From: a virus | Lineage: Duplodnaviria > Caudoviricetes | DNA: 64,000 nt | Direction: 5' to 3' (one strand) | Virus record (IMG/VR): IMGVR_UViG_3300028582_000252 | Location: 1 to 64,000 of that record | Shown here: piece by piece, positions 1 to 64,000 of the stretch | Layout of the letters: every line of letters begins with the position of its first letter | Position numbering within the stretch: the first letter of the stretch is position 1 | Notes under the pieces: model-generated | Database searches by the model: none | Told to the model about the DNA's origin: nothing | The model's input: the letters and a program-made list of their open reading frames with translations, nothing else | Made by a program: the position numbers and the translations under genes

Positions 1-3000
1 TTATATTGTAAATGCAAGCTGTCCTTCTTTATCAAGATTAATATTTCCATAAATATCAATCTTTTTATACTTTTCTAAAAATCCATTATACGTAACTTGC
101 CCCTTGAAGAATTTTAATATTTCTGATTCATTGGCATCACAATATTTTGCATTTTCACCGCATTCAACTGATTCCAAATCTGCTATTGTTTCACGCGCAG
201 TTATTTGCTTTCTCTCTTCCGTTGTTATTGGCACCGGGAAAAGGTCTGAAGGTGAAATCTTTATATCGTTCCTTGTGCAGATAATAAACACTCTCTTTCT
301 TTTTTGTGGAACCGCATAATCACTTGCCATCAAGGTTCTACCTTCAGTACTATATCCTAACTCAGTAAATAATTTATTTACTTCTCGATATGTTTTCCCG
401 CTCTGGTAGCTGAGAAGCCCCTCAACATTTTCAAAAACAATAACCTTAGGATTTACCCTTTTTACAATGTCAACAAATTCTCTAAATAGCTGATTCCTAG
501 GGTCATCATCTGCCCTGAACCCTGCCATAGAAAACCCCTGACAAGGCGGCCCCCCGCAAATAATATCTGCATGTCCTTCTTTTGCTGCTTTTTCTATTGT
601 AGCCTTTGTTTCAGCCTTTGTTATATCACCACAAAATACATTTATTTCCGGATTATTAATTTTTAAGGTTGTACAGGCACTTTCTTCAATATCATTACTC
701 AATAATGATTCGATTCCAGCCGCTTTAAATCCAGCAGTCATTCCTCCTGCACCGCAAAACAAATCAATCGATTTTGAGCAACCTGTAATATCCTTTATGC
801 GTGTTCCAATTTGGTAAGCAAGTAACGTTGGTACTGCATTACCAACCTGCTTTAGGCATTGTGTTTTATTTCCATAAAAATAATAATCGTCTTTAAAAGC
901 TTGAAATCTTGCGGCTTCCCTTACTGATAACACCCTCTCATGAACTGGGTGAACATATGTCCCATTACCAGGTCTATTGAAATAGGTTGTTATCGTGTAA
1001 CTAGGTTTTTCATAATCAATTCTTCCATACAGTGTTGTACGTCCACCAGTTTCAGTTATTCTCTTTAGTCTTTTAGATTTATTAACAGTTTCAATAGGGA
1101 TATCTTTCCAGCTACCCCCTTGTGGAACATTCTTTATCATTTCCAAATCCAAGTTGCTTAGTTTGAAAGTCGTATGATTAAGAATATGCCCTTTATACAA
1201 TGCCATAAACTTTGTTGTTATACCTTTAGCCACATTAATTTCAAACTTGCTAAGTCCATTCAAATGATTGTCAAGGCTGATCTCACCACTTAAAATCTTA
1301 TGTGACTCTTCATATTTAATGCCCGTGATTATACACTGTAAAGCATTATAATAATCATTTATACATTTAGTTTCATTCATTTTCTTTTCTTCCGGTTCAC
1401 TTATTATACCATAGGCCTTTTTGGCTAGTAACTCTATCTCGTCAATTAAATTTTCGGTTTCTTCTTTTAAATATTGCTGTGTAAGTTTTGAAATCACCTT
1501 TAATTCAGGCGCTTCAACAGGGATTGGAAAACAATCTATTTCGTAATTGTTAATATGATTATTACTACTAGTCATCTTAAATAGCCAATTAATAATTTTT
1601 GTATTAAACAATCCGAGCAAAGCATAAATGTCTATTTCGTACCTGTTCTGTGAAACAGAAATAAAATTACAAGAGTTGCCTAACACATAGTTACATGGCG
1701 CAAAAGCAAATTTAACTCTTCGCTCTTTATTCATATTTGCAATCTGTTGACAAATAATCCTGTCTTGCTCTATGTAATACTTTTTTGGAGTAGTGGAAAC
1801 AAATTCATTTGACACATAAACTTCTTCCTGGGGGTACAATAGTTTATAATATCCAATATCTCTACCTCTCAATAGTGGATACCCGGTATTACTCTCAACA
1901 ATACTGCCTTTATTTGTAGTTAAATCAAGCTCACCACGTAAATTTACTACGAAATCCAAGTCTTTAACTACCGGGAATTTTCTTAACTTTTTTAATATTT
2001 GATATTCCTCTGCCGATACCGCAATTATCGCATTCCCAGTATTTTCATTAATAATATCGTCAATTGATACTACTGCTACATCTGTTGGCTTTCTATAGAA
2101 ATCTTTAGTAATTATTACAGTTTTAGTTTTTTCACCCTTCTTCAATAGAATTGCACTCAAAGCTTGCTGTGCATCAATAAAACCGCTTCCTTCTTCAATT
2201 ACTTTAACCGAGATTATTTTCATATCTTTTAAAATGTGTGTTCGTAATCTCATGCATGTTTTGTCTGACATTATTGATGAAGGAACAAGCAAACTAATAT
2301 ATGCATGCTCATTTGCATATTGATCAATGATTTCCTCAACAAATAATTTATAAAGATTCAATACACCAGTTGTAGAATATTTAAATTTTCCGGATACAAT
2401 TTTTGATATTTCGGCGTATTTATTCTTATCGCTGTTATGCTCCTCTTCGTTACTATATTGACCTTTTTCAGCTTTCAAGTTCTTATATGGTGGATTAGTT
2501 GCTATTATATCAAATCCATCTTTTACAATATCTGCCGTGAAAACATCATTGATACTAATATACTCCAATGTGGATGATGTAACATCCACTAATAATCCAG
2601 ACCCTATATGCTCCGAGAAATACAAATCTGGTAATTCAATATTCCAAAATGCTAGTGCCAATAGTTTCAATGACTTTTTATACCCTTCAAGTGCATCCTT
2701 ATTTACATCTGCTACATAAATATTATTAAGAAGAATCATTGCTTCATCACTGCTAATTCCCGTATTCCTTACGGCTTTAATATATGAAAAAACAAAGTTG
2801 CCAGCACCAACACAGGGTTCAAAAAAACGATATTGAACTATTCTCTTGTCACTTCTCTTTAGATTATCAACTAATTCTCCCATCATAACATCTGTTAACT
2901 TCAAATCTGTATAGTAGCTTCCCGTTCTTTTGCGAACTAAATCATCCATCTCTGTTTCAATAAATTTACCTCTATTATTCAAGGAAGCCCACATTCCTAT

Positions 3001-3057
3001 TTCGTCTATATTATACACGTCGCTCTCCTTATACAACTTCGCTACCATATAATGCAA
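1..3057 (-). CDS. Fused m6A + circularly permuted m5C DNA methyltransferase (Alw26I/Eco31I/Esp3I family)
   Basis: N-half has FFEPCVGAGNF and NPPY. C-half has motifs IX/X (REAARFQAF, QVGNAVP) before I (DLFCGAGG), IV (GPPCQGFS), VI (ENV) and VIII (QKRKR). Stop codon at 1-3. Confidence 0.9.
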   Translation of the reverse strand: MHYMVAKLYKESDVYNIDEIGMWASLNNRGKFIETEMDDLVRKRTGSYYTDLKLTDVMMGELVDNLKRSDKRIVQYRFFEPCVGAGNFVFSYIKAVRNTGISSDEAMILLNNIYVADVNKDALEGYKKSLKLLALAFWNIELPDLYFSEHIGSGLLVDVTSSTLEYISINDVFTADIVKDGFDIIATNPPYKNLKAEKGQYSNEEEHNSDKNKYAEISKIVSGKFKYSTTGVLNLYKLFVEEIIDQYANEHAYISLLVPSSIMSDKTCMRLRTHILKDMKIISVKVIEEGSGFIDAQQALSAILLKKGEKTKTVIITKDFYRKPTDVAVVSIDDIINENTGNAIIAVSAEEYQILKKLRKFPVVKDLDFVVNLRGELDLTTNKGSIVESNTGYPLLRGRDIGYYKLLYPQEEVYVSNEFVSTTPKKYYIEQDRIICQQIANMNKERRVKFAFAPCNYVLGNSCNFISVSQNRYEIDIYALLGLFNTKIINWLFKMTSSNNHINNYEIDCFPIPVEAPELKVISKLTQQYLKEETENLIDEIELLAKKAYGIISEPEEKKMNETKCINDYYNALQCIITGIKYEESHKILSGEISLDNHLNGLSKFEINVAKGITTKFMALYKGHILNHTTFKLSNLDLEMIKNVPQGGSWKDIPIETVNKSKRLKRITETGGRTTLYGRIDYEKPSYTITTYFNRPGNGTYVHPVHERVLSVREAARFQAFKDDYYFYGNKTQCLKQVGNAVPTLLAYQIGTRIKDITGCSKSIDLFCGAGGMTAGFKAAGIESLLSNDIEESACTTLKINNPEINVFCGDITKAETKATIEKAAKEGHADIICGGPPCQGFSMAGFRADDDPRNQLFREFVDIVKRVNPKVIVFENVEGLLSYQSGKTYREVNKLFTELGYSTEGRTLMASDYAVPQKRKRVFIICTRNDIKISPSDLFPVPITTEERKQITARETIADLESVECGENAKYCDANESEILKFFKGQVTYNGFLEKYKKIDIYGNINLDKEGQLAFTI

Positions 3058-3371
3058 TTAATGAAGTTCGACAAATCACTTCAATTAGTATATTATGCTC
3101 TTTTCAATGGTTATAGCAAGTAAAATCGAATCTATTAATCACTCTAATTCTTATCAACTAGCGCCTTTAGATTAGCCTATTATACATCTAAACTATCAAC
3201 TCAATTATGGAAATCTATGCATCCCATCAGCACGCTTCGCCTTTGATTATACCATCAAGTCGACCCTCTGAATGCCTTTGATTTTACTTGTTTTCCGGCA
3301 TCCCCAGGGTTCATATTTTTCTTTGATGCAAACCACGCAACCTATTGATTTCAAGCCTTTTGTACACTATC

Positions 3372-3410
3372 CTATTTTATCTTTGACATCAATACAACAC
3401 TCTCAACGTG
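3372..3410 (-). other. Orphan rlmD/rumA-like 3' end; inferred att junction (left boundary of element B)
   Basis: Minus strand CACGTTGAGAGTGTTGTATTGATGTCAAAGATAAAATAG = HVESVVLMSKIK*, the C-terminal motif of TrmA/RlmD methyltransferases, with no upstream gene body. Similar to 33268-33309. Confidence 0.8.
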
Positions 3411-3491
3411 CCTCGAGACGACAACAGGCACGTCGTTTAAACTCGGTCGATAATGGTATCTGTTTCTTATCTTTAATTACAATCTGGTCGT

Positions 3492-3623
3492 TTACAGTAA
3501 ACTTATTTCTATGATGTATTCCGGTGTTACTGATATTTCTCCTCCGTGCAGTGTGACTATCTTTTTTGCGACCGCAAGCCCGAGCCCTGCACCGCCGGTA
3601 TCAGATGAACGTGCTTCATCCAG
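3492..3623 (-). pseudogene. 3' fragment of a VanS-like sensor histidine kinase (HATPase_c G2 box)
   Basis: Unlisted minus frame reads LDEARSSDTGGAGLGLAVAKKIVTLHGGEISV...*; the upstream kinase sequence is absent. Confidence 0.75.
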
Positions 3624-3717
3624 ATATGCTCCGGCTATATGCGGAAAATTATCCAAAGGCAAAATCAATCGAAAATGTCTGACCGAAGGTCACAAAAATA
3701 CCGAAAGCCAGAATAAC

Positions 3718-3757
3718 AATTTCCCATATTTCAGATATTTTTATTTTTGGGAAATAG
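3718..3757. repeat. 40-bp palindromic site, copy 1 (overlaps the stop of the AAA gene)
   Basis: aATTTCCCA-N21-TGGGAAATag; 29/40 identical to 4991-5030 without gaps. Confidence 0.8.
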
Positions 3758-4955
3758 TCTTTTGGTCTTTTCTCAGCCAATTCGCTACATCGACTATTTT
3801 TATTCCTTCATATTGATAATCCTCATGTCTTGTTCTGGCGATCAAAATCTTAGGATAGGCGTCCTTAATCTGTAAAAGAGGAGTTATCTCCCTTTTAAAA
3901 GTACTTTCACCGGAAATATCATCTGAAACCTGAACATAAAATTTCTCATCATGCTTCATTGCAACAAAATCGATTTCTTTTTTATAAAGAACACCGGTAT
4001 AGATTTCATATCCTCTACGCATCAGTTCAATGGCAACTATATTCTCAATCATTCTGCCATAGTCCATATTTCTTGTTCCCAGCTTTGCATAGCGGAATGC
4101 ATGGTCACTCAGATAATACTTATCGCTTGAGGCAAGATATTTTTTTCCACGAATGTCATATCTTCTGACTTTATAAAAGGCAAAAGCATTACATAAATAT
4201 TCCAAGTATTTTCCAACCGTCTTATGGTTGATCCTGTCATTGTTTTTCGTCATAGTATCTGCAATCTGACGAATAGAGGACAGATTTGCAACGTTGTCCA
4301 TCAGGAAATCTGATATACGATCCATCAATACAGTTTTTCTGATTTTGTACTTTTGCCTGATATCACGAATAATCAGCGTATCAAATACATCTTCGATATA
4401 GTGATACCGTTCTTCCTGCTCACGGTACACATAAGAGCCTGACAAACCGCCATCTTTTATATATCTGTCGAACGCTTTGTCCATATCTTCAAGCTGATAA
4501 TATTCCACATACTCTTCAAAGGAAAACGGGAATATCTCTATCTCATAGGTTCTTCCGGTAAACAGCGTCGCCAGATCACTGCTTAATAAAAATGCATTAG
4601 ATCCTGTAACATAAATATCATATTTTCCAGAAGAATGCAGACTGTTTATCGTAAGTTCAAATTGCGGACACATCTGTACTTCATCCGCAAAGAGATAATT
4701 ACTCTTTCCCCACTGATAGTGTTCCTCTACATATTTATTAAGAGCATGATATTCTTTTAAATCTTCAAATTGCAAACTGGTATAGTCAATATAGATAATG
4801 TTTGCATCTTTATCTGTATTTTCAAGCCATTCAATGTAACTTTCCATCAGCCTTGACTTGCCGCTGCGCCTGACGCCTGTAATTACTTTAATATCCGGAG
4901 TGCCTTTCAAACGTTTCAGTTTCTCAAGATAAGTGCTTCGCTCTATTATCTTCAT
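3741..4955 (-). CDS. AAA_14 ATPase with DUF4143 (wHTH + PD-(D/E)xK-like) C-terminus
   Basis: Walker A GVRRSGKS, Walker B FADEVQ, TGSNA, GG motif, C-terminal EIDFV..YVQV; GAGG RBS. Confidence 0.9.
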   Translation of the reverse strand: MKIIERSTYLEKLKRLKGTPDIKVITGVRRSGKSRLMESYIEWLENTDKDANIIYIDYTSLQFEDLKEYHALNKYVEEHYQWGKSNYLFADEVQMCPQFELTINSLHSSGKYDIYVTGSNAFLLSSDLATLFTGRTYEIEIFPFSFEEYVEYYQLEDMDKAFDRYIKDGGLSGSYVYREQEERYHYIEDVFDTLIIRDIRQKYKIRKTVLMDRISDFLMDNVANLSSIRQIADTMTKNNDRINHKTVGKYLEYLCNAFAFYKVRRYDIRGKKYLASSDKYYLSDHAFRYAKLGTRNMDYGRMIENIVAIELMRRGYEIYTGVLYKKEIDFVAMKHDEKFYVQVSDDISGESTFKREITPLLQIKDAYPKILIARTRHEDYQYEGIKIVDVANWLRKDQKTISQK

Positions 4956-4989
4956 TCATGCCACCTCTTCCGAATTTATTGTATCAGTT

Positions 4990-5030
4990 CTATTTCCCAA
5001 TATCAATATTATTTTGATTTTGGGAAATAG
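4990..5030. repeat. 41-bp palindromic site, copy 2 (upstream of the AAA gene)
   Basis: CTATTTCCCAA-T-ATCAA-N7-TTGAT-T-TTGGGAAATAG. Confidence 0.85.
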
Positions 5031-5090
5031 GGTCCTATATTTCTTTTAGTACATTATTGACCAGTATCATATTTTCTCCCCTATCAAATT

Positions 5091-5309
5091 CTAATTTGTA
5101 TATTCCCACTTTGACGAGAATTCCTTTGCAAGTGCTATAATCTGATCGTAATTCATAACATTGGACAGGCGTTTCTTTCCATTCAGAGCAAGCAGCCTCA
5201 TCTGGGTAGTGACACTACCCAGTTCATTATTGTTTTTTATAAGTTTCGCTTTCAGATATTTCCAATAAATAGCGCCCAGCTGAAAGCCAGACGCTAAAGT
5301 CATTTTCAC
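5091..5309 (-). pseudogene. Fragment resembling the BRO-like N-terminal domain of Firmicutes Fic proteins
   Basis: YWKYLKAKL..NNELGSVTTQMRLLALNGKKRL..YDQIIALAKEF; too short to be complete. Confidence 0.5.
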
Positions 5310-5425
5310 TTTTCTATCTCAACCTTGATCCCTGCTTTGAACTCCACCTCGTAATAACTGTCATAAACAGTGATACGCTCAATATACCTGCGAACCATCT
5401 GTTCATCATAGTCAATAAGCATATC
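5306..5425 (-). pseudogene. C-terminal 39 codons of a large serine recombinase
   Basis: Unlisted frame DMLIDYDEQMVRRYIERITVYDSYYEVEFKAGIKVEIEK* aligns with the end of 37469-39037 ([27 protein letters not shown]). Confidence 0.85.
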
Positions 5426-6564
5426 TCACTATAATCTTCATCTTCTATTTTTGCTCCTACGGCGCATGCAAACAAACTTGTAATAAGAATGTATTTATCT
5501 TCCTCGTCTCCCGGTGGGAAGACAAGAACGAAAGCTGTGATATCGGTAGTAGACGAAAGGTCCAGTCCTCCGTAGCAGACCCTGCCTTCAAGAGATTTTT
5601 CATCAACGGGGAACGCGCATGCATCCCATTTATCCATAGGCATCCATCTCACCGACTGCTTCACCCACTGATCCAGTCTTAGCTGCCTGAATGCATTCTC
5701 TTCTCCTGGGTTCTGTTTTGCCGATTCACATGCGGCTTCGACCTTATCGATCCCGATCGTAATGCCAAGAGAGGGATTTGCTTTCTTCCATACCTCCGGA
5801 TCTGTCCAGTCATCATTTACATCAGCGCCATATATCACAGGGTAGAATGTAGGATCTACTTTTCTCCCTTCCAGTATGTCCTTTGCTTTCTGATGTGTCT
5901 CATAACATATGGAGTTGGTATCGCTCCCTGCTGTAGTTATGAGAAAGTATAGAGGCTGCATCCTTGCGTCTCCGGAGCCTTTTGTCATTACATCGAACAG
6001 TTTCCTGTTAGGCTGCGTATGGAGTTCGTCGAATACTACACCGTGAATATTGAAGCCGTGTTTGGAATATGCTTCTGCCGATAATACCTGATAAAAGCTG
6101 TTCGTCGGTTGGTAAATTATCCGCTTCTGCGATGCCAGTATCTTTACCCTCTTTGCGAGCGCGGGACACATCTTGACCATGTCTGCTGCCACATCAAATA
6201 CGATCGCAGCCTGCTGCCTGTCTGCAGCGCATCCATACACTTCAGCGCGCTGTTCATTGTCCCCGCAGCAGAGGAGAAGCGCTACCGCTGCAGCAAGCTC
6301 AGACTTGCCATTTTTTTTGCTGATCTCAATATATGCAGTGTTGAACTGCCTATATCCATTAGGCTTTAGGATCCCAAAGATATCTCGCACGATTCTTTCC
6401 TGCCAGTCGATAAGCTCGAACGGCTTTCCGGCCCAGGTGCCTTTGGTATGACATAGGCACTCAATGAAACCGACTGCGTAATCGGCAGCGTTTTCGTTAT
6501 ATGAGGACTTTTCGGCCATGAACTTTGTCGGTTTGTATTCTTTAAGCTTTCTCAATCCTTTCAC
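5314..6564 (-). pseudogene. terL: Truncated terminase large subunit (similarity stops at ~5485, ~360 aa)
   Basis: Nearly collinear with 58008-59609 up to FVLVFPP.DE.DK(Y/F).L, then unrelated read-through; most of the nuclease domain is missing. Confidence 0.9.
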
Positions 6565-6636
6565 CCCAATAAAAATAGCAGCCGTAGCTGCTGCACTGCC
6601 AAAAGAGCCCTGAGGCTCTGATGGCTCTATTCCATT

Positions 6637-6876
6637 TTACAGTTCCGTGAACAATGAATGCCCGAAACACTCTCTGCAGTCTTTACATAGCAGATCTTCA
6701 AAATCGCCTTCCGCGAGGCTTCCGCAGTATCTGCAGAGATGATGTCCTTTGACAGGGGCGATGACGAGGATCTTCTCGCCTTTTGATTCAAGCACTTTTC
6801 TTATGCTTTCCAGTTCGTCCTTCCTCACATTGCCGCTTTCATAGACATGCTCTTCCGTCTGGATATAATATTTCAT
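6637..6876 (-). CDS. Small hypothetical phage protein with CxxC..CxxCxxC (possible Zn finger)
   Basis: AGGAGG RBS; CRYC and CKDCREC motifs. Confidence 0.7.
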   Translation of the reverse strand: MKYYIQTEEHVYESGNVRKDELESIRKVLESKGEKILVIAPVKGHHLCRYCGSLAEGDFEDLLCKDCRECFGHSLFTEL

Positions 6877-6892
6877 ATGGTCCTCCTTCGGA

Positions 6893-7162
6893 TCAGGCTT
6901 CGATCTCAGAGTGCTTCACGATCAGCCTGTTTACCTGACAGTCAAAATCATGTACTGCCATCCCCAATGCCCTCATCTTTGCAGCGGCTATCGTTATGTC
7001 CTCGATATGCGAAGCGTATCCAGCTCCGAAGTTTTCAGCCTGTGACCAGTCCATTTTCTCAAGGCATTCTATAGCTTCCTTCCTTGCTCTTTCGAACTGC
7101 TGCGTCGCTTCATTGAAATCGTAGATGAGGCTTTCTCTGTATGCTTTCATGTTCTTATCCAT
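6893..7162 (-). CDS. Hypothetical phage protein
   Basis: AGGGAG RBS before MDKNMK; follows the conserved promoter-like motif. Confidence 0.65.
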   Translation of the reverse strand: MDKNMKAYRESLIYDFNEATQQFERARKEAIECLEKMDWSQAENFGAGYASHIEDITIAAAKMRALGMAVHDFDCQVNRLIVKHSEIEA

Positions 7163-7192
7163 TCCTTTATTCTCCCTTCTTTTCGGTATGTG

Positions 7193-7222
7193 TATATTCG
7201 CTCTTAAGAACACATATATCAA
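7193..7222 (-). promoter_or_regulatory. TTG(A/C)TA-N12-AGAG-N-(G/T)AWW promoter-like motif, copy 1 of 5
   Basis: Same spacing at 8506-8535, 41027-41056, 59965-59994 and 61272-61301, each just upstream of a gene start. Confidence 0.7.
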
Positions 7223-7264
7223 GTCATTTATGGAAGAAATACTAATAGATACTGCAGCTGATGG

Positions 7265-7441
7265 CTACTCTCCTGTGATTATGAAATGGACATATCCGTC
7301 TTTGTCGTCTTCGATGTAATTGACAAGTTCATACATATCCAGGTCGTATGCGATCTTTTGAACGGCATTGATATCGAACATGTTAGTAAGTCCCGTATCT
7401 CTTACTGCGAGGATCTGCTTCTTTACTTTCTCATTCATCAT
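7265..7441 (-). CDS. DUF5049-like small phage protein
   Basis: QILAVRDTGLTNMFD..VQ..A; paralog of 60020-60205. Confidence 0.8.
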   Translation of the reverse strand: MMNEKVKKQILAVRDTGLTNMFDINAVQKIAYDLDMYELVNYIEDDKDGYVHFIITGE

Positions 7442-7820
7442 CCGTACACACCTCCAGTCCGGCCATAAGGTCGAGATATACGGAAGTGTACCGCGCGCGC
7501 TCACACCCGTCGCAGGCTGCCATTGCCTCAAGGTAAAACGCCTTTGCGTCGTCACGACTGTCCCAGATGTCTGTTCCTCCATAACATATGACAGTAACGG
7601 AATCGAGTATCCTGCAGGTGTCTTCACCGTAGATCACATTAAGGCCGGAGCCGTTGTCCCACCTGACCATGATAGAGCCGGTGTCGTCGACTCCTTTCAC
7701 AGTACCATGTGTGCCGGCAGGAGGTGCCTGCGGATCGTTCATATGTATAAGTTCGACTCTTGCGCCTTCCTTATACTTGTTCCGTATTTCTTTTACCTTA
7801 TCTCTGTTCGGAAACATCAT
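7431..7820 (-). CDS. DUF4314-like phage protein
   Basis: GARVELIHMNDPQAPPAGTHGTV..VDDTGS..V.WDNGSGL; paralog of 60195-60584. Confidence 0.8.
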   Translation of the reverse strand: MMFPNRDKVKEIRNKYKEGARVELIHMNDPQAPPAGTHGTVKGVDDTGSIMVRWDNGSGLNVIYGEDTCRILDSVTVICYGGTDIWDSRDDAKAFYLEAMAACDGCERARYTSVYLDLMAGLEVCTDDE

Positions 7821-8463
7821 GGTCCGCACCTCCTTTGAATGCCGACGATCCGCTGAGTCTCTCAAGCAGGATCTTCCTGTCTGCCTTGTATCCGTCACCG
7901 ATGAATCCCAATTTGAGGAGAAAACATCTGAATGCGTATTTCTGATTACCGGCAGGTTTGTCTTTCGCAGTGATCCGCTTCTGCGCCTTCGCGGTATTGG
8001 CAAGCGCTGAAACGAAATCCGTGTATGCTGTTACGTGTTCCGCATCTATCTTTCCGTTGAACCAGTTGAACGATACTTTATCGCCGCTCTTCTCAAGAGC
8101 AAGGTCGTCCGCGCCGAATGCCGCCTTTATAAGGCTTTCCTTTGATGCGATCAGTTGCTCGAGCTTTTCAAGCTCCTCTTCCGTGAATCCGTGCAGCGGA
8201 AGCGATATGACTATACTGTCCTTCTGCTTGTCCGGCTCACCACCCGGAGCAGTGAACCCGTCTGCGGCCAGGTTGTGCTCAAGACGCTCAAGAGCGTCGG
8301 CATCGTCCGAAATGACCGCGCCATCTCTGTCGACCGTAAAAACTCCGACTGTGTACTCGTATGAAGGTGTCCCTCCATACACCGGTTCGCATCCCGTGAT
8401 CTTTGCTATGGCATCGACCAGGGCCTTTCTTTCTTTCCCTTTTACGCTGTATTCCGCTTTCAT
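7798..8463 (-). CDS. Conserved phage protein (often annotated virulence-related protein)
   Basis: NQKYAFRCFLLKLGFIG..YK.DRKILL..LSGSSAFK; paralog of 60568-61227. Confidence 0.8.
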   Translation of the reverse strand: MKAEYSVKGKERKALVDAIAKITGCEPVYGGTPSYEYTVGVFTVDRDGAVISDDADALERLEHNLAADGFTAPGGEPDKQKDSIVISLPLHGFTEEELEKLEQLIASKESLIKAAFGADDLALEKSGDKVSFNWFNGKIDAEHVTAYTDFVSALANTAKAQKRITAKDKPAGNQKYAFRCFLLKLGFIGDGYKADRKILLERLSGSSAFKGGADHDVSEQR

Positions 8464-8505
8464 TGATCTACCTCCTTGTTTATGAAGCCTTTGTTTTGTA
8501 CATAC

Positions 8506-8535
8506 ATATATCCCTCTAAAAGACACATATAGCAA
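8506..8535 (-). promoter_or_regulatory. Promoter-like motif copy 2
   Basis: Minus strand TTGCTA TATGTGTCTTTT AGAG GGATATAT. Confidence 0.7.
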
Positions 8536-8548
8536 GGTTTATCTCCAC

Positions 8549-10228
8549 TTATTCCGAAGAATCATGTGCGATACCGTAAAGCACGAAATACACGCATGGC
8601 AGCGCAACTCCGTTCCCCCACATTTTGTATTCGGCGGAATCAGAATGCGGATCTTTCAGCCACTTCAATATTTGTTTTTCCGTTTTGGGTTTCTTGTCAG
8701 GTGCCGTTGCTTTTCTGTATTCTTCGAACACATCTGTAAAGAACCGTATCTCTTCATCTGAAGGTTCTTCCGTCCCAAGTCCTGAACACCAACCGTCCGG
8801 GAATCCCTGCAGTCTTGCGCACTCTTTCGGCGTCAGCCGTCTTACGATGTATCCCTTCCCATTTACGAGAGGCGGATCTTTGTAGTCTGTAGCAACGAGC
8901 GTGTTCGCCAGTTCTTTTTCGGCGCTCGTGAAAAACGATGCTTTGCTGCTGCTAAAGTGCGCTACTGCGTTGGGACCTTTAGCGACCATGGTAGGCTCAA
9001 GCTCTTCTTCGACTGCGAATCCGAACTTGGCGTTCTTTCCCTGGTTGAATGCGGCCCTGTCTATCCCGTATGAAGTCTGAGCAATGATGTTCTGCTGCGA
9101 ATCCATGCAGTTCAGCGCACCGGTTTTCTCCTGAAGACCAAGCTGATTGACCTGACCGTTCCCAATACAGTACGGCTCGAACAGCACCTGATCGTTGTTG
9201 CAGCCGAGTGTAGCGGATCTGTCTTCCTGCACAAGAGCGCCCTTTCCACCGCCGGCCTTTCCGCATCTTATTTTCATGGTCTTTGGCGTTTCCATGACAA
9301 GAGGCACGTTGTTGCCGCCTGTCCCCATATGAGATGTAAGAGTCTGTGATTTCCCGTCTGTCCTTACTTTGACCCTGCTGTCCGAAGGATAGTTCTCCAC
9401 GGATACAGCAGACTGCATGATGCATGGCGGATGATTTGATTTGGCCCTGAGTGTGGAAGTCATGTCTTCGGTCACATCCATCCTCTGACCGCCCTGGTCG
9501 TTCAGGCAGATGCCTGCATCATGAGCGCTTCCTTCAATACGTACGGAAGTTCTTTGCCACGGGAGGCTGCTCTTCTCAGTATCCCGTGGCATGCCCTCCT
9601 GCTCAAATAATATTTCTCCGGCACGTCCTCCTCTAAGATCTGCGACAAGGTAGATCCTCTTTCTTCTCTGGGGCACTCCCCAGTACTGAGCGTCGAGAGT
9701 TCTGTAAGCAATGCTCCATCCGTCTCCCACGAGCATGTCTGCGTGCGGCCATTTTCCGTCACAAGGCGCAGGCACCTCGGGCCTGCCTTCTTCACAGATC
9801 GATACGATTTCTTCGAGGACTGCCCTGAAGTCTTCTCCACTGTTGCTGGAGAAAGCTCCTGCGACGTTTTCCCATACGATGTATTTCGGGTATTCTCCAT
9901 TTGTTTTTTCCCTCATTTCTTTTACGATGCGCACGGCCTCATAAAAAAGAACGGATCTTGCTCCGCCCAGTCCTTTACGTCCGCCTGCAAGAGAAAGGTC
10001 CTGACACGGCGAACCGAATGTAATTATATCTACCGGCTCTATCTCAGAGCCTTTTATCTTCGAAATGTTCCCAAGATGCTTCATTGAAGGGATCCTCTTT
10101 GTTGTCACCCTTATCGGGAACGGTTCTATCTCGGATGCCCATATCGGCGTTATCCCGCAGAGCATGCCACCGAGAGGGAATCCTCCCGAGCCATCGAACA
10201 GGCTCCCGAGCGTAAGCTGCTTATTCAC
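8549..10228 (-). CDS. Phage C5-cytosine DNA methyltransferase with a modular variable region
   Basis: SLFDGSGG, GSPCQD, WENV, PQRRKR, RRLTPKECARLQGFPD, YKMWGNG. Confidence 0.92.
   Translation of the reverse strand: MNKQLTLGSLFDGSGGFPLGGMLCGITPIWASEIEPFPIRVTTKRIPSMKHLGNISKIKGSEIEPVDIITFGSPCQDLSLAGGRKGLGGARSVLFYEAVRIVKEMREKTNGEYPKYIVWENVAGAFSSNSGEDFRAVLEEIVSICEEGRPEVPAPCDGKWPHADMLVGDGWSIAYRTLDAQYWGVPQRRKRIYLVADLRGGRAGEILFEQEGMPRDTEKSSLPWQRTSVRIEGSAHDAGICLNDQGGQRMDVTEDMTSTLRAKSNHPPCIMQSAVSVENYPSDSRVKVRTDGKSQTLTSHMGTGGNNVPLVMETPKTMKIRCGKAGGGKGALVQEDRSATLGCNNDQVLFEPYCIGNGQVNQLGLQEKTGALNCMDSQQNIIAQTSYGIDRAAFNQGKNAKFGFAVEEELEPTMVAKGPNAVAHFSSSKASFFTSAEKELANTLVATDYKDPPLVNGKGYIVRRLTPKECARLQGFPDGWCSGLGTEEPSDEEIRFFTDVFEEYRKATAPDKKPKTEKQILKWLKDPHSDSAEYKMWGNGVALPCVYFVLYGIAHDSSE
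9502..9900 (-). CDS. Nested +1-frame ORF inside the C5 MTase (M.EcoHK31I beta-like polypeptide)
   Basis: GAGGG upstream of ATG; STLSQILEEDVPEKYYLS..ACHGILRRA..RGKELP is conserved with 62502-62894. Confidence 0.65.
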   Translation of the reverse strand: MENTRNTSYGKTSQELSPATVEKTSGQSSKKSYRSVKKAGPRCLRLVTENGRTQTCSWETDGALLTELSTLSTGECPREERGSTLSQILEEDVPEKYYLSRRACHGILRRAASRGKELPYVLKEALMMQASA

Positions 10229-11451
10229 TGTGCTGCCTCCTCGTACTTCATTTTCTTGCCGCCCCTTATGAGGATCACATCATCCGAGGCGCCTTTCTGC
10301 TCTATCATGCGGCTCACGACCACGTCGCAGAACTTCTCATCGAGCTCTATCCCGTAGCAGATCCTGTCCGTCTGTTCGCAGGCGACCATGGTGCTGCCGG
10401 ACCCGATGAACGGATCCAGGACTATGCATCCGCTCATTGAAGAATTAACGATAGGATATGCCAGAAGCGGTACCGGCTTCATCGTAGGATGATCGGCATT
10501 CTTCTTAGGCTTATCGTATTCCCAGATTGTCGATTCCTTCCTGCCGCTGAACCATTTATGCTTTCCTTTCTTCTTCCAGCCATAAAGGATCGGTTCGTGC
10601 TGCCACTGATATGGAGACCTGCCAAGAACTAAGCTCTGCTTCTTCCATATGCAGCAGCCTGAAAGATAAAAGCCTGCATCCTGAAAAGCTTTCCTGAAAT
10701 TCAGCCCTTCGGTATCTGCATGGAACACATATATGCTTGCGTCATCAGCCATGACCTTTTCAGTATTAGTGAATGCATCAAGCAGGAACTGATAGAACTT
10801 GCTGCTCCCCATGTTGTCGTTTTTGATCTTTCCTGCGCTGCCTTCGTAGTCGACGTTGTACGGAGGATCCGTTACGACGAGATTTGCTTTCGCCCCGTCC
10901 ATAAGCGCTTCATACATTTTCGGATTTGTGCTGTCGCCGCAGATCAGTCGATGCTTTCCTATGAGCCACAGATCTCCAAGCTTGGTCAACGCAGGCTTCT
11001 TCAGTTCTTCCTCCACATCGAAGTCATCGTCCTCAATGTCATCATCCGTAAGAAGCTTGTTGATCTCGCTGTCATCAAACCCAAGAAGTGATACATCGAA
11101 GTCTGCGCCCTGAAGATCTGAAAGCTCGACCGCCAGCATCTCTTCATCCCAGCCGGCATTAAGTGCCAGCCTGTTGTCCGCGAGGATGTATGCTTTCTTC
11201 TGAGCGTCTGTAAGATTTTCTGCAAACACGCATGGTACGGTTTTGTATCCTTCAAGCTTTGCCGCTTCAATTCTGCCGTGGCCCACGATGATGTTGTAAT
11301 CTGCATCTATTACTGCAGGCGATACGAACCCGAACTCACGAAGAGAAGATCTAAGCTGTGCTATCTGATCCTTGTTATGGGTCCTGGCATTCCTTGCATA
11401 AGGAATCAGCTTATCGATATCCACCTGTTCAAATTTCTTTGTATCCATCAC
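10225..11451 (-). CDS. ParB-N domain + N4/N6 DNA methyltransferase
   Basis: IIVGHGR, LADNR; TDPPY, HPTMKP, LDPFIGSGST. Confidence 0.92.
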   Translation of the reverse strand: MMDTKKFEQVDIDKLIPYARNARTHNKDQIAQLRSSLREFGFVSPAVIDADYNIIVGHGRIEAAKLEGYKTVPCVFAENLTDAQKKAYILADNRLALNAGWDEEMLAVELSDLQGADFDVSLLGFDDSEINKLLTDDDIEDDDFDVEEELKKPALTKLGDLWLIGKHRLICGDSTNPKMYEALMDGAKANLVVTDPPYNVDYEGSAGKIKNDNMGSSKFYQFLLDAFTNTEKVMADDASIYVFHADTEGLNFRKAFQDAGFYLSGCCIWKKQSLVLGRSPYQWQHEPILYGWKKKGKHKWFSGRKESTIWEYDKPKKNADHPTMKPVPLLAYPIVNSSMSGCIVLDPFIGSGSTMVACEQTDRICYGIELDEKFCDVVVSRMIEQKGASDDVILIRGGKKMKYEEAAQ

Positions 11452-12014
11452 TTACCCTTTCTTGACCGAAGCAGCTGCTCCATCATATCGTCCTGCGGAT
11501 TTCCCGTGAACGCCGCCGTGCAGTTCTGCTTTACTATGTCGTATATTTCATACCAAAGCAGATTCGCCTGCTTCTGAAAGGACTGACTCATCTGTACAAA
11601 TGGGCTTGTGATAGCGCCGCCTGTAGTCGGGTGCTTCCCAAGAAGTCCGTATGTGCTAATAGCGTCCTCACACTGTATATATCTTGCGAACGCCTGCGAA
11701 TATCCTTCAATGAGTCTGTTGCTCACGAACTTCTCGCAGCCGCGTTCTTCAAGCCACTTCCAAGTTTCTTTATATATCTCATCCGCGCCGAGCGGTTTAC
11801 CGTCGCGTTGCTTTGCTGACAGGTAGCTGCTCGGGTCCGGCATGTCGCTCCCTTCAAGATCAGCTGGTTCTCCGATGCTTCCCGCTTTGAGTTCAGTCAC
11901 CGGAAGCTCCATGATCGTAGCCGGCTTGCCTTTGCTGATCTTATCCGCCAGGGCCTCCGGTTTATCGCCTGCCCTGACTCTTCTGCCACCCCTGTTAGTC
12001 ATATCTTTTGCCAA
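11448..12014 (-). CDS. terS: Terminase small subunit (P27 family)
   Basis: NRGGRRVRAG.KP, KHPTTG..I.SPFVQM; directly downstream of HNH and the cos-like region. Confidence 0.8.
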   Translation of the reverse strand: MAKDMTNRGGRRVRAGDKPEALADKISKGKPATIMELPVTELKAGSIGEPADLEGSDMPDPSSYLSAKQRDGKPLGADEIYKETWKWLEERGCEKFVSNRLIEGYSQAFARYIQCEDAISTYGLLGKHPTTGGAITSPFVQMSQSFQKQANLLWYEIYDIVKQNCTAAFTGNPQDDMMEQLLRSRKGK

Positions 12015-12029
12015 ATTATCACCTCAATT

Positions 12030-12124
12030 TCTTAAATCCCCCGTTTGAACCGTGATTTTTGTACGCGTGACCCCGCACCGTTGCCCGGTCGAAGCCATCC
12101 TGGAGATCTTACCCGCCCCTGGGG
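12030..12124. other. Probable cos packaging region
   Basis: GC-rich HNH-terS intergenic segment (minus strand GGGGCGGG..CGGTGCGGGGTCACGCGT), the usual position in HK97-type cos phages. The cut site cannot be determined here. Confidence 0.55.
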
Positions 12125-12490
12125 TCAGCGTCTTATTTTTCTATCTCCAAGCTCGATATGCATCTTCGTATGGCATGACTGGCAAAGACTCATAAGATTC
12201 GAAGGATCATTCGTCCCACCTTGTGATACAGGAATGATGTGGTGCACCTCCTGCATGAGTGTCGCGCGTCCTTCGCTTAGACACCTTTCGCACAATGGAT
12301 GCTCCCTCGCGTACCTATCACGTATCCTTTTCCATGAACGCCCGTATATCTTGTTCACGTCTTTGCTGCGCTCGTACCTGTTGTACTGTCTATCCGTGAG
12401 TTTCTTGTGCTCCTCGCAGTAACTACTGCCTGAAACCGCAAGCTTCGGGCATCCAGGATACGAACATGGACTTAGCGGTTTCCTAGGCAT
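12125..12490 (-). CDS. Terminase-associated HNH endonuclease
   Basis: CSYPGC, CEEH, PLCERC, EVHHI.P..GG..NL.SLCQSCH. Confidence 0.9.
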   Translation of the reverse strand: MPRKPLSPCSYPGCPKLAVSGSSYCEEHKKLTDRQYNRYERSKDVNKIYGRSWKRIRDRYAREHPLCERCLSEGRATLMQEVHHIIPVSQGGTNDPSNLMSLCQSCHTKMHIELGDRKIRR

Positions 12491-12699
12491 TACCATCTGC
12501 ACCTCCCGCTATAGTATTTGTCTGCTATGTCCATCTGATCGCAAGGAGAAAGCCGCCTAAGAAGCTCATGTGCATGCGCTGCTGACTTCCCAGCCTCCAA
12601 CGCTGTTTTATAGAATGGGCATGTTACTCCTTCACATTTATTTACTTTAAGCACAGCACATCTATTACCGCTGCGCACTGCAAAGCATCTATTCTTCAT
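12490..12699 (-). CDS. Small Cys-rich hypothetical phage protein
   Basis: AAGGA RBS, CFA..C.VL..C..CPFYKT; coupled to the HNH gene. Confidence 0.6.
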   Translation of the reverse strand: MKNRCFAVRSGNRCAVLKVNKCEGVTCPFYKTALEAGKSAAHAHELLRRLSPCDQMDIADKYYSGRCRW

Positions 12700-12790
12700 T
12701 CGATATTCCTTTCCATGAAAAAACCTCCGGGGAATTTCTCCTCGAAGGTTTATCATCTTTTTCGCTAGTATAATACTATCACAAACTCGA

Positions 12791-12817
12791 ACTCTCATTT
12801 ACTCTCATTTACTCTTA
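12791..12817. promoter_or_regulatory. 10-bp tandem repeat (ACTCTCATTT x2 + partial) at the putative late promoter
   Basis: Overlaps the stop of the RinA-like gene, upstream of a -10-like TATTATACT and the HNH/terS operon. Confidence 0.6.
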
Positions 12818-13227
12818 TCAGGCATGATTCTGTATATTTCTTTTAATGCTACGCTATGGAGATGGAATACATGCTGCACGCTGTAATACATATCAGTTGC
12901 TATCTGTTCCCAGCCTTCAAAACAAAGGTATCTCTTTTCAAGCAGCGTTTGGCATTCCGGGTTCTTCACTTTTTTTATTACTTCTGTGATTTCCTTCTTG
13001 AGGTCCACCAGTTCATCTATGTCATGATTGATTTCATTTTCAAGCTCAATGATCTTTATTATCACGTCCTCCATGCTGTGGGTGTTCTTGGTATTACTGA
13101 CCGGCGCATCATTAAGCGTTGCAGTAGCCTTTGTCGCAAGTGCGTGCAGCGATTCTGTCTGCATTATTTTACTATCGATTCGCTGGTCAATGTGATAAGC
13201 CTGACCCAGGTATTCTTTTGCTGTCAT
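12805..13227 (-). CDS. RinA/ArpU (DUF1492)-type late transcriptional activator
   Basis: MTAKEYL.QAY.IDQRI, LLEKRYL..WEQIA..M.YS..H; position before the packaging module. Confidence 0.85.
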   Translation of the reverse strand: MTAKEYLGQAYHIDQRIDSKIMQTESLHALATKATATLNDAPVSNTKNTHSMEDVIIKIIELENEINHDIDELVDLKKEITEVIKKVKNPECQTLLEKRYLCFEGWEQIATDMYYSVQHVFHLHSVALKEIYRIMPDKSK

Positions 13228-13451
13228 ATGTATTCCCTCCTTATCTTCTCCATGATCACATTACCGTCGCATCCAGTAAGTTCATAGAACCACTGCGAAC
13301 GGAAGAATCTTTCAACTTCGATTATCTCTACTGACCTTGCTCTTCCCGGATGCTTTTTTTCTCTGCATAAAAGGCTCCTGTAATCCTTCGCGGCTCTTAC
13401 CGCTATCGCTGTTGCAAGCCTTACATAAGGATCTTCGTTTTCATATATCAT
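13224..13451 (-). CDS. Conserved hypothetical phage protein
   Basis: PY..LA.AI...AAKDYR..EVERFFRSQWF..LT; GGAGG RBS. Confidence 0.75.
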   Translation of the reverse strand: MIYENEDPYVRLATAIAVRAAKDYRSLLCREKKHPGRARSVEIIEVERFFRSQWFYELTGCDGNVIMEKIRREYI

Positions 13452-13532
13452 GGTATAACCTCCAATCGATATATCTTTTTCCGCTATGTTTATGTTTTCA
13501 CCCTGTGCTGCAAAGCTGCGTCGTATCATTGA

Positions 13533-13817
13533 TCAGTGCAGGAGGCCGTCAAGCACGACCCGCACCTCGTCCACCGAGCGGACGACCGTCGCCGTCCCTC
13601 CGGCTGCGAGGATTTTTCTGATGGTCGCTTCCTGGAGCTTTGTAGGCCTGCCTTCTTCCGTCTTCACTTCGAATCCGTAGAAGTGGCCATCGATGCAGGC
13701 GATTATATCCGTGATGCCTGCCGTCCCGTACATTCCGCCATGCTCCTTCCAGGCAAAGCAGCGCGGCACCGTCTTAAGGTACCTCATTATCCTTTTTACT
13801 ATGTCCGATTCTGACAT
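13533..13817 (-). CDS. VRR-NUC domain nuclease
   Basis: GITDII (usually PD), FEVK..G.PT.LQ, GG.A.VVRS. Confidence 0.85.
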   Translation of the reverse strand: MSESDIVKRIMRYLKTVPRCFAWKEHGGMYGTAGITDIIACIDGHFYGFEVKTEEGRPTKLQEATIRKILAAGGTATVVRSVDEVRVVLDGLLH

Positions 13818-13872
13818 TTTTTACCACCTATCTTTCAATGTGTTCCGAAAGAATCGCCATTTTTCAATGGTT

Positions 13873-13992
13873 GGAACACATAGAACACGAGAAATCCTAT
13901 TATACTGACTTTTTAATTACAAAAAAACACGTATATGCATATTTTTTTTGTATATATAGAGAGAGTTAGAAAAGTCGTGTTCCATGTGTTCC
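13873..13992. other. Putative phage replication origin
   Basis: 18-bp inverted repeat (GGAACACATAGAACACGA / TCGTGTTCCATGTGTTCC, 17/18) around an AT-rich core just downstream of the primase-helicase gene. Confidence 0.6.
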
Positions 13993-14053
13993 GAATGGCT
14001 CGAATTTCCTCCCGGATATGGCGCGTCCAACCGCCGTAGCTGTTGCAAACACT

Positions 14054-16549
14054 TCATCCCAGCATCTCTCCAAGTTTTATTCCGTTAAGAACACGTCTGC
14101 CGCCCAATCTGTCGATGTCGCGTTCCACATCGCTGCACGCGGAAAGAAGCTGCTGCACGAACGTCTTCTGGGAATACGGCTTAAGCCCGCACTCATCGCA
14201 GTAGCTCTTATACGCGCGGAACAGCTCTGTGGACCCAGTAGCCGCCGAAGGATCGAGTTCGCAGTACTCTTTTACGAATGAAAGCACCGAATCCGACTCT
14301 TCCCTGTACTGTTGGAGCTCCGTCCTGTTGACCTGTGTTTCCGAGAAGCGAAAATCGTTGTTCATGAGCCTCCTGAGGCCTTCCAGGGCGAACAGAAAGA
14401 TGCCGTCGGCTTCCATGCGGAATTTATCCAGGAGCCCGGGATCGCGTTTTTCAGGCGGCACGGTATGACTGAATCGTATGATTATAAGCCTCCTGTAAAA
14501 GCCCTCCGACCTGTCCCCGTAGTTCCTCGGTATGCTGTTGCATGAGAACAGCAGCCTCGCGCTCGACTGGAAAGAGAACGGATTCCTGTTCTTCTTCTCT
14601 ACGGTGAGATAATCCTCCCCTACGAGCGCCTTGAATATCCCGTTGTCGTCTATGTTCTTCGTGGGAAGGTCTGCGAATATGTTGGCCAGTTTACCAAAAA
14701 GCTCCGCCGGCTTGAATCTTTCGTTCAGCGCCTGCCATGACACGTTCGACACGTTCTGCTTTCCGAGAAGCACCTCGTTCAGGACCCTTAGAAGCACTGA
14801 CTTTCCCGCTCCTGCTGCTCCCACTATGACGAAGCACTTCTGGGCTGCGTTCACCGGAATGAGGAAATACCCCATCATCTCCTGGATGAGTTTCACCTGG
14901 TCCATATCGCCGTCCATAGATTCCTCGAGGAACTTTTTGAACATCGGGCAGTCCGCCGTTTTGTCATAGGTAACGGCAAGCTGCACCGTCGAATAATATT
15001 CCGGGTTATGCTCTGTAAGAGTGTCTTCCAGCACGTTGTAAAGTCCGTTCCTCACATTGATGATGTAAGGATTGGAGTTCAGCTCCCTTATATCCTTCTG
15101 CACTTTTAGCCGCCACTGTTTCTCCGCATCCATGATCTGTGTCATCCTTGTTTCGCGTACCAGCATCCTGTCCTGAACGAGTTTCTGCGCTTCCATATCG
15201 CTCATCTCGGAATAAACGCCTCCGCTGTATCCGAAATGCTGCTCCGCCGCGTAAAACACCTTCTCTGTATCTGCCATATTCTGAGCAAGTACCCCCGGAA
15301 GGAACCTGAGCCCTCCGTTCTCCATAGGCTCGTACCAGTCCGGAAGCGATGCTCCTGCCTTTGCTTTCTTCGCGGCTTTTCCCGCCTTGAATACACGGCT
15401 CACATCTTTATAGACAGCTTTCAGCGATTTCAGAAACGACGCCTTGAACTTGAAGTGATCACGCAGCGCGACATCGATGATCACGTCCGCTATCACCACA
15501 TCCTGGTTATACAGGTAATCCCTCACAAATTTCTCCGCCATCTGAAGGTCCTCTATCGTATTGCCCGTGCATGGGATATCCGAGATGATATCCTGCAGGA
15601 CGTCAGTGCTAAGAGGCAAGTAGCAGAGAGCCGCGGGCGACCTTACCTGGCACTCGCCCTTTTCGAATTTCGGGCATTTGTACCCTTTCTCGCATATCGT
15701 GCTGCAGTTTATTGGACCAGTCCCGCTCTCCAGAAAATGGTTTATCTTCTTTTGCGTCACCGATTCGCTGTAACCTGGATACGGAGCGGAAAGCTCGTGT
15801 ATCTTCTTCGTACCGCCGTCGAAAGATGCGAGGTTCGTTACCATTGCGTACCAGTCGTGCTCAGAAAGGTCTGCTGCATCTGTCCTGCAGTGCCTAAGGA
15901 AGTCGCAGCTCCTCATAACTATGTCCAGGCCCTTCTGCATGCCGTTTTTCTTTTCCGGCGGCTTTTCATCTGCTTCCGGCAGTAGCTCTGACAGCTGATC
16001 CTGTGTGTACTTGAGCTCCGGATGGAAACTTATACACTCCACCATGACCCTCTTATCAGTCTTGCAGTGATAGAACCCCGGGAGTCTCATAACCCTGGAT
16101 TCATTGACGCACATTGGGTCCCCGCCGAACATCTTTACAAGCTGTTTCTGCACGGTGCGGAAGCGCTCCACTTTCGCTGTGCCGTCCATGAAATAATATG
16201 TATGCAGTGATTTCTGCGTCCTTACTATCATCGAAGGCCGGAGCGGAAATGCATCGATCTTAGCCTGCTGCTCCTCGAATGTCCCGCCGTCCATTTCGAA
16301 GAACTGGGAATTTATCCTCGTAATCGACTGATCGTTCTGCCCGCCGTAATTCACTACGAAGAACACGCCGCGGTCCTGCTCGTTGTGCTTATTTAAGTCT
16401 TCCTCTATGGTCTTGTATTTTCCGCATTCGCACTGCAGGTTCTGTCCGCGGAACACGCCGCGCTTCTTGTCATCGAAGACACGAAAGCATACGGTATCTG
16501 CCGGGTTGAAAAGGCTGCCGAGTATGTCGGCCGCTGTAATATTGATCAT
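14054..16549 (-). CDS. Primase with D5/P4-family SF3 helicase
   Basis: N-terminal primase motifs (FFEMD, SLHTYY, RVMRLPG); Walker A GAAGAGKS; LLFSCN, FYRRLIII.F. Confidence 0.9.
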   Translation of the reverse strand: MINITAADILGSLFNPADTVCFRVFDDKKRGVFRGQNLQCECGKYKTIEEDLNKHNEQDRGVFFVVNYGGQNDQSITRINSQFFEMDGGTFEEQQAKIDAFPLRPSMIVRTQKSLHTYYFMDGTAKVERFRTVQKQLVKMFGGDPMCVNESRVMRLPGFYHCKTDKRVMVECISFHPELKYTQDQLSELLPEADEKPPEKKNGMQKGLDIVMRSCDFLRHCRTDAADLSEHDWYAMVTNLASFDGGTKKIHELSAPYPGYSESVTQKKINHFLESGTGPINCSTICEKGYKCPKFEKGECQVRSPAALCYLPLSTDVLQDIISDIPCTGNTIEDLQMAEKFVRDYLYNQDVVIADVIIDVALRDHFKFKASFLKSLKAVYKDVSRVFKAGKAAKKAKAGASLPDWYEPMENGGLRFLPGVLAQNMADTEKVFYAAEQHFGYSGGVYSEMSDMEAQKLVQDRMLVRETRMTQIMDAEKQWRLKVQKDIRELNSNPYIINVRNGLYNVLEDTLTEHNPEYYSTVQLAVTYDKTADCPMFKKFLEESMDGDMDQVKLIQEMMGYFLIPVNAAQKCFVIVGAAGAGKSVLLRVLNEVLLGKQNVSNVSWQALNERFKPAELFGKLANIFADLPTKNIDDNGIFKALVGEDYLTVEKKNRNPFSFQSSARLLFSCNSIPRNYGDRSEGFYRRLIIIRFSHTVPPEKRDPGLLDKFRMEADGIFLFALEGLRRLMNNDFRFSETQVNRTELQQYREESDSVLSFVKEYCELDPSAATGSTELFRAYKSYCDECGLKPYSQKTFVQQLLSACSDVERDIDRLGGRRVLNGIKLGEMLG

Positions 16550-16995
16550 GCTTCTGCCTCCTCGATCTTGAAATAACGGATGGGTATATGAAGACGTTTT
16601 GCTTCCGAGATCTCCTGCTCCATGCCTTCTGACACTATGCCTTCTCTTGTGAAGCACCACACTTCATCGCATAAAGCGAGAAGCGCGAGTCCGAACATGC
16701 AGCAAAGCTCTCTCTGCCCGGGGTCGCTATCATCGAATCCCATTGCGGGATACATGAGATGGCTCGCTACAGGCATCATGCCTTTAGAAGCAGCGTAGCG
16801 GCATGCCATCGCGGCATCTGCTGCATTCGCTGTCCTGTCACCTGCGTAACGCGAAGCGATGTATGCCTTCGGCCTTGTCTTCATCTCATGCTGCCTCCGC
16901 CAGACGCGTTTACGCTCAATGCGGTATTCTTTCATCACATTTCCTATGGCCTGTCCGGCCGTAGGGTCAGCGTAGCCTTCAGAATTTCTATACAT
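16546..16995 (-). CDS. DUF4406/nucleoside-deoxyribosyltransferase-like phage protein
   Basis: YIASRYAGD, CDEVW.F, SEGMEQEI..A; N-terminal NSEGYADPTA. Confidence 0.7.
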   Translation of the reverse strand: MYRNSEGYADPTAGQAIGNVMKEYRIERKRVWRRQHEMKTRPKAYIASRYAGDRTANAADAAMACRYAASKGMMPVASHLMYPAMGFDDSDPGQRELCCMFGLALLALCDEVWCFTREGIVSEGMEQEISEAKRLHIPIRYFKIEEAEA

Positions 16996-16997
16996 GC

Positions 16998-18929
16998 TCA
17001 GTCCTCCAGTTCTTCAAGTGTCCCGAATGTCCTGCCCGCCGACGCTTCAGCGGCAAGCGGTATATCGAACTCCGGAAACGGCTGCGGTTCCATGCAGGAC
17101 CTTATGTAGTCCGCAGCTTCATGGAGCCTTTCTTCCGGAATGATAAATGTAAGTTCGTCATGTATCTGCAGTATCGGCCTCAGCCACTGGCGCTCCGGCA
17201 GACCTTTCAGTATCCTGGCAAGCGACAGCTTTAAGATATCCGCCGCCGTCCCCTGGATGGGAGTGTTCATGCTGCAACGCTCTGCAAACGACTTCTTCCC
17301 CCAGTCACCGGATATGATGCCGGGGAGATACCGCCTTCTTCCGAGCCATGTCTCCGAATACATCCTTTTCGCAGCCTCCGCTTTCGTTTCATCCTGCCAT
17401 GTGACAAGTCCGGGATAACCCGCTTTCAGATTCTCTATGATCTCCTCACATTCCCTGACTGATTTATCAACCCCCGCCTTGAACCTTAGTGTCCGCTGCA
17501 GGCCTCGAGGGAACAGGCCGTAGAACGTACCGAAATTCGTATTTTTCGCGATTGTTCTGCGTTCCTTGTAATCCGGAGCATTCTTATCTTTTGCCTGCTC
17601 ATACGGGACCGAGAATATGACGCTCGTCGTCGCGGCATGTATGTCGCCGCCGGACCTGTAAGTATCCATCATGATGCGGTCTCGGCAGTAAAAGGCTCCA
17701 ACTCTAAGCTCTATCTGGCTGTAGTCGCAGCTTATGATGAGATGCCCCTCCGGCGCACTTATGAAATTCCTTACGCCTATTGGATCGTTGCTCTTCCTGG
17801 GCATGTTCTGCAGGTTCGGCCTGCTGCATGAAAATCTCCCGGTATCCGTGCTGAGCGAATAGAAACTGGGATGTATGCAGCCTGTCGCAGGATCAAGATA
17901 TTTGAGGTATCCCGTGATATATGTGCTCGAGATCTTGTTCCATCTGCGGTATTCCTGCACAAGTTCGAAAAGCCTTGAAAGCTCCGGTCGATTCGCGTCG
18001 CACCATTCTTTCAGCTGTATCATTACCGCGTCGTCAGCTGCGGCGCGGCTCGTCATCGTCGTCTTCATAACGGGAAGACGCAGATCCTGGAACAGGTATT
18101 TTTTGAAAGCATTCGTGGAGCAGTTGCTGCCGATGTCGATGCCTCCTATAAGGAAATGTATCTCGCGGCGTATCCTGTCCATCTCGCGCTCCGCCTCTTC
18201 TTTTCGCTCATCCATAAGACCGGTATCGACCGGCACTCCGTTATATTTCATGATCCCAAGGTAGACAGATGTCGGAGATTCTATGTTCTCTACGATCCAC
18301 CTGTGCCTTGGAAGATACCTATCGAACCAGGCATTGAACAGGTAATATAGCTGCAGCGCCTTGTCTGAGTCTTCGCAGCTGTAGCGGATAGTCTCCTGAT
18401 CCTCAGGATCCAGTTCATCGAAAAACCTGCCTGACGTCACATCATTGAACGACGGCATCACGTCATGAAGCAGCTCCTCCGACAGTTTCTTAAGACCAGA
18501 GTCCTGCAGCCTGCGGAAATCAGTACCGGTCTTAAGCGTCATCTGACTTGCGGCGATAGTGTCGTAGACAGGCTCCTGTATCACGATGCCGTATTTATAT
18601 GAGAACATCGACTCAAATGACAGGTTGTGCGCGATTTTTACGATTGACGTATCCGTGAGAAATCCCTCAAGGAACCGCGTGAACTCTTCCCTGCTGATAT
18701 TTATCCCTGTTTTATGCGCGAATGGGATCTCTATGCCGGTCCCTGGTCTTACGCTTATGCTCATCGTGCAGATGTGGCTCTTCGCAGGGTCGAGCGCGGC
18801 TTTGTCGTCATCGCGGTACTCATCGTCTGGCGATGTTTCATAGTCGAATGCTGCGACTTTGGCATTTCCGATATATGCGCGTATCCCGGCTGCCGTCGTC
18901 ACGCATCTATATTCTTTTTTGTTGTCCAT
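16998..18929 (-). CDS. Family A DNA polymerase with 3'-5' exonuclease
   Basis: FDYET, AHN, TGRFSCSRPNLQN, DYSQIELR, R..AK..NFG..YG, IHDEL. Confidence 0.93.
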   Translation of the reverse strand: MDNKKEYRCVTTAAGIRAYIGNAKVAAFDYETSPDDEYRDDDKAALDPAKSHICTMSISVRPGTGIEIPFAHKTGINISREEFTRFLEGFLTDTSIVKIAHNLSFESMFSYKYGIVIQEPVYDTIAASQMTLKTGTDFRRLQDSGLKKLSEELLHDVMPSFNDVTSGRFFDELDPEDQETIRYSCEDSDKALQLYYLFNAWFDRYLPRHRWIVENIESPTSVYLGIMKYNGVPVDTGLMDERKEEAEREMDRIRREIHFLIGGIDIGSNCSTNAFKKYLFQDLRLPVMKTTMTSRAAADDAVMIQLKEWCDANRPELSRLFELVQEYRRWNKISSTYITGYLKYLDPATGCIHPSFYSLSTDTGRFSCSRPNLQNMPRKSNDPIGVRNFISAPEGHLIISCDYSQIELRVGAFYCRDRIMMDTYRSGGDIHAATTSVIFSVPYEQAKDKNAPDYKERRTIAKNTNFGTFYGLFPRGLQRTLRFKAGVDKSVRECEEIIENLKAGYPGLVTWQDETKAEAAKRMYSETWLGRRRYLPGIISGDWGKKSFAERCSMNTPIQGTAADILKLSLARILKGLPERQWLRPILQIHDELTFIIPEERLHEAADYIRSCMEPQPFPEFDIPLAAEASAGRTFGTLEELED

Positions 18930-19003
18930 ATGAAATGATCTCCTTATGCGAAAATCTCCGGGAGAGAGCGCGCCCTCTCCCGAAGTATGTAGTTATTTCT
19001 GTA

Positions 19004-19756
19004 TTACTTAAGAGGTTCGATGATCTCGCCCGTCTCTTCATCCACGAACGATGTCTCCTCGCTTCCTGCAAGCGATGCGAGCGTCAACCCCGCGGCATAG
19101 CTTTTCACCTGATCTACCATACTGCCGACAGCCGCAGTCTCCTGGCTGTCCAGCATCCGTTCGAATGAGAAAGCCGCCTGGGAATACGCGATGCCGGATG
19201 CGCTCGTCGCTTTCTTCAGCGATATGCGTGTCACGATATGCGAAAGCTTCCTGCCCTTGGAGAGCTGACGCTTTACATATTTCGTGAACTCTTTAAGCGA
19301 TCCCGTCGGAAGCGACAGCACCATAGGGAACAGTTCGTTCTCCCTCAGGATGTATATCATGCGGCGGTTTTTGCAGGCTTTGCTCTGCCCTTCACCGCTT
19401 CCGAACCTGTTGTACGGACATGCAGCGCACTTGCCGCCAGGAGTCCCTGTCCCGTTTACTCCGTCAAATGATCCGCAGTCCGGCGGGTTCGATCCTCCGT
19501 TGTATTTTTCCGTATAATACGCGTATGCCGGATGGTGCAGCAGGATTACTCCGCTGATCTCCTTTACCATCTCAGTTTCGTCCCCGTCTCCCGGCACTTC
19601 GAAAGCGGTGCTTCCGCCTGCCGGTATCTTGATGCGGTCGAACGTAAGCTCAAGACCCGCAAGGTCCTCAGCTGTGTTTTCCAGGGCGTCGCTGCCCTTA
19701 AGGGCGGCAAAGCCGCCGGTCTCCATAAGGTCGTTGTTCTTCTTTGTATCTGACAT
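19004..19756 (-). CDS. Conserved phage replication-module protein (possible ssDNA-binding protein)
   Basis: Acidic C-terminal tail, Cys motifs, position next to the polymerase; function inferred. Confidence 0.6.
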   Translation of the reverse strand: MSDTKKNNDLMETGGFAALKGSDALENTAEDLAGLELTFDRIKIPAGGSTAFEVPGDGDETEMVKEISGVILLHHPAYAYYTEKYNGGSNPPDCGSFDGVNGTGTPGGKCAACPYNRFGSGEGQSKACKNRRMIYILRENELFPMVLSLPTGSLKEFTKYVKRQLSKGRKLSHIVTRISLKKATSASGIAYSQAAFSFERMLDSQETAAVGSMVDQVKSYAAGLTLASLAGSEETSFVDEETGEIIEPLK

Positions 19757-19802
19757 CTATGTGTCCTCCTTCTTATCCAAATCAATAATTGTTTTTTGTT
19801 TC

Positions 19803-20210
19803 TCAGCCTTTACGTACGCCGACCGATACTTTCTCGAATACCGAGATCACATCGGACAGCCACGAAGGTACTTCATCGTTGTTCTCCGCTTTCTGCTCCT
19901 TGACGAAACTCGAAAGAGTATTGGCGTTGACAGTTTCCACCACAAGGCTGCCATATCCGTTGTCTTTGAGCGACTGCATGAGTTCGTCTTTTCGGCCTGA
20001 CGCAGGTGATGCGAACAGCCGTGAGTTCAGATAGAACGTGCTGCCGTTCCTGGAAAAACGCTCCACTTCCGACTCAGCCATCGCGTCAGACAGCGCGAGA
20101 TCGAGTTCGCTTATCTCAGCTTCGGCAGCTTTTAGCTGCTCTTTTAGCTCGGATTTGCGGTCTCTTGCATCTTTGAGCCTGTCTGCCATCTCGAAAATTT
20201 CATTGTTCAT
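19803..20210 (-). CDS. Conserved coiled-coil phage protein
   Basis: AGGAGG RBS; ETVNANTLSSFVKE. Confidence 0.7.
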   Translation of the reverse strand: MNNEIFEMADRLKDARDRKSELKEQLKAAEAEISELDLALSDAMAESEVERFSRNGSTFYLNSRLFASPASGRKDELMQSLKDNGYGSLVVETVNANTLSSFVKEQKAENNDEVPSWLSDVISVFEKVSVGVRKG

Positions 20211-20260
20211 TGTGCATCCTCCTTTCAATACCTGCCGAAGAAATCAACCCCTTAGCATCT

Positions 20261-21715
20261 TCAGTCAGTAAAAGGATCCCTGCCCTTCCGGTAATCATCG
20301 ACTAGCATCTTTGCGAGGTCGATCTTTCCCCGAAGAGAACGGAGTATCTTACGGTCGACAGTGCCGGCCGCAATAAGGTATATGTAATGACAGTTTTCTG
20401 TCTGGCTGACCCTGTGTATGCGGGCCTTCGCCTGGTCGAAATTGCTCATGGAATAATCGAGCGAATAGAACACCATCGTGCTTGCCGCAGTCAGTGTTAT
20501 TCCAAGGCCTGCCGCAGCGATCTGTCCTACGAATACGTAACAGTCAGGATCGTTCTGGAAACGGCTTACCTCCCCGGCGCGGTCTTTTACGCCGCCGCGT
20601 ATGCAGGCGTAACCTATCTTCTTTTTCTGCAGCATGGCTTCGATATCATTGAGTTCAGGAATAAAGCGTGCCATGACAACGACTTTCTTGCCTTCTTCCA
20701 TCACGGAATCGATGATGTCCGACAATGCGTCAAGTTTTGCCATGCTGATCTGATGGGTATCCGATTCATCGTCCGTAAGATGCCCGCCTGTGACCTGCGA
20801 CAGACGTAGGATCTTCGTAAGAACATTGACCGCCGTCACCTCGCTGCCTTTGAGCTCGGTGAATGAATCCGCCTCAAGCTCTTCGTATATCTTCATAGTT
20901 TTCGGTTCGAGCTGTACCGTGCGGATCTCCTCCGTTATCTCCGGAAGATCGAGGCACTCGGCTTTTGTCACGCGGTAGGCAATGCTGTGGAGCCTCCGAA
21001 GGAAATCATTTAACATCCATTTTCTGAACCGCGGGATATGATTGCCGTAGCCGACCATATCAAAATATGTGTTTCTGAACGTATAGAACGATGTGCCGAA
21101 GACGCTGCTGTTGAGAAAGCGGTACTGGCTGAAAACATCGAGTTCCTTGTTCGTGATGAGCGTCCCGGTCAGAAGCAGCTTATATGATGCATGGTCGCCA
21201 AGTTTATGCATGACCTTGCTCTGCTTGCTGCTATGCGATTTGATCTTGTGACCTTCGTCGGCGATGATGAGATCGGCGTCGAACTGCAGGAGTTCCTTTT
21301 CCAGGATCCTTGCGGATTCGTAATTAACCACTACTATCTGCAGACCGTCGGAAGACACTTCCTTCAGCATCTTCCTTTTCTTGTCCGAAGTTCCCTGTAA
21401 AATCGTCATCGTATACGGGTACTCGGCGTACTGCTCATATTCTGACTCCCAAACACCCAGGATAGAAAGCGGCGCAACCACCAGGACCTTATTTACAAGG
21501 CCGAACTGATAAAGGATCCCGGCAATGCCGATCGCTGCCAGTGTCTTGCCGCAGCCCATTTCCATAAGAAGCGCCACTCCCCTGCTCCTCGAATCCGACG
21601 GCAGAAGTCCGAACTTCCCGCAGGCGAAATCGAACGCCGCCTGCTGATGACTGTACGGTCGTACCTTGACAGGCATCGGGAGAGATGGATTATCGATCTT
21701 CTTCAATATATCCAC
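20261..21715 (-). CDS. SNF2-family helicase
   Basis: EMGCGKT, DEGH, LTGT, GLGITLTAA, QAKARIHR. Confidence 0.92.
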   Translation of the reverse strand: MDILKKIDNPSLPMPVKVRPYSHQQAAFDFACGKFGLLPSDSRSRGVALLMEMGCGKTLAAIGIAGILYQFGLVNKVLVVAPLSILGVWESEYEQYAEYPYTMTILQGTSDKKRKMLKEVSSDGLQIVVVNYESARILEKELLQFDADLIIADEGHKIKSHSSKQSKVMHKLGDHASYKLLLTGTLITNKELDVFSQYRFLNSSVFGTSFYTFRNTYFDMVGYGNHIPRFRKWMLNDFLRRLHSIAYRVTKAECLDLPEITEEIRTVQLEPKTMKIYEELEADSFTELKGSEVTAVNVLTKILRLSQVTGGHLTDDESDTHQISMAKLDALSDIIDSVMEEGKKVVVMARFIPELNDIEAMLQKKKIGYACIRGGVKDRAGEVSRFQNDPDCYVFVGQIAAAGLGITLTAASTMVFYSLDYSMSNFDQAKARIHRVSQTENCHYIYLIAAGTVDRKILRSLRGKIDLAKMLVDDYRKGRDPFTD

Positions 21716-21911
21716 CTCCGTTTTCCACTTCTTTTACTTCTATCCCGACCACTGTCTTTCCAGGTGTTATCAACATGACTTCAGTCAGTTTTCCAAAAAT
21801 AAGCTCAAGTATCCGGCATGGTATCCTGACCGTCTTACCGCTGACTACCATCTGTCTTCTGCCTTCCGGCCCTGCGATATTGATCTGTACTTTGTGCTGA
21901 ATATTATTCAT
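21690..21911 (-). CDS. Small conserved phage protein
   Basis: GGAGG RBS; ELIFG...VMLITPGKTV..IEVKEV. Confidence 0.65.
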   Translation of the reverse strand: MNNIQHKVQINIAGPEGRRQMVVSGKTVRIPCRILELIFGKLTEVMLITPGKTVVGIEVKEVENGGGYIEEDR

Positions 21912-22044
21912 TTTCGTTGTCCTCCAATCTTTGAACATTTCAGTTTGATATAGAGGAAGGATGTCTTCCTCTGTCCCTTGCCTTAAAAATCAACCCTTAG
22001 CGCTGCCTGGGAGGACTGCGGCAGCCTGGCTGACGCCACATGGC

Positions 22045-22650
22045 TCAGCCTTCCTTCTTCGGATAGTTGTGACGTTTTACCGGTTCGACGCCGAATGCTT
22101 TGTGTGCAACTTTTCTGATGATCTTGTTTTTGCGGTTCAGAACTGACTGAAGACTCTTCTCCTGACCGGTAATAGCGACTTCTTCCTGTCGGATCTCTTC
22201 CAGCTGACGGTTCCTGCCAAAATGGTCGTAGTACAGTTCGCGCTGCGCATCAGTGAGGTCTTCGTCCACGACTTTGCGGATCTTCACCAGGTCAGGATCT
22301 TCTGGCTCCTGTTCATGATCTGGTTCATCTTGAGTATTGGATACTGTGTCCCATGGATCGATGTCATCGCCACATGGATCGGTACTGAAAGTCTTCTGCT
22401 TCTTTTCGAACAGCGGGTCTTTCAGCTCGTTTTCGTAACGGTCGTTAAGATCCATATCGTGATTCAGTTCATCGATAAGGAAAGTCAGTTCTTCCGTGAT
22501 TCCATCCTTACCGATTTCATAACGAAGCGTCACAGGACGATGTGTGTCGACATCTGTGGATTTATAGCAGAGGTATTTACCGTCTGATGATATGTAACAC
22601 TCGCGGTCAGGGTTGTAAGTTGCTTTGTACTTGATTTTATTGTTCTTCAT
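22045..22650 (-). CDS. Sigma-70 region 4-like HTH regulator (first early gene)
   Basis: C-terminal LTDAQRELY..F....LEEI..EE...S.QSV.NR..KI..KV pattern. Confidence 0.6.
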   Translation of the reverse strand: MKNNKIKYKATYNPDRECYISSDGKYLCYKSTDVDTHRPVTLRYEIGKDGITEELTFLIDELNHDMDLNDRYENELKDPLFEKKQKTFSTDPCGDDIDPWDTVSNTQDEPDHEQEPEDPDLVKIRKVVDEDLTDAQRELYYDHFGRNRQLEEIRQEEVAITGQEKSLQSVLNRKNKIIRKVAHKAFGVEPVKRHNYPKKEG

Positions 22651-22654
22651 TGCT

Positions 22655-22845
22655 GCGTCCTTTCCGTCCGTATAGACGGTGAGACACATGAAGAACCTAT
22701 ACAGAAGGTGGCCATAGAATTTCTGCTTCAGTAAAATTGGTACAGAAAACTAACGGTGAGACATCTTCGCTTTGAAAACAACTTTTATGTTGCTTTTCAG
22801 TTCTTGATGTATCTCATCGTCCATGTGGCCACATCGGACATTTTG
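22655..22845 (-). promoter_or_regulatory. Candidate structured 5' leader RNA
   Basis: Nested stems GTGGCCA/TGGCCAC, ACGATGAGA..CATC/GATG.TCTCACCGT and TGAAAA(G)CAAC/GTTGTTTTCA; TGTCTCACCGT occurs twice. Confidence 0.5.
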
Positions 22846-23094
22846 AGATATTTTTTAAGTGGAATTATGCAATGCGATAGCAAGTTCTGAATTTGCAGAA
22901 TTTTGCACCCAGATTATGTATTTTCACTGTCTGCAGTGTTATACTAAATTTAGAAAAAACTTTGCACATTTTCCTACTTGTCTATGACCCTAATGTAGAT
23001 AAGGTTCCTGTCAACTGCTTCAGATATACAAATGAAGTAGCATAAGGTTACTAAGGCGGTATAAGGTTACTATTTCATATAGGAGGATTAAAAT

Positions 23095-23757
23095 ATGGCT
23101 AAATACAGTGTTCCTCACCTTTGCGGCGGCATATTATTCGGTCTTATTCTAGAAGCCCGAAAATCACGCAGCAAAGCACGGAACAAATTAGAAGGTGGTT
23201 CTGATCATTTGACCGCGCAAGACGTATTTTGTGGTCTTATCTATACTGTTACTGGTGACGATATGCCTGCAACTGCGGGAAAATCGATGGCCAAATGTGC
23301 CTCTAATTATAAAAAGTGCGTTGACAGCACTGGTGTCTATGTACCATTCACTGACTCAACTACTCAATCAGCTTTTGATTCTGCCGTCAAGAGAAGCGAT
23401 CCTAAGCTACTTCAAAGAGTCTCGGAGTTCATAACTGCATATCTAAACGGGGAAAAGTTTGAATGGCTTGTTCGCGCCTTGATTGAAACTATGCAAAAAG
23501 ATAAAGCAGTTAATAATGACACCAGTATATCTATTGCCTATGACAAAAAAGTTAATGTCGAAGATTTAAACAGCGTGACTACAGTGATAGCACAACCCTT
23601 TTTTATCAGTGTTTTACATTATGTGATAATGAACTGCCCGGATGCAGAATCTGGAAGATCTACTTTTGAAGCATGGTTTTCTCAGTCGCGTTCAAATGCA
23701 GAATGGAAATTTCACAGTGATATCGGTAGTGGAATACAACCATTAACTATAAACTAA
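23095..23757 (+). CDS. N-terminal LCGG-motif domain of the divergent gene, separated from NACHT by an in-frame TAA
   Basis: AGGAGG RBS; same frame as 23887-25920, with 43 open codons between. Confidence 0.75.
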   Translation: MAKYSVPHLCGGILFGLILEARKSRSKARNKLEGGSDHLTAQDVFCGLIYTVTGDDMPATAGKSMAKCASNYKKCVDSTGVYVPFTDSTTQSAFDSAVKRSDPKLLQRVSEFITAYLNGEKFEWLVRALIETMQKDKAVNNDTSISIAYDKKVNVEDLNSVTTVIAQPFFISVLHYVIMNCPDAESGRSTFEAWFSQSRSNAEWKFHSDIGSGIQPLTIN

Positions 23758-25920
23758 GACTTACCCAAAGAATTATTATCAACTTTTCCACAATCGGAAG
23801 GTACCAAGGTTGCCAATAATACCCAGGATAATGGTAATGCCTCAAAGACCTACCGCCAATTAAGTTTTGATAATTTAACTAAAACAATGCGAATATTTGC
23901 GAAAGGGTTTGAAGCAAGTGAGCATCGAATGGCAAAGGATTTTTTTGAAAACAACGAAATAACAAAATCAACTGCTTCAGAGCAACAAATAATGGATCTT
24001 CATGCTTCCAATCAGTTGGATAATGAAGGAAAGAGCAACGGGCGTGAAGAAACTGATCCGTTCCAAACATTTCTTGACAAGGCTAAAGAGTACTATTCAA
24101 TGAAAAAAACCTTGTTATATGCAGAAAAGCCGCATCCTTTTTATGAAATTTACGTCTGTAATGATTTAACATTTCACAGGACACGATTTGTCGCAACACA
24201 CAATTCTCAACAGCCAATCACCATTACTGATGCTACGGCCGCTCGCCTAAAACAAGAATCGGCTTATTCAATCATTGAAGGAACCGGTGGTATTGGTAAA
24301 TCGATGTTTCTAACTCATCTGTTCTTAAATGCTACAACAGATTATGCATCAACAAACGAATTGCCCGTATTAATTTCTTTGAAGGATTATAATGAAAACA
24401 TTTCAAGTATTGTTGAATTTATTTGGCTGACTATTAAAGCATTTGATCCCGATATTATTCAGAAAGACATAGTCGTTGCCCTTGAAAGTAAACAGCTTAT
24501 TCTTTTGATGGACGGACTTGATGAAATCCAGTCATCTCTAAAAGCCGATTTTGAAACAGATTTAGAAGCGTTTATTAAATCCTATCCAGGCAATGTCGTC
24601 ATAATTACATCTCGTCCAACGAATACGTTCGTTTCATATACGAAGTTTTTACTATATGACATATTGCCTTTAACTAAGCCACAAGCAATTTCTCTTATTG
24701 ATAAATTGGATTTTTGGGATAACGAATCTAAGAATCACTTTTTATCAGCTTTAGATAATCGATTGTTTTTTTCACATGAACAGTTTGCAAGCAATCCCCT
24801 ACTTCTTACCATTATGCTCATGACGTACTCCACTTTTGGAGAGGTTCCTGCTAAAATGCACGTATTTTATTCAAAAGCCTATGAAACAATGGCAAGACTA
24901 CACGATGCATCAAAAGGATCCTTTAAAAGACCATTTCATACTAAATTGACTCCTGAGGAATTTGCAAAGTATTTTTCTGATTTTTGTGCCAGGACATATG
25001 TTGATGAAGTATTTGAATTTAATCAATTCACATTTACATCTTACATGGAAAAGACGCTGAAAGGTCATTCCCAACTTACACCAAGAGATTTTCTTCTCGA
25101 TCTTACTGATAATTTATGTATTATGTATCATGAAGGTGAAAAATATTATTTTATCCACAGATCCTTCCAGGAGTACTTTGCTGCTGTATACTTTGCATCT
25201 GTATATGATGAAAGACTTGTACGGGTAGGAGAGTTTTTTGAAAGTATCCAACATCGTTCATACACAGACCGAACATTTGATATGCTATATGATATGATTC
25301 CAGAGAAGGTCGAAAGATACATCTTTCTTCCATTCCTTAAGCAACTATTTAATGAATGTAAAGCATCAGATAATAATGATGACTATTGGGAATTCTTAGA
25401 AAATCAATATCCTGTTATATACTACGAAGAAGGTAATACTGGTGATATATTTCTCAATAACCCGCAATCTTTCATTTACGAAAAGATTCTTCGCGAAAAC
25501 AGGTTAGCAGCTATGTTGGACCTAGACGAATTATCATGGCCCGAGCAACTTTCTATTCTTCCGAGAAGAAATTGGGTTACTGTTTTCAGTCATTTTATGG
25601 AGACCAGTGCGTACGAAAGGAATCCAGATCCTGAAAATATAGATATTGATGAACTTGAAGACACAGAAATTATCCCTGAGGATGATTTACCTTATCGATA
25701 CATAGACTATTTTGGGGATCCTGATATTGAAGGTTCAACAATCGAAATAGAAATTGATAAATTGAGAAGTAGCCCATCTGAATATGGAGATTTACGTGTA
25801 TTTATGGAAAGTATTCAATTTCCTTTAATGCAAGAATATATCAATATTAATAATTATTATGAAGAGCTTAAATCAAGAGCGCAAAAAGAAATTGATTCAG
25901 AAAAACTGTTTGATGAATGA
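23758..25920 (+). pseudogene. NACHT (STAND) NTPase, 3' part of an interrupted ~941-codon gene
   Basis: GTGGIGKS, LLMDGLDE, IITSR, NPLLL, FIHRSFQEYFAA; no clear RBS before ATG 23887. Confidence 0.75.
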
Positions 25921-25995
25921 AAACACCTAATCACACAAAAAATATCTACATTAATAACATCGTAAAATCAATCAGTGACTACGGAGGTGTACACA

Positions 25996-27141
25996 ATGAA
26001 AATTCTATACTCTGATATCCTTCCATTAGCTTTGGAAAATGACCAGCAAACCATAGCAGACTGTATTTTCAAGCATGCAGCAAAATCTGATCATATTGAA
26101 ATAGCTGTTGGTTATATTTCCAAGGCATCTTTAGATGAGCTTTCTGAAATGGTAGAAAAATACCACATTCAGAACATTACTCTTACTATCGGAATGTATT
26201 ATATAGAAGGCATGCCAGAAAATTCATATCACGCAGCTTTAAAACTTAATAAAACCTGGGGAGATAAAGGAATAGGAGAAATACGCCTGGTCAGAGCTTT
26301 CAAATATCACGGGAAACTATATTGTTTTATCAAAGACGAAATATGCTTTGCCACCATTATTGGTTCCGCTAATATGGGTGTAATCAAACCTGATGCCATC
26401 AGTCGCCGGCAATACGAAATTGCAGCACTAACTGAAGATATTGACAAATGCTCAGAACTATTACAGTTTATTGAAACTTTAAAGGGACCGCGTTGTTCAG
26501 CTAATATTGAAAACATCAGAGATATGCCACTTATACATGAACAAAATATTTCTTTAGATGGAGTTGATTCTGTTAGTCAAATGCCTCCACTCGGCGTAAA
26601 ATTATATTATCAACACCAAACACATACATCTTTTACCCTTCCTCTAAAGGTACCATTATTTGATGAGCGTTTTATAGATGATAGCCGCCATTATACGAAA
26701 TCTAATATTAATGTATGTTATGCTGCACCTAGAAGTAAACGGAAATCACGTGATTGGTATGAAGTTCAATTAACCGTAACAAATAAAATCACACAATTGG
26801 AAGGATATCCTGAAAAGAATGCACCTTTCTTTGTGGTAACGGATGATGGCTATTGGTTTAAAGCACATACCACTAGTGCTGGAAATAAACAATTCAGTGC
26901 AGTAGGTGATGAATTAATTATGGGGCGATGGATCAAGGGACGTTTAGTTGCTGCTGGTCTTGTTGAACCCGTAAATGACAGCCAAAAAGATTCTAATCGC
27001 TTAGGTATGATAACTAAAGAAATGCTCGAAGCATATGGTTGCAATGCAATAGTATTTACCAAAACTGACCAAAAGGCACAAGATGATGATGGCTCTGTCC
27101 TAGATGTATGGACATTAGCCTTTGAAACTGTTACAGAATAG
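25996..27141 (+). CDS. NgoFVII-family PLD restriction endonuclease subunit
   Basis: IAVGY, YHGKLY..IGSAN; C-terminal K.FSA..DELIMGRWIKGRL; GGAGG RBS. Confidence 0.88.
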   Translation: MKILYSDILPLALENDQQTIADCIFKHAAKSDHIEIAVGYISKASLDELSEMVEKYHIQNITLTIGMYYIEGMPENSYHAALKLNKTWGDKGIGEIRLVRAFKYHGKLYCFIKDEICFATIIGSANMGVIKPDAISRRQYEIAALTEDIDKCSELLQFIETLKGPRCSANIENIRDMPLIHEQNISLDGVDSVSQMPPLGVKLYYQHQTHTSFTLPLKVPLFDERFIDDSRHYTKSNINVCYAAPRSKRKSRDWYEVQLTVTNKITQLEGYPEKNAPFFVVTDDGYWFKAHTTSAGNKQFSAVGDELIMGRWIKGRLVAAGLVEPVNDSQKDSNRLGMITKEMLEAYGCNAIVFTKTDQKAQDDDGSVLDVWTLAFETVTE

Positions 27142-27154
27142 GCGGATGATCTAA

Positions 27155-28999
27155 ATGAAATACTTAGAAACATATTTAAACAAAATTATTGAACGAGGAA
27201 ACAATGAACTCGCTACTTCCATAAATAGAACTGCCAATGACGTTGGTAATAGTCACATTAAGAACTTCTCGTTCATTAGTCATGAAATAGGATTGCTTTT
27301 CGGAAATATTCAATCTGGAAAAACTGGACAGATGTTTGGAATTCTGTGTAAAGCCGCAGATTATGGATTCTCAGCATTTGTAATACTTACCACAGATAAT
27401 ATTGTCCTGCAACAACAAACCCTTGACCGTGTGAAGAATGATCTTGACGGATTTTGTATTTGTGGAGAAAATGATTCTGGGTTATTTATTGAAAATCAAC
27501 TTCAAAAACCTGTTATAGTTGTACTTAAAAAGAATACTAGAATACTCAAGCTATGGGCCAATGTCTTTAACACAACTGGGTTTATGAAGGGCAATCCATT
27601 GTTTATTATTGATGATGAAGCCGATTCTGCTTCATTAAATACATTAATAAACAGAAAAAAGCAGTCTTCTATTAACATGCATTTGGACAGCATAAAAAAT
27701 GGAGCTTCCAGCAGTCTCTATTTGCAAGTAACCGGCACACCTCAGTCCATTTTTCTTCAAACACAAACATCCGGATGGCATCCGCTATTCACATACTATT
27801 TCCAGCCTGGAGTTGGTTATTTGGGGGGAGATTTTTTCTTTCCGAAAGTCGGTAAGCCTGACTGCATTTCATATATTGAAGAATTAAAGACCCCAGTAAG
27901 GGAAGTGGTCCTTCGCCATCTTCTTGTTTCAGCTCAATTACTATTATCTGGAGAAGATGTATCCAATTGTCTTATCCACCCAAGTTCACGCCAAGCTACA
28001 CACCAAAACTTCGCAAATAAAATCAACAATGAACTAACTTGGTGTTTAAATAATCTATCCGGTGAGTTTGAAACTGAATTAAAAAGAATATACGTTTCAC
28101 TTAACCCATCAAAAAATATTAAGCTGGACTTTGCAATGTTATTGGATTATGCAAAAAATATCATCAGCCACAAACAAGCAAAAATAATTATCATGAATGG
28201 GAAAAATAATGTTGATATCGACGAATATACTGAGGGATGCAACTTTATTGTTGGTGGTAATACTCTCGGAAGAGGAGTTACTTTTCCGAATTTGCAAACG
28301 ATATACTACACTCGCACATCAAAAAAACCCCAAGCAGATACTATGTGGCAACACAGTAGAATGTTTGGCTATGACCGTGATTCTGGCATGATAATGATAT
28401 TTATCGACGAACGCTTATATAAAATATTTACTGATATAAATGCAACAAATAATGCCATCATATCTCAAATTGAGCAGGGATTTGATGATGTAAAAATCTA
28501 TTACCCTGAAGGGCTGAATCCTACACGAAAAAATGTATTGGATTCTGACCATGTCGCAACGATTTCCGGAGGCACAAATTATTATCCATTTTATCCTGAG
28601 AATGACACTATAGAAGATATTTCCAAATTATTAAAACCATTTTCTGATGATGAGCCATATTATCAAGTGAGTCTTAGGATTATGAAAGAAATTCTTGGTC
28701 ACATTATACCAAGTCCAGATTTTAAGCTTGCATCATTTTCTGCCATTTTAGATACTCTGATAGCAGAAGCACCTGCAACACAAGGAATACTAATTGTTCG
28801 TAGGGAAAGAAATGTTGCTCAAGGAACTGGAGCATTACTATCACCAAATGATTGGCAACTCGGAGGTTCTTTCCCCAGAAAAGTTGTTCTAACTATGTAT
28901 CAAGTTACCGGGAAAAAAGGATGGGGAGAAAAGCCATTATGGGTTCCAAACATAAAATTACCGCAAGGTTCTATTTTCTATGATGTAATCTCAGATTAA
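27155..28999 (+). CDS. Z1-domain SF2 helicase-like subunit (NgoAVII/CglI N-type)
   Basis: GNIQSGKT, IDDEAD, VGGNTLGRGVT, ADTMWQHSRMFGY. Confidence 0.88.
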   Translation: MKYLETYLNKIIERGNNELATSINRTANDVGNSHIKNFSFISHEIGLLFGNIQSGKTGQMFGILCKAADYGFSAFVILTTDNIVLQQQTLDRVKNDLDGFCICGENDSGLFIENQLQKPVIVVLKKNTRILKLWANVFNTTGFMKGNPLFIIDDEADSASLNTLINRKKQSSINMHLDSIKNGASSSLYLQVTGTPQSIFLQTQTSGWHPLFTYYFQPGVGYLGGDFFFPKVGKPDCISYIEELKTPVREVVLRHLLVSAQLLLSGEDVSNCLIHPSSRQATHQNFANKINNELTWCLNNLSGEFETELKRIYVSLNPSKNIKLDFAMLLDYAKNIISHKQAKIIIMNGKNNVDIDEYTEGCNFIVGGNTLGRGVTFPNLQTIYYTRTSKKPQADTMWQHSRMFGYDRDSGMIMIFIDERLYKIFTDINATNNAIISQIEQGFDDVKIYYPEGLNPTRKNVLDSDHVATISGGTNYYPFYPENDTIEDISKLLKPFSDDEPYYQVSLRIMKEILGHIIPSPDFKLASFSAILDTLIAEAPATQGILIVRRERNVAQGTGALLSPNDWQLGGSFPRKVVLTMYQVTGKKGWGEKPLWVPNIKLPQGSIFYDVISD

Positions 29000-29035
29000 T
29001 ATTCTGTCAATGTTATATTTGTAGCCCAACTGAAT

Positions 29036-29071
29036 AGAGATGTCGCTCTCTTCAAGAGTAGACATCTCTCT
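29036..29071. terminator. Hairpin between the convergent Z1 and MTase genes
   Basis: AGAGATGTC..CTCT-loop-AGAG..GACATCTCT. Confidence 0.6.
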
Positions 29072-29072
29072 A

Positions 29073-30467
29073 TTATTCTTCAATATTATTATTAACTGAA
29101 TCATATGGTATTCTAGCAAACGTTTTCAGTATAGCTTCATAAATGATTTTTGCTCCTTCACATGGAACCGCCATTCCTATCTGTTTTCTTACCGATTCCT
29201 TACTTCCTTCAAAGATAAAATCATCAGGAAATGTTTGTAAGCGAGCACGTTCTCTATTTGTTAGTGCACGAGGTTCACTCCAATGATAAATATGTGTTCC
29301 TCCACCTCCACTACCTGTAACGGTATAAGCAGGTTTTTCTGGATCGAGGCGCTTATATATTTGACTAATTTTAGCTCCTTTAATATTAAGCTGCAATTCT
29401 TCTGGAAGATCCGACGTAAAAGCGTTTTGACCAGGTTTGATATAACCCAGTCTCTTAATAACCTGTTCACTCTGCCTAGTTCTCTCATTATTAGTAGCGG
29501 TAGCTGGAATAGGGGGATTTTCAATCGCAGTCTTGCAAGTATTGTCTATATTTTTATAAGGTTCTGGACTCGGGATTTTAAATTCAAATGGCATATCATT
29601 TCGTATTCCAACAATAATAACTCTGTGCCGTGCTTGCGGAATACCGTACTCCTCGAATTTATATAAATTAGGGTAAAGTCTGTATCCACTTGCTATCATG
29701 TCATTCTTTATTTTTATAAAAGCTTTACCATCATTCGCACTTTGAAGTCCACCAACATTCTCTGCAAGGAACCAAAGCGGTTGATATTGCTTCAACACCT
29801 TGATTCCGTATGAATATAATGGGCCAAAGGTACCATCGAAACCTTTTTGTTCGCCTACAACTGAGAAATCATTGCATGGAAAGCCAAAAGAGAAAGCATC
29901 AATTGCCCCAAGTTTTTTTATATCAAGCGTATGAACGTCTTCACAATATACACTATCAATATCATCTGGACAAATATTTCTCCGATATGTATTACACGTT
30001 TCTTCATCAAAATCATTAGCCCACGCATGAACAATACGATACTCAGGGCTACTAATATGTGCGTGTAGTGCACCCCATGCAAGTCCACCTGGTCCACAAA
30101 ATAACTCACCCATGCGAAACTCGGTCTTTTCGGAAAGCTTTTTTGCATTTTTTGCAACTTGTGCATCAATTACATTTTGCACCACTTCAATATCTTCCAC
30201 ACTGAGCCTATCTAAACCTTTAATCCTTAATATAGGGTTAATATCATTATCGTCGATATACCCGGCTTGAAGCAGTAGCTCAAATGGATGGAAATTCAAA
30301 GTATGAGCTATCTTACACAAAGTAATCCAATTAGGGTTTTTCCTTTTCCCGGACTCGATCATTAATATTTCGCTATCGCTAACGCCACATGCATGTCCCA
30401 GTTTTTTTAAAGAAATTCCTAACGATTCTCTTCTATCTTTTATATATGATCCAACAGAATTATTCAC
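29073..30467 (-). CDS. XRE-HTH fused C5-cytosine methyltransferase (cognate MTase of the NgoFVII-type system)
   Basis: N-terminal HTH (IESGKRKNP); ELFCGPGG, GFPCND, AENV, PQARHR, RERARLQTFPD, QIGMAV. Confidence 0.9.
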   Translation of the reverse strand: MNNSVGSYIKDRRESLGISLKKLGHACGVSDSEILMIESGKRKNPNWITLCKIAHTLNFHPFELLLQAGYIDDNDINPILRIKGLDRLSVEDIEVVQNVIDAQVAKNAKKLSEKTEFRMGELFCGPGGLAWGALHAHISSPEYRIVHAWANDFDEETCNTYRRNICPDDIDSVYCEDVHTLDIKKLGAIDAFSFGFPCNDFSVVGEQKGFDGTFGPLYSYGIKVLKQYQPLWFLAENVGGLQSANDGKAFIKIKNDMIASGYRLYPNLYKFEEYGIPQARHRVIIVGIRNDMPFEFKIPSPEPYKNIDNTCKTAIENPPIPATATNNERTRQSEQVIKRLGYIKPGQNAFTSDLPEELQLNIKGAKISQIYKRLDPEKPAYTVTGSGGGGTHIYHWSEPRALTNRERARLQTFPDDFIFEGSKESVRKQIGMAVPCEGAKIIYEAILKTFARIPYDSVNNNIEE

Positions 30468-30486
30468 TTAAATCACCTCGCTTTGA

Positions 30487-30548
30487 AGTATAATCCACGC
30501 GCTGCTTTTTGTCAATTACAACCATAAATTTGCTGCTAAAAAGCAGCG
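30487..30548 (-). promoter_or_regulatory. Sigma-A promoter of the HTH-MTase with overlapping inverted repeat
   Basis: TTGACA (30510-30515)-17 bp-TATACT (30487-30492); 11-bp IR CGCTGCTTTTT (30500-30510) / AAAAAGCAGCG (30538-30548). Confidence 0.75.
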
Positions 30549-30579
30549 TGACTTTAAATACACGTCAATGTTCATAAAT

Positions 30580-30607
30580 AGAAAAGGAGACTTAAAAAGT
30601 CTCCCCC
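30580..30607 (-). terminator. Intrinsic terminator after the GmrSD-like gene
   Basis: GGAGACTT-loop-AAGTCTCC followed by TTTT on the minus strand. Confidence 0.7.
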
Positions 30608-30629
30608 GTATACTAATATTTTTTTCTTT

Positions 30630-32810
30630 CTATACGATTCCTTGTGCAATGTCTAAATAGAGTTGCATCACATCTGATTTATGCGCATCGCCTTTCTGGC
30701 TCGCTTCATACCATTGCGAAAATACAAAATATTCTTTTTCTCCAATAATAACTGTATTTTTTCTCCAGTATCTTTCTTTAACTTTTTTTTCAAATGCCAA
30801 TTCAGTTGGAACGATTATGCCCAAATTACGATGAATATATTTCTTACATTCTTCAGCTGAACATAAAATTTCTATTTGTTTATCACTAAATTTATATCTC
30901 CCATTAAACAACTCATAGAGAGCCTTTTTTGCATACTTAATTGCACCTAAGTCTATTTCAGGCAAATGCGGTAACATGGTGTTAGGATGAGTATTATAGA
31001 ACTCCATTAATAATTTCTGCAATTCTTGTTGTCTATTTAACTCTTTTGTTACTGCATTATTGCTAGTAGATTTGTTTCCTTTTACGACTTCATGTGACAT
31101 TTTTTTAGCAGTTATGTCACTATCCGTTAAATCCCACCCCTGCTTAAATGCTTCCATTATGCGAAGTTGCCGTTTTCGTACTGTTTCTGGCGTCCACTTA
31201 TTTTCGTTAAGAACTTCAACAGTTAACGCATAAGTAGTAACTCCAGCTTTACTTGAAAAATACTTTTCTTTCTTTTTATCGAAATCATAATTTTGCGCTT
31301 GAGAGTTTTTCTTTTTTGTTAGTGGAACAAGATTTGCGATTTTATGCAACCAAGCTTCCCTTTCCTCTGAATCAGGCCAATCAACAAACCATTGACTACC
31401 ATGTTGTGGATTTTGAGGAAGCACATGCTCAATGCTAAAAATTTTGCTCTTATACTCAGCTGCATTATCACTTTCAAACTGATCCAAACGTAGTACAACA
31501 TATGTACGCTTTCTGGCAGGTAATAAATAAATATCCCCATTCAGTGCTTCTAAAAACTCATGTTGTTCTGCCTGACTAAGCTCTAACGTTTCAAGTGCAC
31601 CCATAATGTCTTTTTCATCAATTTTATGGATAGCCTTAGAATATCGTTCTATTCGTTGATTCGATGTTTTCGAAGTTATATACATATAAGACGCCAGCCT
31701 CTCCACCAACGTAATAAAATTGCTTATTACTTCTGCGTTGTTTGAAAATAATGACAATACCAACATACATACCGGAATCCAGTCAGAATCATCGATTCTA
31801 TTCAGCCACATCAATAATTCATTTACCTCATCTGCCCCTTGAGATGCTTGATATTGACACTGAAGAATGGCTTTGTATGATTCCGCGTAAGGTTCAATTA
31901 CTTTAATAATAACATCCTCATTACTAATTCCCAGGTTCAGTGTGTATTTTTCAAATTCTTCGACTAAAGGTGCATGGAGTTTAGTTCCTGCATATCGCAT
32001 TCTAATATGACTAATGAGGGCATTAAAGGACTCCCTGCCTAGTTCGACTTCTATATCTTCCCATTTATTAGTAAAAAAATCACGTTTACTTGTTGATATT
32101 CCTCCAATAATATGAGCTTTTATAATGTCAGATGGTAGCAAACTCAACCCCCTGTTATTTAATACAGAGAATACTCGGAACGCAGACTCACTATCTGCAG
32201 TTGATACAACAACAAAAAGACAATGCTTAAATATTGATGTAATAAAGGAGTCAACTTCTTTACTGTCATCCCCAAACAGTTCATCCGCACAATTACATAT
32301 CAGTTTCATATTATTCTGCATCAACCTTTGCGCGTCATCATCTAGGTGAACTGGATCGATTTGCATTAATTCTTTCATTCCATCATGGGCAATATTATTC
32401 TCAAAAAAAGCTCTATCTCTCTCCCTTAAATTTAATCTTGGACTTCCTGGAATAGACATATGAGCAATTCCATCTTGCCAAAGGCATTTTTCAATATCTG
32501 ATTTCAATGCTCCGCTTTTATTTCTCAAAACAGACAGGATCATTGATAGTGTAGTCAATCGTTGCTGCCCATCAATAACTTCAGCTTCAGGACTTTCTGC
32601 AGAATAAACAAGAACAATGCTTCCGGTAAAGTATGTATCTGCCACATTTTCTTCACCACTTTTCCAAAAATTAATCAAGTCATCCCATAATGTTAATGCT
32701 TCATTTTCAGTCCACGAATATGGTCGCTGATAATCGGGTACGTTAAAAATGAATTTCCCGCTAAGAAGCTCAAATAAATTATATTCTTTTGCATTCAATT
32801 GATTTGGCAT
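30630..32810 (-). CDS. GmrSD-family (DUF262 + DUF1524) restriction protein with an extra C-terminal domain
   Basis: VPDYQRPYSW, IDGQQRLTT, F..LNNRG, IEHVLPQ, H.IANL..L...N. Confidence 0.9.
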   Translation of the reverse strand: MPNQLNAKEYNLFELLSGKFIFNVPDYQRPYSWTENEALTLWDDLINFWKSGEENVADTYFTGSIVLVYSAESPEAEVIDGQQRLTTLSMILSVLRNKSGALKSDIEKCLWQDGIAHMSIPGSPRLNLRERDRAFFENNIAHDGMKELMQIDPVHLDDDAQRLMQNNMKLICNCADELFGDDSKEVDSFITSIFKHCLFVVVSTADSESAFRVFSVLNNRGLSLLPSDIIKAHIIGGISTSKRDFFTNKWEDIEVELGRESFNALISHIRMRYAGTKLHAPLVEEFEKYTLNLGISNEDVIIKVIEPYAESYKAILQCQYQASQGADEVNELLMWLNRIDDSDWIPVCMLVLSLFSNNAEVISNFITLVERLASYMYITSKTSNQRIERYSKAIHKIDEKDIMGALETLELSQAEQHEFLEALNGDIYLLPARKRTYVVLRLDQFESDNAAEYKSKIFSIEHVLPQNPQHGSQWFVDWPDSEEREAWLHKIANLVPLTKKKNSQAQNYDFDKKKEKYFSSKAGVTTYALTVEVLNENKWTPETVRKRQLRIMEAFKQGWDLTDSDITAKKMSHEVVKGNKSTSNNAVTKELNRQQELQKLLMEFYNTHPNTMLPHLPEIDLGAIKYAKKALYELFNGRYKFSDKQIEILCSAEECKKYIHRNLGIIVPTELAFEKKVKERYWRKNTVIIGEKEYFVFSQWYEASQKGDAHKSDVMQLYLDIAQGIV

Positions 32811-33050
32811 AGATTTTCACACTCCATATTATCTATTATATCATATTAATGTTTTATGAGCGCATTATTAAAATAATTGCATAACGCTACAATTGGCATG
32901 CCTGTGGTAATTATGCCTGTAGTATATAAAGTAAAACCCTACAGCCGACCCACATATTCAATAAAAACGTATCCGTAACTGCAAAATGTCTGCCGTTGAT
33001 AATTTGCCTAAGAATAGCTGAAAGCATGTCCGAAGCGTAGACGTACGGTC

Positions 33051-33158
33051 TCAACGCCTCCTGCCCTATAACAATCTTGTCAACACAACCCTACCTCATA
33101 ACAATCCCGTCAACACAACCCTATCCCTTTAATAAGGCTGTCAACTCAACCTGCCCTT
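33051..33158. repeat. Imperfect ~30-bp tandem repeats near the att site
   Basis: Units 33061-33090, 33091-33120 and 33121-33151 end in GTCAAC(A/T)CAACC; TCAAC recurs at 33051, 33080, 33110 and 33141. Confidence 0.8.
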
Positions 33159-33267
33159 ATGGATCAGTTCCCGCTAACTCGATTTGACTAAAAAATAAGG
33201 CTTCCCGCAGGTGAAGCATATTCCATCACTAACGAAAAAGCCTTATTTACTGGGCTTTCAGCCCTTC

Positions 33268-33309
33268 TTATTTATCATTTCTTGACATCAATGCTATCGT
33301 CTCGACGTG
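33268..33309 (-). other. Orphan rlmD/rumA-like 3' end; inferred att junction between elements A and B
   Basis: Minus strand CACGTCGAGACGATAGCATTGATGTCAAGAAATGATAAATAA = HVETIALMSRNDK*. Confidence 0.8.
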
Positions 33310-33625
33310 GCACGGCACGACCGTATGAATACCTATATTTGCAAGTGTGTAAAAGGCTGTCCCGAACATAGAAACATTGGTATCCCGTCCAACAATAGGA
33401 ACATATTATATTAATCATTCTAACAATTATGTGATGTAAAATTTCCGCTCTATAGTCTTCGTTTCCGAATTCCATCTTTAATTTTAAAGATTCCAAATTC
33501 ATTTCTGCTGGTTTGTCCTCATTTGTAACTCTGTTGTAAAATTAGAAAACTTACCCAGCACTGCTGAACTTCTAAACCACTAATCGCCCTTTTCAAGATT
33601 ACAGAGGCAACCATTGCGGTAAAAA

Positions 33626-35260
33626 TTATATACTTGATGTGCTATATATGTAGCATTCCTCATTACTCGTCGCCTCCCACAGTTCATTTAACTGAGAAAT
33701 GACAGCCTGCGGAGCATTAACAATTTGCATTATTGAATGCTTATTTCCGATTGAATTGATTGATGCCCCAAGCGACCATACACGTTCCTTGTTTATTTCA
33801 TACTTCATAATAATATATCTATCATGGAATGAATGTCCATTGCGAACGGTACGGTAGTCTATTAGAATGTCCGTATCATCACTTAATGCGAGCACCATAT
33901 CGGTTCGTTCTTTCTTTTTAAATTCCTCGAATCCATTGTCATCTTCGGCGTCATTTGTGTATTTGTTCCCGTGAATAGCAGAATAATCACATAGGGCTTT
34001 GATTGTAATACCTTTCACTCTGCATTGAAAAGCAGTCTTTGCTAAGTCGGCAGTGCGAAGATACGGATCAATGACCCATATTTCTTGTAGATCCCAAGGA
34101 AGATTGTTGCTCAATATTTCAACAATGTCGTGAAGTGCCGTCTCATGCTCATCGCAAGAATATGACTTGAGATACCCCTGTTTATTGTACCAATCGTCAT
34201 CCAAAGCCAACCTCCGATTTGATGTCATTTCAGCTTCTTCAAAGAAATAGATTGAACCGGCCATTTTTACATTAGGAAGTTCTATATGAACTTCTTTACC
34301 ATCAATGTGTATTATTCTTTTATCTGGAATTTGTGCGATGATAGTCGGTGGGGTTATCTGGGAAAAGTAGTTGCTATAAACTGAGTAATCAAAACATCCA
34401 TAATAAAGGGTTAACTGTGTATATGTATCTACAACGGAAATTGTCGTTTTATACTGATTGGGATTCACGCTAACTGCTTGGCAATCAAAATCCTTCTCAA
34501 CGTCGTTAGTATATATCAATCCATCGTGGGTTTGTATTACTGTAAGGCAATAACGATTATGTTCAAAATCTCTTTTAAGAGAGAACTCCAATTCTATCCC
34601 ATAAAGTCCTAATTTTATTGGTTTCACAGAGAATACCTCTATAGGCATCTTTATGATTACATTGCCAATTCTGTCATGCATTTTATCCAAATGATAATGC
34701 AATCCACATTTTTTCATTTCTTGTTGAATTTTTTGTATTGACAAAGATGACAGTATTTTATTAAGTACCGTTTTTCGACTGAATAGTTCAAAGACATAGT
34801 AATTTCCGGTGAAATTTGAGCCATAAATACCATACTCCAGAGGTACAAACACATTATACTGCCCACCAGTTGGATTGCTTTCTGGCACATATTTTATATC
34901 TGATGGGAAAAAATCATCTATTACTACATTCTCTCCGTTGAACTTCCACAAACCAGTAGATTCCGTGTCACCAATCAATTTGAGAAGTTCCTCAATAGAA
35001 ATTATATACCTGCTTATTGCTAGTTTCCAAGCACTACTTTTATCTCTAGAAATAGTTATTGGCACTTCAGTAATAAAATGAAATGGTGCAGGTTTCTTAA
35101 ACTTCGAAGAACATTCTACATTTGTAAAAAAGTTAATCGCTTTGCATTCTGAAAACAATACTATTTGAGTAACTTCGCAAAAACGATATTCTCCTAAATT
35201 ATCATTACATAGATATTTCCCTAATATTTCTTGTGTCTCCTTCATATTAACCCATCCCAT
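33626..35260 (-). CDS. VPA1262-like protein with a C-terminal PLD-like domain (AT-rich cargo)
   Basis: WVIDPYL, FHDRYII, WSLGASINSIG; family assignment from memory of motifs. Confidence 0.6.
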   Translation of the reverse strand: MGWVNMKETQEILGKYLCNDNLGEYRFCEVTQIVLFSECKAINFFTNVECSSKFKKPAPFHFITEVPITISRDKSSAWKLAISRYIISIEELLKLIGDTESTGLWKFNGENVVIDDFFPSDIKYVPESNPTGGQYNVFVPLEYGIYGSNFTGNYYVFELFSRKTVLNKILSSLSIQKIQQEMKKCGLHYHLDKMHDRIGNVIIKMPIEVFSVKPIKLGLYGIELEFSLKRDFEHNRYCLTVIQTHDGLIYTNDVEKDFDCQAVSVNPNQYKTTISVVDTYTQLTLYYGCFDYSVYSNYFSQITPPTIIAQIPDKRIIHIDGKEVHIELPNVKMAGSIYFFEEAEMTSNRRLALDDDWYNKQGYLKSYSCDEHETALHDIVEILSNNLPWDLQEIWVIDPYLRTADLAKTAFQCRVKGITIKALCDYSAIHGNKYTNDAEDDNGFEEFKKKERTDMVLALSDDTDILIDYRTVRNGHSFHDRYIIMKYEINKERVWSLGASINSIGNKHSIMQIVNAPQAVISQLNELWEATSNEECYIYSTSSI

Positions 35261-35617
35261 CTAGCCAGCTTATCTTTTCCGCCGTTTTATGCGTATAGTT
35301 TCCAATGGCTTATTCATCATACTGTTAAGTTAACATATACTTTTAACCGCTACCACATGTGCAGAGGTCATTACACCCTATTTTCTTTAGCTTGTTTATT
35401 TGTTGATGAGCCATAACTGGAATCTTAACATCGTGAATAAGCAATAATTTTCTTATTCAATATATAGCATATCGAAATTTCCAAACGCATTTTGAATTTT
35501 TTTAATTATACCATAGATGACATAATACGTGCATTCAAAAAAATATCAAACAAACTAGGAAAGCAAAACGCCCTGCGATGTGCAAGGCGTCAGCTAAATT
35601 ATCAATCTGTCAATATG

Positions 35618-36028
35618 TTACTTGGCAGCGCGGAACAGACTCTCCTCCGCCTCACTCATGTCATAGTACATGATCTTATTCTCGGTATCGAGGAATCCCG
35701 TGATCTTATATCTTTTCTCCTCATCGTAATCCGGTATCATCCTGGTAAGGACTGCATGCATGTTCTTATTGTTGCAGCTTACCGTACTGTTCTGCTCACC
35801 TCTTGATTTTGAAAAAGATGTAGCCTTGACTTCGTTGCCTTTGCACGGCTTGATTGCAAACACATGATTTTCAGCATCAATGCAGTACTGTACATTCTGC
35901 GGATAATTAAGGTCCTCTAGTACACGCTTGGTGAATGTCACCCCATTCTTGTTGACGAAGATGTCAGGAGACGCATTCGTGTTGATATCGATAACTTCCA
36001 GATTTACATTAGCAAAATTAATAGCCAT
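35618..36028 (-). CDS. Small conserved recombinase-associated protein
   Basis: Coupled to 36030-37247; LEVIDI..GVTF.K..LE.L.YP. Confidence 0.7.
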   Translation of the reverse strand: MAINFANVNLEVIDINTNASPDIFVNKNGVTFTKRVLEDLNYPQNVQYCIDAENHVFAIKPCKGNEVKATSFSKSRGEQNSTVSCNNKNMHAVLTRMIPDYDEEKRYKITGFLDTENKIMYYDMSEAEESLFRAAK

Positions 36029-36029
36029 T

Positions 36030-37247
36030 TTAATTCCTTTCTGTGCCGTCTGTATCATCATCGGCACTTTCCATCAGTTCTAAAAATTTACTTCGTTCAT
36101 CACTGTTCCAGGACAGATCCATGAGCAGAAACCCGCGCAGGACTCCTGATTTTACCCTGGTAACAGTGAATTTCTTTTCCATAGCGGCAGGTCTTCCGGC
36201 ACTACGCCATTTCTTCTGTATGAGCAGCTTCTGGGCGGATTCCCATTTCAGTCGTTCGATTATAGCGGGATGGTCATTCTCCCAGTGCCACTGAGGCAGT
36301 ATGTCTTTGTTCTTTACTGCCTTGTGACTTAGATAATCCTTAGTGAAAGTTTTCTGATACAGCACATCACCGCAATATTTCTCATTCGATAAGATATTGC
36401 GTATGGTAGCTGCGCCCCAGCATTCCTTTCCTTTTGGTGAATGTATCCCCTGTTCAGTCAGTGATTCAGCGATAGATTTCGGTGATGCACCGTCAAGGAA
36501 ACTGTCATAGATATAATGTACTATTTCAGCTTCAGCAGGCTCAATCTTCACTCTCCCGGCATAATCACGGTAGTATCCTATCGTATTTCCAACTGAAAAT
36601 TTGTAAAGGCCTTCCTGCATTCTGTAACGGATACCCTCTTTTATCGCTATGCTTTTCTGCTGGCTTTCAAGTTCTGCGAGTGCAGAAAGAATGGATATGA
36701 TGAGCTTGTTGTTGGCATCGCTCGTATTTATCCCTTCAGATTCAAAATTTACAGCAACGGGTTCTTTGAGATCACCGAGTTCACGAAGGACTGTAAGTAT
36801 ATCAACGATATTTCTACCGAAACGGCTGATACTCTTTGTGAGTATCAGATCCATCTTTCCATCCTTCGCATCCCCCAGCATTTCCTGGAATCCTTTGCGT
36901 TTTTCAACAGAAGTTCCAGAGATCCCCTCGTCCGTATATATCTTGACCAGTTCATATTGGGGATTTCCTTCAATCACTGACTTGAAATGCTGCACCTGCA
37001 TCTCAAAACTGCCCGCCTGGGCTTCTTCGGCAGTGCTGACTCTGCAGTATGCCGCCACCCTTACCTTTGGTGCATCCATGAATGCGTATGGCTTATGCTC
37101 CGGCATTATGACTCTGCCTTTGCGTTCACCGCGGCGATTCTTGGCTATGGTTTCGCGGATCCTGCTCTTCTCCGCTTCGTTCTTGTTTTCCCTCGTCAGT
37201 TTCCTGCGGGCTTCTTCGATCTTTTTAGCGTCTAATTTCCTTGCCAT
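36030..37247 (-). CDS. Serine recombinase (resolvase + recombinase domains, short C-terminus)
   Basis: [40 protein letters not shown]. Confidence 0.9.
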   Translation of the reverse strand: MARKLDAKKIEEARRKLTRENKNEAEKSRIRETIAKNRRGERKGRVIMPEHKPYAFMDAPKVRVAAYCRVSTAEEAQAGSFEMQVQHFKSVIEGNPQYELVKIYTDEGISGTSVEKRKGFQEMLGDAKDGKMDLILTKSISRFGRNIVDILTVLRELGDLKEPVAVNFESEGINTSDANNKLIISILSALAELESQQKSIAIKEGIRYRMQEGLYKFSVGNTIGYYRDYAGRVKIEPAEAEIVHYIYDSFLDGASPKSIAESLTEQGIHSPKGKECWGAATIRNILSNEKYCGDVLYQKTFTKDYLSHKAVKNKDILPQWHWENDHPAIIERLKWESAQKLLIQKKWRSAGRPAAMEKKFTVTRVKSGVLRGFLLMDLSWNSDERSKFLELMESADDDTDGTERN

Positions 37248-37449
37248 GACTTACACGGCTTGCCGCTGCACATTTTCATCCGTATCCCATATGCCAAGTC
37301 GCCACTCTCCTTTCCATTGATATCATCATCTTTTCCACCTCCTTTTTTCTATGATTTGCGGGATGCTGTAAGACAGATTTCGATTTGCCTTATGGCATGC
37401 GCACCTCCTATTATTCCGCCTATTCTTTTAATCAGTCAACAAGAGTATA

Positions 37450-37481
37450 AAAAGAAGCCCTGCAGCCTTCACTGCAGGGTG
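37450..37481 (-). terminator. Terminator after recombinase 37469-39037
   Basis: CCCTGCAG-loop-CTGCAGGG followed by CTTCTTTTT on the minus strand. Confidence 0.65.
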
Positions 37482-39037
37482 TCCCCAAATATATCTATGC
37501 ATATCCCTGACTTGAACATGACGGTCAGGTACCATTCATAAATTGTGATCTTATCTATAAATTTTCTTACGATCTGTTCATCGTACACGATCTCGCCCTG
37601 ATAGCTGTCTATGAAATCTGTCATCTGGTTCAGGCGCTGAGCCATACCCTTATCTGACGCCTCTTTCAGCAGTATTTCTTCCTTCTCGTTGCGGAGCTTA
37701 TCTATCTCATCAGCAATGGCATCGCAGTCACCGGCTGATTTTATGAGTCCCAGAAGTTCTTCCTGCTTCGCGGCAAGAGCGGTTTCCACCTTCCCCAGTG
37801 CTTTCGAATGATTCCTTGAAAGCACCTCACGTGCACTTTCCTTTATCGTATCAAGGTATAATTCTTTCTTACCGAAGACTTCTTTCATGGCCTTGACTAC
37901 TGCGCCTTTCAGTTCGTCCTCTCTTATGGTTCTGGAACAACAGTTTTTCTTTCCCCCGTTCACCCGGTTCACACATCTCCACACTACCAATCGTTTGCCG
38001 TGGCTGGTCCATACTACGCGCCGGTATATATCACCGCACACTCCGCAGATGACCACACCGGAAAGTGCATACCTGCTGCTGTATATACGGCGGTGTCCTT
38101 TTATCTTCATGTGCGACCTTCTGAACATTTCCTCCTGCACACGCATATAGATGCCTTTCGGTATGATGGCTTCATGACAGCCCTCCACATAATACTGAGG
38201 GACTATGCCGTCATTCTTCACTCTTTTCTTTGTGAGGAAATCGACGGTATATGTCTTTTGCAGAAGCGCATCCCCTATATATTTTTCGTTCCTGAGGATA
38301 GTCTTTACAGACTCCGGTCTCCATCTTTTCATGCCCGCACCTGTCAGTATGCCGTCATGCTCCAGGCTTTTTGCTATATCGAGCAGGCTTGCGCCTTCAA
38401 GGTACTCTCTGTATATGCGTTTGACCGTTTCAGCTTCAGATGGCTCTATGATGAGATTGCCGTCAGCGTCTTTGGTGTAACCAAGAAAGCGTGTATGATT
38501 CACCTGCACTTTCCCCTGCTGATAGCGGTACTGACATCCCAGTTTGACATTCTGCGAAAGCGACTGGCTTTCCTGCTGTGCCAGTGATGCCATTATGGTA
38601 AGCAGCACCTCTCCCTTGGCATCCATCGTGTTTATAGATTCCTTCTCAAAATACACCGGGATGCCGAGATCCTTGAGCTGCCTTATGTATTTGAGACAGT
38701 CGAGCGTATTCCTTGCGAACCGGCTGATCGACTTGGTGACGATCATATCGATCTTGCCCGCCATGCATTCTTCTATCATGCGGTTGAACTCTGTCCTGTT
38801 TTTCGTATTGGTGCCGGATATGCCGTCATCCGCGAATATCCCTGCGCACTCCCACTGCGGATTGCTCTGGATATACTCCGTATAATGTTCTACCTGCGCT
38901 TCATAGCTTGTTGCCTGTTCATCACTGTCTGTAGATACCCTGCAGTATGCAGCCACCTTCATTTTGGCTGACTCCCGTATCTTCGCCTTGCTGCTCTCCC
39001 GGCTTCTTGCCGGTATCACTGTTATCTTACCGCTCAT
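37469..39037 (-). CDS. Large serine recombinase with Zn ribbon
   Basis: [32 protein letters not shown]. Confidence 0.93.
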
Positions 39038-39455
39038 CCTTGCTCCTTATCCGGCTGTATGTATATTCCGCCTGTTCGAACGGATCATCATAATGCCTGT
39101 TAGCTTTTTTCATGTCAAATTCAACAGATGCTTTCCTCTTTACCCGATCCGGTTTTTCACCGGTACGTCCCATCACTAAAGCACGGTATTTCTTCCTCAT
39201 CTGCACTTTTTCGAATGTTTCTTCATCGATGATTGCCGGGAAAAAAGCATCTCCTATATAATGCTTATTGCTCAGATAATTATTGAGTGACGGATGCTTT
39301 TTCGGTATACCGGCTGACTTTCCTGCCTTCGCTATCGATTTGCCTCCGAGATATTCTGAAAACAGCTTTTTTATCTGTTCGCCTTTTTCCGGATCGATTT
39401 CTGCTACACCATTCTTTATTATGTAACCGTATGGAATATGCGTCATTTTCATCAC
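39027..39455 (-). CDS. Short recombinase-domain-only accessory protein
   Basis: [28 protein letters not shown]; no catalytic domain. Confidence 0.8.
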
Positions 39456-40999
39456 ACTCCTTCCGCAAGCGTCAGACCGCACTTCAGCTTGAACGCTATT
39501 TCATGTTTGGAGTAGACGATTATCCTGTCAACGAATCTTGTGAACAGGTCACCGTCAAACTCTTTCAGATAATCCGAATGCCTGGCAAAGTCATACAGCG
39601 CCTTTATCTCCATTTCAAAGGAAAATACCTCGCCTTTTGAACTTGCCAGCCGTTCCTTTGCTTTTGCAAGTTCATCCGCTTCCCTCGCAAGAGCAAGGTT
39701 CTCACGGCTGTACACCGCAGCATCAAGACATCCCTTGGTCATGACCTCCAGAAGTTTTCTCATGCTTTCCCTGTTCTTTTCAAGCTTTTCATCCACTTTT
39801 TCCATGTCCATACAGTCTACTGTCCTGTTCTTTTCTGTAAGTTCTATAAAGAATGGTTTCAGCATGTCCTCACTTGCAAAAATAAGCTTGTTCATCATCA
39901 GTGTGAAGGCAAGTTCCAGATCTTCGTTCTTTACTGTAGCCATAGAGCATCTTTCCTTATAATATGTATGTGTACGGCACACCCAGAACACTGTCTTATC
40001 GACCGTGGCATTGTTTATCCGCCGTTTGAACCGGTCACCGCATTCCGCGCAGTATATCTTCCCGGAAAATGGATATCGATTCTGGAATTTAGATGTACCA
40101 CCGGAGCATGCGGCATCCGATCTTACTTTCAGCAGGTTCTGTGCGGCTTCAAAATCTGCACGGCCAATGATAGGTTCATGATGATCCGTCACCAGATACA
40201 TCTCTTTTTCACCTTTATTCCTGTGATCCTTGAAATGGTCGTCCACGTATGTCTTCTGACACAGCATGTCTCCGACATATTTTTCATTGGATAACATTTC
40301 ACGTATTATGGTGGTGTTCCAATTCCCGCGCCGTTTTGTTGGTATGCCTTTCCTTTCCAGGCTTTTCGCTATCTGATATGAGCCTCTGCCTGAAAGCATC
40401 TCCGAAAAGATATACCGTATCACTTTCGCCTCTTCTTCATTGATTACCATCTTTCCGTCTTTGTTCTCATAGCCGTACGGCGGTGTCGATACGATGTAAG
40501 TGCCTTTCTTGAATCTCTGATGTATGCTCCACTTGGTATTTTGTGATATCGATCTTGATTCATCTTCTGCAAGCTGACTCATGATCGCGAGCAGCAGTTC
40601 ACTGTCCATTGTCGTGGTGTCTATATTTTCCTTTTCAAAATATATACCGATGCCAAGTCTTAGAAGCTTACGCACCATCATTAGGCAGTCTGTAGTATTC
40701 CTTGCGAACCTGCTGAGTGACTTAGTGATGATGTAGTCTATTTTGCCTTCCCGGCATGCTCGCATCATCCTTCTTAACGCAGGCCTGTTTTCCTTGTTCG
40801 TGCCTGTTATCCCTTCATCACAGTAGATTCCGGCATATATCCAGTCCTTGTTCTCTCTGATGTATTTTTCATAATGTCCTTTCTGCGCAAGGAGACTTAC
40901 CATCTGCTCTTCTGTGTCAGTTGATACTCTGCAGTACGCAGCTACTTTCTTTTTACCGCCAGCAGGCGGCTTTGCATCGAATGTCGTTATCTTTGCCAT
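39452..40999 (-). CDS. Large serine recombinase with Zn ribbon
   Basis: [37 protein letters not shown]. Confidence 0.93.
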   Translation of the reverse strand: MAKITTFDAKPPAGGKKKVAAYCRVSTDTEEQMVSLLAQKGHYEKYIRENKDWIYAGIYCDEGITGTNKENRPALRRMMRACREGKIDYIITKSLSRFARNTTDCLMMVRKLLRLGIGIYFEKENIDTTTMDSELLLAIMSQLAEDESRSISQNTKWSIHQRFKKGTYIVSTPPYGYENKDGKMVINEEEAKVIRYIFSEMLSGRGSYQIAKSLERKGIPTKRRGNWNTTIIREMLSNEKYVGDMLCQKTYVDDHFKDHRNKGEKEMYLVTDHHEPIIGRADFEAAQNLLKVRSDAACSGGTSKFQNRYPFSGKIYCAECGDRFKRRINNATVDKTVFWVCRTHTYYKERCSMATVKNEDLELAFTLMMNKLIFASEDMLKPFFIELTEKNRTVDCMDMEKVDEKLEKNRESMRKLLEVMTKGCLDAAVYSRENLALAREADELAKAKERLASSKGEVFSFEMEIKALYDFARHSDYLKEFDGDLFTRFVDRIIVYSKHEIAFKLKCGLTLAEGV

Positions 41000-41026
41000 C
41001 CTTTCATACCTCCTTTCATCAGGTGA

Positions 41027-41056
41027 CATATTACCTCTGAAACCCACATTTATCAA
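41027..41056 (-). promoter_or_regulatory. Promoter-like motif copy 3, upstream of the recombinase operon
   Basis: Minus strand TTGATA AATGTGGGTTTC AGAG GTAATAT. Confidence 0.65.
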
Positions 41057-41286
41057 CGATTTACGGGCATCAAAGGCATCATTTCCGGTTTAAGTTTTTC
41101 AGTGAGTGAAAAGAGCAGAAGGTGTCTTTCTTCATCCGTTATGAGTCCTGTCTCATGCATCTTTGAGATCACTGTTTCTGCCATCATGTATGCGTATTCC
41201 CGTTCCAGTTCTTCCGGGGTCGGCACCTTAGTTTCTTCTGTAACTGCAGGTTTTTCGCTCTCTGCCGTTATTTTTGTTATTTCCAT
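41053..41286 (-). CDS. SHOCT-like small protein preceding the recombinases
   Basis: E..Y.MA...I.KM...GLITDEE. Confidence 0.7.
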   Translation of the reverse strand: MEITKITAESEKPAVTEETKVPTPEELEREYAYMMAETVISKMHETGLITDEERHLLLFSLTEKLKPEMMPLMPVNR

Positions 41287-41421
41287 CAGTTATCCCTCCG
41301 TTCCGGGGAACATATCCCCTCACTGTTCAAAGGACACCAGGGAACATTTTGAGCAAAAAAAAACAGGCCTGCGCACATCAAAAAGATGCACACAGGCTTA
41401 CTGCTGTATTGATGATCACTT

Positions 41422-42171
41422 CTATTTCATCATGCTTTTTATCTTGGTACGTGTCTTAGGACCAACTATACCGTCGATCTCAAGCTTGTATTTTTTCTGG
41501 AAACTACGTACTGCTTTTTCTGTTTCGGGGCCGAACTCACCGTCAGCATCAAGATCTGAACCAATGATATTGTTCAGGCACTTCTGAAGTTTCACCACCT
41601 GATCCCCGGATGAACCTTTTCTCATATCGATGACAGGATACGGCACTTCTTTGGCTCCGGTTAGTTTTTCATGAAGTCCTGCCCAGGCTTTGGCTGAAAT
41701 GTACCCGTTAGGGCAGCATTTTCCGGTGACGTCAAAATGCCTTACTACCCTTCCCGCCGGTATCCCATACTTCTTCATGAGATGCTTTACGAGCGGGGCT
41801 GCGGTCTTTATGGATTCAGGAGTAGGTGTGATGATGCCGTTATGTCTGTAGCAGCATAGTTCTATGCCTATCGAGTTGCTGTTTGTACAGATCCCATGAA
41901 GCGTTGCTCCGCGGTTTCCGCCGTTCATTGCATTCCCTGTATCCTGAAGACCTCCGCCACAGTGCCATGCCGCTTTGGATTCCGGTATGCACTGCCAGAT
42001 CTCACTGTCTACAAAGAAATGTGCTGACGCCTCCCTGTCTCCTCCGCAGAAATAGATGCAGTTGTTTTTCGCGGAACTGATCGCACCTACATAATGGATC
42101 ACTATATATCTTATGGACGCGCCGTTTCTGCTCGACTGGTTGTACCTGCTTATCTTCTTATTTATCTTCAT
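41422..42171 (-). CDS. Endolysin: N-acetylmuramoyl-L-alanine amidase + peptidoglycan-binding domain
   Basis: YIVIHY, SAHFFVD, AWHCG, SIGIELC, RHFDVTGKCCP; DGEFGPET..V..FQ..L..DGIVGPKT. Confidence 0.93.
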   Translation of the reverse strand: MKINKKISRYNQSSRNGASIRYIVIHYVGAISSAKNNCIYFCGGDREASAHFFVDSEIWQCIPESKAAWHCGGGLQDTGNAMNGGNRGATLHGICTNSNSIGIELCCYRHNGIITPTPESIKTAAPLVKHLMKKYGIPAGRVVRHFDVTGKCCPNGYISAKAWAGLHEKLTGAKEVPYPVIDMRKGSSGDQVVKLQKCLNNIIGSDLDADGEFGPETEKAVRSFQKKYKLEIDGIVGPKTRTKIKSMMK

Positions 42172-42583
42172 CCGTTCCCTCCTTCTCTGCCCTGTGATGC
42201 AGCTGTTCAAGCACTGCCTTAAGCTGCCCCGGTATCGGCAGTCCGAGATGTCCTGCATTCTCAAGAAGACTTATGCCTTCATTACTGATGTAGAAAAAAA
42301 TCACTGCTGTGCGCAGCACACCCGGCTGTCCCAGTACCTTCGTATCGATGATATTTGCTATGCCGACAAGCAGAAAGATAAGGACCTTCCTGCATATCCC
42401 TTTGAAACCGACATTGCTCGAAAGCTTATGATCAGCTACGGCGCACATCACACCTGTTATGTAGTCGATAACGACAAAAGCTATAAGTGCGTAAAGCAAA
42501 CCGTCACATCCTCCCAGATAATACCCTATCCATCCGCCAAGGCCGGTAAATATAGCCTGGCTGATTGCCCAGAACTCTTTCAT
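42158..42583 (-). CDS. Phage holin (family 4)
   Basis: IDYITGV, LSS.VGFKGI, NEGISLLEN..LGLPIP. Confidence 0.9.
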   Translation of the reverse strand: MKEFWAISQAIFTGLGGWIGYYLGGCDGLLYALIAFVVIDYITGVMCAVADHKLSSNVGFKGICRKVLIFLLVGIANIIDTKVLGQPGVLRTAVIFFYISNEGISLLENAGHLGLPIPGQLKAVLEQLHHRAEKEGTDEDK

Positions 42584-42638
42584 TTTATTGTTCTCCTTCC
42601 ATAAAAATAACTGCCTTGCGGCAGCCACCTATAACGAT

Positions 42639-44180
42639 CTATGCTGTTCTTTTCCATACATACACAGCCAGGTACGGCGGCATGTTCTTTCCTGTACCGT
42701 CTACACCGGTCGGATTGTTAGTGGCCGTCACATATGAAGTGTAACGGTCTGTACTCTTTCTGTTAGTCTGGTATGTGTACGCACTTGATGACCCGGAACC
42801 GTCTGACCAGTTGGCGAGCATCTCATGCCTATGCTGGTTTTGCGAATGATTATGATATACGACCACGGCATCCGCAGAGCCGCCGGACGATCCTGCCCCG
42901 TATGAACTTCCTGCAGACAATAGGAATCTGTCCTGTATCTGTTCCCAGGTTCCGCCGAACAAAGTTGCCGGTGATGCGGAACTGACCGACATATATATGG
43001 CACCGACAGGGTATATTAGATCAGCGATCCCGTTTATCCTGCCTGGTTTAATGTCACCGGATACTGAAAGACTGCCCTCGAATGAACCGTTGTTTGCTCT
43101 GAAACTGCCAAAGCCGCAGTACATTTCATCTTCCGTTGCTGCAGTACCGCCGAAGGCTATCCCCTTTCCATCTGTCCTCACATCCATGATGTATGACTTT
43201 GAGTATATCCTGAATATATTCGACTGCGCGCTTGTATATCCATCACTCAATATACCGTAAATATCCCACGAATAACTTATATCGAGATCGACCGACATCG
43301 TCTCACCTGTGAATGATGATGCTGAAGGGTTTATCGTTCCTACAGCATTCCATACCTCCGAACTTGTTTCCTTCGCATAAACGGTCACTGTCCTTGATGT
43401 ACTCGAAAGTGCCGACTCACCGGAAACCGAGACTGTCACAAGCGAAGCATCAGCATCCGTAGGTGAACGCAGTGCTGATAATGACAAAGAACAAGCTGTT
43501 TCACTCACTGTGAGATTATACGACTTCTCCGCGATATCTGTCCCGCTGTAGATCTCATATACCTTGCAGGTCTTAAGACTTGCTTTTACTGTAGAGAACA
43601 CACTGACTGGGACAGCTGCGCTTCCGCTCGTACCGCTTATCGATGCGGTGTACCTTGATACACCTGACGCGTCAAGGAATTCGAGTCGATATGAAGATGA
43701 TTTATTGAAAGTGAATGTACCTGTTTCCCCGTATTTCATTGCAAAGGGATAGGATGTCATTTTTCCGAATGTAACGAACAGTATGTAATTCGATGACATT
43801 ATATCCGCCATGCTGCTGACACCATAGGTAGTCGGCATATACGACCCTGCCACTTCATATGAAATAGTCGCACCGGTGTATACATCTATCATATCCGAAC
43901 TTGAAACTGTTTCTGTCGCGGTCAGGATGCATGTCATTGAAGTGGTCACTTTTACCGTCTTGCTGACACTGCTGTTTGTTGTGCTTATGGAAGCAGTCAC
44001 GCTCCTGGCAGTCGTAGATTTTGCGTACAGGCTGTATTTGATGCTTGCGTTCGTATATCCGTCGTTAACCGTTATCCCGGTCACTTCCACAAGCAGATAA
44101 CTGTCTTTTGAGATCGTACCTGCGCTGCTTGCCATAAGTGGCAGATACGGCATGCTTATTTTCTTACTGTATATAGCCAT
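42639..44180 (-). CDS. Tail fibre / receptor-binding protein
   Basis: S/T-rich beta domains; C-terminal YPVGAIYMS..PATLFGGTWEQI..HxH..NMPPYLAVYVWKRTA. Confidence 0.75.
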   Translation of the reverse strand: MAIYSKKISMPYLPLMASSAGTISKDSYLLVEVTGITVNDGYTNASIKYSLYAKSTTARSVTASISTTNSSVSKTVKVTTSMTCILTATETVSSSDMIDVYTGATISYEVAGSYMPTTYGVSSMADIMSSNYILFVTFGKMTSYPFAMKYGETGTFTFNKSSSYRLEFLDASGVSRYTASISGTSGSAAVPVSVFSTVKASLKTCKVYEIYSGTDIAEKSYNLTVSETACSLSLSALRSPTDADASLVTVSVSGESALSSTSRTVTVYAKETSSEVWNAVGTINPSASSFTGETMSVDLDISYSWDIYGILSDGYTSAQSNIFRIYSKSYIMDVRTDGKGIAFGGTAATEDEMYCGFGSFRANNGSFEGSLSVSGDIKPGRINGIADLIYPVGAIYMSVSSASPATLFGGTWEQIQDRFLLSAGSSYGAGSSGGSADAVVVYHNHSQNQHRHEMLANWSDGSGSSSAYTYQTNRKSTDRYTSYVTATNNPTGVDGTGKNMPPYLAVYVWKRTA

Positions 44181-44189
44181 TATTATTCA

Positions 44190-45080
44190 TCACCCTTCAT
44201 TGAGCCTAAGTGTAAGATTTCCGTTTTCACGGTTTATGAACGTGAACTTTCCTATCTGAAACATCGGAGTGCTGCCGCCCATGCTTGCACGTACATTACC
44301 AAACGCATCTATGATATCGAAGCTGTCGCTGTCTATGTGGGCATGCGCTCCCGTGATGCTCCCGATGACGGCATCCGCCCCAAACGATGCTATCCGCACT
44401 GAATACGTTTTAGTCACAGTTCCTCCGCTGTTTTTGTATGTCGCAAGAAGCACATCAAAACTTCCGTCTGTGTTGACGAGCGCCAAAGGAAGTGTTATGG
44501 AAGATCCGTCCGGCAGAGTCCCGGCATCCGGTATCCTTCCTGCTTCTATTCCGTCATCTGTCTGCCTTATAAGCGCAGTGAGTTTTACATTCACTGCGTT
44601 TGCGGCATTTTCCGCTCTCGCCGCGCCCTGGGATGCAGTTGCTGCAGATGCTGAAGCAGACGATGCCATGTTTCCTGCAGTGATCGCGGCACCTGCGGCT
44701 TTTTCCGCTGCAGTCCCTGCTGAATCAGCTTTCTTATTTGCGCCGGCAGCTTCTGTCTCAGCATTTTCAGCTGCTAACTTAGCCACTGCCGCATTGATCC
44801 TCGCATTTATTGCTGTCGTATCGTCTGTAGGAGGCGCGGTGTCATTGCCCGTCACCCATGCCTTTCCTCCTGCTACCCTGATCCTTATGGTGTCTCCTGC
44901 TTTAGCATCTATTGAAAGTGTCACCGGTGTTTCGTCCACCCCTCCCGGGATGTGGACCCAGGCTGTATCATCTTCAACACGTTTGACTGTTGCTACTGTG
45001 TCATAGCCTTTGGTTCCTGCGCTGCTGTCTTCCATTGCCGAAATGATATCCTGCTGTATCTTTGCTTTTTTCACCGTCAT
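44190..45080 (-). CDS. Minor tail / spike-like protein
   Basis: N-terminal beta domain, Ala-rich coil, NGNL near the C-terminus; position in the tail module. Confidence 0.6.
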   Translation of the reverse strand: MTVKKAKIQQDIISAMEDSSAGTKGYDTVATVKRVEDDTAWVHIPGGVDETPVTLSIDAKAGDTIRIRVAGGKAWVTGNDTAPPTDDTTAINARINAAVAKLAAENAETEAAGANKKADSAGTAAEKAAGAAITAGNMASSASASAATASQGAARAENAANAVNVKLTALIRQTDDGIEAGRIPDAGTLPDGSSITLPLALVNTDGSFDVLLATYKNSGGTVTKTYSVRIASFGADAVIGSITGAHAHIDSDSFDIIDAFGNVRASMGGSTPMFQIGKFTFINRENGNLTLRLNEG

Positions 45081-46084
45081 GCCGTCACCGCCTCTTCCGT
45101 TGTTTTCACTCCGTATCCAAGTTCCATGCTCTGACTTTTGATGCGGAAAGTCCCGTCCAGACCGTTCCCCGGATAACGCATCCGTATAAGATCTCCAGGT
45201 GAAACATCAGGCTGATACCTTCTGTCATAATGAAGAGTCCTTGATGGGGACTGCTCCTCTTTTAGTCTCCTTAATGCATATGCGGAAAGCGTTTCTCCAA
45301 GATTAAGACTGCAGTCCGTTTCTTCCATCCATACTTCTCTTCCTCGCTTTATTGTGGACAGGATGCTTTCCGGGTCATCATCCCTTGCAACAGCCGTAGA
45401 ATCACCGCTCACTGCTCTGAAAACATTGGGACATGAATACCAGTCGCATGTGTCTGTCACATGCATCTCGATGATATCGTTAGAAAGAGAATCAAATGCG
45501 GCAGTGACCTCAGATGCCTTTTCACATATATGGATCCTGCCGTCACCGCTTATCTTTATACGCCAGCCGATTGCTGTTATTATCTTTTCTGCCATAGTAA
45601 GATCGCTCTCACCATCTTCTGCCACTATTGAATCAGCAAGATGCGGTGAGCCTGCATCAAACGTGACTGGTGCAGGGCCTGTACTCAACAGCCTTGCGGC
45701 AAGCGCTGCGCCATCCGCATCCGCTGGTGCGTACCATCCTCTCTGCAGCAGTCTGTCAGCCATTGGCTTAAGTACCGAATAGCATTCTGCCGAATATGAT
45801 TCCCTTGTACCGTCAAGACTTCTTTCGGGGACCGATGTGATCCCTGTAAAAAGCGGTATATGTGCAGATGCTCCTGCATCCTGCCTTGCATCGAGCCATA
45901 TCCTTATCCAGGCTTCACCGGTTCCGATTAGTTCTGTCATGCTTATATCTGCCGACTCCATCATTTTTTCAGTATTACGTTCAATGCTACCTCCGGTTAT
46001 CCGTATATCCTTAATATCTCTCCACGTGACGGGATCTACAACTGATGCTGTGAACCTCGCTGAAAATCCTCTGCTCCATATCAT
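45077..46084 (-). CDS. Minor tail (hub/Tal-like) protein
   Basis: Position; C-terminal PGDLI.M.Y..GLDG.FRI.SQS.EL. Confidence 0.6.
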   Translation of the reverse strand: MIWSRGFSARFTASVVDPVTWRDIKDIRITGGSIERNTEKMMESADISMTELIGTGEAWIRIWLDARQDAGASAHIPLFTGITSVPERSLDGTRESYSAECYSVLKPMADRLLQRGWYAPADADGAALAARLLSTGPAPVTFDAGSPHLADSIVAEDGESDLTMAEKIITAIGWRIKISGDGRIHICEKASEVTAAFDSLSNDIIEMHVTDTCDWYSCPNVFRAVSGDSTAVARDDDPESILSTIKRGREVWMEETDCSLNLGETLSAYALRRLKEEQSPSRTLHYDRRYQPDVSPGDLIRMRYPGNGLDGTFRIKSQSMELGYGVKTTEEAVTA

Positions 46085-49000
46085 GATGTGCCCTCCGCAG
46101 CAACAACTGCATTCCACTGTGCAAGCGTCATGCCGTCAAAGCTCTCTGATTCTACCTGCTTTATGTCAAGCGAGAAAGAAATCACCGGGTCATTGTATTC
46201 ACGGCTCTCACTTACTTCGACATCAGCGGCAAAGCTGCTCCCGTCCGGTGTACGGACATGACATATACCGGAAAAAGAAGCAAGCTGTCTCATTGCACGT
46301 ATCACTGACTCATCTTTCGTTTTGATGCTGTCTGTCTGAAGTGAAAGATTCCTGAATACTCCTGGATTCCAGTCCCCGGCTATACTCCCGCCAAGATACC
46401 TTGTACGTTCAAAGTCCTTCTCCCATGAGTTCCCAAGTTTTAGGTTATATGGTAGTACCACACGGCCTCCGTCAAAATCGATCACTGTACTCCTGATATC
46501 AAGTATATCGCCGGCTTCTTCATCTATATCCACCCATGCGGCGAGATCATCCGCCGTTATGTAATCTCCATTGACGGTCCTGTCTACGATGCGGTGACCG
46601 CACCCTTCTCCGAATGCCGGGTAAGGATCGACATAAGATATTCCGTAAGCGCCGCCGTAAATGATAAGTTCCGGTCCGTCCGCAGAAAGCCTGTAAATGT
46701 CACAGACATCACCTTCAGCATACGATGCCGGTGCAGCAGGCATTATGACAGTGATCAGGGAATCCTTATTCGGTACAGCCGTACCTCCGGGTATTTCTGC
46801 CTGATGCGCCCAGTGGACTTCAAAGTTCTCCGATGCAGCTGCTGACTGCCCGAGTGAATCTTTTACCGTGACGATTAGCGTGTATGACGCTCCGTCATCG
46901 AGCTGGATCAAAAGATCATCTGCGCTGATCGTTATCTCACCTTCACCGCTCGCTTCTGAAATGGCGCATGTCTCACCTGCAAATCCTCCGCCTTCATTCC
47001 CGTCCGGACGCTCCATGTGATAATCATATCTTCTCTCTATAACAGCTATGGTTGTTCCGCCTGCACCTGCGCCGGTCACCGTCAAAGTAAGCGGCAAAAC
47101 TGTAAGCGCCAAAGTCTTATGGGTAATGGTCGGATCATCCGGATCGTCCTGCACTGTCTGCTCTTCCAGGCTGGTCTTTGTGATAACAGCAATTAAAGGC
47201 TGCGCGACCGTAACTGCCGCTGCAGCACTCCAGCCTGCTGATGCCCTGCCTGATGCTGATATCACACGAACGCACAGATAGTATGTATTGCCTGCGCTCC
47301 ATCCGGCTTCCTTTGCATTTATTGTGATTGCCTGGCTCGTTAGCGTATGCGCTATCACTTTGCCGTATGTGATGCCGCCTGCATTTATCTGAGCTTCACA
47401 AATTTCAGCATATGCCTGTGATGTACCGTCACCGGATGTATATGCCCAGTATGCAGTGACATTTCCATCCTCAGTTATGACGCTCTCTGACAGTATGAGC
47501 GAAGGAGTTTCAGGTGCTGATGAAAGATCCACTTTGGCCGCTTCACTCCACGGACCATATATAATGTTCTCTCCGCTTCCTGATGTAAGCCTTACTCTTA
47601 CATACCACGTGACTCCTGTATCGAGTCCGCTTATATTCCACCTACCTGCATGGAGATGACTTATCGTATATGTGCTTGGTTCATCTGTTGACTCCCACGC
47701 ATCTTCATGTTCCGACCAGCTTATGACAGCGCTGTCCGCTTCATCCCATGTCCAGTCCCATGTCACACTGACCGTCTTTGCAGTATCCGACTGGACTGCT
47801 TTCACATTTGACGGTGCCTGCGGTACGGTGCCGCCTTTCCACACATCCGTGCTTTTTGCATTTGCAGAAGTATTGTAAACGGTGATGCCGGCAGCGGTAA
47901 CTGATGTTTCGTATGTGCCCTGCATCGCATAAATGCCGAAATCATATGCAGTTTCAGATGAAAGATCAGGGCACTGCACTGTAACATTTGTTTCACCATG
48001 AGCAATAATGCCAAGCGTGTATATCTGCGAAGGATCTGATGCTGCTCTGAACAATACCGCAAGGATAGTGTCCGGGATCTCCGAATTATTCGCAGCCGTG
48101 ACCACTGCCTTGCTCGTTGCAGTGTCGATCTCCACACTTGTTATGGAAGGCGCCTTTATCACTCCTGCTGCTACCATTTTTGCCTTGCCGTATATGAGTG
48201 CCTTATCGTGCAGCGTATTGACACGCACGAACAGGCATTTATCCTCACCGACCAGCTGATCTATCGTAAAGCGTGCCATATCAGTCCCGCTCGTATCCCT
48301 GGATGTGTCAGCATCAGTCCAGCCTGCATCATCCGGACAGGATAGTCCTGCTGCCGGAGTCACGATGGCCCACTGCACTGTTGTCTTGTCGATAGGCGTC
48401 CTGCTGTCACTTGGCGCTGTCCAGGTCACTGTGATGTCAAGGCCGCCCTGACCGTTTACTGCTGCATCTGCAGATATGATCGATGCTGTCTGCGGGGCAG
48501 AATATGTATGCTTTGCATATACCCAGTCACTGTTTCCCTGCGGTCCTCTGGAACGCACTCTCATCCATCTGGTATGCGAACCGACTGCGATCACAGCAGT
48601 ATCCTCGGTAACGCTTCTTGTGCCCGATGCCGCCGCTGTCCCTGAAAGCCATCCCGACTGCGATGAGTTCCATGAAAGTCTTGAACCGTCAGCTTCACCG
48701 CTCTCAGTAATAAGTGACTGATACTCTGTGTCAGTAAAAATGTGCGTATCATCATCAGATACAGCAACTTCCCATGTAAATGTCCCGACATTGCTGTAGT
48801 CTTCACTTAATTCAAAAACGGCAGATGACGGTCTTTTCGGTATAAGGACATCGAATGTTTTATCCGACCATTCGCTCCATCCGAAATTATCATTCTTCTT
48901 TTTGTCATGATTTCCACGCACCCTGAAGCTTATATATCTTAGTGTTCTTTTGCCTGACGCCGGATAATAACTTCCAGCAGAAAGTGATACTGCCTTGCTG

Positions 49001-49179
49001 GTCGCAGTATCTGCTATGCTTAAGTCTTTCCATCCCGGCTTCTTTCCGGTTCCTATCTTGTACTGGAGTTGCTGTCCGTCATTATATGTATCGCCTTTCT
49101 TCCACTTGAACGTGAAGACCATCCCGTTCCTTGAAACGGACAGCCCGGTTGGTCTTTTGCTTTTTTTACTTTTCGCCAT
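46081..49179 (-). CDS. Large tail protein with fibronectin-III-like repeats and a possible C-terminal Dit-like domain
   Basis: Repeated P..P...V.W..Y.VRVR...GPWS patterns; directly follows the tape measure gene. Confidence 0.65.
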   Translation of the reverse strand: MAKSKKSKRPTGLSVSRNGMVFTFKWKKGDTYNDGQQLQYKIGTGKKPGWKDLSIADTATSKAVSLSAGSYYPASGKRTLRYISFRVRGNHDKKKNDNFGWSEWSDKTFDVLIPKRPSSAVFELSEDYSNVGTFTWEVAVSDDDTHIFTDTEYQSLITESGEADGSRLSWNSSQSGWLSGTAAASGTRSVTEDTAVIAVGSHTRWMRVRSRGPQGNSDWVYAKHTYSAPQTASIISADAAVNGQGGLDITVTWTAPSDSRTPIDKTTVQWAIVTPAAGLSCPDDAGWTDADTSRDTSGTDMARFTIDQLVGEDKCLFVRVNTLHDKALIYGKAKMVAAGVIKAPSITSVEIDTATSKAVVTAANNSEIPDTILAVLFRAASDPSQIYTLGIIAHGETNVTVQCPDLSSETAYDFGIYAMQGTYETSVTAAGITVYNTSANAKSTDVWKGGTVPQAPSNVKAVQSDTAKTVSVTWDWTWDEADSAVISWSEHEDAWESTDEPSTYTISHLHAGRWNISGLDTGVTWYVRVRLTSGSGENIIYGPWSEAAKVDLSSAPETPSLILSESVITEDGNVTAYWAYTSGDGTSQAYAEICEAQINAGGITYGKVIAHTLTSQAITINAKEAGWSAGNTYYLCVRVISASGRASAGWSAAAAVTVAQPLIAVITKTSLEEQTVQDDPDDPTITHKTLALTVLPLTLTVTGAGAGGTTIAVIERRYDYHMERPDGNEGGGFAGETCAISEASGEGEITISADDLLIQLDDGASYTLIVTVKDSLGQSAAASENFEVHWAHQAEIPGGTAVPNKDSLITVIMPAAPASYAEGDVCDIYRLSADGPELIIYGGAYGISYVDPYPAFGEGCGHRIVDRTVNGDYITADDLAAWVDIDEEAGDILDIRSTVIDFDGGRVVLPYNLKLGNSWEKDFERTRYLGGSIAGDWNPGVFRNLSLQTDSIKTKDESVIRAMRQLASFSGICHVRTPDGSSFAADVEVSESREYNDPVISFSLDIKQVESESFDGMTLAQWNAVVAAEGTS

Positions 49180-49180
49180 T

Positions 49181-51793
49181 TCATCCCATCCTCATCTGCC
49201 GTTTCAGGCTCTTTGCAAACTGCGCGGCCCAGTCTTCCGGATCATTCGCCCCGTTCACCGTCATAGAAATATTGAACACCTGACCTCCGCCGCCTGCTTC
49301 TGCCACTGCATCACGGACATAACCTTTCAGGGTATCTATCGGAGCTACCGCTTCATAGCCGGCTTCTCCTCCTGCAAGGATATTGTTTCCTGATGCTCCA
49401 AATGCCGTAGGCTTTTTAAGTATCCCGCCTTCGGCGTACCACTTGATGCCAAGATGCGGGATCTTGCCCTTTAGAAGGTCTCCGAGTTTCCACCCGGAAG
49501 GTATGACGGAAAAATGCGGCATCGGTATCTTCGGAAGACTTATCCTGAAATGAAAGAACCCTTTTATGGCATCCACGATCCTCTTTATGATGTTCTTTGC
49601 GGTCTCTATTGGCCTTGTTATGGCATTCTTTATCCCGTTCCAGACGCTTACTGTCACACTTTTTATCCCCTGCCAGATTGATGTGACAACAGATTTTATC
49701 GCCCGCACCGGAGTCAGGACAGCCGTCTTTATGCCGTTCCAGACAGTCCTTGCTACGGACTTTATCGCGCCGAACACTGCAAGAGTTACCGCCTTGATGC
49801 CTTTCCATGCACCGCTCACGACAGTCTTTATTGACCTGACAACGGCAGTGATCACCGTCTTTATGCCGAGCCATACTGCCCTTACGACTGTTCTTATCAC
49901 ATTCAGTATCGTTCTTATAACAGTGAGATATGCGCTGAAATACAGGAGCACTGCTTTACCTATAGCAGAAAACACAGTTATGAAAAATGATTTTATCCCG
50001 TTCCATACTGTAGTTATTACATTCTTTATCGTGTTCATCACCGGCACTATGACATTCTTTATGGCAGTGAACACTTTCTGAGCCGCAGCCTTGATCTTGT
50101 CCCAGTTCTTATAGAGGAGAACTCCTACTACTATCGCAGCCAGGATCGCGGCTATCACGATGCCGACAGGACTTGTAAGAAATCCTATCGCCTTGCCCAT
50201 GATGCCCGCCATACCGCCTACGTTTGAAAAGACAGCAGCCATCTTAGAACCGATGGTTATCATATTGCCTATTCCGCCTGCAATGGTGCCTATGGCTGAA
50301 CCTATCTTTGCAACACCGATAAGCAATGGTCCTATAGCAGCTGCTATCATCATTGTCTTTATGATTGCCTGCTGCATACCGGGTGAAAGCGTCTGCCACC
50401 ATTTATTGAGCGCCTGAAGCTTAGAATTAAGCGTTTGAAGCATTGGCGCAATTATCTCCTGAAGCGATGTGAATATCTGCGCGCCAGTCACCTTCAGATT
50501 GTTGAGCGCGACTTTCGCCTGGTCTATCGGATCGAGTGTCCCTTTGAAAGTATCATCGACTGTCGAACCGTAATCAGACAGATTTGAAGACAGACCCTTA
50601 AGCGACAGTCTTCCGCTCTTTGCCATATCAACGAATGCATCAGCACCCCTCTTACCGAGTATGCTGACCGCATAGTTATAATCCTTTGTCGTTACCTTGC
50701 CGTCTGACAAGCTTCCTATTAGATCTTTTAGCCCCTTATTTACATCGATACCTTTGCTCTGGAACGCCGTCATGGCTTTCTTTAAAGATCCCATTGCAGT
50801 ATTGGAGTCGATGCCGGCGGCTTCAAAATTACCGAGTAGCGTAGCGGCATTCTGTGCTGAAAGTCCCATATCACGGAATGTTGCCCCATTCTGAACAAGT
50901 GAGTTCATAAGGTCAGTGACCGATACACCGGTCTTCTGCGATACGCTTGTGAACACACCGAGAAGCGAGCCTGTGTCTTTTGTTTTGAGTCCGAACGCTG
51001 ACATCACCATCTGCGCTCCGCGAACTGAATCCGTCACATCCGCATTGTTTATATCTGCGAATTTGACGAACTGCGCGGATACGCTTTCTAAGGATTTGCC
51101 CGTCAGATGGAATCTCGTATTGACTTCACCTACTGCATCACCTGCAGCCTGAAAGGTCGTGGGGATGCTCGTTGCTATGTTCTCCACGTTCTTTTTCATG
51201 GAATCGAGAGACTTGCCGGATGCTCCTGTCTTTTTAACCACCGTATCCATTGCATCGTCGACTTCGGTAAAAGCTTTGGCACTTGCAGCTCCGACTGCGA
51301 CTACCGGTGCTGTGACACCTTTTGTCATGCCTTTGCCGATGCTGCCGACCTTATCACTGACCGACTTGATTTTTGTTCCCGCGTTTTCGAATCCTGCGGC
51401 TATCTTTAATGTGTCTCCTGACACGCCTTTCAGTTTGTCGAACTCTTTCTGAAGTGCCTTTTCCTTGGATTCCGTAACGGTGATCTGTCTTTGCAGTTCA
51501 CTGTGCTTTTCAGCAGCGCCCGCAGTCCCCTTTTCCATGTCTTTTGAAACATCCTGGTCAGCCTGCCGCAACATACCAAGTTTGTCTTTTGTCGACTGTA
51601 TCTCCTCACCCAGGAGTCTCTGCTTCTGTTTTATGAGGTCAGTGTTTCCAGGATCCAGTTTCAGCGCCTTCTCCACTTCAGAAAGCTGCCGCTGAACTGT
51701 CCTGGTTTCTTTTCCTACTTCACGGAGAGCCTTATCAAGCTTAGTAGTGTCCCCATTCAGTTCGATGGTTATGCCCTTTATATTTCCCGCCAT
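49181..51793 (-). CDS. Tail tape measure protein
   Basis: IKGITIEL.GDT start, 11-residue W.GIK repeats, WYAEGG..GEAG.EAVAP end. Confidence 0.93.
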   Translation of the reverse strand: MAGNIKGITIELNGDTTKLDKALREVGKETRTVQRQLSEVEKALKLDPGNTDLIKQKQRLLGEEIQSTKDKLGMLRQADQDVSKDMEKGTAGAAEKHSELQRQITVTESKEKALQKEFDKLKGVSGDTLKIAAGFENAGTKIKSVSDKVGSIGKGMTKGVTAPVVAVGAASAKAFTEVDDAMDTVVKKTGASGKSLDSMKKNVENIATSIPTTFQAAGDAVGEVNTRFHLTGKSLESVSAQFVKFADINNADVTDSVRGAQMVMSAFGLKTKDTGSLLGVFTSVSQKTGVSVTDLMNSLVQNGATFRDMGLSAQNAATLLGNFEAAGIDSNTAMGSLKKAMTAFQSKGIDVNKGLKDLIGSLSDGKVTTKDYNYAVSILGKRGADAFVDMAKSGRLSLKGLSSNLSDYGSTVDDTFKGTLDPIDQAKVALNNLKVTGAQIFTSLQEIIAPMLQTLNSKLQALNKWWQTLSPGMQQAIIKTMMIAAAIGPLLIGVAKIGSAIGTIAGGIGNMITIGSKMAAVFSNVGGMAGIMGKAIGFLTSPVGIVIAAILAAIVVGVLLYKNWDKIKAAAQKVFTAIKNVIVPVMNTIKNVITTVWNGIKSFFITVFSAIGKAVLLYFSAYLTVIRTILNVIRTVVRAVWLGIKTVITAVVRSIKTVVSGAWKGIKAVTLAVFGAIKSVARTVWNGIKTAVLTPVRAIKSVVTSIWQGIKSVTVSVWNGIKNAITRPIETAKNIIKRIVDAIKGFFHFRISLPKIPMPHFSVIPSGWKLGDLLKGKIPHLGIKWYAEGGILKKPTAFGASGNNILAGGEAGYEAVAPIDTLKGYVRDAVAEAGGGGQVFNISMTVNGANDPEDWAAQFAKSLKRQMRMG

Positions 51794-51837
51794 GACTTGG
51801 CCCTCCTTCCCTTTTATCTATCGTGCCGGCAGCACGA

Positions 51838-52074
51838 TCAGAACTTATCGAAGTCTTCCTGTGTTGCCATTCTGTTCGTATTACCGTCCGGCATATTGAT
51901 GATGTTCCACTCGATAATGTAATCTATCCACATTCCGAGCGTCATCGTCCTCGTATCATTCATACGAAGACCCCGCATCAGGCCTGCCGTGAGGATGCTC
52001 TCGATGTTCGCTTCTTCGGCACTGCCTTCTTTGCCGCCTGAGACAGTGCCTGGAATTTTTTTGTACTTAGGCAT
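51838..52074 (-). CDS. Tail assembly chaperone, -1 frameshift extension (GT-like)
   Basis: -1 frame entered at A AAA AAA (52056-52062); ends ATQEDFDKF. Confidence 0.75.
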   Translation of the reverse strand: MPKYKKIPGTVSGGKEGSAEEANIESILTAGLMRGLRMNDTRTMTLGMWIDYIIEWNIINMPDGNTNRMATQEDFDKF

Positions 52075-52427
52075 GATTCGACTATTGCCGGCACGATGCC
52101 GGCGAGTATCTCATCAAGCGGAAAAGTATCGAATCCGTGATACCATGCAGAAGGCTCATCTATATCTTTTTCCGCGTTCGCCGCAAGCGCCCAAATAAGC
52201 TGCAGTCCTTCAGTGACATTCATCTCTGAAAGCACATCCGTTATCATATCGATATCCGCTGCAGTAAGGGTATTACCGGCATTCTCAAAGAGCGGTACCG
52301 CCGCCTTGATCGCCGGCATTATGATATCTATTGGATCACTGCCGAACTGTGTCTTATACAGGAACATCCATGACAGTGAAGTATCAAATTTGACATCTTT
52401 GCCTGCTATTTCAATATTCTTTATCAT
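51978..52427 (-). CDS. Tail assembly chaperone (G-like)
   Basis: Between the major tail and tape measure genes; Y..QFG.D motif. Confidence 0.8.
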   Translation of the reverse strand: MIKNIEIAGKDVKFDTSLSWMFLYKTQFGSDPIDIIMPAIKAAVPLFENAGNTLTAADIDMITDVLSEMNVTEGLQLIWALAANAEKDIDEPSAWYHGFDTFPLDEILAGIVPAIVESCLSTKKFQALSQAAKKAVPKKRTSRASSRQA

Positions 52428-52443
52428 CCTTTAAATGCCTCCT

Positions 52444-53058
52444 TTAAGACCCGGAAGTCGAAGTGCTTGTCTTTGAAGCGGTTGCTGTTGTCGTCACTGC
52501 TTCATACGGTGATGCGCCGTACCATGCCGAGTATGCCGTGGATGATGCATCCGCAACGCTTGCCTTCACGTAATGGTTATCGAGCCTTGGTGATGCTTTG
52601 ATGGAGATCTCCTGCTTGTTCGGTTCGATCTTGTCTTCCTTGGATGATGAACCAACATCAGGTCTCCCCGCTGTGCAGCGGTAGAACAGTATCCTCTTCT
52701 TGTTGATGTCTCCTTCAAACTCGAATGCCATCGCAAACTCAGTCCCTGTCGCTGTAGAATCTTCTATCAATACACCGTTGTTGTCTTTTATCTGATTGAG
52801 CACTTTCTGTGCAAAATCCTCCGGCATCTCCGCGATCGTAAGTGAACCGCTGTACCCGTTGTTGGCTTCAGCCGTCCAGTACAATATGTTATCCGCATAG
52901 AATGTCGCTGTATCACCTTCTGCTGAAAGTGACATTTCAATTGCTCCCGGCATGTTAATAACAGTGCCGTATGTCGGCTTTCCATCTGCTGCGACCGATG
53001 TTATCGGCCATACATGCACATTGGAAAGACCGTATGTGATCTTATTGCTGTCGGACAT
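52444..53058 (-). CDS. Major tail protein (phi13-like)
   Basis: YGLSNVH, FYADN, NNGYSG.L, FEFEGD, YRCTA.RP. Confidence 0.9.
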   Translation of the reverse strand: MSDSNKITYGLSNVHVWPITSVAADGKPTYGTVINMPGAIEMSLSAEGDTATFYADNILYWTAEANNGYSGSLTIAEMPEDFAQKVLNQIKDNNGVLIEDSTATGTEFAMAFEFEGDINKKRILFYRCTAGRPDVGSSSKEDKIEPNKQEISIKASPRLDNHYVKASVADASSTAYSAWYGASPYEAVTTTATASKTSTSTSGS

Positions 53059-53375
53059 TAAAATCCCTCCGTTCCAAATGAATAAAGCACCTCGTACAGT
53101 TTTTCCGAATCTATCCAGGTCTCAGACTTATCCCAGTAGATCCCATTCTGCATCAGTGCTTTTTCTATAATGTTTTCAGTTTCTATATCTTTTTTATCTG
53201 TATAAAGTTCCAGGTAGACCGTATCCGCTCTTGACCATACGATGTTGTCTGCACCGAAATTGGTGCTCTCAGGATGGTAGTACACGGCAAAGGGCGGTTT
53301 CGGTGACTCGCCTTCCGCAAAGTGGTCATACGCGTACGGAAGGCCTGTGTCCTTAAGTATCTCTGCTACTGTCAT
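53058..53375 (-). CDS. Tail terminator / completion protein
   Basis: PYAYDHF, ELYTDKKD, WI.SEKLYEV.Y. Confidence 0.8.
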   Translation of the reverse strand: MTVAEILKDTGLPYAYDHFAEGESPKPPFAVYYHPESTNFGADNIVWSRADTVYLELYTDKKDIETENIIEKALMQNGIYWDKSETWIDSEKLYEVLYSFGTEGF

Positions 53376-53743
53376 TTCAACCCGCTCCTTATCTTCTTTT
53401 CTATTGATGCCTTACCCTTCTTCTCTGCAGGACCAATATGTTCTTTCGCGTCTGTGCGTCCACCGTCACGATTTACATGACCGAACTCCAGAAGGTGTGC
53501 CAGGCGATATCCATCCTTGTTTGCGTGTATGATATAGGAGACACTCGTATCAGTTTCTGCTGTTTTCTTTACTCTCCAGCTCTTTGCGTATTTTCCGGTG
53601 ACACCTACCGGTGCACCTGCGGCGATGCCATCCTTTATTTCCTTTGCAGTATCCTTCACAGCATTCTTTACGACTGCAGCGCTGCCTTTTGCATAGATAT
53701 TCAGTTCATCCTCAATGGCATCCGCCAGATCTTCTATCTTCAT
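53372..53743 (-). CDS. HK97 gp10-like neck protein
   Basis: TGKYAKSW, LAHLLEFGH, HI.PAE. Confidence 0.85.
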   Translation of the reverse strand: MKIEDLADAIEDELNIYAKGSAAVVKNAVKDTAKEIKDGIAAGAPVGVTGKYAKSWRVKKTAETDTSVSYIIHANKDGYRLAHLLEFGHVNRDGGRTDAKEHIGPAEKKGKASIEKKIRSGLK

Positions 53744-54072
53744 CTCTTCACCTTTATGCACCGGAATTTGACTGCATCCTTCTTATAGCTGAAATGATCT
53801 ACTGAGAGTATGTCGTAAATTTCTCCGTCAAACATTACGCGGTATTCAGTTGACTTTATTTCAGCGGTCTTTTTGCACCATCTCACAGTTACGCATATAT
53901 CCGACTTTTCATTGGTCTCAGCCGCCTGATATGATTCACTGCCGCCCTCACCGCTGATCGTTGCAGCGCATGTGAAATATTCTGTCCATGAGTTTACGTG
54001 ATTACTTATATCGTCAATCTCGGTCAGCTGCTTCTGGAATGTTACTCTTGTATTGAGAAGTGCGATATTCAT
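53740..54072 (-). CDS. Head closure / head-tail adaptor
   Basis: LN.RVTFQ, VRW, RVMF.GEIYDI.SVD. Confidence 0.85.
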   Translation of the reverse strand: MNIALLNTRVTFQKQLTEIDDISNHVNSWTEYFTCAATISGEGGSESYQAAETNEKSDICVTVRWCKKTAEIKSTEYRVMFDGEIYDILSVDHFSYKKDAVKFRCIKVKR

Positions 54073-54353
54073 TAAAATCCCGCCTCCCTGCTGCCTGACA
54101 ACAGGCTTCTGAGCATCAGCGTTAATTCGTGGAAATCAGCCTCTTCTCTATGCTCATAAAAATATGCAGCCGTATACATGACCGCAGTCCTTGCATTGAC
54201 CATTTCCTCGAATTTTGCACTGTCGTCCGTTCTAACGATATCCATGCATACGCGCTCCGCTGATTCAAGGATGTGTCCTATGAGTTCGTCATCATCAGTG
54301 TGGTCCACTCTCAGATAATTCTTCATTTCATCAAGCGTGACGAACATACGCAT
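54072..54353 (-). CDS. Head-tail connector (gp6-like)
   Basis: VTLDEMKNYLRVD..DDDELI, YEHRE. Confidence 0.88.
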   Translation of the reverse strand: MRMFVTLDEMKNYLRVDHTDDDELIGHILESAERVCMDIVRTDDSAKFEEMVNARTAVMYTAAYFYEHREEADFHELTLMLRSLLSGSREAGF

Positions 54354-54401
54354 CACCTCCAAAAAATATGGCAGCGCCGTTATGACGCTGCCCATTTAGC
54401 A

Positions 54402-55595
54402 TCACGCTTTCATCTTCAGGATCTGCACTGCTTCCGGCAGGATAAGTTTTCCGTCTACACGCTCTTTTGCGATATAGCCTGTCATATCATTGCCTGCGAA
54501 GAGTTCTTTGAGTTCCTGGAATGAACGAGTGCCTCTGTCACCGATGTTGTAATAAGAGAAGTCACCGAACGCAACAGCCGGTTTTCCTGCTTCTGCAAGC
54601 GGTGCGTATGCCGATGTGTAGACTTCATATCCGAAGAGTCTGTCCGGTTCGCCTGCCTGGGCTGACGGCTGCCACATGTATGCGCCGTTATTGTCCTTAA
54701 GTTTCCTTATGGATGAAATAGTCTGGTCATTCAAGATGAACTTCGCATTCTGTCTGTACGGACGCTTCAGCGTATATACAAGGCTTATGATGTCATCGGC
54801 TGAAATATTCGCGCCGCTTGTTACTGCTGTAGCCTGACCGCCGCCTGTTTCCGCGAACAGGCCCAGAGGCTTGCCCTTGCCATCTCCATTTAAAAATGCG
54901 TCCTCCTCAGTATTAGCCAGAGCCTTGCCGAACTGGTCAAGGATATAGCTTTCGAGGTTGAACGCATTGTCATAAAGAAGTTCATTCGTTATCTTGATCG
55001 CCACATGGAGTTTATGTGCATCCATGATGATCTGTGAGAAGGTCGCATCACCGAATGTGAGTGCACCGCCTTCCTCTACCCACAGCGCCGCCGGTTTCGT
55101 GGCTGCGATGTTTATCTTATGCTCACCGCTTGTGGTGATGATCGTACCGAGCTGCCTCATGATGTTCTGCTCACTTAGTACATCGATGAGCCTGGAATCA
55201 TATTCGTCCGGGACGAGATATCCTCCGTCCGTATCGACTCCCTCCTGCAGCACATCGCTGACATGCTTGAAGTTTGAACGCAGAGCCATGAGCATGCCCT
55301 TTCTGTATTCATCAGACGCACGACCTGTTTTTTCAGGCTTATCGTCATTTTCTTTGAGCGGCTTACTGATTATTGGTTTGCTGACCGGCTTCTTCAGTTC
55401 ATCTTCCATAGCCTCCATACTGCGGAGCCTTTCGATCTCTGCGCCGTAATCCTTTACTTTTTTCTCCATGCCCGCATAGGTATTGGCATCCTCTTCTGAA
55501 AGAAGTCCGTCTTTGTCACGCTTGCTTTCAACGAATGCCTTTGCGCCTTCCCAGGCCTCGTTCCTTTTTTCCATCATTTCTAGAATAGTATTCAT
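54402..55595 (-). CDS. HK97-fold major capsid protein
   Basis: DGGYLVP, WVEEG, ELL.D, GDG.GKPLG, KLKD.NG.Y.WQ, FGDFSYY. Confidence 0.95.
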   Translation of the reverse strand: MNTILEMMEKRNEAWEGAKAFVESKRDKDGLLSEEDANTYAGMEKKVKDYGAEIERLRSMEAMEDELKKPVSKPIISKPLKENDDKPEKTGRASDEYRKGMLMALRSNFKHVSDVLQEGVDTDGGYLVPDEYDSRLIDVLSEQNIMRQLGTIITTSGEHKINIAATKPAALWVEEGGALTFGDATFSQIIMDAHKLHVAIKITNELLYDNAFNLESYILDQFGKALANTEEDAFLNGDGKGKPLGLFAETGGGQATAVTSGANISADDIISLVYTLKRPYRQNAKFILNDQTISSIRKLKDNNGAYMWQPSAQAGEPDRLFGYEVYTSAYAPLAEAGKPAVAFGDFSYYNIGDRGTRSFQELKELFAGNDMTGYIAKERVDGKLILPEAVQILKMKA

Positions 55596-55601
55596 ATCCT
55601 G

Positions 55602-56357
55602 TTACCTCCAGTTCTTTAAAAGATCGAGCCGTGCGATAAGCGTATCGGCTTTCACTTTGTCTTCAGTTACTTGTTTACCTTCGATGCGGCATTTTGCCGC
55701 TATCTTATCCATCAGTGAGTTGGTCACCCTTGCAGGCGAATACAGCGTATCCGTCATTGCAGGCTCATCGTTTAGATCTGCCGTGTCTCTTTTTAAGATC
55801 TCGTCGGCAAATCCAAGTTCCACGGCCTTCCTTGCATCCATCCATGTTTCTTCGTCCATTAGCCTTGCAAGCTTAGCCCGGCTCATGCCTGACTTGATCT
55901 CATAGGCATTTATGATGGATTCCTTTACTTCCGATAGCATGGATATTGCTTTCTGCATCTCTCCGGTGTCACCGAATGCTATCGTTGCCGGGTTATGGAT
56001 CATCATCATGGATACAGGTGATACAAGGACTTTCGTTCCCGCCATTGCGATCACGGATGCGGCCGATGCCGCGATACCGTCTATCTTTACCGTGACGTCT
56101 CCTTTATAGTCCATCAGCATGTTGTAGATCTGTGCCGCTGCTACGCAGTCACCACCAGGTGAGTTGATCCATACAGTTATGTCACCCTCTCCGCTTACAA
56201 GTTCATCTTTGAAAAGTGCAGGTGTCACATCATCATCGAACCAGCTTTCCTCGGCTATCGTGCCATTTAAAAACAGCGTCCTTTCGGTAACGCTGCCTTC
56301 ACCCTCCTGATCGGATATTATTCTGTTCTTCCACTTCCAGAACTTATTTGTTCCCAT
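55602..56357 (-). CDS. ClpP-type head maturation protease
   Basis: WINSPGGD, DGIAASAASVIAMAG, MIHNP, ETWM.A..AVELGFAD. Confidence 0.93.
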   Translation of the reverse strand: MGTNKFWKWKNRIISDQEGEGSVTERTLFLNGTIAEESWFDDDVTPALFKDELVSGEGDITVWINSPGGDCVAAAQIYNMLMDYKGDVTVKIDGIAASAASVIAMAGTKVLVSPVSMMMIHNPATIAFGDTGEMQKAISMLSEVKESIINAYEIKSGMSRAKLARLMDEETWMDARKAVELGFADEILKRDTADLNDEPAMTDTLYSPARVTNSLMDKIAAKCRIEGKQVTEDKVKADTLIARLDLLKNWR

Positions 56358-57609
56358 CAGTGTTCTCCTCCTTTCCCGCAGTCCCCGCAAACAATCCTGC
56401 ATCTTCAAGTTTCGTCATATTTCCGTTTATGAGGTAAAGGTCACCGCCTTCTTCCTCTGGGATACGGTCAAGGTTTTCAAGTTCGCGGATGTCGTTTGCG
56501 GACATCCATCCGTTTTGCCGTCCTACCGCATATCCGTTCATGCGGCTCTGATAATCTCCTCTGAGCAGCCCGTCCAGATTGAACTTTACAAAGTATTTCT
56601 TTTTCTCATCCGGTGTAAAGAGCGACCTCGTTATTGCCTGCTCCCACCTTGACACCCACGGATCGAGCGTGTATTTGACGAACTCCAGTGACTGCTGCTC
56701 GATATTTGAGAACGTGCTTCTTTCAAGGTCACCGACCATATGGGGCGGCACTCTGAATATCCTTGCTATCTCATCTATCTGGAATTTCCTTGTTTCAAGG
56801 AACTGCGCCTGTTCCGGTGATATCGATATAGGAGTGTATTTCATTCCTTCTTCAAGCACCGCCACCTTATGCGCATTGGAACTTCCGCCAAATGTCTGCT
56901 GCCAGCTTTCTCTTATCTTTGCCGGGTCCTTAAGTGTCCCCGGATGTTCAAGCACACCGCTTGGCGCTGCACCGTTCGCAAAGAACTTAGAGCCATATTC
57001 TTCCGTTGCAATGGCAAGACCTATCGCGTTCTTGGCCATCGCTATAGGAGAATATCCGACAAGTCCGTCAAAACCCAGTCCCGGTATATGCAGCACATCG
57101 GATGGTGACAGTCTCACCGTGCTGCCCTTCATTGTTGGAGCATCATCATTAGTCAGCGTATATTCGTAATACAGCTGACCTTTATCATCTCTGTCAACAC
57201 TCATGCGGTTAGGCATCAGCGGATACAGTCCTATGATCTCCCCCTTGCCGTTCCTTATGATCTGAGCGTATGCATTGCCCCAAAGGAGCAGATGCGTCAT
57301 GAGCGTTTCTCTGAATATAAATGATGTCATTTCAGGATTCGGCTCATCATGCAGCAGGAAATACAGCGGCTGATCCGTTGCCTTTTCTTTTCCTCCGTCT
57401 TCACGATAGCTGTAGACATGGATCGGCAGGCTTGCGATCGACTCCGATAGTATACGGACGCATGAATAGACCGCCGTCATCTGCATCGCAGATCTTTCGG
57501 TCACTCTTTTACCACTCGTGCTGTTCCCCAGGAAAAAGCTGAATGCGTTTCCCGCTGTACGGTTCTCAGGCTTGTCCCTTGATCTGAATAAACCGCTAAA
57601 AATGCTCAT
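56344..57609 (-). CDS. HK97-family portal protein
   Basis: AVYSCV, PNP.MT, LLWGNAY, VLEEGMKY, AQFLE.R, IARIFRVP. Confidence 0.95.
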   Translation of the reverse strand: MSIFSGLFRSRDKPENRTAGNAFSFFLGNSTSGKRVTERSAMQMTAVYSCVRILSESIASLPIHVYSYREDGGKEKATDQPLYFLLHDEPNPEMTSFIFRETLMTHLLLWGNAYAQIIRNGKGEIIGLYPLMPNRMSVDRDDKGQLYYEYTLTNDDAPTMKGSTVRLSPSDVLHIPGLGFDGLVGYSPIAMAKNAIGLAIATEEYGSKFFANGAAPSGVLEHPGTLKDPAKIRESWQQTFGGSSNAHKVAVLEEGMKYTPISISPEQAQFLETRKFQIDEIARIFRVPPHMVGDLERSTFSNIEQQSLEFVKYTLDPWVSRWEQAITRSLFTPDEKKKYFVKFNLDGLLRGDYQSRMNGYAVGRQNGWMSANDIRELENLDRIPEEEGGDLYLINGNMTKLEDAGLFAGTAGKEENTDGNK

Positions 57610-57696
57610 AGGCACCTCCTTTGTCCCAAAAATGGACATAATAAAAGCACCTGCCGTTTTTCGGTAGATGCTCTGAAAAGATATTCCCTTATTTAC

Positions 57697-57906
57697 TTAT
57701 GAAAGTATGTGTTCGTTTTCTTCCTTATTTCCAATGCAGATGTCCATTGCTGCAGACATCGCACGGTAAAGGTCCGATTTATCGCCGCCGAGATCATTGA
57801 TGGCATTTTGCAGATCTTCTTTGTTCCATCCAGTCGCGGCATTCTCTTTCCTGTACTTTTCCATCGCGCATGCAACGATGTTCTCGATTTCTTTATATGT
57901 AAGCAT
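57697..57906 (-). CDS. Moron-like small gene between terL and portal
   Basis: Own extended -10-like TGGTATATT upstream and a hairpin with T-run at ~57641-57673. Confidence 0.55.
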   Translation of the reverse strand: MLTYKEIENIVACAMEKYRKENAATGWNKEDLQNAINDLGGDKSDLYRAMSAAMDICIGNKEENEHILS

Positions 57907-58007
57907 ATGGCATTCCCTTACCTTTCAAATTCGGTACGGATAATATACCACAGCTTTTACAGCGTTCCAATAGTCTGACGATTATTCGGAATTATTAATG
58001 TTTCCCC

Positions 58008-59609
58008 TTACAGCACTAAAAGGCCCCTGGTATCGTACACGGACTCTGATGTATCATTTCCACACCGTATTGCACGGTCGAGTCCCATTATCGACGCAAT
58101 CACGCCATCTATCTTCTCCGTGGACTTTTCTTTATCAGCTTTGATGTTGCCGGCAGGATCTGTCCTTATATAGATGTTGTCCATCATCCATCTGAGTACC
58201 GGATGACCACCATGTGCGATCCTTCCTTCAAGCGTGAGTTTCATAAGTTCTTTTGTCGGAGGACTCATGTCCTTGAATCCCTGTCCGAACGGAACGACCG
58301 TGAACCCCATCCCTTCCAGGTTTTGTACCATCTGCACTGCTCCCCATCTGTCGAATGCGATTTCACGGATGTTAAACTGCTCTCCCAGGCTTTCGATGAA
58401 CTTCTCGATATAACCGTAATGAACGACATTGCCTTCCGTGGTCTTGAGCATTCCCTGTTTTTCCCAGACATCATACGGCACATGATCGCGCCTTACACGA
58501 AGGTCTAGTGTTTCTTCCGGTATCCAGAAGTACGGCAGCAGCATGAACTTGTCATCTTCATCCTCCGGTGGAAAGACAAGTACGAAAGCAGTGATGTCAG
58601 TAGTGGACGAAAGATCGAGTCCGCCGTAACAGACTCTGCCTTTCAACGAATCTTCATCGACAGGGAATGCGCATGAATCCCACTTATCCATAGGCATCCA
58701 CCTTACAGACTGCTTCACCCACTGATTCAGCCTGAGCTGCCGGAAAGAGTTCTCTTCACCCGGATTCTGCTTTGCTGATTCACATGCCGCCTTTACCTTG
58801 TCGATGCCCACGGTTATCCCAAGAGATGGATTTGCTTTCTCCCATACCTTAGGATCTGTCCAGTCATCTTCCTCACCCGCGCCATATATGACCGGGTAAA
58901 AAGTATTGTCGATCTTTCTGCCTTCCAGTATGTCCTTCGCTTTCTGATGAGTTTCATAGCAGATGCTGTTCGTATCAGTGCCGGCGGTAGTTATAAGGAA
59001 GTACAATGGCTGCATCCTCGCATCACCTGAACCTTTCGTCATTACATCGAACAGTTTCCTGTTCGGCTGCGTATGTAGTTCATCGAACACAACCCCGTGA
59101 ATATTGAAGCCATGCTTTGAATATGCTTCTGCGGAAAGCACCTGGTAGAAGCTGTTTGTAGGATGAAAGATTATCCTTTTCTGTGAAGTCAGTATCTTGA
59201 CTCTTTTATTCAGTGCAGGACACATACGCACCATGTCGGCAGCCACCTCGAATACGATGGATGCCTGCTGGCGGTCAGCTGCACAGCCGTAGACTTCGGC
59301 TCTTTCTTCCCCGTCCCCGCAGCATAATAAAAGAGCTACCGCAGCAGCAAGTTCACTCTTGCCCATCTTCTTTGGTATCTCTATATATGCGGTATTGAAC
59401 TGTCTGTATCCGTTTTCCTTGAGAACCCCGAAAACATCACGGATTATCCTCTCCTGCCAGTCGATCAGTTCGAATGGCTTACCCGCCCAGGTGCCTTTGG
59501 TGTGGCAGAGGCACTCAATAAAAGAGACCGCGTAATCCGCAGCCTTCTTATCATAACGGGATTCTTTTGCCATGAATCCTGTAGGTTTATATTTCTTCAG
59601 TTTTCGCAA
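58008..59609 (-). CDS. terL: Terminase large subunit (intact)
   Basis: PKKMGKSE, FDELH, ITTAG, GGLDLS, FDRWGA, KIDG. Confidence 0.95.
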   Translation of the reverse strand: MRKLKKYKPTGFMAKESRYDKKAADYAVSFIECLCHTKGTWAGKPFELIDWQERIIRDVFGVLKENGYRQFNTAYIEIPKKMGKSELAAAVALLLCCGDGEERAEVYGCAADRQQASIVFEVAADMVRMCPALNKRVKILTSQKRIIFHPTNSFYQVLSAEAYSKHGFNIHGVVFDELHTQPNRKLFDVMTKGSGDARMQPLYFLITTAGTDTNSICYETHQKAKDILEGRKIDNTFYPVIYGAGEEDDWTDPKVWEKANPSLGITVGIDKVKAACESAKQNPGEENSFRQLRLNQWVKQSVRWMPMDKWDSCAFPVDEDSLKGRVCYGGLDLSSTTDITAFVLVFPPEDEDDKFMLLPYFWIPEETLDLRVRRDHVPYDVWEKQGMLKTTEGNVVHYGYIEKFIESLGEQFNIREIAFDRWGAVQMVQNLEGMGFTVVPFGQGFKDMSPPTKELMKLTLEGRIAHGGHPVLRWMMDNIYIRTDPAGNIKADKEKSTEKIDGVIASIMGLDRAIRCGNDTSESVYDTRGLLVL

Positions 59610-59681
59610 AGTACCTCCTCCCGCCCGTACCTTCCTGCAACGAGAAGAAGACCCTTTCGGATCATATCTCCTCTGTAACCG

Positions 59682-59924
59682 CTAGTTGTATTTCTGGAGC
59701 AGTATCATGTAAGCAATCGATGTCGGCTCATCTTCCGGCTCGATGTCCCATCCTCTGTCATAGCTGCATGTGACCTGACCGTTTATCTTTATCATTAGTT
59801 TGCTTATCCTGCCCTCGTTTATGCCGAAATGACTCGGTTCTTCAAAATGCTTTACCCAGTAATGGCATATGGTTTTCCCATTGCTGTCCTTTTCAGGTAT
59901 CCCTATAGTTCCTTCACTCCACAT
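59682..59924 (-). CDS. Small conserved phage protein
   Basis: YWVKHFEEPS.FGINEGRISKL, YDRGWD; AGGAGG RBS. Confidence 0.8.
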   Translation of the reverse strand: MWSEGTIGIPEKDSNGKTICHYWVKHFEEPSHFGINEGRISKLMIKINGQVTCSYDRGWDIEPEDEPTSIAYMILLQKYN

Positions 59925-59964
59925 ATCCTTACCTCCTTGCTTCGTGCTTTTCTTTTCGTAGTCT

Positions 59965-59994
59965 ATATATCACTCTGAAAGCACATGATAGCAA
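59965..59994 (-). promoter_or_regulatory. Promoter-like motif copy 4
   Basis: Minus strand TTGCTA TCATGTGCTTTC AGAG TGATATAT. Confidence 0.7.
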
Positions 59995-60019
59995 GTCATT
60001 TCTGTAGATAATGATGTAT

Positions 60020-60205
60020 TTATTCTGTATCTCCTGTCATGATGAAACGGGTGTATTCCCTACGGTTTTCCCGGTCATCAAGATATATGGCAAGGTCGAA
60101 CAGATCCATGCCGAACGCTATACGCTGAACCGCGTTTACATCAAACATGTTAGTGAGTCCGGTGTCTCTGACTTTCAGTATCTGGTCACGTACTTCACTC
60201 GTCAT
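60020..60205 (-). CDS. DUF5049-like small phage protein
   Basis: QIL.VRDTGLTNMFD; paralog of 7265-7441. Confidence 0.8.
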   Translation of the reverse strand: MTSEVRDQILKVRDTGLTNMFDVNAVQRIAFGMDLFDLAIYLDDRENRREYTRFIMTGDTE

Positions 60206-60584
60206 CGTCAGCCACCTCTGCTCCCGCCATCAGCTTCATATATATCGCGGTGTATCTTGCCTGCTCACTGCCTTCGCTCATCGTCATGCCCTCCAGGAAA
60301 AAGGCAAGCGCCTCGTCCCTTGAATCCCACATCCGCTCTTTTCCGTAACAGATGGTGGTGACCGTGTCGAGTTTCCGGCAGAAGTCTTCTCCGTATACCA
60401 CATTGAGTCCGCTGCCATTGTCCCATGCAACCATTACTGACCCAGTATCATCGACACCCTTGACGGTACCCTTTGTGCCTTTAGGCGGTGCCTGCACATC
60501 ATCCATATGCACAAGTTCCACTCTTGCGCCTGCCGGATATTCCTTTTTTACCTTTTCGACAGTTTCTCTACTTGGAAATCTCAT
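60195..60584 (-). CDS. DUF4314-like phage protein
   Basis: Paralog of 7431-7820. Confidence 0.8.
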   Translation of the reverse strand: MRFPSRETVEKVKKEYPAGARVELVHMDDVQAPPKGTKGTVKGVDDTGSVMVAWDNGSGLNVVYGEDFCRKLDTVTTICYGKERMWDSRDEALAFFLEGMTMSEGSEQARYTAIYMKLMAGAEVADDDE

Positions 60585-61227
60585 CGTCAGCGCCTCCTTT
60601 GAATGCGGATGAACCGCTCAGTCTTTCAAGCAGGATCTTCCTGTCTCTTTTGAAGTCGTCGCCGATGAATCCAAGTTTCAGCAGGAAACACCTGAATGCG
60701 TATTTCTGATTGCTGACCGGCTTATCCTTTGCGGTGATCCTCTTCTGCGCCTTTGCGGTGTTCGCAAGTGCCGAAACGAAATCAGTGTAGGCCGCGGCAT
60801 GATCTGCATCGATGGTGTCGTGGAACCAGTTGAATGATACTCTGTCATTGTCTTTTATCAAGGTAAGGTCATCTGTGCCAAATGCCGCTTTGATAAGGCT
60901 TTCCTTTGATGCGATGAGCTGTTCCAGTTTATCCAGTTCCTCTTCTGTAAAGCCTGAAAACGGAAGCGATATGACTATATCGTCCTTCTGCATTTCAGTT
61001 CCGTCATCCGAAGCCATGAATCCGTCTGCGGCAAGGTCCTGCCTGAGATGGTCAAGTGCATCCGCATCATCTGAAATTACCGTGCCTTCCTTATCGACAG
61101 TGAAATCACCGACCGTGTACTCGAATGTCGGCGCTTTTTTGTACTGAGGTTCGCATGCCGTGATCTTTGCAATAGCATCGACCAGGCTCTTCCTCTCTTT
61201 TCCCTTTAAGTTATATTCTGCTTTCAT
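60568..61227 (-). CDS. Conserved phage protein (virulence-related annotation)
   Basis: Paralog of 7798-8463. Confidence 0.8.
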   Translation of the reverse strand: MKAEYNLKGKERKSLVDAIAKITACEPQYKKAPTFEYTVGDFTVDKEGTVISDDADALDHLRQDLAADGFMASDDGTEMQKDDIVISLPFSGFTEEELDKLEQLIASKESLIKAAFGTDDLTLIKDNDRVSFNWFHDTIDADHAAAYTDFVSALANTAKAQKRITAKDKPVSNQKYAFRCFLLKLGFIGDDFKRDRKILLERLSGSSAFKGGADDEISK

Positions 61228-61271
61228 TGATTTTACCTCCCTGCTTTTGCAGCCTTTCTTTTTGTACATAC

Positions 61272-61301
61272 ATATATCACTCTAAAAGCCACATATAGCA
61301 A
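61272..61301 (-). promoter_or_regulatory. Promoter-like motif copy 5
   Basis: Minus strand TTGCTA TATGTGGCTTTT AGAG TGATATAT. Confidence 0.7.
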
Positions 61302-61314
61302 GGGTTATCTGCAC

Positions 61315-63219
61315 TTATTCCGAAGAATAATGTACGATGCCCGCAAGCACGAAACAAACATTCGGCAGAGCAACACCGTTGCCCCACATCTTGTATTCCG
61401 CCGAATCAGAATGCGGGTCTTTCAGCCACTTCACTATCTGCTTGTCCGTCTTTGGTTTTGATGCGCCGGTCACTATGACTCTGTGTGTTTCAAAGACCTC
61501 TCTCCAAAACCGGATATCCGCCGCAGTCACATCTTCCGTCCCGAGGTCACTGCACCACCAGTCCGGGAATCCCTGCAGCCTTGCGCACTCTGTCGGTGTA
61601 AGTCTTCTTACGATATATTCCGTCTCGTTCACAAGCGGCGGATCCTTATAATCTGTCGCAACCAGTGTTCCCGCCACATCCTTTTCCGCTTTCATGAAAA
61701 AAGATGCCTTGTTAGCAGAATACCTCGGCTGAAACAATGTCTGGTCGTTATTGCATGACAGCGTTGCCGACTTATCATTCTGGATAAGCGCGCCTTTGCC
61801 TCCGCCGTCCTTTCCTGAACGGATCTTCAGTGTCTTGGCTTCAGCGACTGCGCCCGGTCCTCTCGCAACTATGGTAGGTTCTTTTTCTTCTTCGACAGCA
61901 AAATCATACTTTGCATTCTGTCCCTGATTGAAAGCCGCACGGTCTATGCCGTATGCAACGGCATGCCTGTCAACAGTGTTCAGGGTATATCCGGTCTTTT
62001 CATTTACTCCGTCACCTTTTGGACCGTTCCCGTCTTTTCTTCCTATCATGGAACCCTGGACTGCGACTACTGCCATCCCGCCCTGACAGCATGCCGGATT
62101 GCCGCCTCCCGTGTCTATGGTGCGTGAAGTCTCCGCCTCATATATACCTGACTTCGGATTATCAGATCTCATGGAATTGCTGCCGTCCGAGCAGATCCCG
62201 AACACCTGCATCGCCGCCGGCACAATTCCTGCCCTGAGGGTAGGCGATTTTTCTTTCTCATACCCGATGCTCCGGCTTTTTTCAGAATGCTCCGTGCAGA
62301 AACCTGCTGACTGCATAACGAGCGGCTGATTGTTCCCGCCTGTCCCGAATGTTGCAAGCACAGTCTGTGATTTACTTAGCGGTCCCGTATACCTTGAATC
62401 CTGCGAATGGTTCTCGAAAACCAGCGGCGGATGATTAGCCGCGGCGCGAAGCGTTGCAGTCATATCCTCCGTCACATCCATTCGCTCTCCGCCCTGATCG
62501 TTCAGGCACATGCAGCCTGTGATATCAGCGCTTTTTTCAATACTTCCGGCAGTTCTTTGCCACGCTTTGAAGCCCTCGTGAGAATACCCTGACACGCCTT
62601 CCGACTCAAATAGTATTTTTCCGGCACGCCTTCCATCAAGATCTGCGACAAGGTAGATACGTCTTCTTCTCTGGGGCACTCCCCAGTACTGAGCATCGAA
62701 TGTTCGCCATGCGATGGAGAGATCATCTCCCATGATGCATCCTGACCTGTTCCATTTTTCAGGAGCAGGAACTGATATGTCTGCTGATTTGATCCGTGCG
62801 ATCTCTTCAAGGACTGCCCTGAAATCTTTTCCTTTGTTCGAGGAGAACGCTCCTGTGACGTTTTCCCACACGATGTATTTCGGATATCTTCCATCGGTTT
62901 TCTCCCTCATTTCCCTGACTATCCGGACGGCTTCATAAAAAAGCACTGACTGTTTCCCCGTCAGTCCTTCTCTTTTGCCTGCCACGGACATGTCAGTGCA
63001 TGGCGATCCGAATGTGATTATGTCAACCGGCTCTATTTCAGAGCCTTTTATCTTCGATATGTCTCCCAGATGTTTCATGAACGGGATACGCTTTGTCGTT
63101 ACCCTTATGGGAAACGGCTCTATCTCCGATGCCCATACCGGTGTTATCCCGCAGAGCATCCCGCCGAGAGGGAATCCCGCTGATCCGTCAAACAGACTTC
63201 CAAGCGTCATTTTGCACAT
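61315..63219 (-). CDS. Phage C5-cytosine DNA methyltransferase with a modular variable region
   Basis: SLFDGSAG, GSPCTD, WENV, PQRRRR, RRLTPTECARLQGFPD, YKMWGNG. Confidence 0.92.
   Translation of the reverse strand: MCKMTLGSLFDGSAGFPLGGMLCGITPVWASEIEPFPIRVTTKRIPFMKHLGDISKIKGSEIEPVDIITFGSPCTDMSVAGKREGLTGKQSVLFYEAVRIVREMREKTDGRYPKYIVWENVTGAFSSNKGKDFRAVLEEIARIKSADISVPAPEKWNRSGCIMGDDLSIAWRTFDAQYWGVPQRRRRIYLVADLDGRRAGKILFESEGVSGYSHEGFKAWQRTAGSIEKSADITGCMCLNDQGGERMDVTEDMTATLRAAANHPPLVFENHSQDSRYTGPLSKSQTVLATFGTGGNNQPLVMQSAGFCTEHSEKSRSIGYEKEKSPTLRAGIVPAAMQVFGICSDGSNSMRSDNPKSGIYEAETSRTIDTGGGNPACCQGGMAVVAVQGSMIGRKDGNGPKGDGVNEKTGYTLNTVDRHAVAYGIDRAAFNQGQNAKYDFAVEEEKEPTIVARGPGAVAEAKTLKIRSGKDGGGKGALIQNDKSATLSCNNDQTLFQPRYSANKASFFMKAEKDVAGTLVATDYKDPPLVNETEYIVRRLTPTECARLQGFPDWWCSDLGTEDVTAADIRFWREVFETHRVIVTGASKPKTDKQIVKWLKDPHSDSAEYKMWGNGVALPNVCFVLAGIVHYSSE
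62502..62894 (-). CDS. Nested +1-frame ORF inside the C5 MTase (M.EcoHK31I beta-like polypeptide)
   Basis: GAGGGAG upstream of ATG; conserved with 9502-9900. Confidence 0.65.
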   Translation of the reverse strand: MEDIRNTSCGKTSQERSPRTKEKISGQSLKRSHGSNQQTYQFLLLKNGTGQDASWEMISPSHGEHSMLSTGECPREEDVSTLSQILMEGVPEKYYLSRKACQGILTRASKRGKELPEVLKKALISQAACA

Positions 63220-64000
63220 CTCTGCCCTCCACTTCTTTTACAAGGTCAGCATACGGTATCCTGCTTCCGTCCCTGATGCAGAAGATGTCTGCTTCATCTT
63301 TCGTATCTTCCGCGTACCTTCTCAGTATCACCGATGCGTATTTCTCATCGAGTTCCATCATGCAGCATATCCTGTTCATCTGTTCACAGGCCATCATCGT
63401 GGAACCGCTGCCCCCGAATGTATCGAGCACTATGCCGTTCTCCTGCGATGAGTTCCCTATCGGATATGCTAAAAGATCAAGCGGCTTCGATGTCGGATGG
63501 TCACTGTTCTTTTTAGGCTTGTCATAATTCCATATGGTGGTCTGTTTCCTGTCCGAGTACCATCTGTGTTTTCCGTTCTGAAGGAATCCGTAAAGGACAG
63601 GCTCATGCTGCCACTGATAATCCGAGCGCCCGAGTACCAGGCTGTTCTTCACCCAGATACATACACCGGCAAGGTGGAATCCGGCATCGATGAATGCTTT
63701 CCTGAATACCAGTCCTTCGGTGTCTGCATGGAATGCGTATGCGCTGCCTCCGTTTTCAAGCTGATCCGCCATGTTCTTGAATGACTCGAAAAGGAATGTA
63801 TAGAAATCGTCACCTTTCATGGAATCGTTCTGTATGGTGAGTCCGCTGCTGCTCTTGAATGAAACTCCATACGGAGGATCAGTCACAATAAGGTTCGCTT
63901 TCTTTCCGTCCATGAGGGTCTTCACATCATCCCCGTTCGTTGCATCACCGCAGTACAGCCTGTGTCTCCCGACGAGCCACAGGTCACCGCGTTCCACGAA
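63188..64000 (-). CDS. N4/N6 DNA methyltransferase (5' part outside the window)
   Basis: TDPPY, HPTSKP, LDTFGGSGST. Confidence 0.9.
   Translation of the reverse strand, partial: FVERGDLWLVGRHRLYCGDATNGDDVKTLMDGKKANLIVTDPPYGVSFKSSSGLTIQNDSMKGDDFYTFLFESFKNMADQLENGGSAYAFHADTEGLVFRKAFIDAGFHLAGVCIWVKNSLVLGRSDYQWQHEPVLYGFLQNGKHRWYSDRKQTTIWNYDKPKKNSDHPTSKPLDLLAYPIGNSSQENGIVLDTFGGSGSTMMACEQMNRICCMMELDEKYASVILRRYAEDTKDEADIFCIRDGSRIPYADLVKEVEGRDVQNDAWKSV

Follow-up and report, generated by a model that had tools for sequence, protein, structure and literature searches.

An AAA_14/DUF4143 ATPase gene of the PDC-S01 type, carried on a provirus, is enclosed by two copies of a palindrome, and among its relatives occupied alleles are matched by empty alleles that retain a single palindrome. 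The paired palindrome copies and the exact empty sites are what is new here for a gene of this type. The account that we favor on balance is that the encoded protein recognizes the palindrome in front of its gene as its own operator, and that the gene belongs to a palindrome-delimited module that is gained and lost by recombination between palindromes. In the accessible part of one survey, PDC-S01 ranks as the fourth most common prokaryotic defence candidate, with ~39,000 instances, and is described as joining an ATPase to a domain of the PD-(D/E)XK superfamily (PMC12988326). DUF4143 is listed as being of unknown function in the available text of a PD-(D/E)XK survey (PMC3424549). The nomination of PDC-S01 rests on genes of this kind being embedded inside other defence systems, according to excerpts that do not name PDC-S01 (10.1101/2024.01.29.577857), and as an anti-phage system the family is a candidate by genomic embedding only. 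A test in E. coli against T4, T5 and T7 covered eight candidate types including a PDC-S01 representative, and the four types named as protective in the available section of that report exclude PDC-S01 (10.1101/2024.09.26.614923). The accessible portions of the PDC-S01 literature do not refer to any cognate palindrome, to a second copy of one or to empty sites, and a literature search that covered few subscription journals and excluded supplements returned no paper tying AAA_14, DUF4143 or PDC-S01 to palindromes.

The window, that is, the whole stretch of 64,000 nucleotides analyzed, contains the following features around the gene; U and D denote the upstream and downstream palindromes, and homologous loci and genomes are designated by L and G numbers.

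3670..3717, minus strand: tail after D, ~45 nt, common to L005 and L083; the DNA beyond differs
3718..3757, no strand: downstream palindrome (D), which repeats U in diverged form and contains the final five codons with the stop codon (3741-3743)
3741..4955, minus strand: ATPase gene, 404 aa, ending in ...KTISQK; AAA+ ATPase, winged helix and restriction-endonuclease-like domain
4978..5006, minus strand: sigma-70-type promoter, with -35 TTGATA (5006-5001), a 17-nt spacer and a TG-extended -10 TACAAT (4983-4978)
4990..5030, no strand: upstream palindrome (U), 41 bp, putative cognate operator; its gene-proximal arm contains the -35 box

A pattern scan allowing up to two mismatches located ATTTCCCA-N21-TGGGAAAT at just two sites in the window, 3719-3755 and 4992-5028, and 100 dinucleotide-preserving shuffles yielded no site. 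The whole 84,151-base provirus record holds the same two sites and no others, which confirms the original prediction of a palindrome pair bracketing the gene. Since the gene lies on the minus strand, 4991-5030 is the upstream copy; it stands 36 nt ahead of the start codon, where ~35 bp had been given, and the copy at 3718-3757 does, as claimed, contain the last five codons and the stop. U is a near-perfect palindrome with arms of 20 nt that are 90% complementary and separated by 1 nt. Aligned without gaps, U and D are identical at 29 of 39 positions, with a longest identity run of 13 nt and a spacing of 1273 nt. We rejected D as an RNA hairpin or terminator, as 3650-3765 has an unremarkable fold (z -1.34) and no terminator-like site was found in 3600-5150, including D and its ~45-nt tail. 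Outside the palindromes only unrelated gene fragments had been described, a kinase on one side and a Fic-like gene on the other. The kinase was recovered as a C-terminal histidine-kinase fragment at 3492-3668 (Pfam HATPase_c, 1.1e-7). The Fic-like label found no confirmation, and 5091-5309 has no match in Pfam or NCBIfam; this segment weakly resembles the N-terminus of an L006 protein (E 0.035) that we take to be RhuM-like.

The 404-aa protein is a full-length member of PDC-S01 and of the AAA_14 plus DUF4143 family (COG1373), above curated cut-offs. Pfam reports AAA_14 at 1.3e-31 (109.7 bits, cut-off 27) and DUF4143 at 5.4e-18 (65.7 bits, cut-off 28.1), and residues 1-397 match positions 6-409 of the 412 in the PADLOC profile PDLC04787 (E 3.9e-145). 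There was no match in NCBIfam, no relative with a solved structure in a sequence search, and no confirmed relative on viral contigs in a protein search. The ATPase motifs are conserved (Walker A GVRRSGKS, Walker B DEVQ), with an intact P-loop in which G27, R29, R30, G32, K33 and S34 are, like D91, E92 and Q94, invariant across 20 sequences. The motif of the nuclease fold is atypical, reading E304/E310..D329..Q342-V-S344 and not the classical (D/E)xK. E304, E310 and D329 are invariant, and the third motif is Q342-V-S344 in the clade of the window and Q-x-[SACT] in 15 distant paralogs; the invariant K334 could replace the catalytic lysine. In a predicted model of middling confidence (pLDDT 64.7), residues 299-373 show the alpha-beta-beta-beta-alpha-beta core of PD-(D/E)XK nucleases.

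Of the promoter-like sites in this region, the one at 4978..5006 scores best, with 10 of 12 positions matched. A 41-bp palindrome lies over the promoter -35 box, 61-133 nt before the start, in all 42 homologous loci; 41 were placed by an automatic scan with a G/C-weighted selection against unrelated A/T-rich inverted repeats, and L048 by hand. A -35-like hexamer is retained within the palindrome arm throughout these homologs and is followed by TATAAT-like boxes. The family alignment resolves into 13 co-varying outer positions per arm and an A/T-rich middle of 15, and the upstream palindrome has no separate asymmetric core to match the 7-bp core that had been proposed. Eight of the 13 arm pairs change on both sides (66 cells), and position 8/34 is C-G in 22 loci, G-C in 20 and never unpaired. 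Covariation between the arms scores 0.322, a value that none of 500 shuffles attains (0.152), and sliding the partner gives no more than 0.097; the 41-nt segments were picked for best arm pairing, a choice that favors pairing and of which the both-side changes and the slid controls are independent. A conserved and co-varying inverted repeat thus overlaps the core promoter of the gene, as is characteristic of a self-regulated gene. In the 2.3-Mb genome G004, paralogs of the gene (28 matches) have differing repeats ahead of their respective starts, which therefore points to the adjacent protein and not to a host factor as the partner of each repeat. We conclude that the upstream palindrome is very probably the cognate operator of the encoded protein. 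The original prediction had set an operator aside as the main role; this does not hold for a copy so plainly embedded in the promoter and conserved throughout the family. Some genes, at L048, L050 and L141, are preceded by two such operators in tandem.

Restriction-modification systems offer a known counterpart, in which C-boxes are palindromic operators of controller proteins and lie over the proteins' own promoter. Both arrangements place an inverted repeat on the -35 box before the gene itself, with half-sites that change together across lineages. Here, in contrast, the regulator would be an AAA+ ATPase of 404 aa that bears a nuclease-fold domain, and not a small helix-turn-helix protein, the half-site centers are 29 bp apart, and a second copy stands at the 3' end of the gene in some lineages.

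The second copy has a patchier distribution. Counted as cognate at no more than 4 mismatches in 20 arm positions (elsewhere in these loci no match comes below 5), it is present at 6 of the 41 genome loci; when distinct proteins are counted, 20 of 59 have one. Because 35 of the 41 genome homologs are without it, the downstream copy is not required for gene function or general spread. The expectation that homologs carry their own paired palindromes thus holds for several lineages, each with its own specificity, and fails for these 35. On the protein tree, the presence of the copy changes at least 6 times, with 5 changes forced by well-supported branches (seven labels, for L048, L067, L104, L153, L157, L173 and L184, were set by hand), and it recurs in at least five separate tree groups with matching specificity. 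Its arms follow their own lineage and in every case share the specificity of the upstream site of the locus, reading TTTCCCA in the window clade, TTACCGA at L048 and TTTCGAAAG at L067, while at L010 the copy is of the TTAGCCA type and equals its upstream site at 42 of 43 positions. Among relatives, L005, L007 and L008 retain D, as does the lineage of L153, which is 65% identical.

Where loci in unrelated contexts are compared, sequence similarity starts at the outer edge of U. L004 resembles L007 and L008 solely from the outer edge of U to that of D (2926-4237), and their 3-kb flanks are unrelated; similarity between L153 and L189 stops at the outer edge of D, and L153 and the window share exactly the segment from upstream to downstream palindrome. 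The predicted break of similarity at the palindromes is therefore found in these comparisons, although it fails in the window's own sub-lineage, where similarity to L005 and L083 overshoots D by ~45 nt. This tail may be part of the unit in that sub-lineage.

Occupied and empty alleles can be compared directly in one family of conjugative-element-like DNA. The empty sites at L160, L133 and L205 have flanks 94-96% identical to those of the occupied L157, joined at one palindrome with 1267 bp absent. The two states differ by exactly one repeat-to-repeat unit, as is expected of a site-specific excision/integration cassette. The solo palindrome of the empty allele is the upstream copy, with no visible U/D hybrid; the outer arm of D differs from the solo site at 5 of 33 positions, and the adjacent flank at 7 of 39. 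A crossover within the palindrome cannot be placed, as the solo site is identical to the upstream copy. Related elements carry short arrays: on two contigs (L176/177 and L196/197), U, gene and D are followed by an ORF of 259-270 aa and a third palindrome, after which the same flank resumes, and on a further contig (L161-163) a HipA-like gene lies between D and an additional palindrome. The solo palindrome of this hotspot also occurs next to an AbiEi/AbiEii module or next to a distant AAA_14/DUF4143 paralog. The arrays sit between ArdC-N/LPD28/YodL-type and MutS_I-domain genes in a conjugative-element-like backbone, and all cassettes of this element family have one orientation. By context, solo palindromes of this type form 17 clusters among 44 loci, and at L193 one palindrome arm is all that remains.

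We propose that the PDC-S01-type protein, in which the AAA+ ATPase would be followed by a winged helix and a restriction-endonuclease-fold domain, is most likely an autorepressor that acts as a symmetric dimer or a larger oligomer, given that its recognition palindrome overlies the -35 box of its own promoter. Promoter, gene and palindromes would make up a compact, self-contained module of ~1.3 kb that is gained or lost as a unit at the palindromes, and three allele states are seen: occupied (palindrome-gene-palindrome), empty (one palindrome) and a short array with another gene. The most likely route is recombination between the two cognate palindromes, in which excision would leave one palindrome behind and insertion would occur beside a solo palindrome. 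The acting enzyme could be the encoded protein itself or host recombination at repeated sites. That the palindromes delimit a discrete unit of gain and loss is probable, and the cassette proposed in the original prediction is supported in that sense, with the qualification that ordinary deletions have left some of the solo palindromes behind, as at L165 compared with L141, where the ends do not coincide with palindromes. A dedicated site-specific mechanism is conceivable, but we would not yet lean towards it, and catalysis of the recombination by the encoded protein seems unlikely.

Among competing accounts, the one that fares best regards D as merely an auxiliary operator that serves looping, a roadblock at the gene end or control of the next gene. 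There would be no dedicated mobility; empty sites would be products of slippage or recombination across the 41-bp direct repeats, while the gene would spread by ordinary horizontal transfer and homologous exchange within larger mobile elements. We consider this rather unlikely. It agrees with the family-wide operator role of the upstream site, with D directly preceding the next ORF in arrays, with generic deletions of related genes such as L165 against L141 and with the ~45-nt overshoot past D in the lineage of the window. Deletion between direct repeats also yields exactly one repeat, matching the empty sites. The flank tree of the element family is compatible with one old polymorphism reshuffled by recombination: only 3 of its 20 branches are well supported and allele states are scattered like shuffled labels (10 changes against 9.6), so that one old insertion or deletion followed by homologous recombination fits as well as repeated events. 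Against this account, flanks that should align do not: L004 is ~92% identical in DNA to L005, L006 and L083, yet the flanks fail to align, and the upstream break falls 0-12 nt from the palindrome edge. Nor would it lead one to expect that cognate D copies are gained or lost at least five to six times, that further palindromes also bound unrelated genes, or that the D of the window has no following gene to control. A crossover in the 13-nt identity run would moreover give a solo site ending like D, contrary to observation.

The palindromes might instead be core sites for a tyrosine- or serine-type recombinase of the host or the element, comparable to Xer-dependent dif modules, with the ATPase gene as passive cargo, which we consider improbable. 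Upstream copies can be read as ~17-nt inverted arms around ~7 central bases, other cargo (the 259-270-aa ORF and the HipA-like gene) lies between such palindromes, and the contexts are conjugative-element-like or prophage DNA; conjugative elements and prophages encode recombinases. The arms, however, track the lineage of the ATPase gene and not the host, since they differ between L053 and L005-L009, all from Lachnospiraceae by record title, labelled either with the family name or as Acetatifactor or Lachnotalea, genera of that family. Paralogs within G004 likewise have different sites, the sites are not dispersed (two in the record of the window and two in G004), and ORF lists for the unrelated 3-kb flanks of L004, L005, L007 and L008 contain no common recombinase gene. 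That D is a functionless relic in an accidental position, for instance of a tandem duplication of gene and operator, is scarcely credible: tandem paralogs do exist (three family genes in a row at L055), as do the tandem operators before the L048, L050 and L141 genes, but both D arms are kept across 65%-identical protein lineages while the middle diverges, D recurs across the tree with matching specificity, and the DNA beyond it shows no trace of another copy of the gene.

Several known mobile systems share features with the proposed palindrome-delimited module. REPtrons consist of RAYT (TnpA_REP; HUH/Y1 transposase) genes flanked by cognate REP palindromes that are dispersed in many copies. 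They are alike in that a single gene is bracketed by palindrome copies following the gene's lineage. We rejected a REPtron, as Pfam identifies AAA_14/DUF4143 only and not a HUH/Y1 transposase, and as the palindromes number just two in each of the 84-kb record and the G004 genome. Integron cassettes carry attC sites with a conserved core at their boundary, and an IntI integrase and attI stand at the head of the array. These cassettes and Xer-dependent dif modules resemble our loci in being single-gene units bounded by imperfect palindromes, with arrays and one-copy empty sites. An integron cassette was rejected on account of the palindrome ends, CTATTTCCC...GGGAAATAG, which have no GTTRRRY-type core, and no integrase appeared in the ORF lists of the 2-kb array flanks. 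The present sites also differ from dif modules in having no 11-6-11 Xer site, and from both systems in that the upstream site doubles as promoter-operator and that arrays hold at most two units. A transposon or insertion sequence, which would bring a transposase gene, terminal inverted repeats and a target-site duplication of a few bases, was rejected because there is no transposase domain and the repeat is the whole 41-bp palindrome already present in the empty site; IS200/IS605-type hairpin ends were rejected because the empty site retains the whole palindrome. A homing endonuclease gene, whose insertion splits and destroys its recognition site, was rejected as well, given intact palindromes on both sides and an upstream copy that equals the solo site of empty alleles. 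A structural parallel exists with archaeal Orc1/Cdc6 initiators, which likewise combine an AAA+ domain and a winged helix and lie beside inverted repeats around an A/T-rich spacer, with their own gene adjacent. Foldseek matched the predicted model (pLDDT 64.7) to archaeal Walker-type ATPases (2qen, 2fna) and to Cdc6/Orc1 (1fnn, 2qby, 2v1u) at E 3e-6 to 5e-4, with low TM-scores of 0.2-0.3. The protein differs from these initiators by its extra nuclease-fold domain, and nothing at these loci bears on replication.

If our reading is correct, the PDC-S01 family may possess a self-operator specific to each lineage, and in several lineages its genes may form units that are delimited by palindromes and accompanied by exact empty sites and small arrays. 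The embedding of PDC-S01 genes in defence systems may then reflect cassette-like mobility as much as a defence role. A bolder proposal, to which we give little credence, is that PDC-S01 genes are minimal selfish elements and not primarily defence genes: the protein would cut and rejoin DNA at its own palindromes through ATP-driven assembly on two sites, moving its own gene, and sometimes a neighbor, beside solo palindromes. If true, this would account for the abundance of the family, its embedding in defence loci and mobile elements, and the dozens of paralogs per genome. As experimental handles, the loci provide a 41-bp DNA of defined sequence as the candidate ligand of a protein without a known substrate, and natural pairs of occupied and empty alleles.

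The empty sites with one palindrome that had been anticipated were thus obtained for L157-type elements, and none was found for the window's own locus. For L005, L008 and L010, the search covered 41 genomes each (their own and 40 relatives); in the relatives the flanks were not adjacent and no solo palindrome was seen beside ychF, but these genomes are too diverged to inform on either point. Assembled contigs of public runs contained no joint across 3718-5030, which has no bearing on excision either way. Contigs from four public runs bridge both palindromes with the window's own flanks and diverge from the window behind 5424.

The AAA_14/DUF4143 ATPase gene of the window lies between two copies of the pattern ATTTCCCA-N21-TGGGAAAT (3719-3755 and 4992-5028), an arrangement that the original prediction had read as a candidate single-gene mobile cassette. 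A scan allowing up to two mismatches recovered the same two copies only and found no occurrence in 100 shuffles of the window, and these copies are the sole ones in the entire 84,151-base provirus record. The predicted pair is thus present, identical at 29 of 39 ungapped positions (29 of 40 in the prediction) with a spacing of 1273 nt. Since the gene is on the minus strand, the near-perfect 41-bp palindrome at 4990-5030 is the upstream copy (U) and the other the downstream copy (D); the first had been placed about 35 bp before the start and the second over the last codons and stop, in agreement with the measured positions.

3492-3668, minus strand: C-terminal HATPase_c fragment of a histidine kinase
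3718-3757: palindrome D, containing the final five codons and the stop codon of the ATPase gene
3741-4955, minus strand: ATPase gene, 404 aa, the ORF between both palindromes
4990-5030: palindrome U, 36 nt ahead of the ATG
5091-5309, minus strand: ORF of 72 aa

The flanking pieces, which are not the parts of a single split gene, had been labeled kinase and Fic-like. The kinase fragment was borne out, but the 72-aa ORF has no family match in Pfam or NCBIfam; it shows a faint likeness (E 0.035), not to Fic, but to the N-terminus of a protein from the homologous locus L006, which we take to be RhuM-like.

The protein itself combines the Pfam domains AAA_14 and DUF4143 and matches the PADLOC phage-defence candidate PDC-S01 over its full length (E 3.9e-145). 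Walker A, Walker B and the residues E304, E310 and D329, the last three within a predicted nuclease-fold core (residues 299-373), do not vary across the family alignment. The third motif of this core is Q342-V-S344 rather than (D/E)xK, and reads Q-x-[SACT] in 15 distant paralogs. A structure model with a middling pLDDT of 64.7 shows three helices and a beta hairpin at residues ~205-285, separating the ATPase part from the nuclease-fold core; we read this segment as a putative winged helix. The top fold matches of the model, all with low TM-scores, were archaeal Walker-type ATPases, Cdc6/Orc1, ORC subunits, STAND ATPases, DnaA and MuB. Sequence searches for a relative of solved structure found none, and a literature search, which covered papers without their supplements, found none combining AAA_14 and a palindrome.

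The promoter of the ATPase gene carries a cognate, co-varying palindrome throughout the family. Among 58 homologous loci from species-representative genomes, 42 had enough upstream DNA, and a G/C-weighted scan located a 41-bp palindrome 61-133 nt ahead of the start in 41 of these (that of L048 was placed by hand). In the homologous loci the gene-proximal arm region always contains a -35-like hexamer (TTGATA, TTGATT, TTTACT or TTGACT), followed by a TATAAT-like box; the best promoter-like site of this region in the window, TTGATA-17 nt-TG-TACAAT, matches at 10 of 12 positions. The arms vary by lineage while complementarity between them is kept, as in the pairs TTTCCCA/TGGGAAA, TTTCGCA/TGCGAAA, TTCCGAA/TTCGGAA, TTAGCCA/TGGCTAA, TTACCCA/TGGGTAA and TTCCCCA/TGGGGAA. 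Changes on both sides affect 8 of 13 arm pairs (66 cells) in the 42-row alignment, and the arm covariation score was 0.322 compared to 0.152 in shuffles (0 of 500 reached 0.322) and no more than 0.097 with slid partners. Selecting the 41-nt stretches by how well their arms pair raises the proportion of paired cells but does not produce the double changes. Because U is upstream of the -10 box, it is outside the gene's own transcript, so selection for its symmetry acts on the DNA. The 2.3-Mb genome of locus L010, whose contig is titled uncultured Spirochaetales MAG, has 28 family matches, and the paralogs inspected there have differing repeats ahead of their starts, which points most simply to the adjacent protein as the reader of each site. 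From these sequence patterns we infer binding by that protein and regard U as a family-wide promoter-operator, through which the ATPase protein would repress its own gene.

A cognate second copy is present in several lineages. Probing from -60 to +400 of each stop codon with the locus's own arms (at most 4 of 20 mismatches) identified a downstream copy in 6 of 41 genome loci (L004, which is identical to the window, and L005, L007, L008, L010 and L048); elsewhere in each of the 41 loci (the remaining 0.8-5 kb) the best arm match had at least 5 mismatches. The expectation that homologs carry their own paired palindromes thus holds for these six but fails for the remaining 35. In L010 the copies match at 42 of 43 positions with the spacer counted in, and the gene of a further paralog, L067, is flanked on either side by a repeat of its own. 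Many more paired cassettes were found in metagenomes, where a scan with the TTTCCCA-type pattern returned at least 125 stretches, 80 of which were examined. On a protein tree, with seven labels assigned by hand, 20 of 59 distinct proteins have a downstream copy, and its state changed at least 6 times (5 without L067), 5 changes being forced by well-supported branches. Overlap between D and the stop codon is confined to some lineages, and D follows the stop in L007, L008, L010, L048 and L181; no terminator likeness or unusual RNA fold was found at D.

Pairwise alignments place the edges of the conserved unit. L004 aligns with L007 and L008 (76-78% DNA identity) only over 2926-4237, from the outer U edge to the outer D edge, and their 3-kb flanks are unrelated. 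The alignment of L153 with the window (68%) runs exactly from U to D, and that of L153 with L189 (88%) stops at the outer D edge. With L005 (92%), L004 aligns from the outer U edge to 45 nt beyond D, and with L006 the alignment begins 12 nt ahead of U; L083, in which the ATPase gene is truncated and adjoins an AbiE module, has the same 45-nt tail after D. From these ends, the upstream boundary is sharp, and the downstream boundary is D or, in the window's sub-lineage, slightly past it. The predicted break in synteny at the palindromes accordingly stands for U, and for D with L007, L008, L189 and L153, while similarity continues 45 nt past D with L005 and L083.

In a conjugative-element-like family with ArdC-N/LPD28/YodL and MutS_I-domain backbone genes, the palindromes bound occupied, empty and array states. 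In L157 and at least 10 further contigs, U, gene and D lie between two backbone genes. Three contigs (L160, L133 and L205) have both L157-type flanks, 94-96% identical, joined at a single palindrome, and are shorter by 1267 bp, the exact palindrome-to-palindrome distance. These empty sites carry a solo palindrome with exactly the sequence of U. The outer arm of the solo site and the adjoining flank diverge from D and its flank by similar amounts, so the crossover point is not placeable. Among the matches listed, two contigs continue from U, gene and D to a 259-270-aa ORF lacking Pfam matches and a third palindrome, beyond which the flank is again the same. Recombination between palindromes would be the route of cassette gain and loss. 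The single-palindrome empty sites that the original prediction called for were thus found in this family but not for the window's own locus, whose empty allele was absent from the genomes and run contigs searched; contigs of other public runs span both palindromes and carry the window's flanks.

On a poorly resolved tree of the 1.2-kb flank (23 element-family loci), the four states were as scattered as shuffled labels, a pattern compatible with repeated events and also with a single old polymorphism redistributed by homologous recombination. The cassettes of this family have a single orientation throughout. The paralog gene of L141 (37% identical) is missing from L165, which still has the palindrome and the repeats following it; this deletion ends away from the palindromes. 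In L193 the cassette of the L161-L163 context is absent, with a single arm remaining.

The 80 examined metagenome loci contain 84 exact-pattern sites, with three contigs counted more than once. An A/T-rich spacer is present in 77: 29 upstream, 4 downstream, 29 solo and 15 solo with a short flank. Solo denotes a site without a neighboring gene of 45% or higher identity to the window protein, so the arrays' third palindromes and sites by distant paralogs count as solo. By context, the solo sites form 17 clusters among 44 loci, and two genomes (G008 and G040) have solo sites with no close homolog found in the assembly. At the hotspot of the conjugative-element-like family or at sites like it, among the matches listed, a distant 486-aa AAA_14/DUF4143 paralog lies on the opposite side of a solo palindrome in at least 7 contigs, and an AbiEi-like/AbiEii module begins exactly at the edge of one in at least 12, with no second palindrome and ~72 nt of flank replaced. 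AbiEi/AbiEii toxin-antitoxin modules adjoin solo palindromes in at least two unrelated contexts (L098, L083, L123 and L140), in L083 in place of the ATPase gene's 5' part. Another context, the L161-L163 contig, has a HipA-like gene (just below the Pfam cut-off) between D and a further palindrome (L161, 1963-3370), followed within the same interval by a parA fragment, a decayed copy of about the first 50 codons. An intact parA-parB pair begins directly past the next palindrome; the decayed copy resembles a remnant left by a previous rearrangement at a palindrome within parA.

The surroundings of the cassette in the window also look disrupted. The terminase large-subunit gene (5314-6564, minus strand) is shortened, its nuclease domain covering profile positions 4-124 of 286 and its final ~54 residues being unrelated. 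Contigs of three other public runs match the window up to 5424, behind which X12 and X14 continue with a common different sequence and the bridging contig of X11 also stops matching. Given the truncation and this divergence, block 3176-5424, with the cassette inside, looks like an insertion or junction disrupting the prophage. An ORF of more than 1018 aa (1-3057, minus strand), running off the window start, encodes an Eco57I-type N6-adenine methylase with a TaqI_C specificity domain fused to a C5-cytosine methylase domain. In L008, 146 nt right behind D (4244-4389) recur at 79% identity 8 kb away on the same contig (G003:C1:165376-165521), and the last ~50 nt match three other genomes; this stretch may be a small dispersed repeat. 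L055 (3001-7190) has three tandem ATPase genes, which their ORF starts suggest belong to the AAA_14/DUF4143 family.

Follow-up and report, generated by a model that had tools for sequence, protein, structure and literature searches.

Each of the two C5 cytosine methyltransferase genes in the window (the whole 64,000-nucleotide stretch of viral DNA analysed here) appears to encode two proteins, the annotated methyltransferase and a small protein nested in another frame inside the same gene. The nested small chain is most likely a helper that completes a two-chain enzyme, a reading to which we assign a probability of about 0.6. We infer that the nested ORF is translated, that its product binds the main chain, a binding suggested by complex prediction, and that the main chain needs it. 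The nested layout is widespread in phages and rarely annotated. It is not wholly new, having been recorded as ORF14 of Streptococcus phage MM1 and as phrog_16143, and the closest tested precedent is M.EcoHK31I.

The methyltransferase genes and their nested ORFs

Both methyltransferase genes belong to a prophage. Gene A (8549..10228, minus strand) is an ORF of 559 aa and gene B (61315..63219, minus strand) an ORF of 634 aa; their products are 55% identical, and both match PF00145 (E 2.4e-41 and 142.7 bits for A, E 7.7e-41 and 141 bits for B, with a Pfam cut-off of 22). In the main chain, motifs I-VIII are followed by a string of TRD-like modules and then by motifs IX and X. The strings F.GSGG, PC, ENV, QRR.R, RRLTP.E and GNG, which we take to be motifs I, IV, VI, VIII, IX and X as named in the C5 methyltransferase literature, stand in a single frame and in the usual order in both chains, and their residues are invariant in alignment A1. 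Motif IX (YIVRRLTPKECARLQGFP) was located at residues 460-477 of main chain A, its strand and helix (residues 460-473, YIVRRLTPKECARL) being encoded by 8810..8851 on the minus strand; the nested chain has no motif IX. AlphaFold2 modelled the main chain on its own too poorly for the model to be used (mean pLDDT 49, with residues 211-486 below 50).

The first-pass annotation had described a nested +1 ORF of about 130 codons in both paralogs, and the two ORFs were recovered at 132 and 130 codons. Nested ORF A (9502..9900, minus strand; 132 aa plus stop) and nested ORF B (62502..62894, minus strand; 130 aa plus stop) are 63% identical, and each lies wholly within its methyltransferase gene, +1 to the main frame. 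The two nested strings originally quoted, ACHGILRRAASRG and ACQGILTRASKRG, indeed agree at 9 of 13 positions, whereas the main-frame readings of the same DNA (MPRDTEKSSLP vs VSGYSHEGFKA) agree at 0 of 11. Residues 79-132 of nested ORF A (GSTLSQILEEDVPEKYYLSRRACHGILRRAASRGKELPYVLKEALMMQASA), its conserved C-terminal portion, are encoded by 9505..9666 on the minus strand, DNA that the main frame of A reads as a poorly conserved linker.

Both copies carry the SD-like sequence that had been reported for them. For nested ORF A it is GAGGG (9914-9910, minus strand), 9-10 nt before an ATG (9898..9900, minus strand) built from the main-frame codons AAT GGA (Asn-Gly). It overlaps the TGA (9915-9913, minus strand) that closes the +1 frame upstream, and this region (9910..9915) falls in the main-frame codons GAA ATG AGG (E-M-R). 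For nested ORF B it is GAGGGAG (62902..62908, minus strand), 7 nt before the ATG at 62894-62892. The spacing in copy A is rather long.

Conservation of the nested frame

All 160 loci sampled by similarity to the nested or the main protein have the nested motif in +1 relative to the main frame. The nested frame is not often interrupted in these homologs: it is open in 159 of the 160 (158 located loci plus L099), the exception being L119, where a stop lies 5 codons ahead of the conserved part. In 84 of 84 loci the +1 frame runs open over 133-146 codons, the +2 frame over only 17-68. When the main frame of 32 loci was reshuffled synonymously, a median of 6% of trials per locus left the nested frame unbroken, and its openness exceeds chance. 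One locus with a broken main frame (L051) was left out of the shuffle analysis and of the Fisher analysis below, and one short locus was left out of the analysis of the diverse set.

The idea that the whole nested ORF is a conserved gene holds for the last ~50 residues and fails for the first ~75, which are by-products of conserved main-frame motifs; for example, nested GKTSQE is WENV-AG read in +1, and nested ECPREE is GVPQRR read in +1. An independent signal is confined to the last ~50 residues, with the consensus LSQIL..KYYLS..AC.GILRRA..RGKELP, and this conserved tail is missing from the main chain. For a subunit it is unusual that some 75 of the 132 nested residues are by-product and show no hint of folding.

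Selection on the nested frame and its start signals

Across 33 non-redundant relatives, over the 40-50 codons that follow motif VIII the wobble position belongs to the nested frame and no longer to the main frame. Entropy at main-frame codon positions 1/2/3 is 0.63/0.51/1.09 over motifs VI-VIII, and 1.15/0.59/0.55 over the 40 codons after motif VIII. The same reversal is seen in the classes of substitution. In 16 independent pairs, differences that are silent in the main frame and change the nested frame stand to those of the opposite kind as 300:146 upstream and as 60:170 after motif VIII (odds ratio 5.8, Fisher p 1e-24). Mean amino-acid identity after motif VIII is 0.78 in the nested frame vs 0.55 in the main frame. 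This substitution signal was measured within fused forms, in sequences down to 64% nucleotide identity, and it was seen again in P1-like elements (R1 19:6, R2 3:7) and in a diverse set of proteobacterial and actinobacterial phages.

Codon choice at the putative start signals is likewise biased. The arginine codon at the SD position is AGG in 157 of 158 loci, compared with 17% gene-wide, and the nested start position is ATG in 146 loci and GTG in the other 12 of the 158. The Asn/Asp codon at the nested start is AAT or GAT in 32 of 32 loci, vs 50-57% gene-wide. GAGG and ATG are maintained through synonymous codon choice. The wobble switch, the reversed substitution classes and this synonymous constraint on SD and ATG bear out the original proposal of selection on the nested frame and, on sequence evidence, indicate that it is a real coding frame, selected over its tail.

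Distribution, split relatives and frame-switched proteins

The nested tail matches 2892 database proteins at E<=1e-3, 134 phage records match as well, and of 600 candidate stretches from species genomes, 594 held up. The same +1 nested ORF is present, unannotated, in phage P1 dmt, Vibrio phage CP-T1 gp12 and mycobacteriophage Omega gp127; a shorter nested frame was found in 1 of 81 P1-like loci. A second, diverse set contained 72 motif-holding loci; motif VIII falls in the -1 frame in 71 of them and in the same frame in none.

In split alpha/beta relatives, the beta chain has an N-terminal part homologous to the nested tail. At one such locus, L083, the alpha gene (229 aa) carries motifs I-VIII, and the beta gene (590 aa, +1) begins at the equivalent ATG and encodes the same tail, followed by TRDs and motifs IX-X. 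Beta-type proteins number 60-63 among 266 database proteins sampled, and the fused and split forms clearly interconvert.

In about 51 of the 266, an N-terminal methyltransferase runs into the nested tail, with the junction at varying positions. The switch falls right after motif VIII in P0245 (239 aa), at motif VIII in P0205, and between motifs VI and VIII in P0053, P0159 and P0225. Such joins could point to a further mode of expression, or be no more than errors and pseudogenes. A form in cis, with motif VIII and then the tail in one frame, was found among the 266 proteins only in P0245, and in none of the 72 diverse motif-holding loci. P0245 was rejected as a genuine case, being a truncated frame-switch product, and P0260 proved to be a false regex match.

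Predicted fold and complex

Prediction of the nested and main chains as a complex gave ipSAE values of 0.79, 0.73 and 0.75 (median 0.75), against 0.00 for the best of three controls; the ipSAE mark applied is reached by 58 of 80 solved complexes and by 2 of 110 mismatched pairs. The score is a measure of model confidence, obtained with alignments built for this analysis. The runs share at least 65% of contacts, and the partner pLDDT is at least 66. In the predicted interface, nested residues 85-99 contact main residues 460-473, which belong to motif IX, the KYYL strand of the nested chain being placed against the main chain's motif IX strand. Since solved monomeric C5 methyltransferases carry a like element in cis, the passing score may stem from resemblance to those folds and not from true binding.

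The beta-chain model has pLDDT 85-96 at residues 80-130 and below 50 at residues 1-71. Its alignments with M.HhaI, weak at Z 2.7-3.1, begin at model residues 70-77 and run from about HhaI 185-190 onward; those with Dnmt2-type enzymes are also weak (Z 4.1-4.7). By hhalign, nested residues 58-110 align to residues 285-336 of E. coli Dcm (TLAQLLDPMVEAKYILTP...), directly past Dcm motif VIII, a weak match with a probability of 6%. In Dcm and M.HhaI, by contrast with the genes of the window, the element lies in cis within a single chain. Foldseek with the beta-chain model against the PDB returned nothing at E<=0.001, the best entry being a Shigella Dcm-like protein at E 0.37, and a profile search of solved-structure sequences with the nested protein found no relative. 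A Fab match to the nested protein (E 0.77) was rejected as chance. Pfam assigned no family to the nested proteins, DUF4333 being rejected at a chance-level E of 0.18, and in natural fusions and beta proteins the Pfam matches stop short of the tail. As far as computation goes, the beta-chain homology and a predicted complex that passes its controls agree with the earlier suggestion that the nested product is a second methyltransferase chain, and the co-folding of the two chains proposed with it gave the scores above.

Comparison with known systems

The passages on M.EcoHK31I (E. coli HK31, YGGCCR) in PMC2836561 and PMC3404938 describe a two-polypeptide C5 methyltransferase whose small chain is nested in another frame. 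According to those in PMC2836561, the nested chain has motif IX, the large chain has motifs I-VIII plus motif X and the TRD, and the first 42 residues of the beta chain are dispensable; the system has been tested in vitro and in vivo. As far as these passages describe it, M.EcoHK31I resembles genes A and B in that a second chain is encoded fully inside the large-chain gene in a different frame, and its dispensable beta N-terminus parallels the by-product head of the nested ORF. The role in the window nevertheless seems to differ, as the first-pass annotation had anticipated: motif IX is nested there and is retained by the main chain here, where the nested part is the post-motif-VIII element. 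M.EcoHK31I is also an experimentally tested system, whereas a two-chain enzyme in the window is predicted from sequence and modelling.

M.AquI (CYCGRG), as outlined in passages of PMC3404938, is split into alpha and beta chains in the variable region, the larger with motifs I-VIII and the smaller with the rest plus motifs IX-X. To the extent of that outline, this division is shared by the split relative L083 (alpha 229 aa, beta 590 aa). The genes of the window differ from it in being unsplit, with motifs I-X on one chain and only the short post-VIII element in a second frame. The M.AquI genes perhaps overlap in different frames.

The first-pass annotation had expected standard annotation to miss the nested ORF. 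This is mostly the case, the exceptions being an annotated ORF in phage MM1 and a family, phrog_16143, in PHROGs. In MM1 (AJ302074.2), ORF14 ('putative methyltransferase', 141 aa) is annotated in the +1 frame inside ORF13 ('putative DNA methylase'), and it aligns with the nested protein of the window over SLSDILEEEVDERYFLS (41% over 34 residues, pairwise E 4e-6). Like ORF14, the nested ORFs are +1 and overlap the host gene at motifs VI-VIII, with their end some 50 codons past motif VIII; ORF14 differs in stopping soon after the KY.LS strand, without most of the basic helices of the window's nested chain. phrog_16143 matches nested ORF B (E 4.2e-5), the Omega nested ORF (E 5e-11) and, at a borderline E of 9.9e-4, nested ORF A. 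The entries for MM1 ORF13/ORF14 and phrog_16143 are annotations. Within the papers covered by a literature search, no description or test of the nested ORF was found, and the passages on P1 dmt in a review of restriction-modification (PMC12707154) mention it only for its Dam function.

Proposed explanation and alternatives

In the explanation that we propose, the main frame would yield a long single chain in which several TRD modules stand between motifs I-VIII and motifs IX and X. This chain would be without the short element that opens the small domain after motif VIII in ordinary C5 methyltransferases, namely a helix (LSQIL), a strand (KYYLS) and two basic helices (AC.GILRRA..RGKELP..L..AL). 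The element would instead be written in the +1 frame just past motif VIII, where the main frame would encode a loose linker. Separate initiation at the conserved ATG behind GAGG would give a protein of ~130 residues, of which the first ~75 would be an unselected, probably disordered by-product of motifs VI-VIII. The last ~50 would fold and pack on the main chain at its motif IX strand, forming a two-chain enzyme.

The nested product might instead work apart from the methyltransferase, as a small basic DNA- or RNA-binding protein that regulates the module, or as an anti-host-defence factor. Its tail is basic (RRA..RGK), it has neither a Pfam family nor a solved relative by sequence, and the literature search found a functional test of no member. 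Against such a role, the tail is always at the same place in a C5-methyltransferase gene (160/160 and 71/72 loci), its alignments to Dcm and M.HhaI fall on the part after motif VIII, and in split relatives the segment is covalently N-terminal on the chain with TRDs and motifs IX-X. Together with the predicted docking on motif IX, these points make a separate role unlikely. More doubtful still is a +1 ribosomal frameshift within the stretch from motif VI through motif VIII, which would produce a truncated chain of ~240-260 aa (motifs I-VIII plus tail) instead of, or besides, the small protein. This product would be free of the useless 75-residue head, and database proteins of such a form exist, P0245 being one of the ~51 among 266; but they stem from DNA-level frame changes at many different places, scattered as expected for any one-base loss in a gene with an open +1 frame. 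Nor does a frameshift require the conserved ATG/GTG (158/158), the AGG (157/158) or a frame that is open upstream of motif VIII; each of these is retained. Neither a conserved slippery site in the sequences inspected nor, in 33 sequences, a conserved -1 slippery site before the nested stop for a return to the TRD frame was seen, and no relevant passage was found in a review of frameshifting (PMC5009743).

We consider it very improbable that the nested frame is untranslated, whether as a relic of a recent split-to-fused conversion or through a constraint on the DNA or RNA itself. In its favour, the fused and split forms clearly interconvert, and translation of the nested frame is a prediction from sequence. 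The selection signal was nevertheless measured within fused forms only, to 64% nucleotide identity, and recurs in the P1-like and diverse phage sets, while a nucleotide-level constraint would not set every-third-base variability in the nested register or favour nested-silent changes by 170:60.

Implications

If the small chain is needed as a helper of the methyltransferase, thousands of phage and prophage entries annotated as 'DNA cytosine methyltransferase' would describe a partial enzyme, and in recoded (codon-optimised) clones of the annotated CDS the partner would be lost unnoticed. Forecasts of how phages protect themselves against restriction would also need another look. The tail region would offer a clean natural case of long-term dual coding, in which ~150 bases are selected mainly in the second frame and still read in the first. 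The nested layout provides an easy genetic handle and is carried by well-known models such as P1 dmt and streptococcal prophages.

It is possible, at odds that we place a little under even, that obligate two-chain enzymes make up a very large, old clade of phage C5 methyltransferases, spread over phages of Firmicutes, Proteobacteria (including P1 Dmt), Actinobacteria and cyanobacteria. Consecutive elements of one fold would then be written in two frames, the strand/hairpin after motif VIII in frame 0 and the helix-strand-helices in +1. The annotated 'methyltransferase' alone would be inactive or altered in specificity, with consequences for any work on these genes that relies on methylomes or heterologous expression.

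Nested reading frames in two C5 methyltransferase genes

The provirus record comprises 84,151 bases, of which the window is a part, and contains two paralogous modules on the minus strand of the window, approximately 53 kb apart (7431-12014 and 60568-64000). In each module a C5 cytosine methyltransferase gene comes after a gene for a ParB-like/N6-type methyltransferase, and a conserved protein of ~240 aa is encoded as well; the two modules may represent related prophages in tandem. The C5 genes encode proteins of 559 aa (gene A, 8549..10228, minus strand) and 634 aa (gene B, 61315..63219, minus strand) that are 55% identical, match PF00145, and have, all in one frame, motifs I-VIII, then a series of TRD-like modules, then motifs IX and X. 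In copy A the C5 gene begins before the preceding methyltransferase gene has ended, stop and start overlapping by 4 bases (10225-10228).

A second ORF lies inside each gene, +1 to the main frame: nested ORF A (9502..9900, minus strand, 132 codons) and nested ORF B (62502..62894, minus strand, 130 codons). The first-pass annotation had reported this pair, and the observation is confirmed by the ORFs themselves, frame openness, substitution classes and start signals. The strings quoted there are exact, and over one stretch nested A and B are identical at 9/13 positions, the main-frame reading at 0/11.

Related genes were compared in 80 viral contigs, two phage records and 80 species-genome loci. 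Around motifs VI-VIII the +1 frame runs for 133-146 codons without a stop in 84/84 loci, the +2 frame for only 17-68 codons, and the conserved end of the nested ORF (its last ~50 residues, the tail) lies in the +1 frame in 160/160 contig and genome loci. Frequent interruption of the nested frame in homologs had been proposed as a sign against a gene; the frame is uninterrupted in all 158 anchorable loci and in L099, the exception being L119, where the main ORF is intact and a stop lies 5 codons ahead of the tail. When synonymous codons of the main frame were reshuffled in 32 loci (L051 was excluded because of its broken main frame), a median of 6% of the trials at a locus (mean 10%, range 0-41%) left the nested frame without a stop. 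In 29 of these 32 genes no +1 open stretch is longer than the nested ORF; the other three have longer ones (211, 165 and 157 codons). At L051 the main frame is broken (159 aa) and the nested ORF intact, and at L017 the main ORF stops at 297 aa.

Selection on the nested frame

A large part of the nested sequence simply echoes the main frame: GKTSQE is motif VI (WENV-AG) read in the +1 frame, ECPREE is motif VIII (GVPQRR), and the LTLFDLD-type heads of relatives are FIRPRY; because of these readings, nested residues 1 to ~75 are judged to be by-products. A signal of its own is carried by the final ~50 residues, STLSQIL..VPEKYYLS..AC.GIL.RA..RGKELP..L..AL..QA.

Codon periodicity was measured in 33 sequences of <90% nucleotide identity as mean column entropy at main-frame codon positions 1/2/3. 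The values are 0.48/0.37/1.07 before motif VI, 0.63/0.51/1.09 from motif VI to VIII, and 1.15/0.59/0.55 in the 40 codons after motif VIII, where variation is freest at the third position of the nested codons. Substitutions counted over 16 phylogenetically independent pairs reverse at the same place. Upstream, 300 are main-silent and nested-changing, 146 main-changing and nested-silent, 172 change both and 17 neither; after motif VIII the corresponding counts are 60, 170, 99 and 6 (odds ratio 5.8, p 1e-24), bearing out the earlier claim that selection there acts on the nested frame. Mean pairwise amino-acid identity is 0.70 (main) and 0.51 (nested) upstream, and 0.55 and 0.78 after motif VIII.

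Start signals of the nested ORF

The nested ATG arises from main-frame Asn/Asp-Gly codons (AAT GGA or GAT GGA). T is the last base of the Asn/Asp codon in 32/32 non-redundant cases, whereas across these genes AAT and GAT account for just 50% and 57%; in the 33rd non-redundant sequence GGT GGC yields GTG. Across 158 loci the start is ATG in 146 and GTG in 12. Ten bases upstream, the main-frame stretch GAA ATG AGG is composed of invariant codons and supplies both a GAGG and the TGA bounding the +1 frame on its upstream side; its Arg codon is AGG in 157/158 loci, compared with 17% of Arg codons gene-wide. These silent-site constraints on the ATG/GTG, the AGG and the TGA/GAGG stretch argue for separate initiation of the nested ORF.

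Alternatively, the tail might be reached by ribosomal frameshifting from the main frame, a reading whose sole support is a set of frame-switched fusion proteins. A 57-residue tail query matched 2892 proteins at E<=1e-3 (HMMER, 1.84 billion representative proteins), of which 266 were sorted by motif patterns: 116 are small ORFs, 60-63 continue in frame from the tail into TRDs and motifs IX-X, and ~51 have an N-terminal methyltransferase fused to the tail at a varying junction. The switch falls past motif VIII in P0245, at motif VIII in P0205, and between motifs VI and VIII in P0053 and others. Such scattered points fit 1-base losses in a gene whose +1 frame is open, and the fusions are thus read as errors or pseudogenes. 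Six of them (P0053, P0083, P0086, P0159, P0188, P0225) change frame at consecutive Gly codons (GGG/GGGG) and could reflect homopolymer sequencing errors, pseudogenes or phase-variable tracts. In P0262 and at L085 (1625-2560), a motif I (TLGSLFDG.GGF) stands C-terminal to motif X and in frame with it, at the end of the chain, which may point to circular permutation or to reading on into another methyltransferase gene.

Split relatives and predicted structure

Locus L083 gives a genomic context for the proteins in which TRDs and motifs IX-X come after the tail. The alpha gene there encodes motifs I-VIII in 229 aa and terminates ~30 codons past motif VIII, and the beta gene (590 aa, +1 frame) starts at the equivalent ATG directly past the same TGA, overlaps alpha by 371 bases, and spans the tail, then TRDs and motifs IX-X. 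The division of labour is like that of M.AquI (PMC3404938). The window genes are the re-joined form of this split: the alpha frame crosses the overlap, which it reads as a linker, and goes on into the TRDs, and the beta frame ends after the tail.

Nested residues 58-110 were placed on E. coli Dcm 285-336 (TLAQLLDPMVEAKYILTP...), directly past Dcm motif VIII, by a weak hhalign match (pairwise E 0.006, probability 6%). An AlphaFold2 model of P0031, a compact beta chain of 261 aa (49-row alignment), has pLDDT <50 for residues 1-71, 85-96 in the tail, and is confident again at motifs IX-X; the tail forms a helix at 79-82, a strand at ~92, and helices at 95-108 and 114-125. Among re-aligned Foldseek candidates, P0031 from residues 70-77 onward aligns to M.HhaI from 185-190 onward (Z 2.7-3.1), to Dnmt2-type enzymes (Z 4.1-4.7) and to a Shigella Dcm-like structure, with low scores and a consistent register.

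Complex prediction for main A with nested A (alignments A1, the main-chain alignment, and A2) gave ipSAE 0.79, 0.73 and 0.75, and 0.00 in 3/3 controls (two unrelated partners, one unrelated main chain), against a calibration mark that 58/80 solved complexes and 2/110 mismatched pairs reach and that is rough with custom alignments. Runs shared at least 65% of contacts, with partner pLDDT of at least 66. The tightest predicted contacts join nested Tyr-Tyr-Leu 97-99 to main Val-Arg-Arg 462-464 and nested 88-90 to main 469-473, the motif IX strand and helix carrying the nested KYYL strand. The model shows the small chain fitting a missing place in the main chain, which is fit rather than proof of binding, because monomeric enzymes have a like element in cis.

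Distribution and precedents

The tail was matched in 134 of 50,697 phage records (tblastn). Unannotated nested ORFs lie in the +1 frame of dmt in phage P1 (2162..2650 of L175, 162 codons), gp12 in Vibrio phage CP-T1 (1728-2189 of L176, 153 codons) and gp127 in mycobacteriophage Omega (1704..2177 of L177, 157 codons). P1-like loci have the frame open for 163-166 codons in 80/81, and their few substitutions run in the same direction (19:6 upstream, 3:7 past motif VIII); the P1 record gives the C5 activity of Dmt only as 'perhaps'. In Omega (L177, 1529-2833), gp127 (motifs I-VIII) and gp128 (TRD, IX, X) share a frame with a stop between them, making a three-piece layout with the nested ORF inside. 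In Mycobacterium phage Thibault (L178, 323-2124), the HNH endonuclease gene gp103 interrupts the C5 gene directly past motif VIII, perhaps as part of an intron or by insertion of a homing endonuclease; the nested-frame tail is gp104, annotated as a hypothetical protein of 81 aa. A diverse set of 80 proteobacterial and actinobacterial loci shows strong conservation of the tail; the complete tail pattern occurs in 72, with motif VIII just upstream in the -1 frame in 71/72 and in the same frame in 0/72.

The MM1 record annotates ORF14 as nested +1 within ORF13, and ORF14 aligns to the window's nested protein across the LSDILEE..Y.LS portion; phrog_16143 ('DNA methyltransferase') matches the nested proteins weakly. 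No published description or functional test of the nested ORF was found in the literature searched. The experimentally tested case of a nested chain in another frame is M.EcoHK31I; its nested chain carries motif IX (PMC2836561), whereas in the window motif IX is on the main chain.

It is very probable (roughly 0.9) that the nested frame is a real gene, and its product most likely serves the methyltransferase as a small helper chain. The layout is widespread and seldom annotated, and is a variant of an already known type of arrangement.
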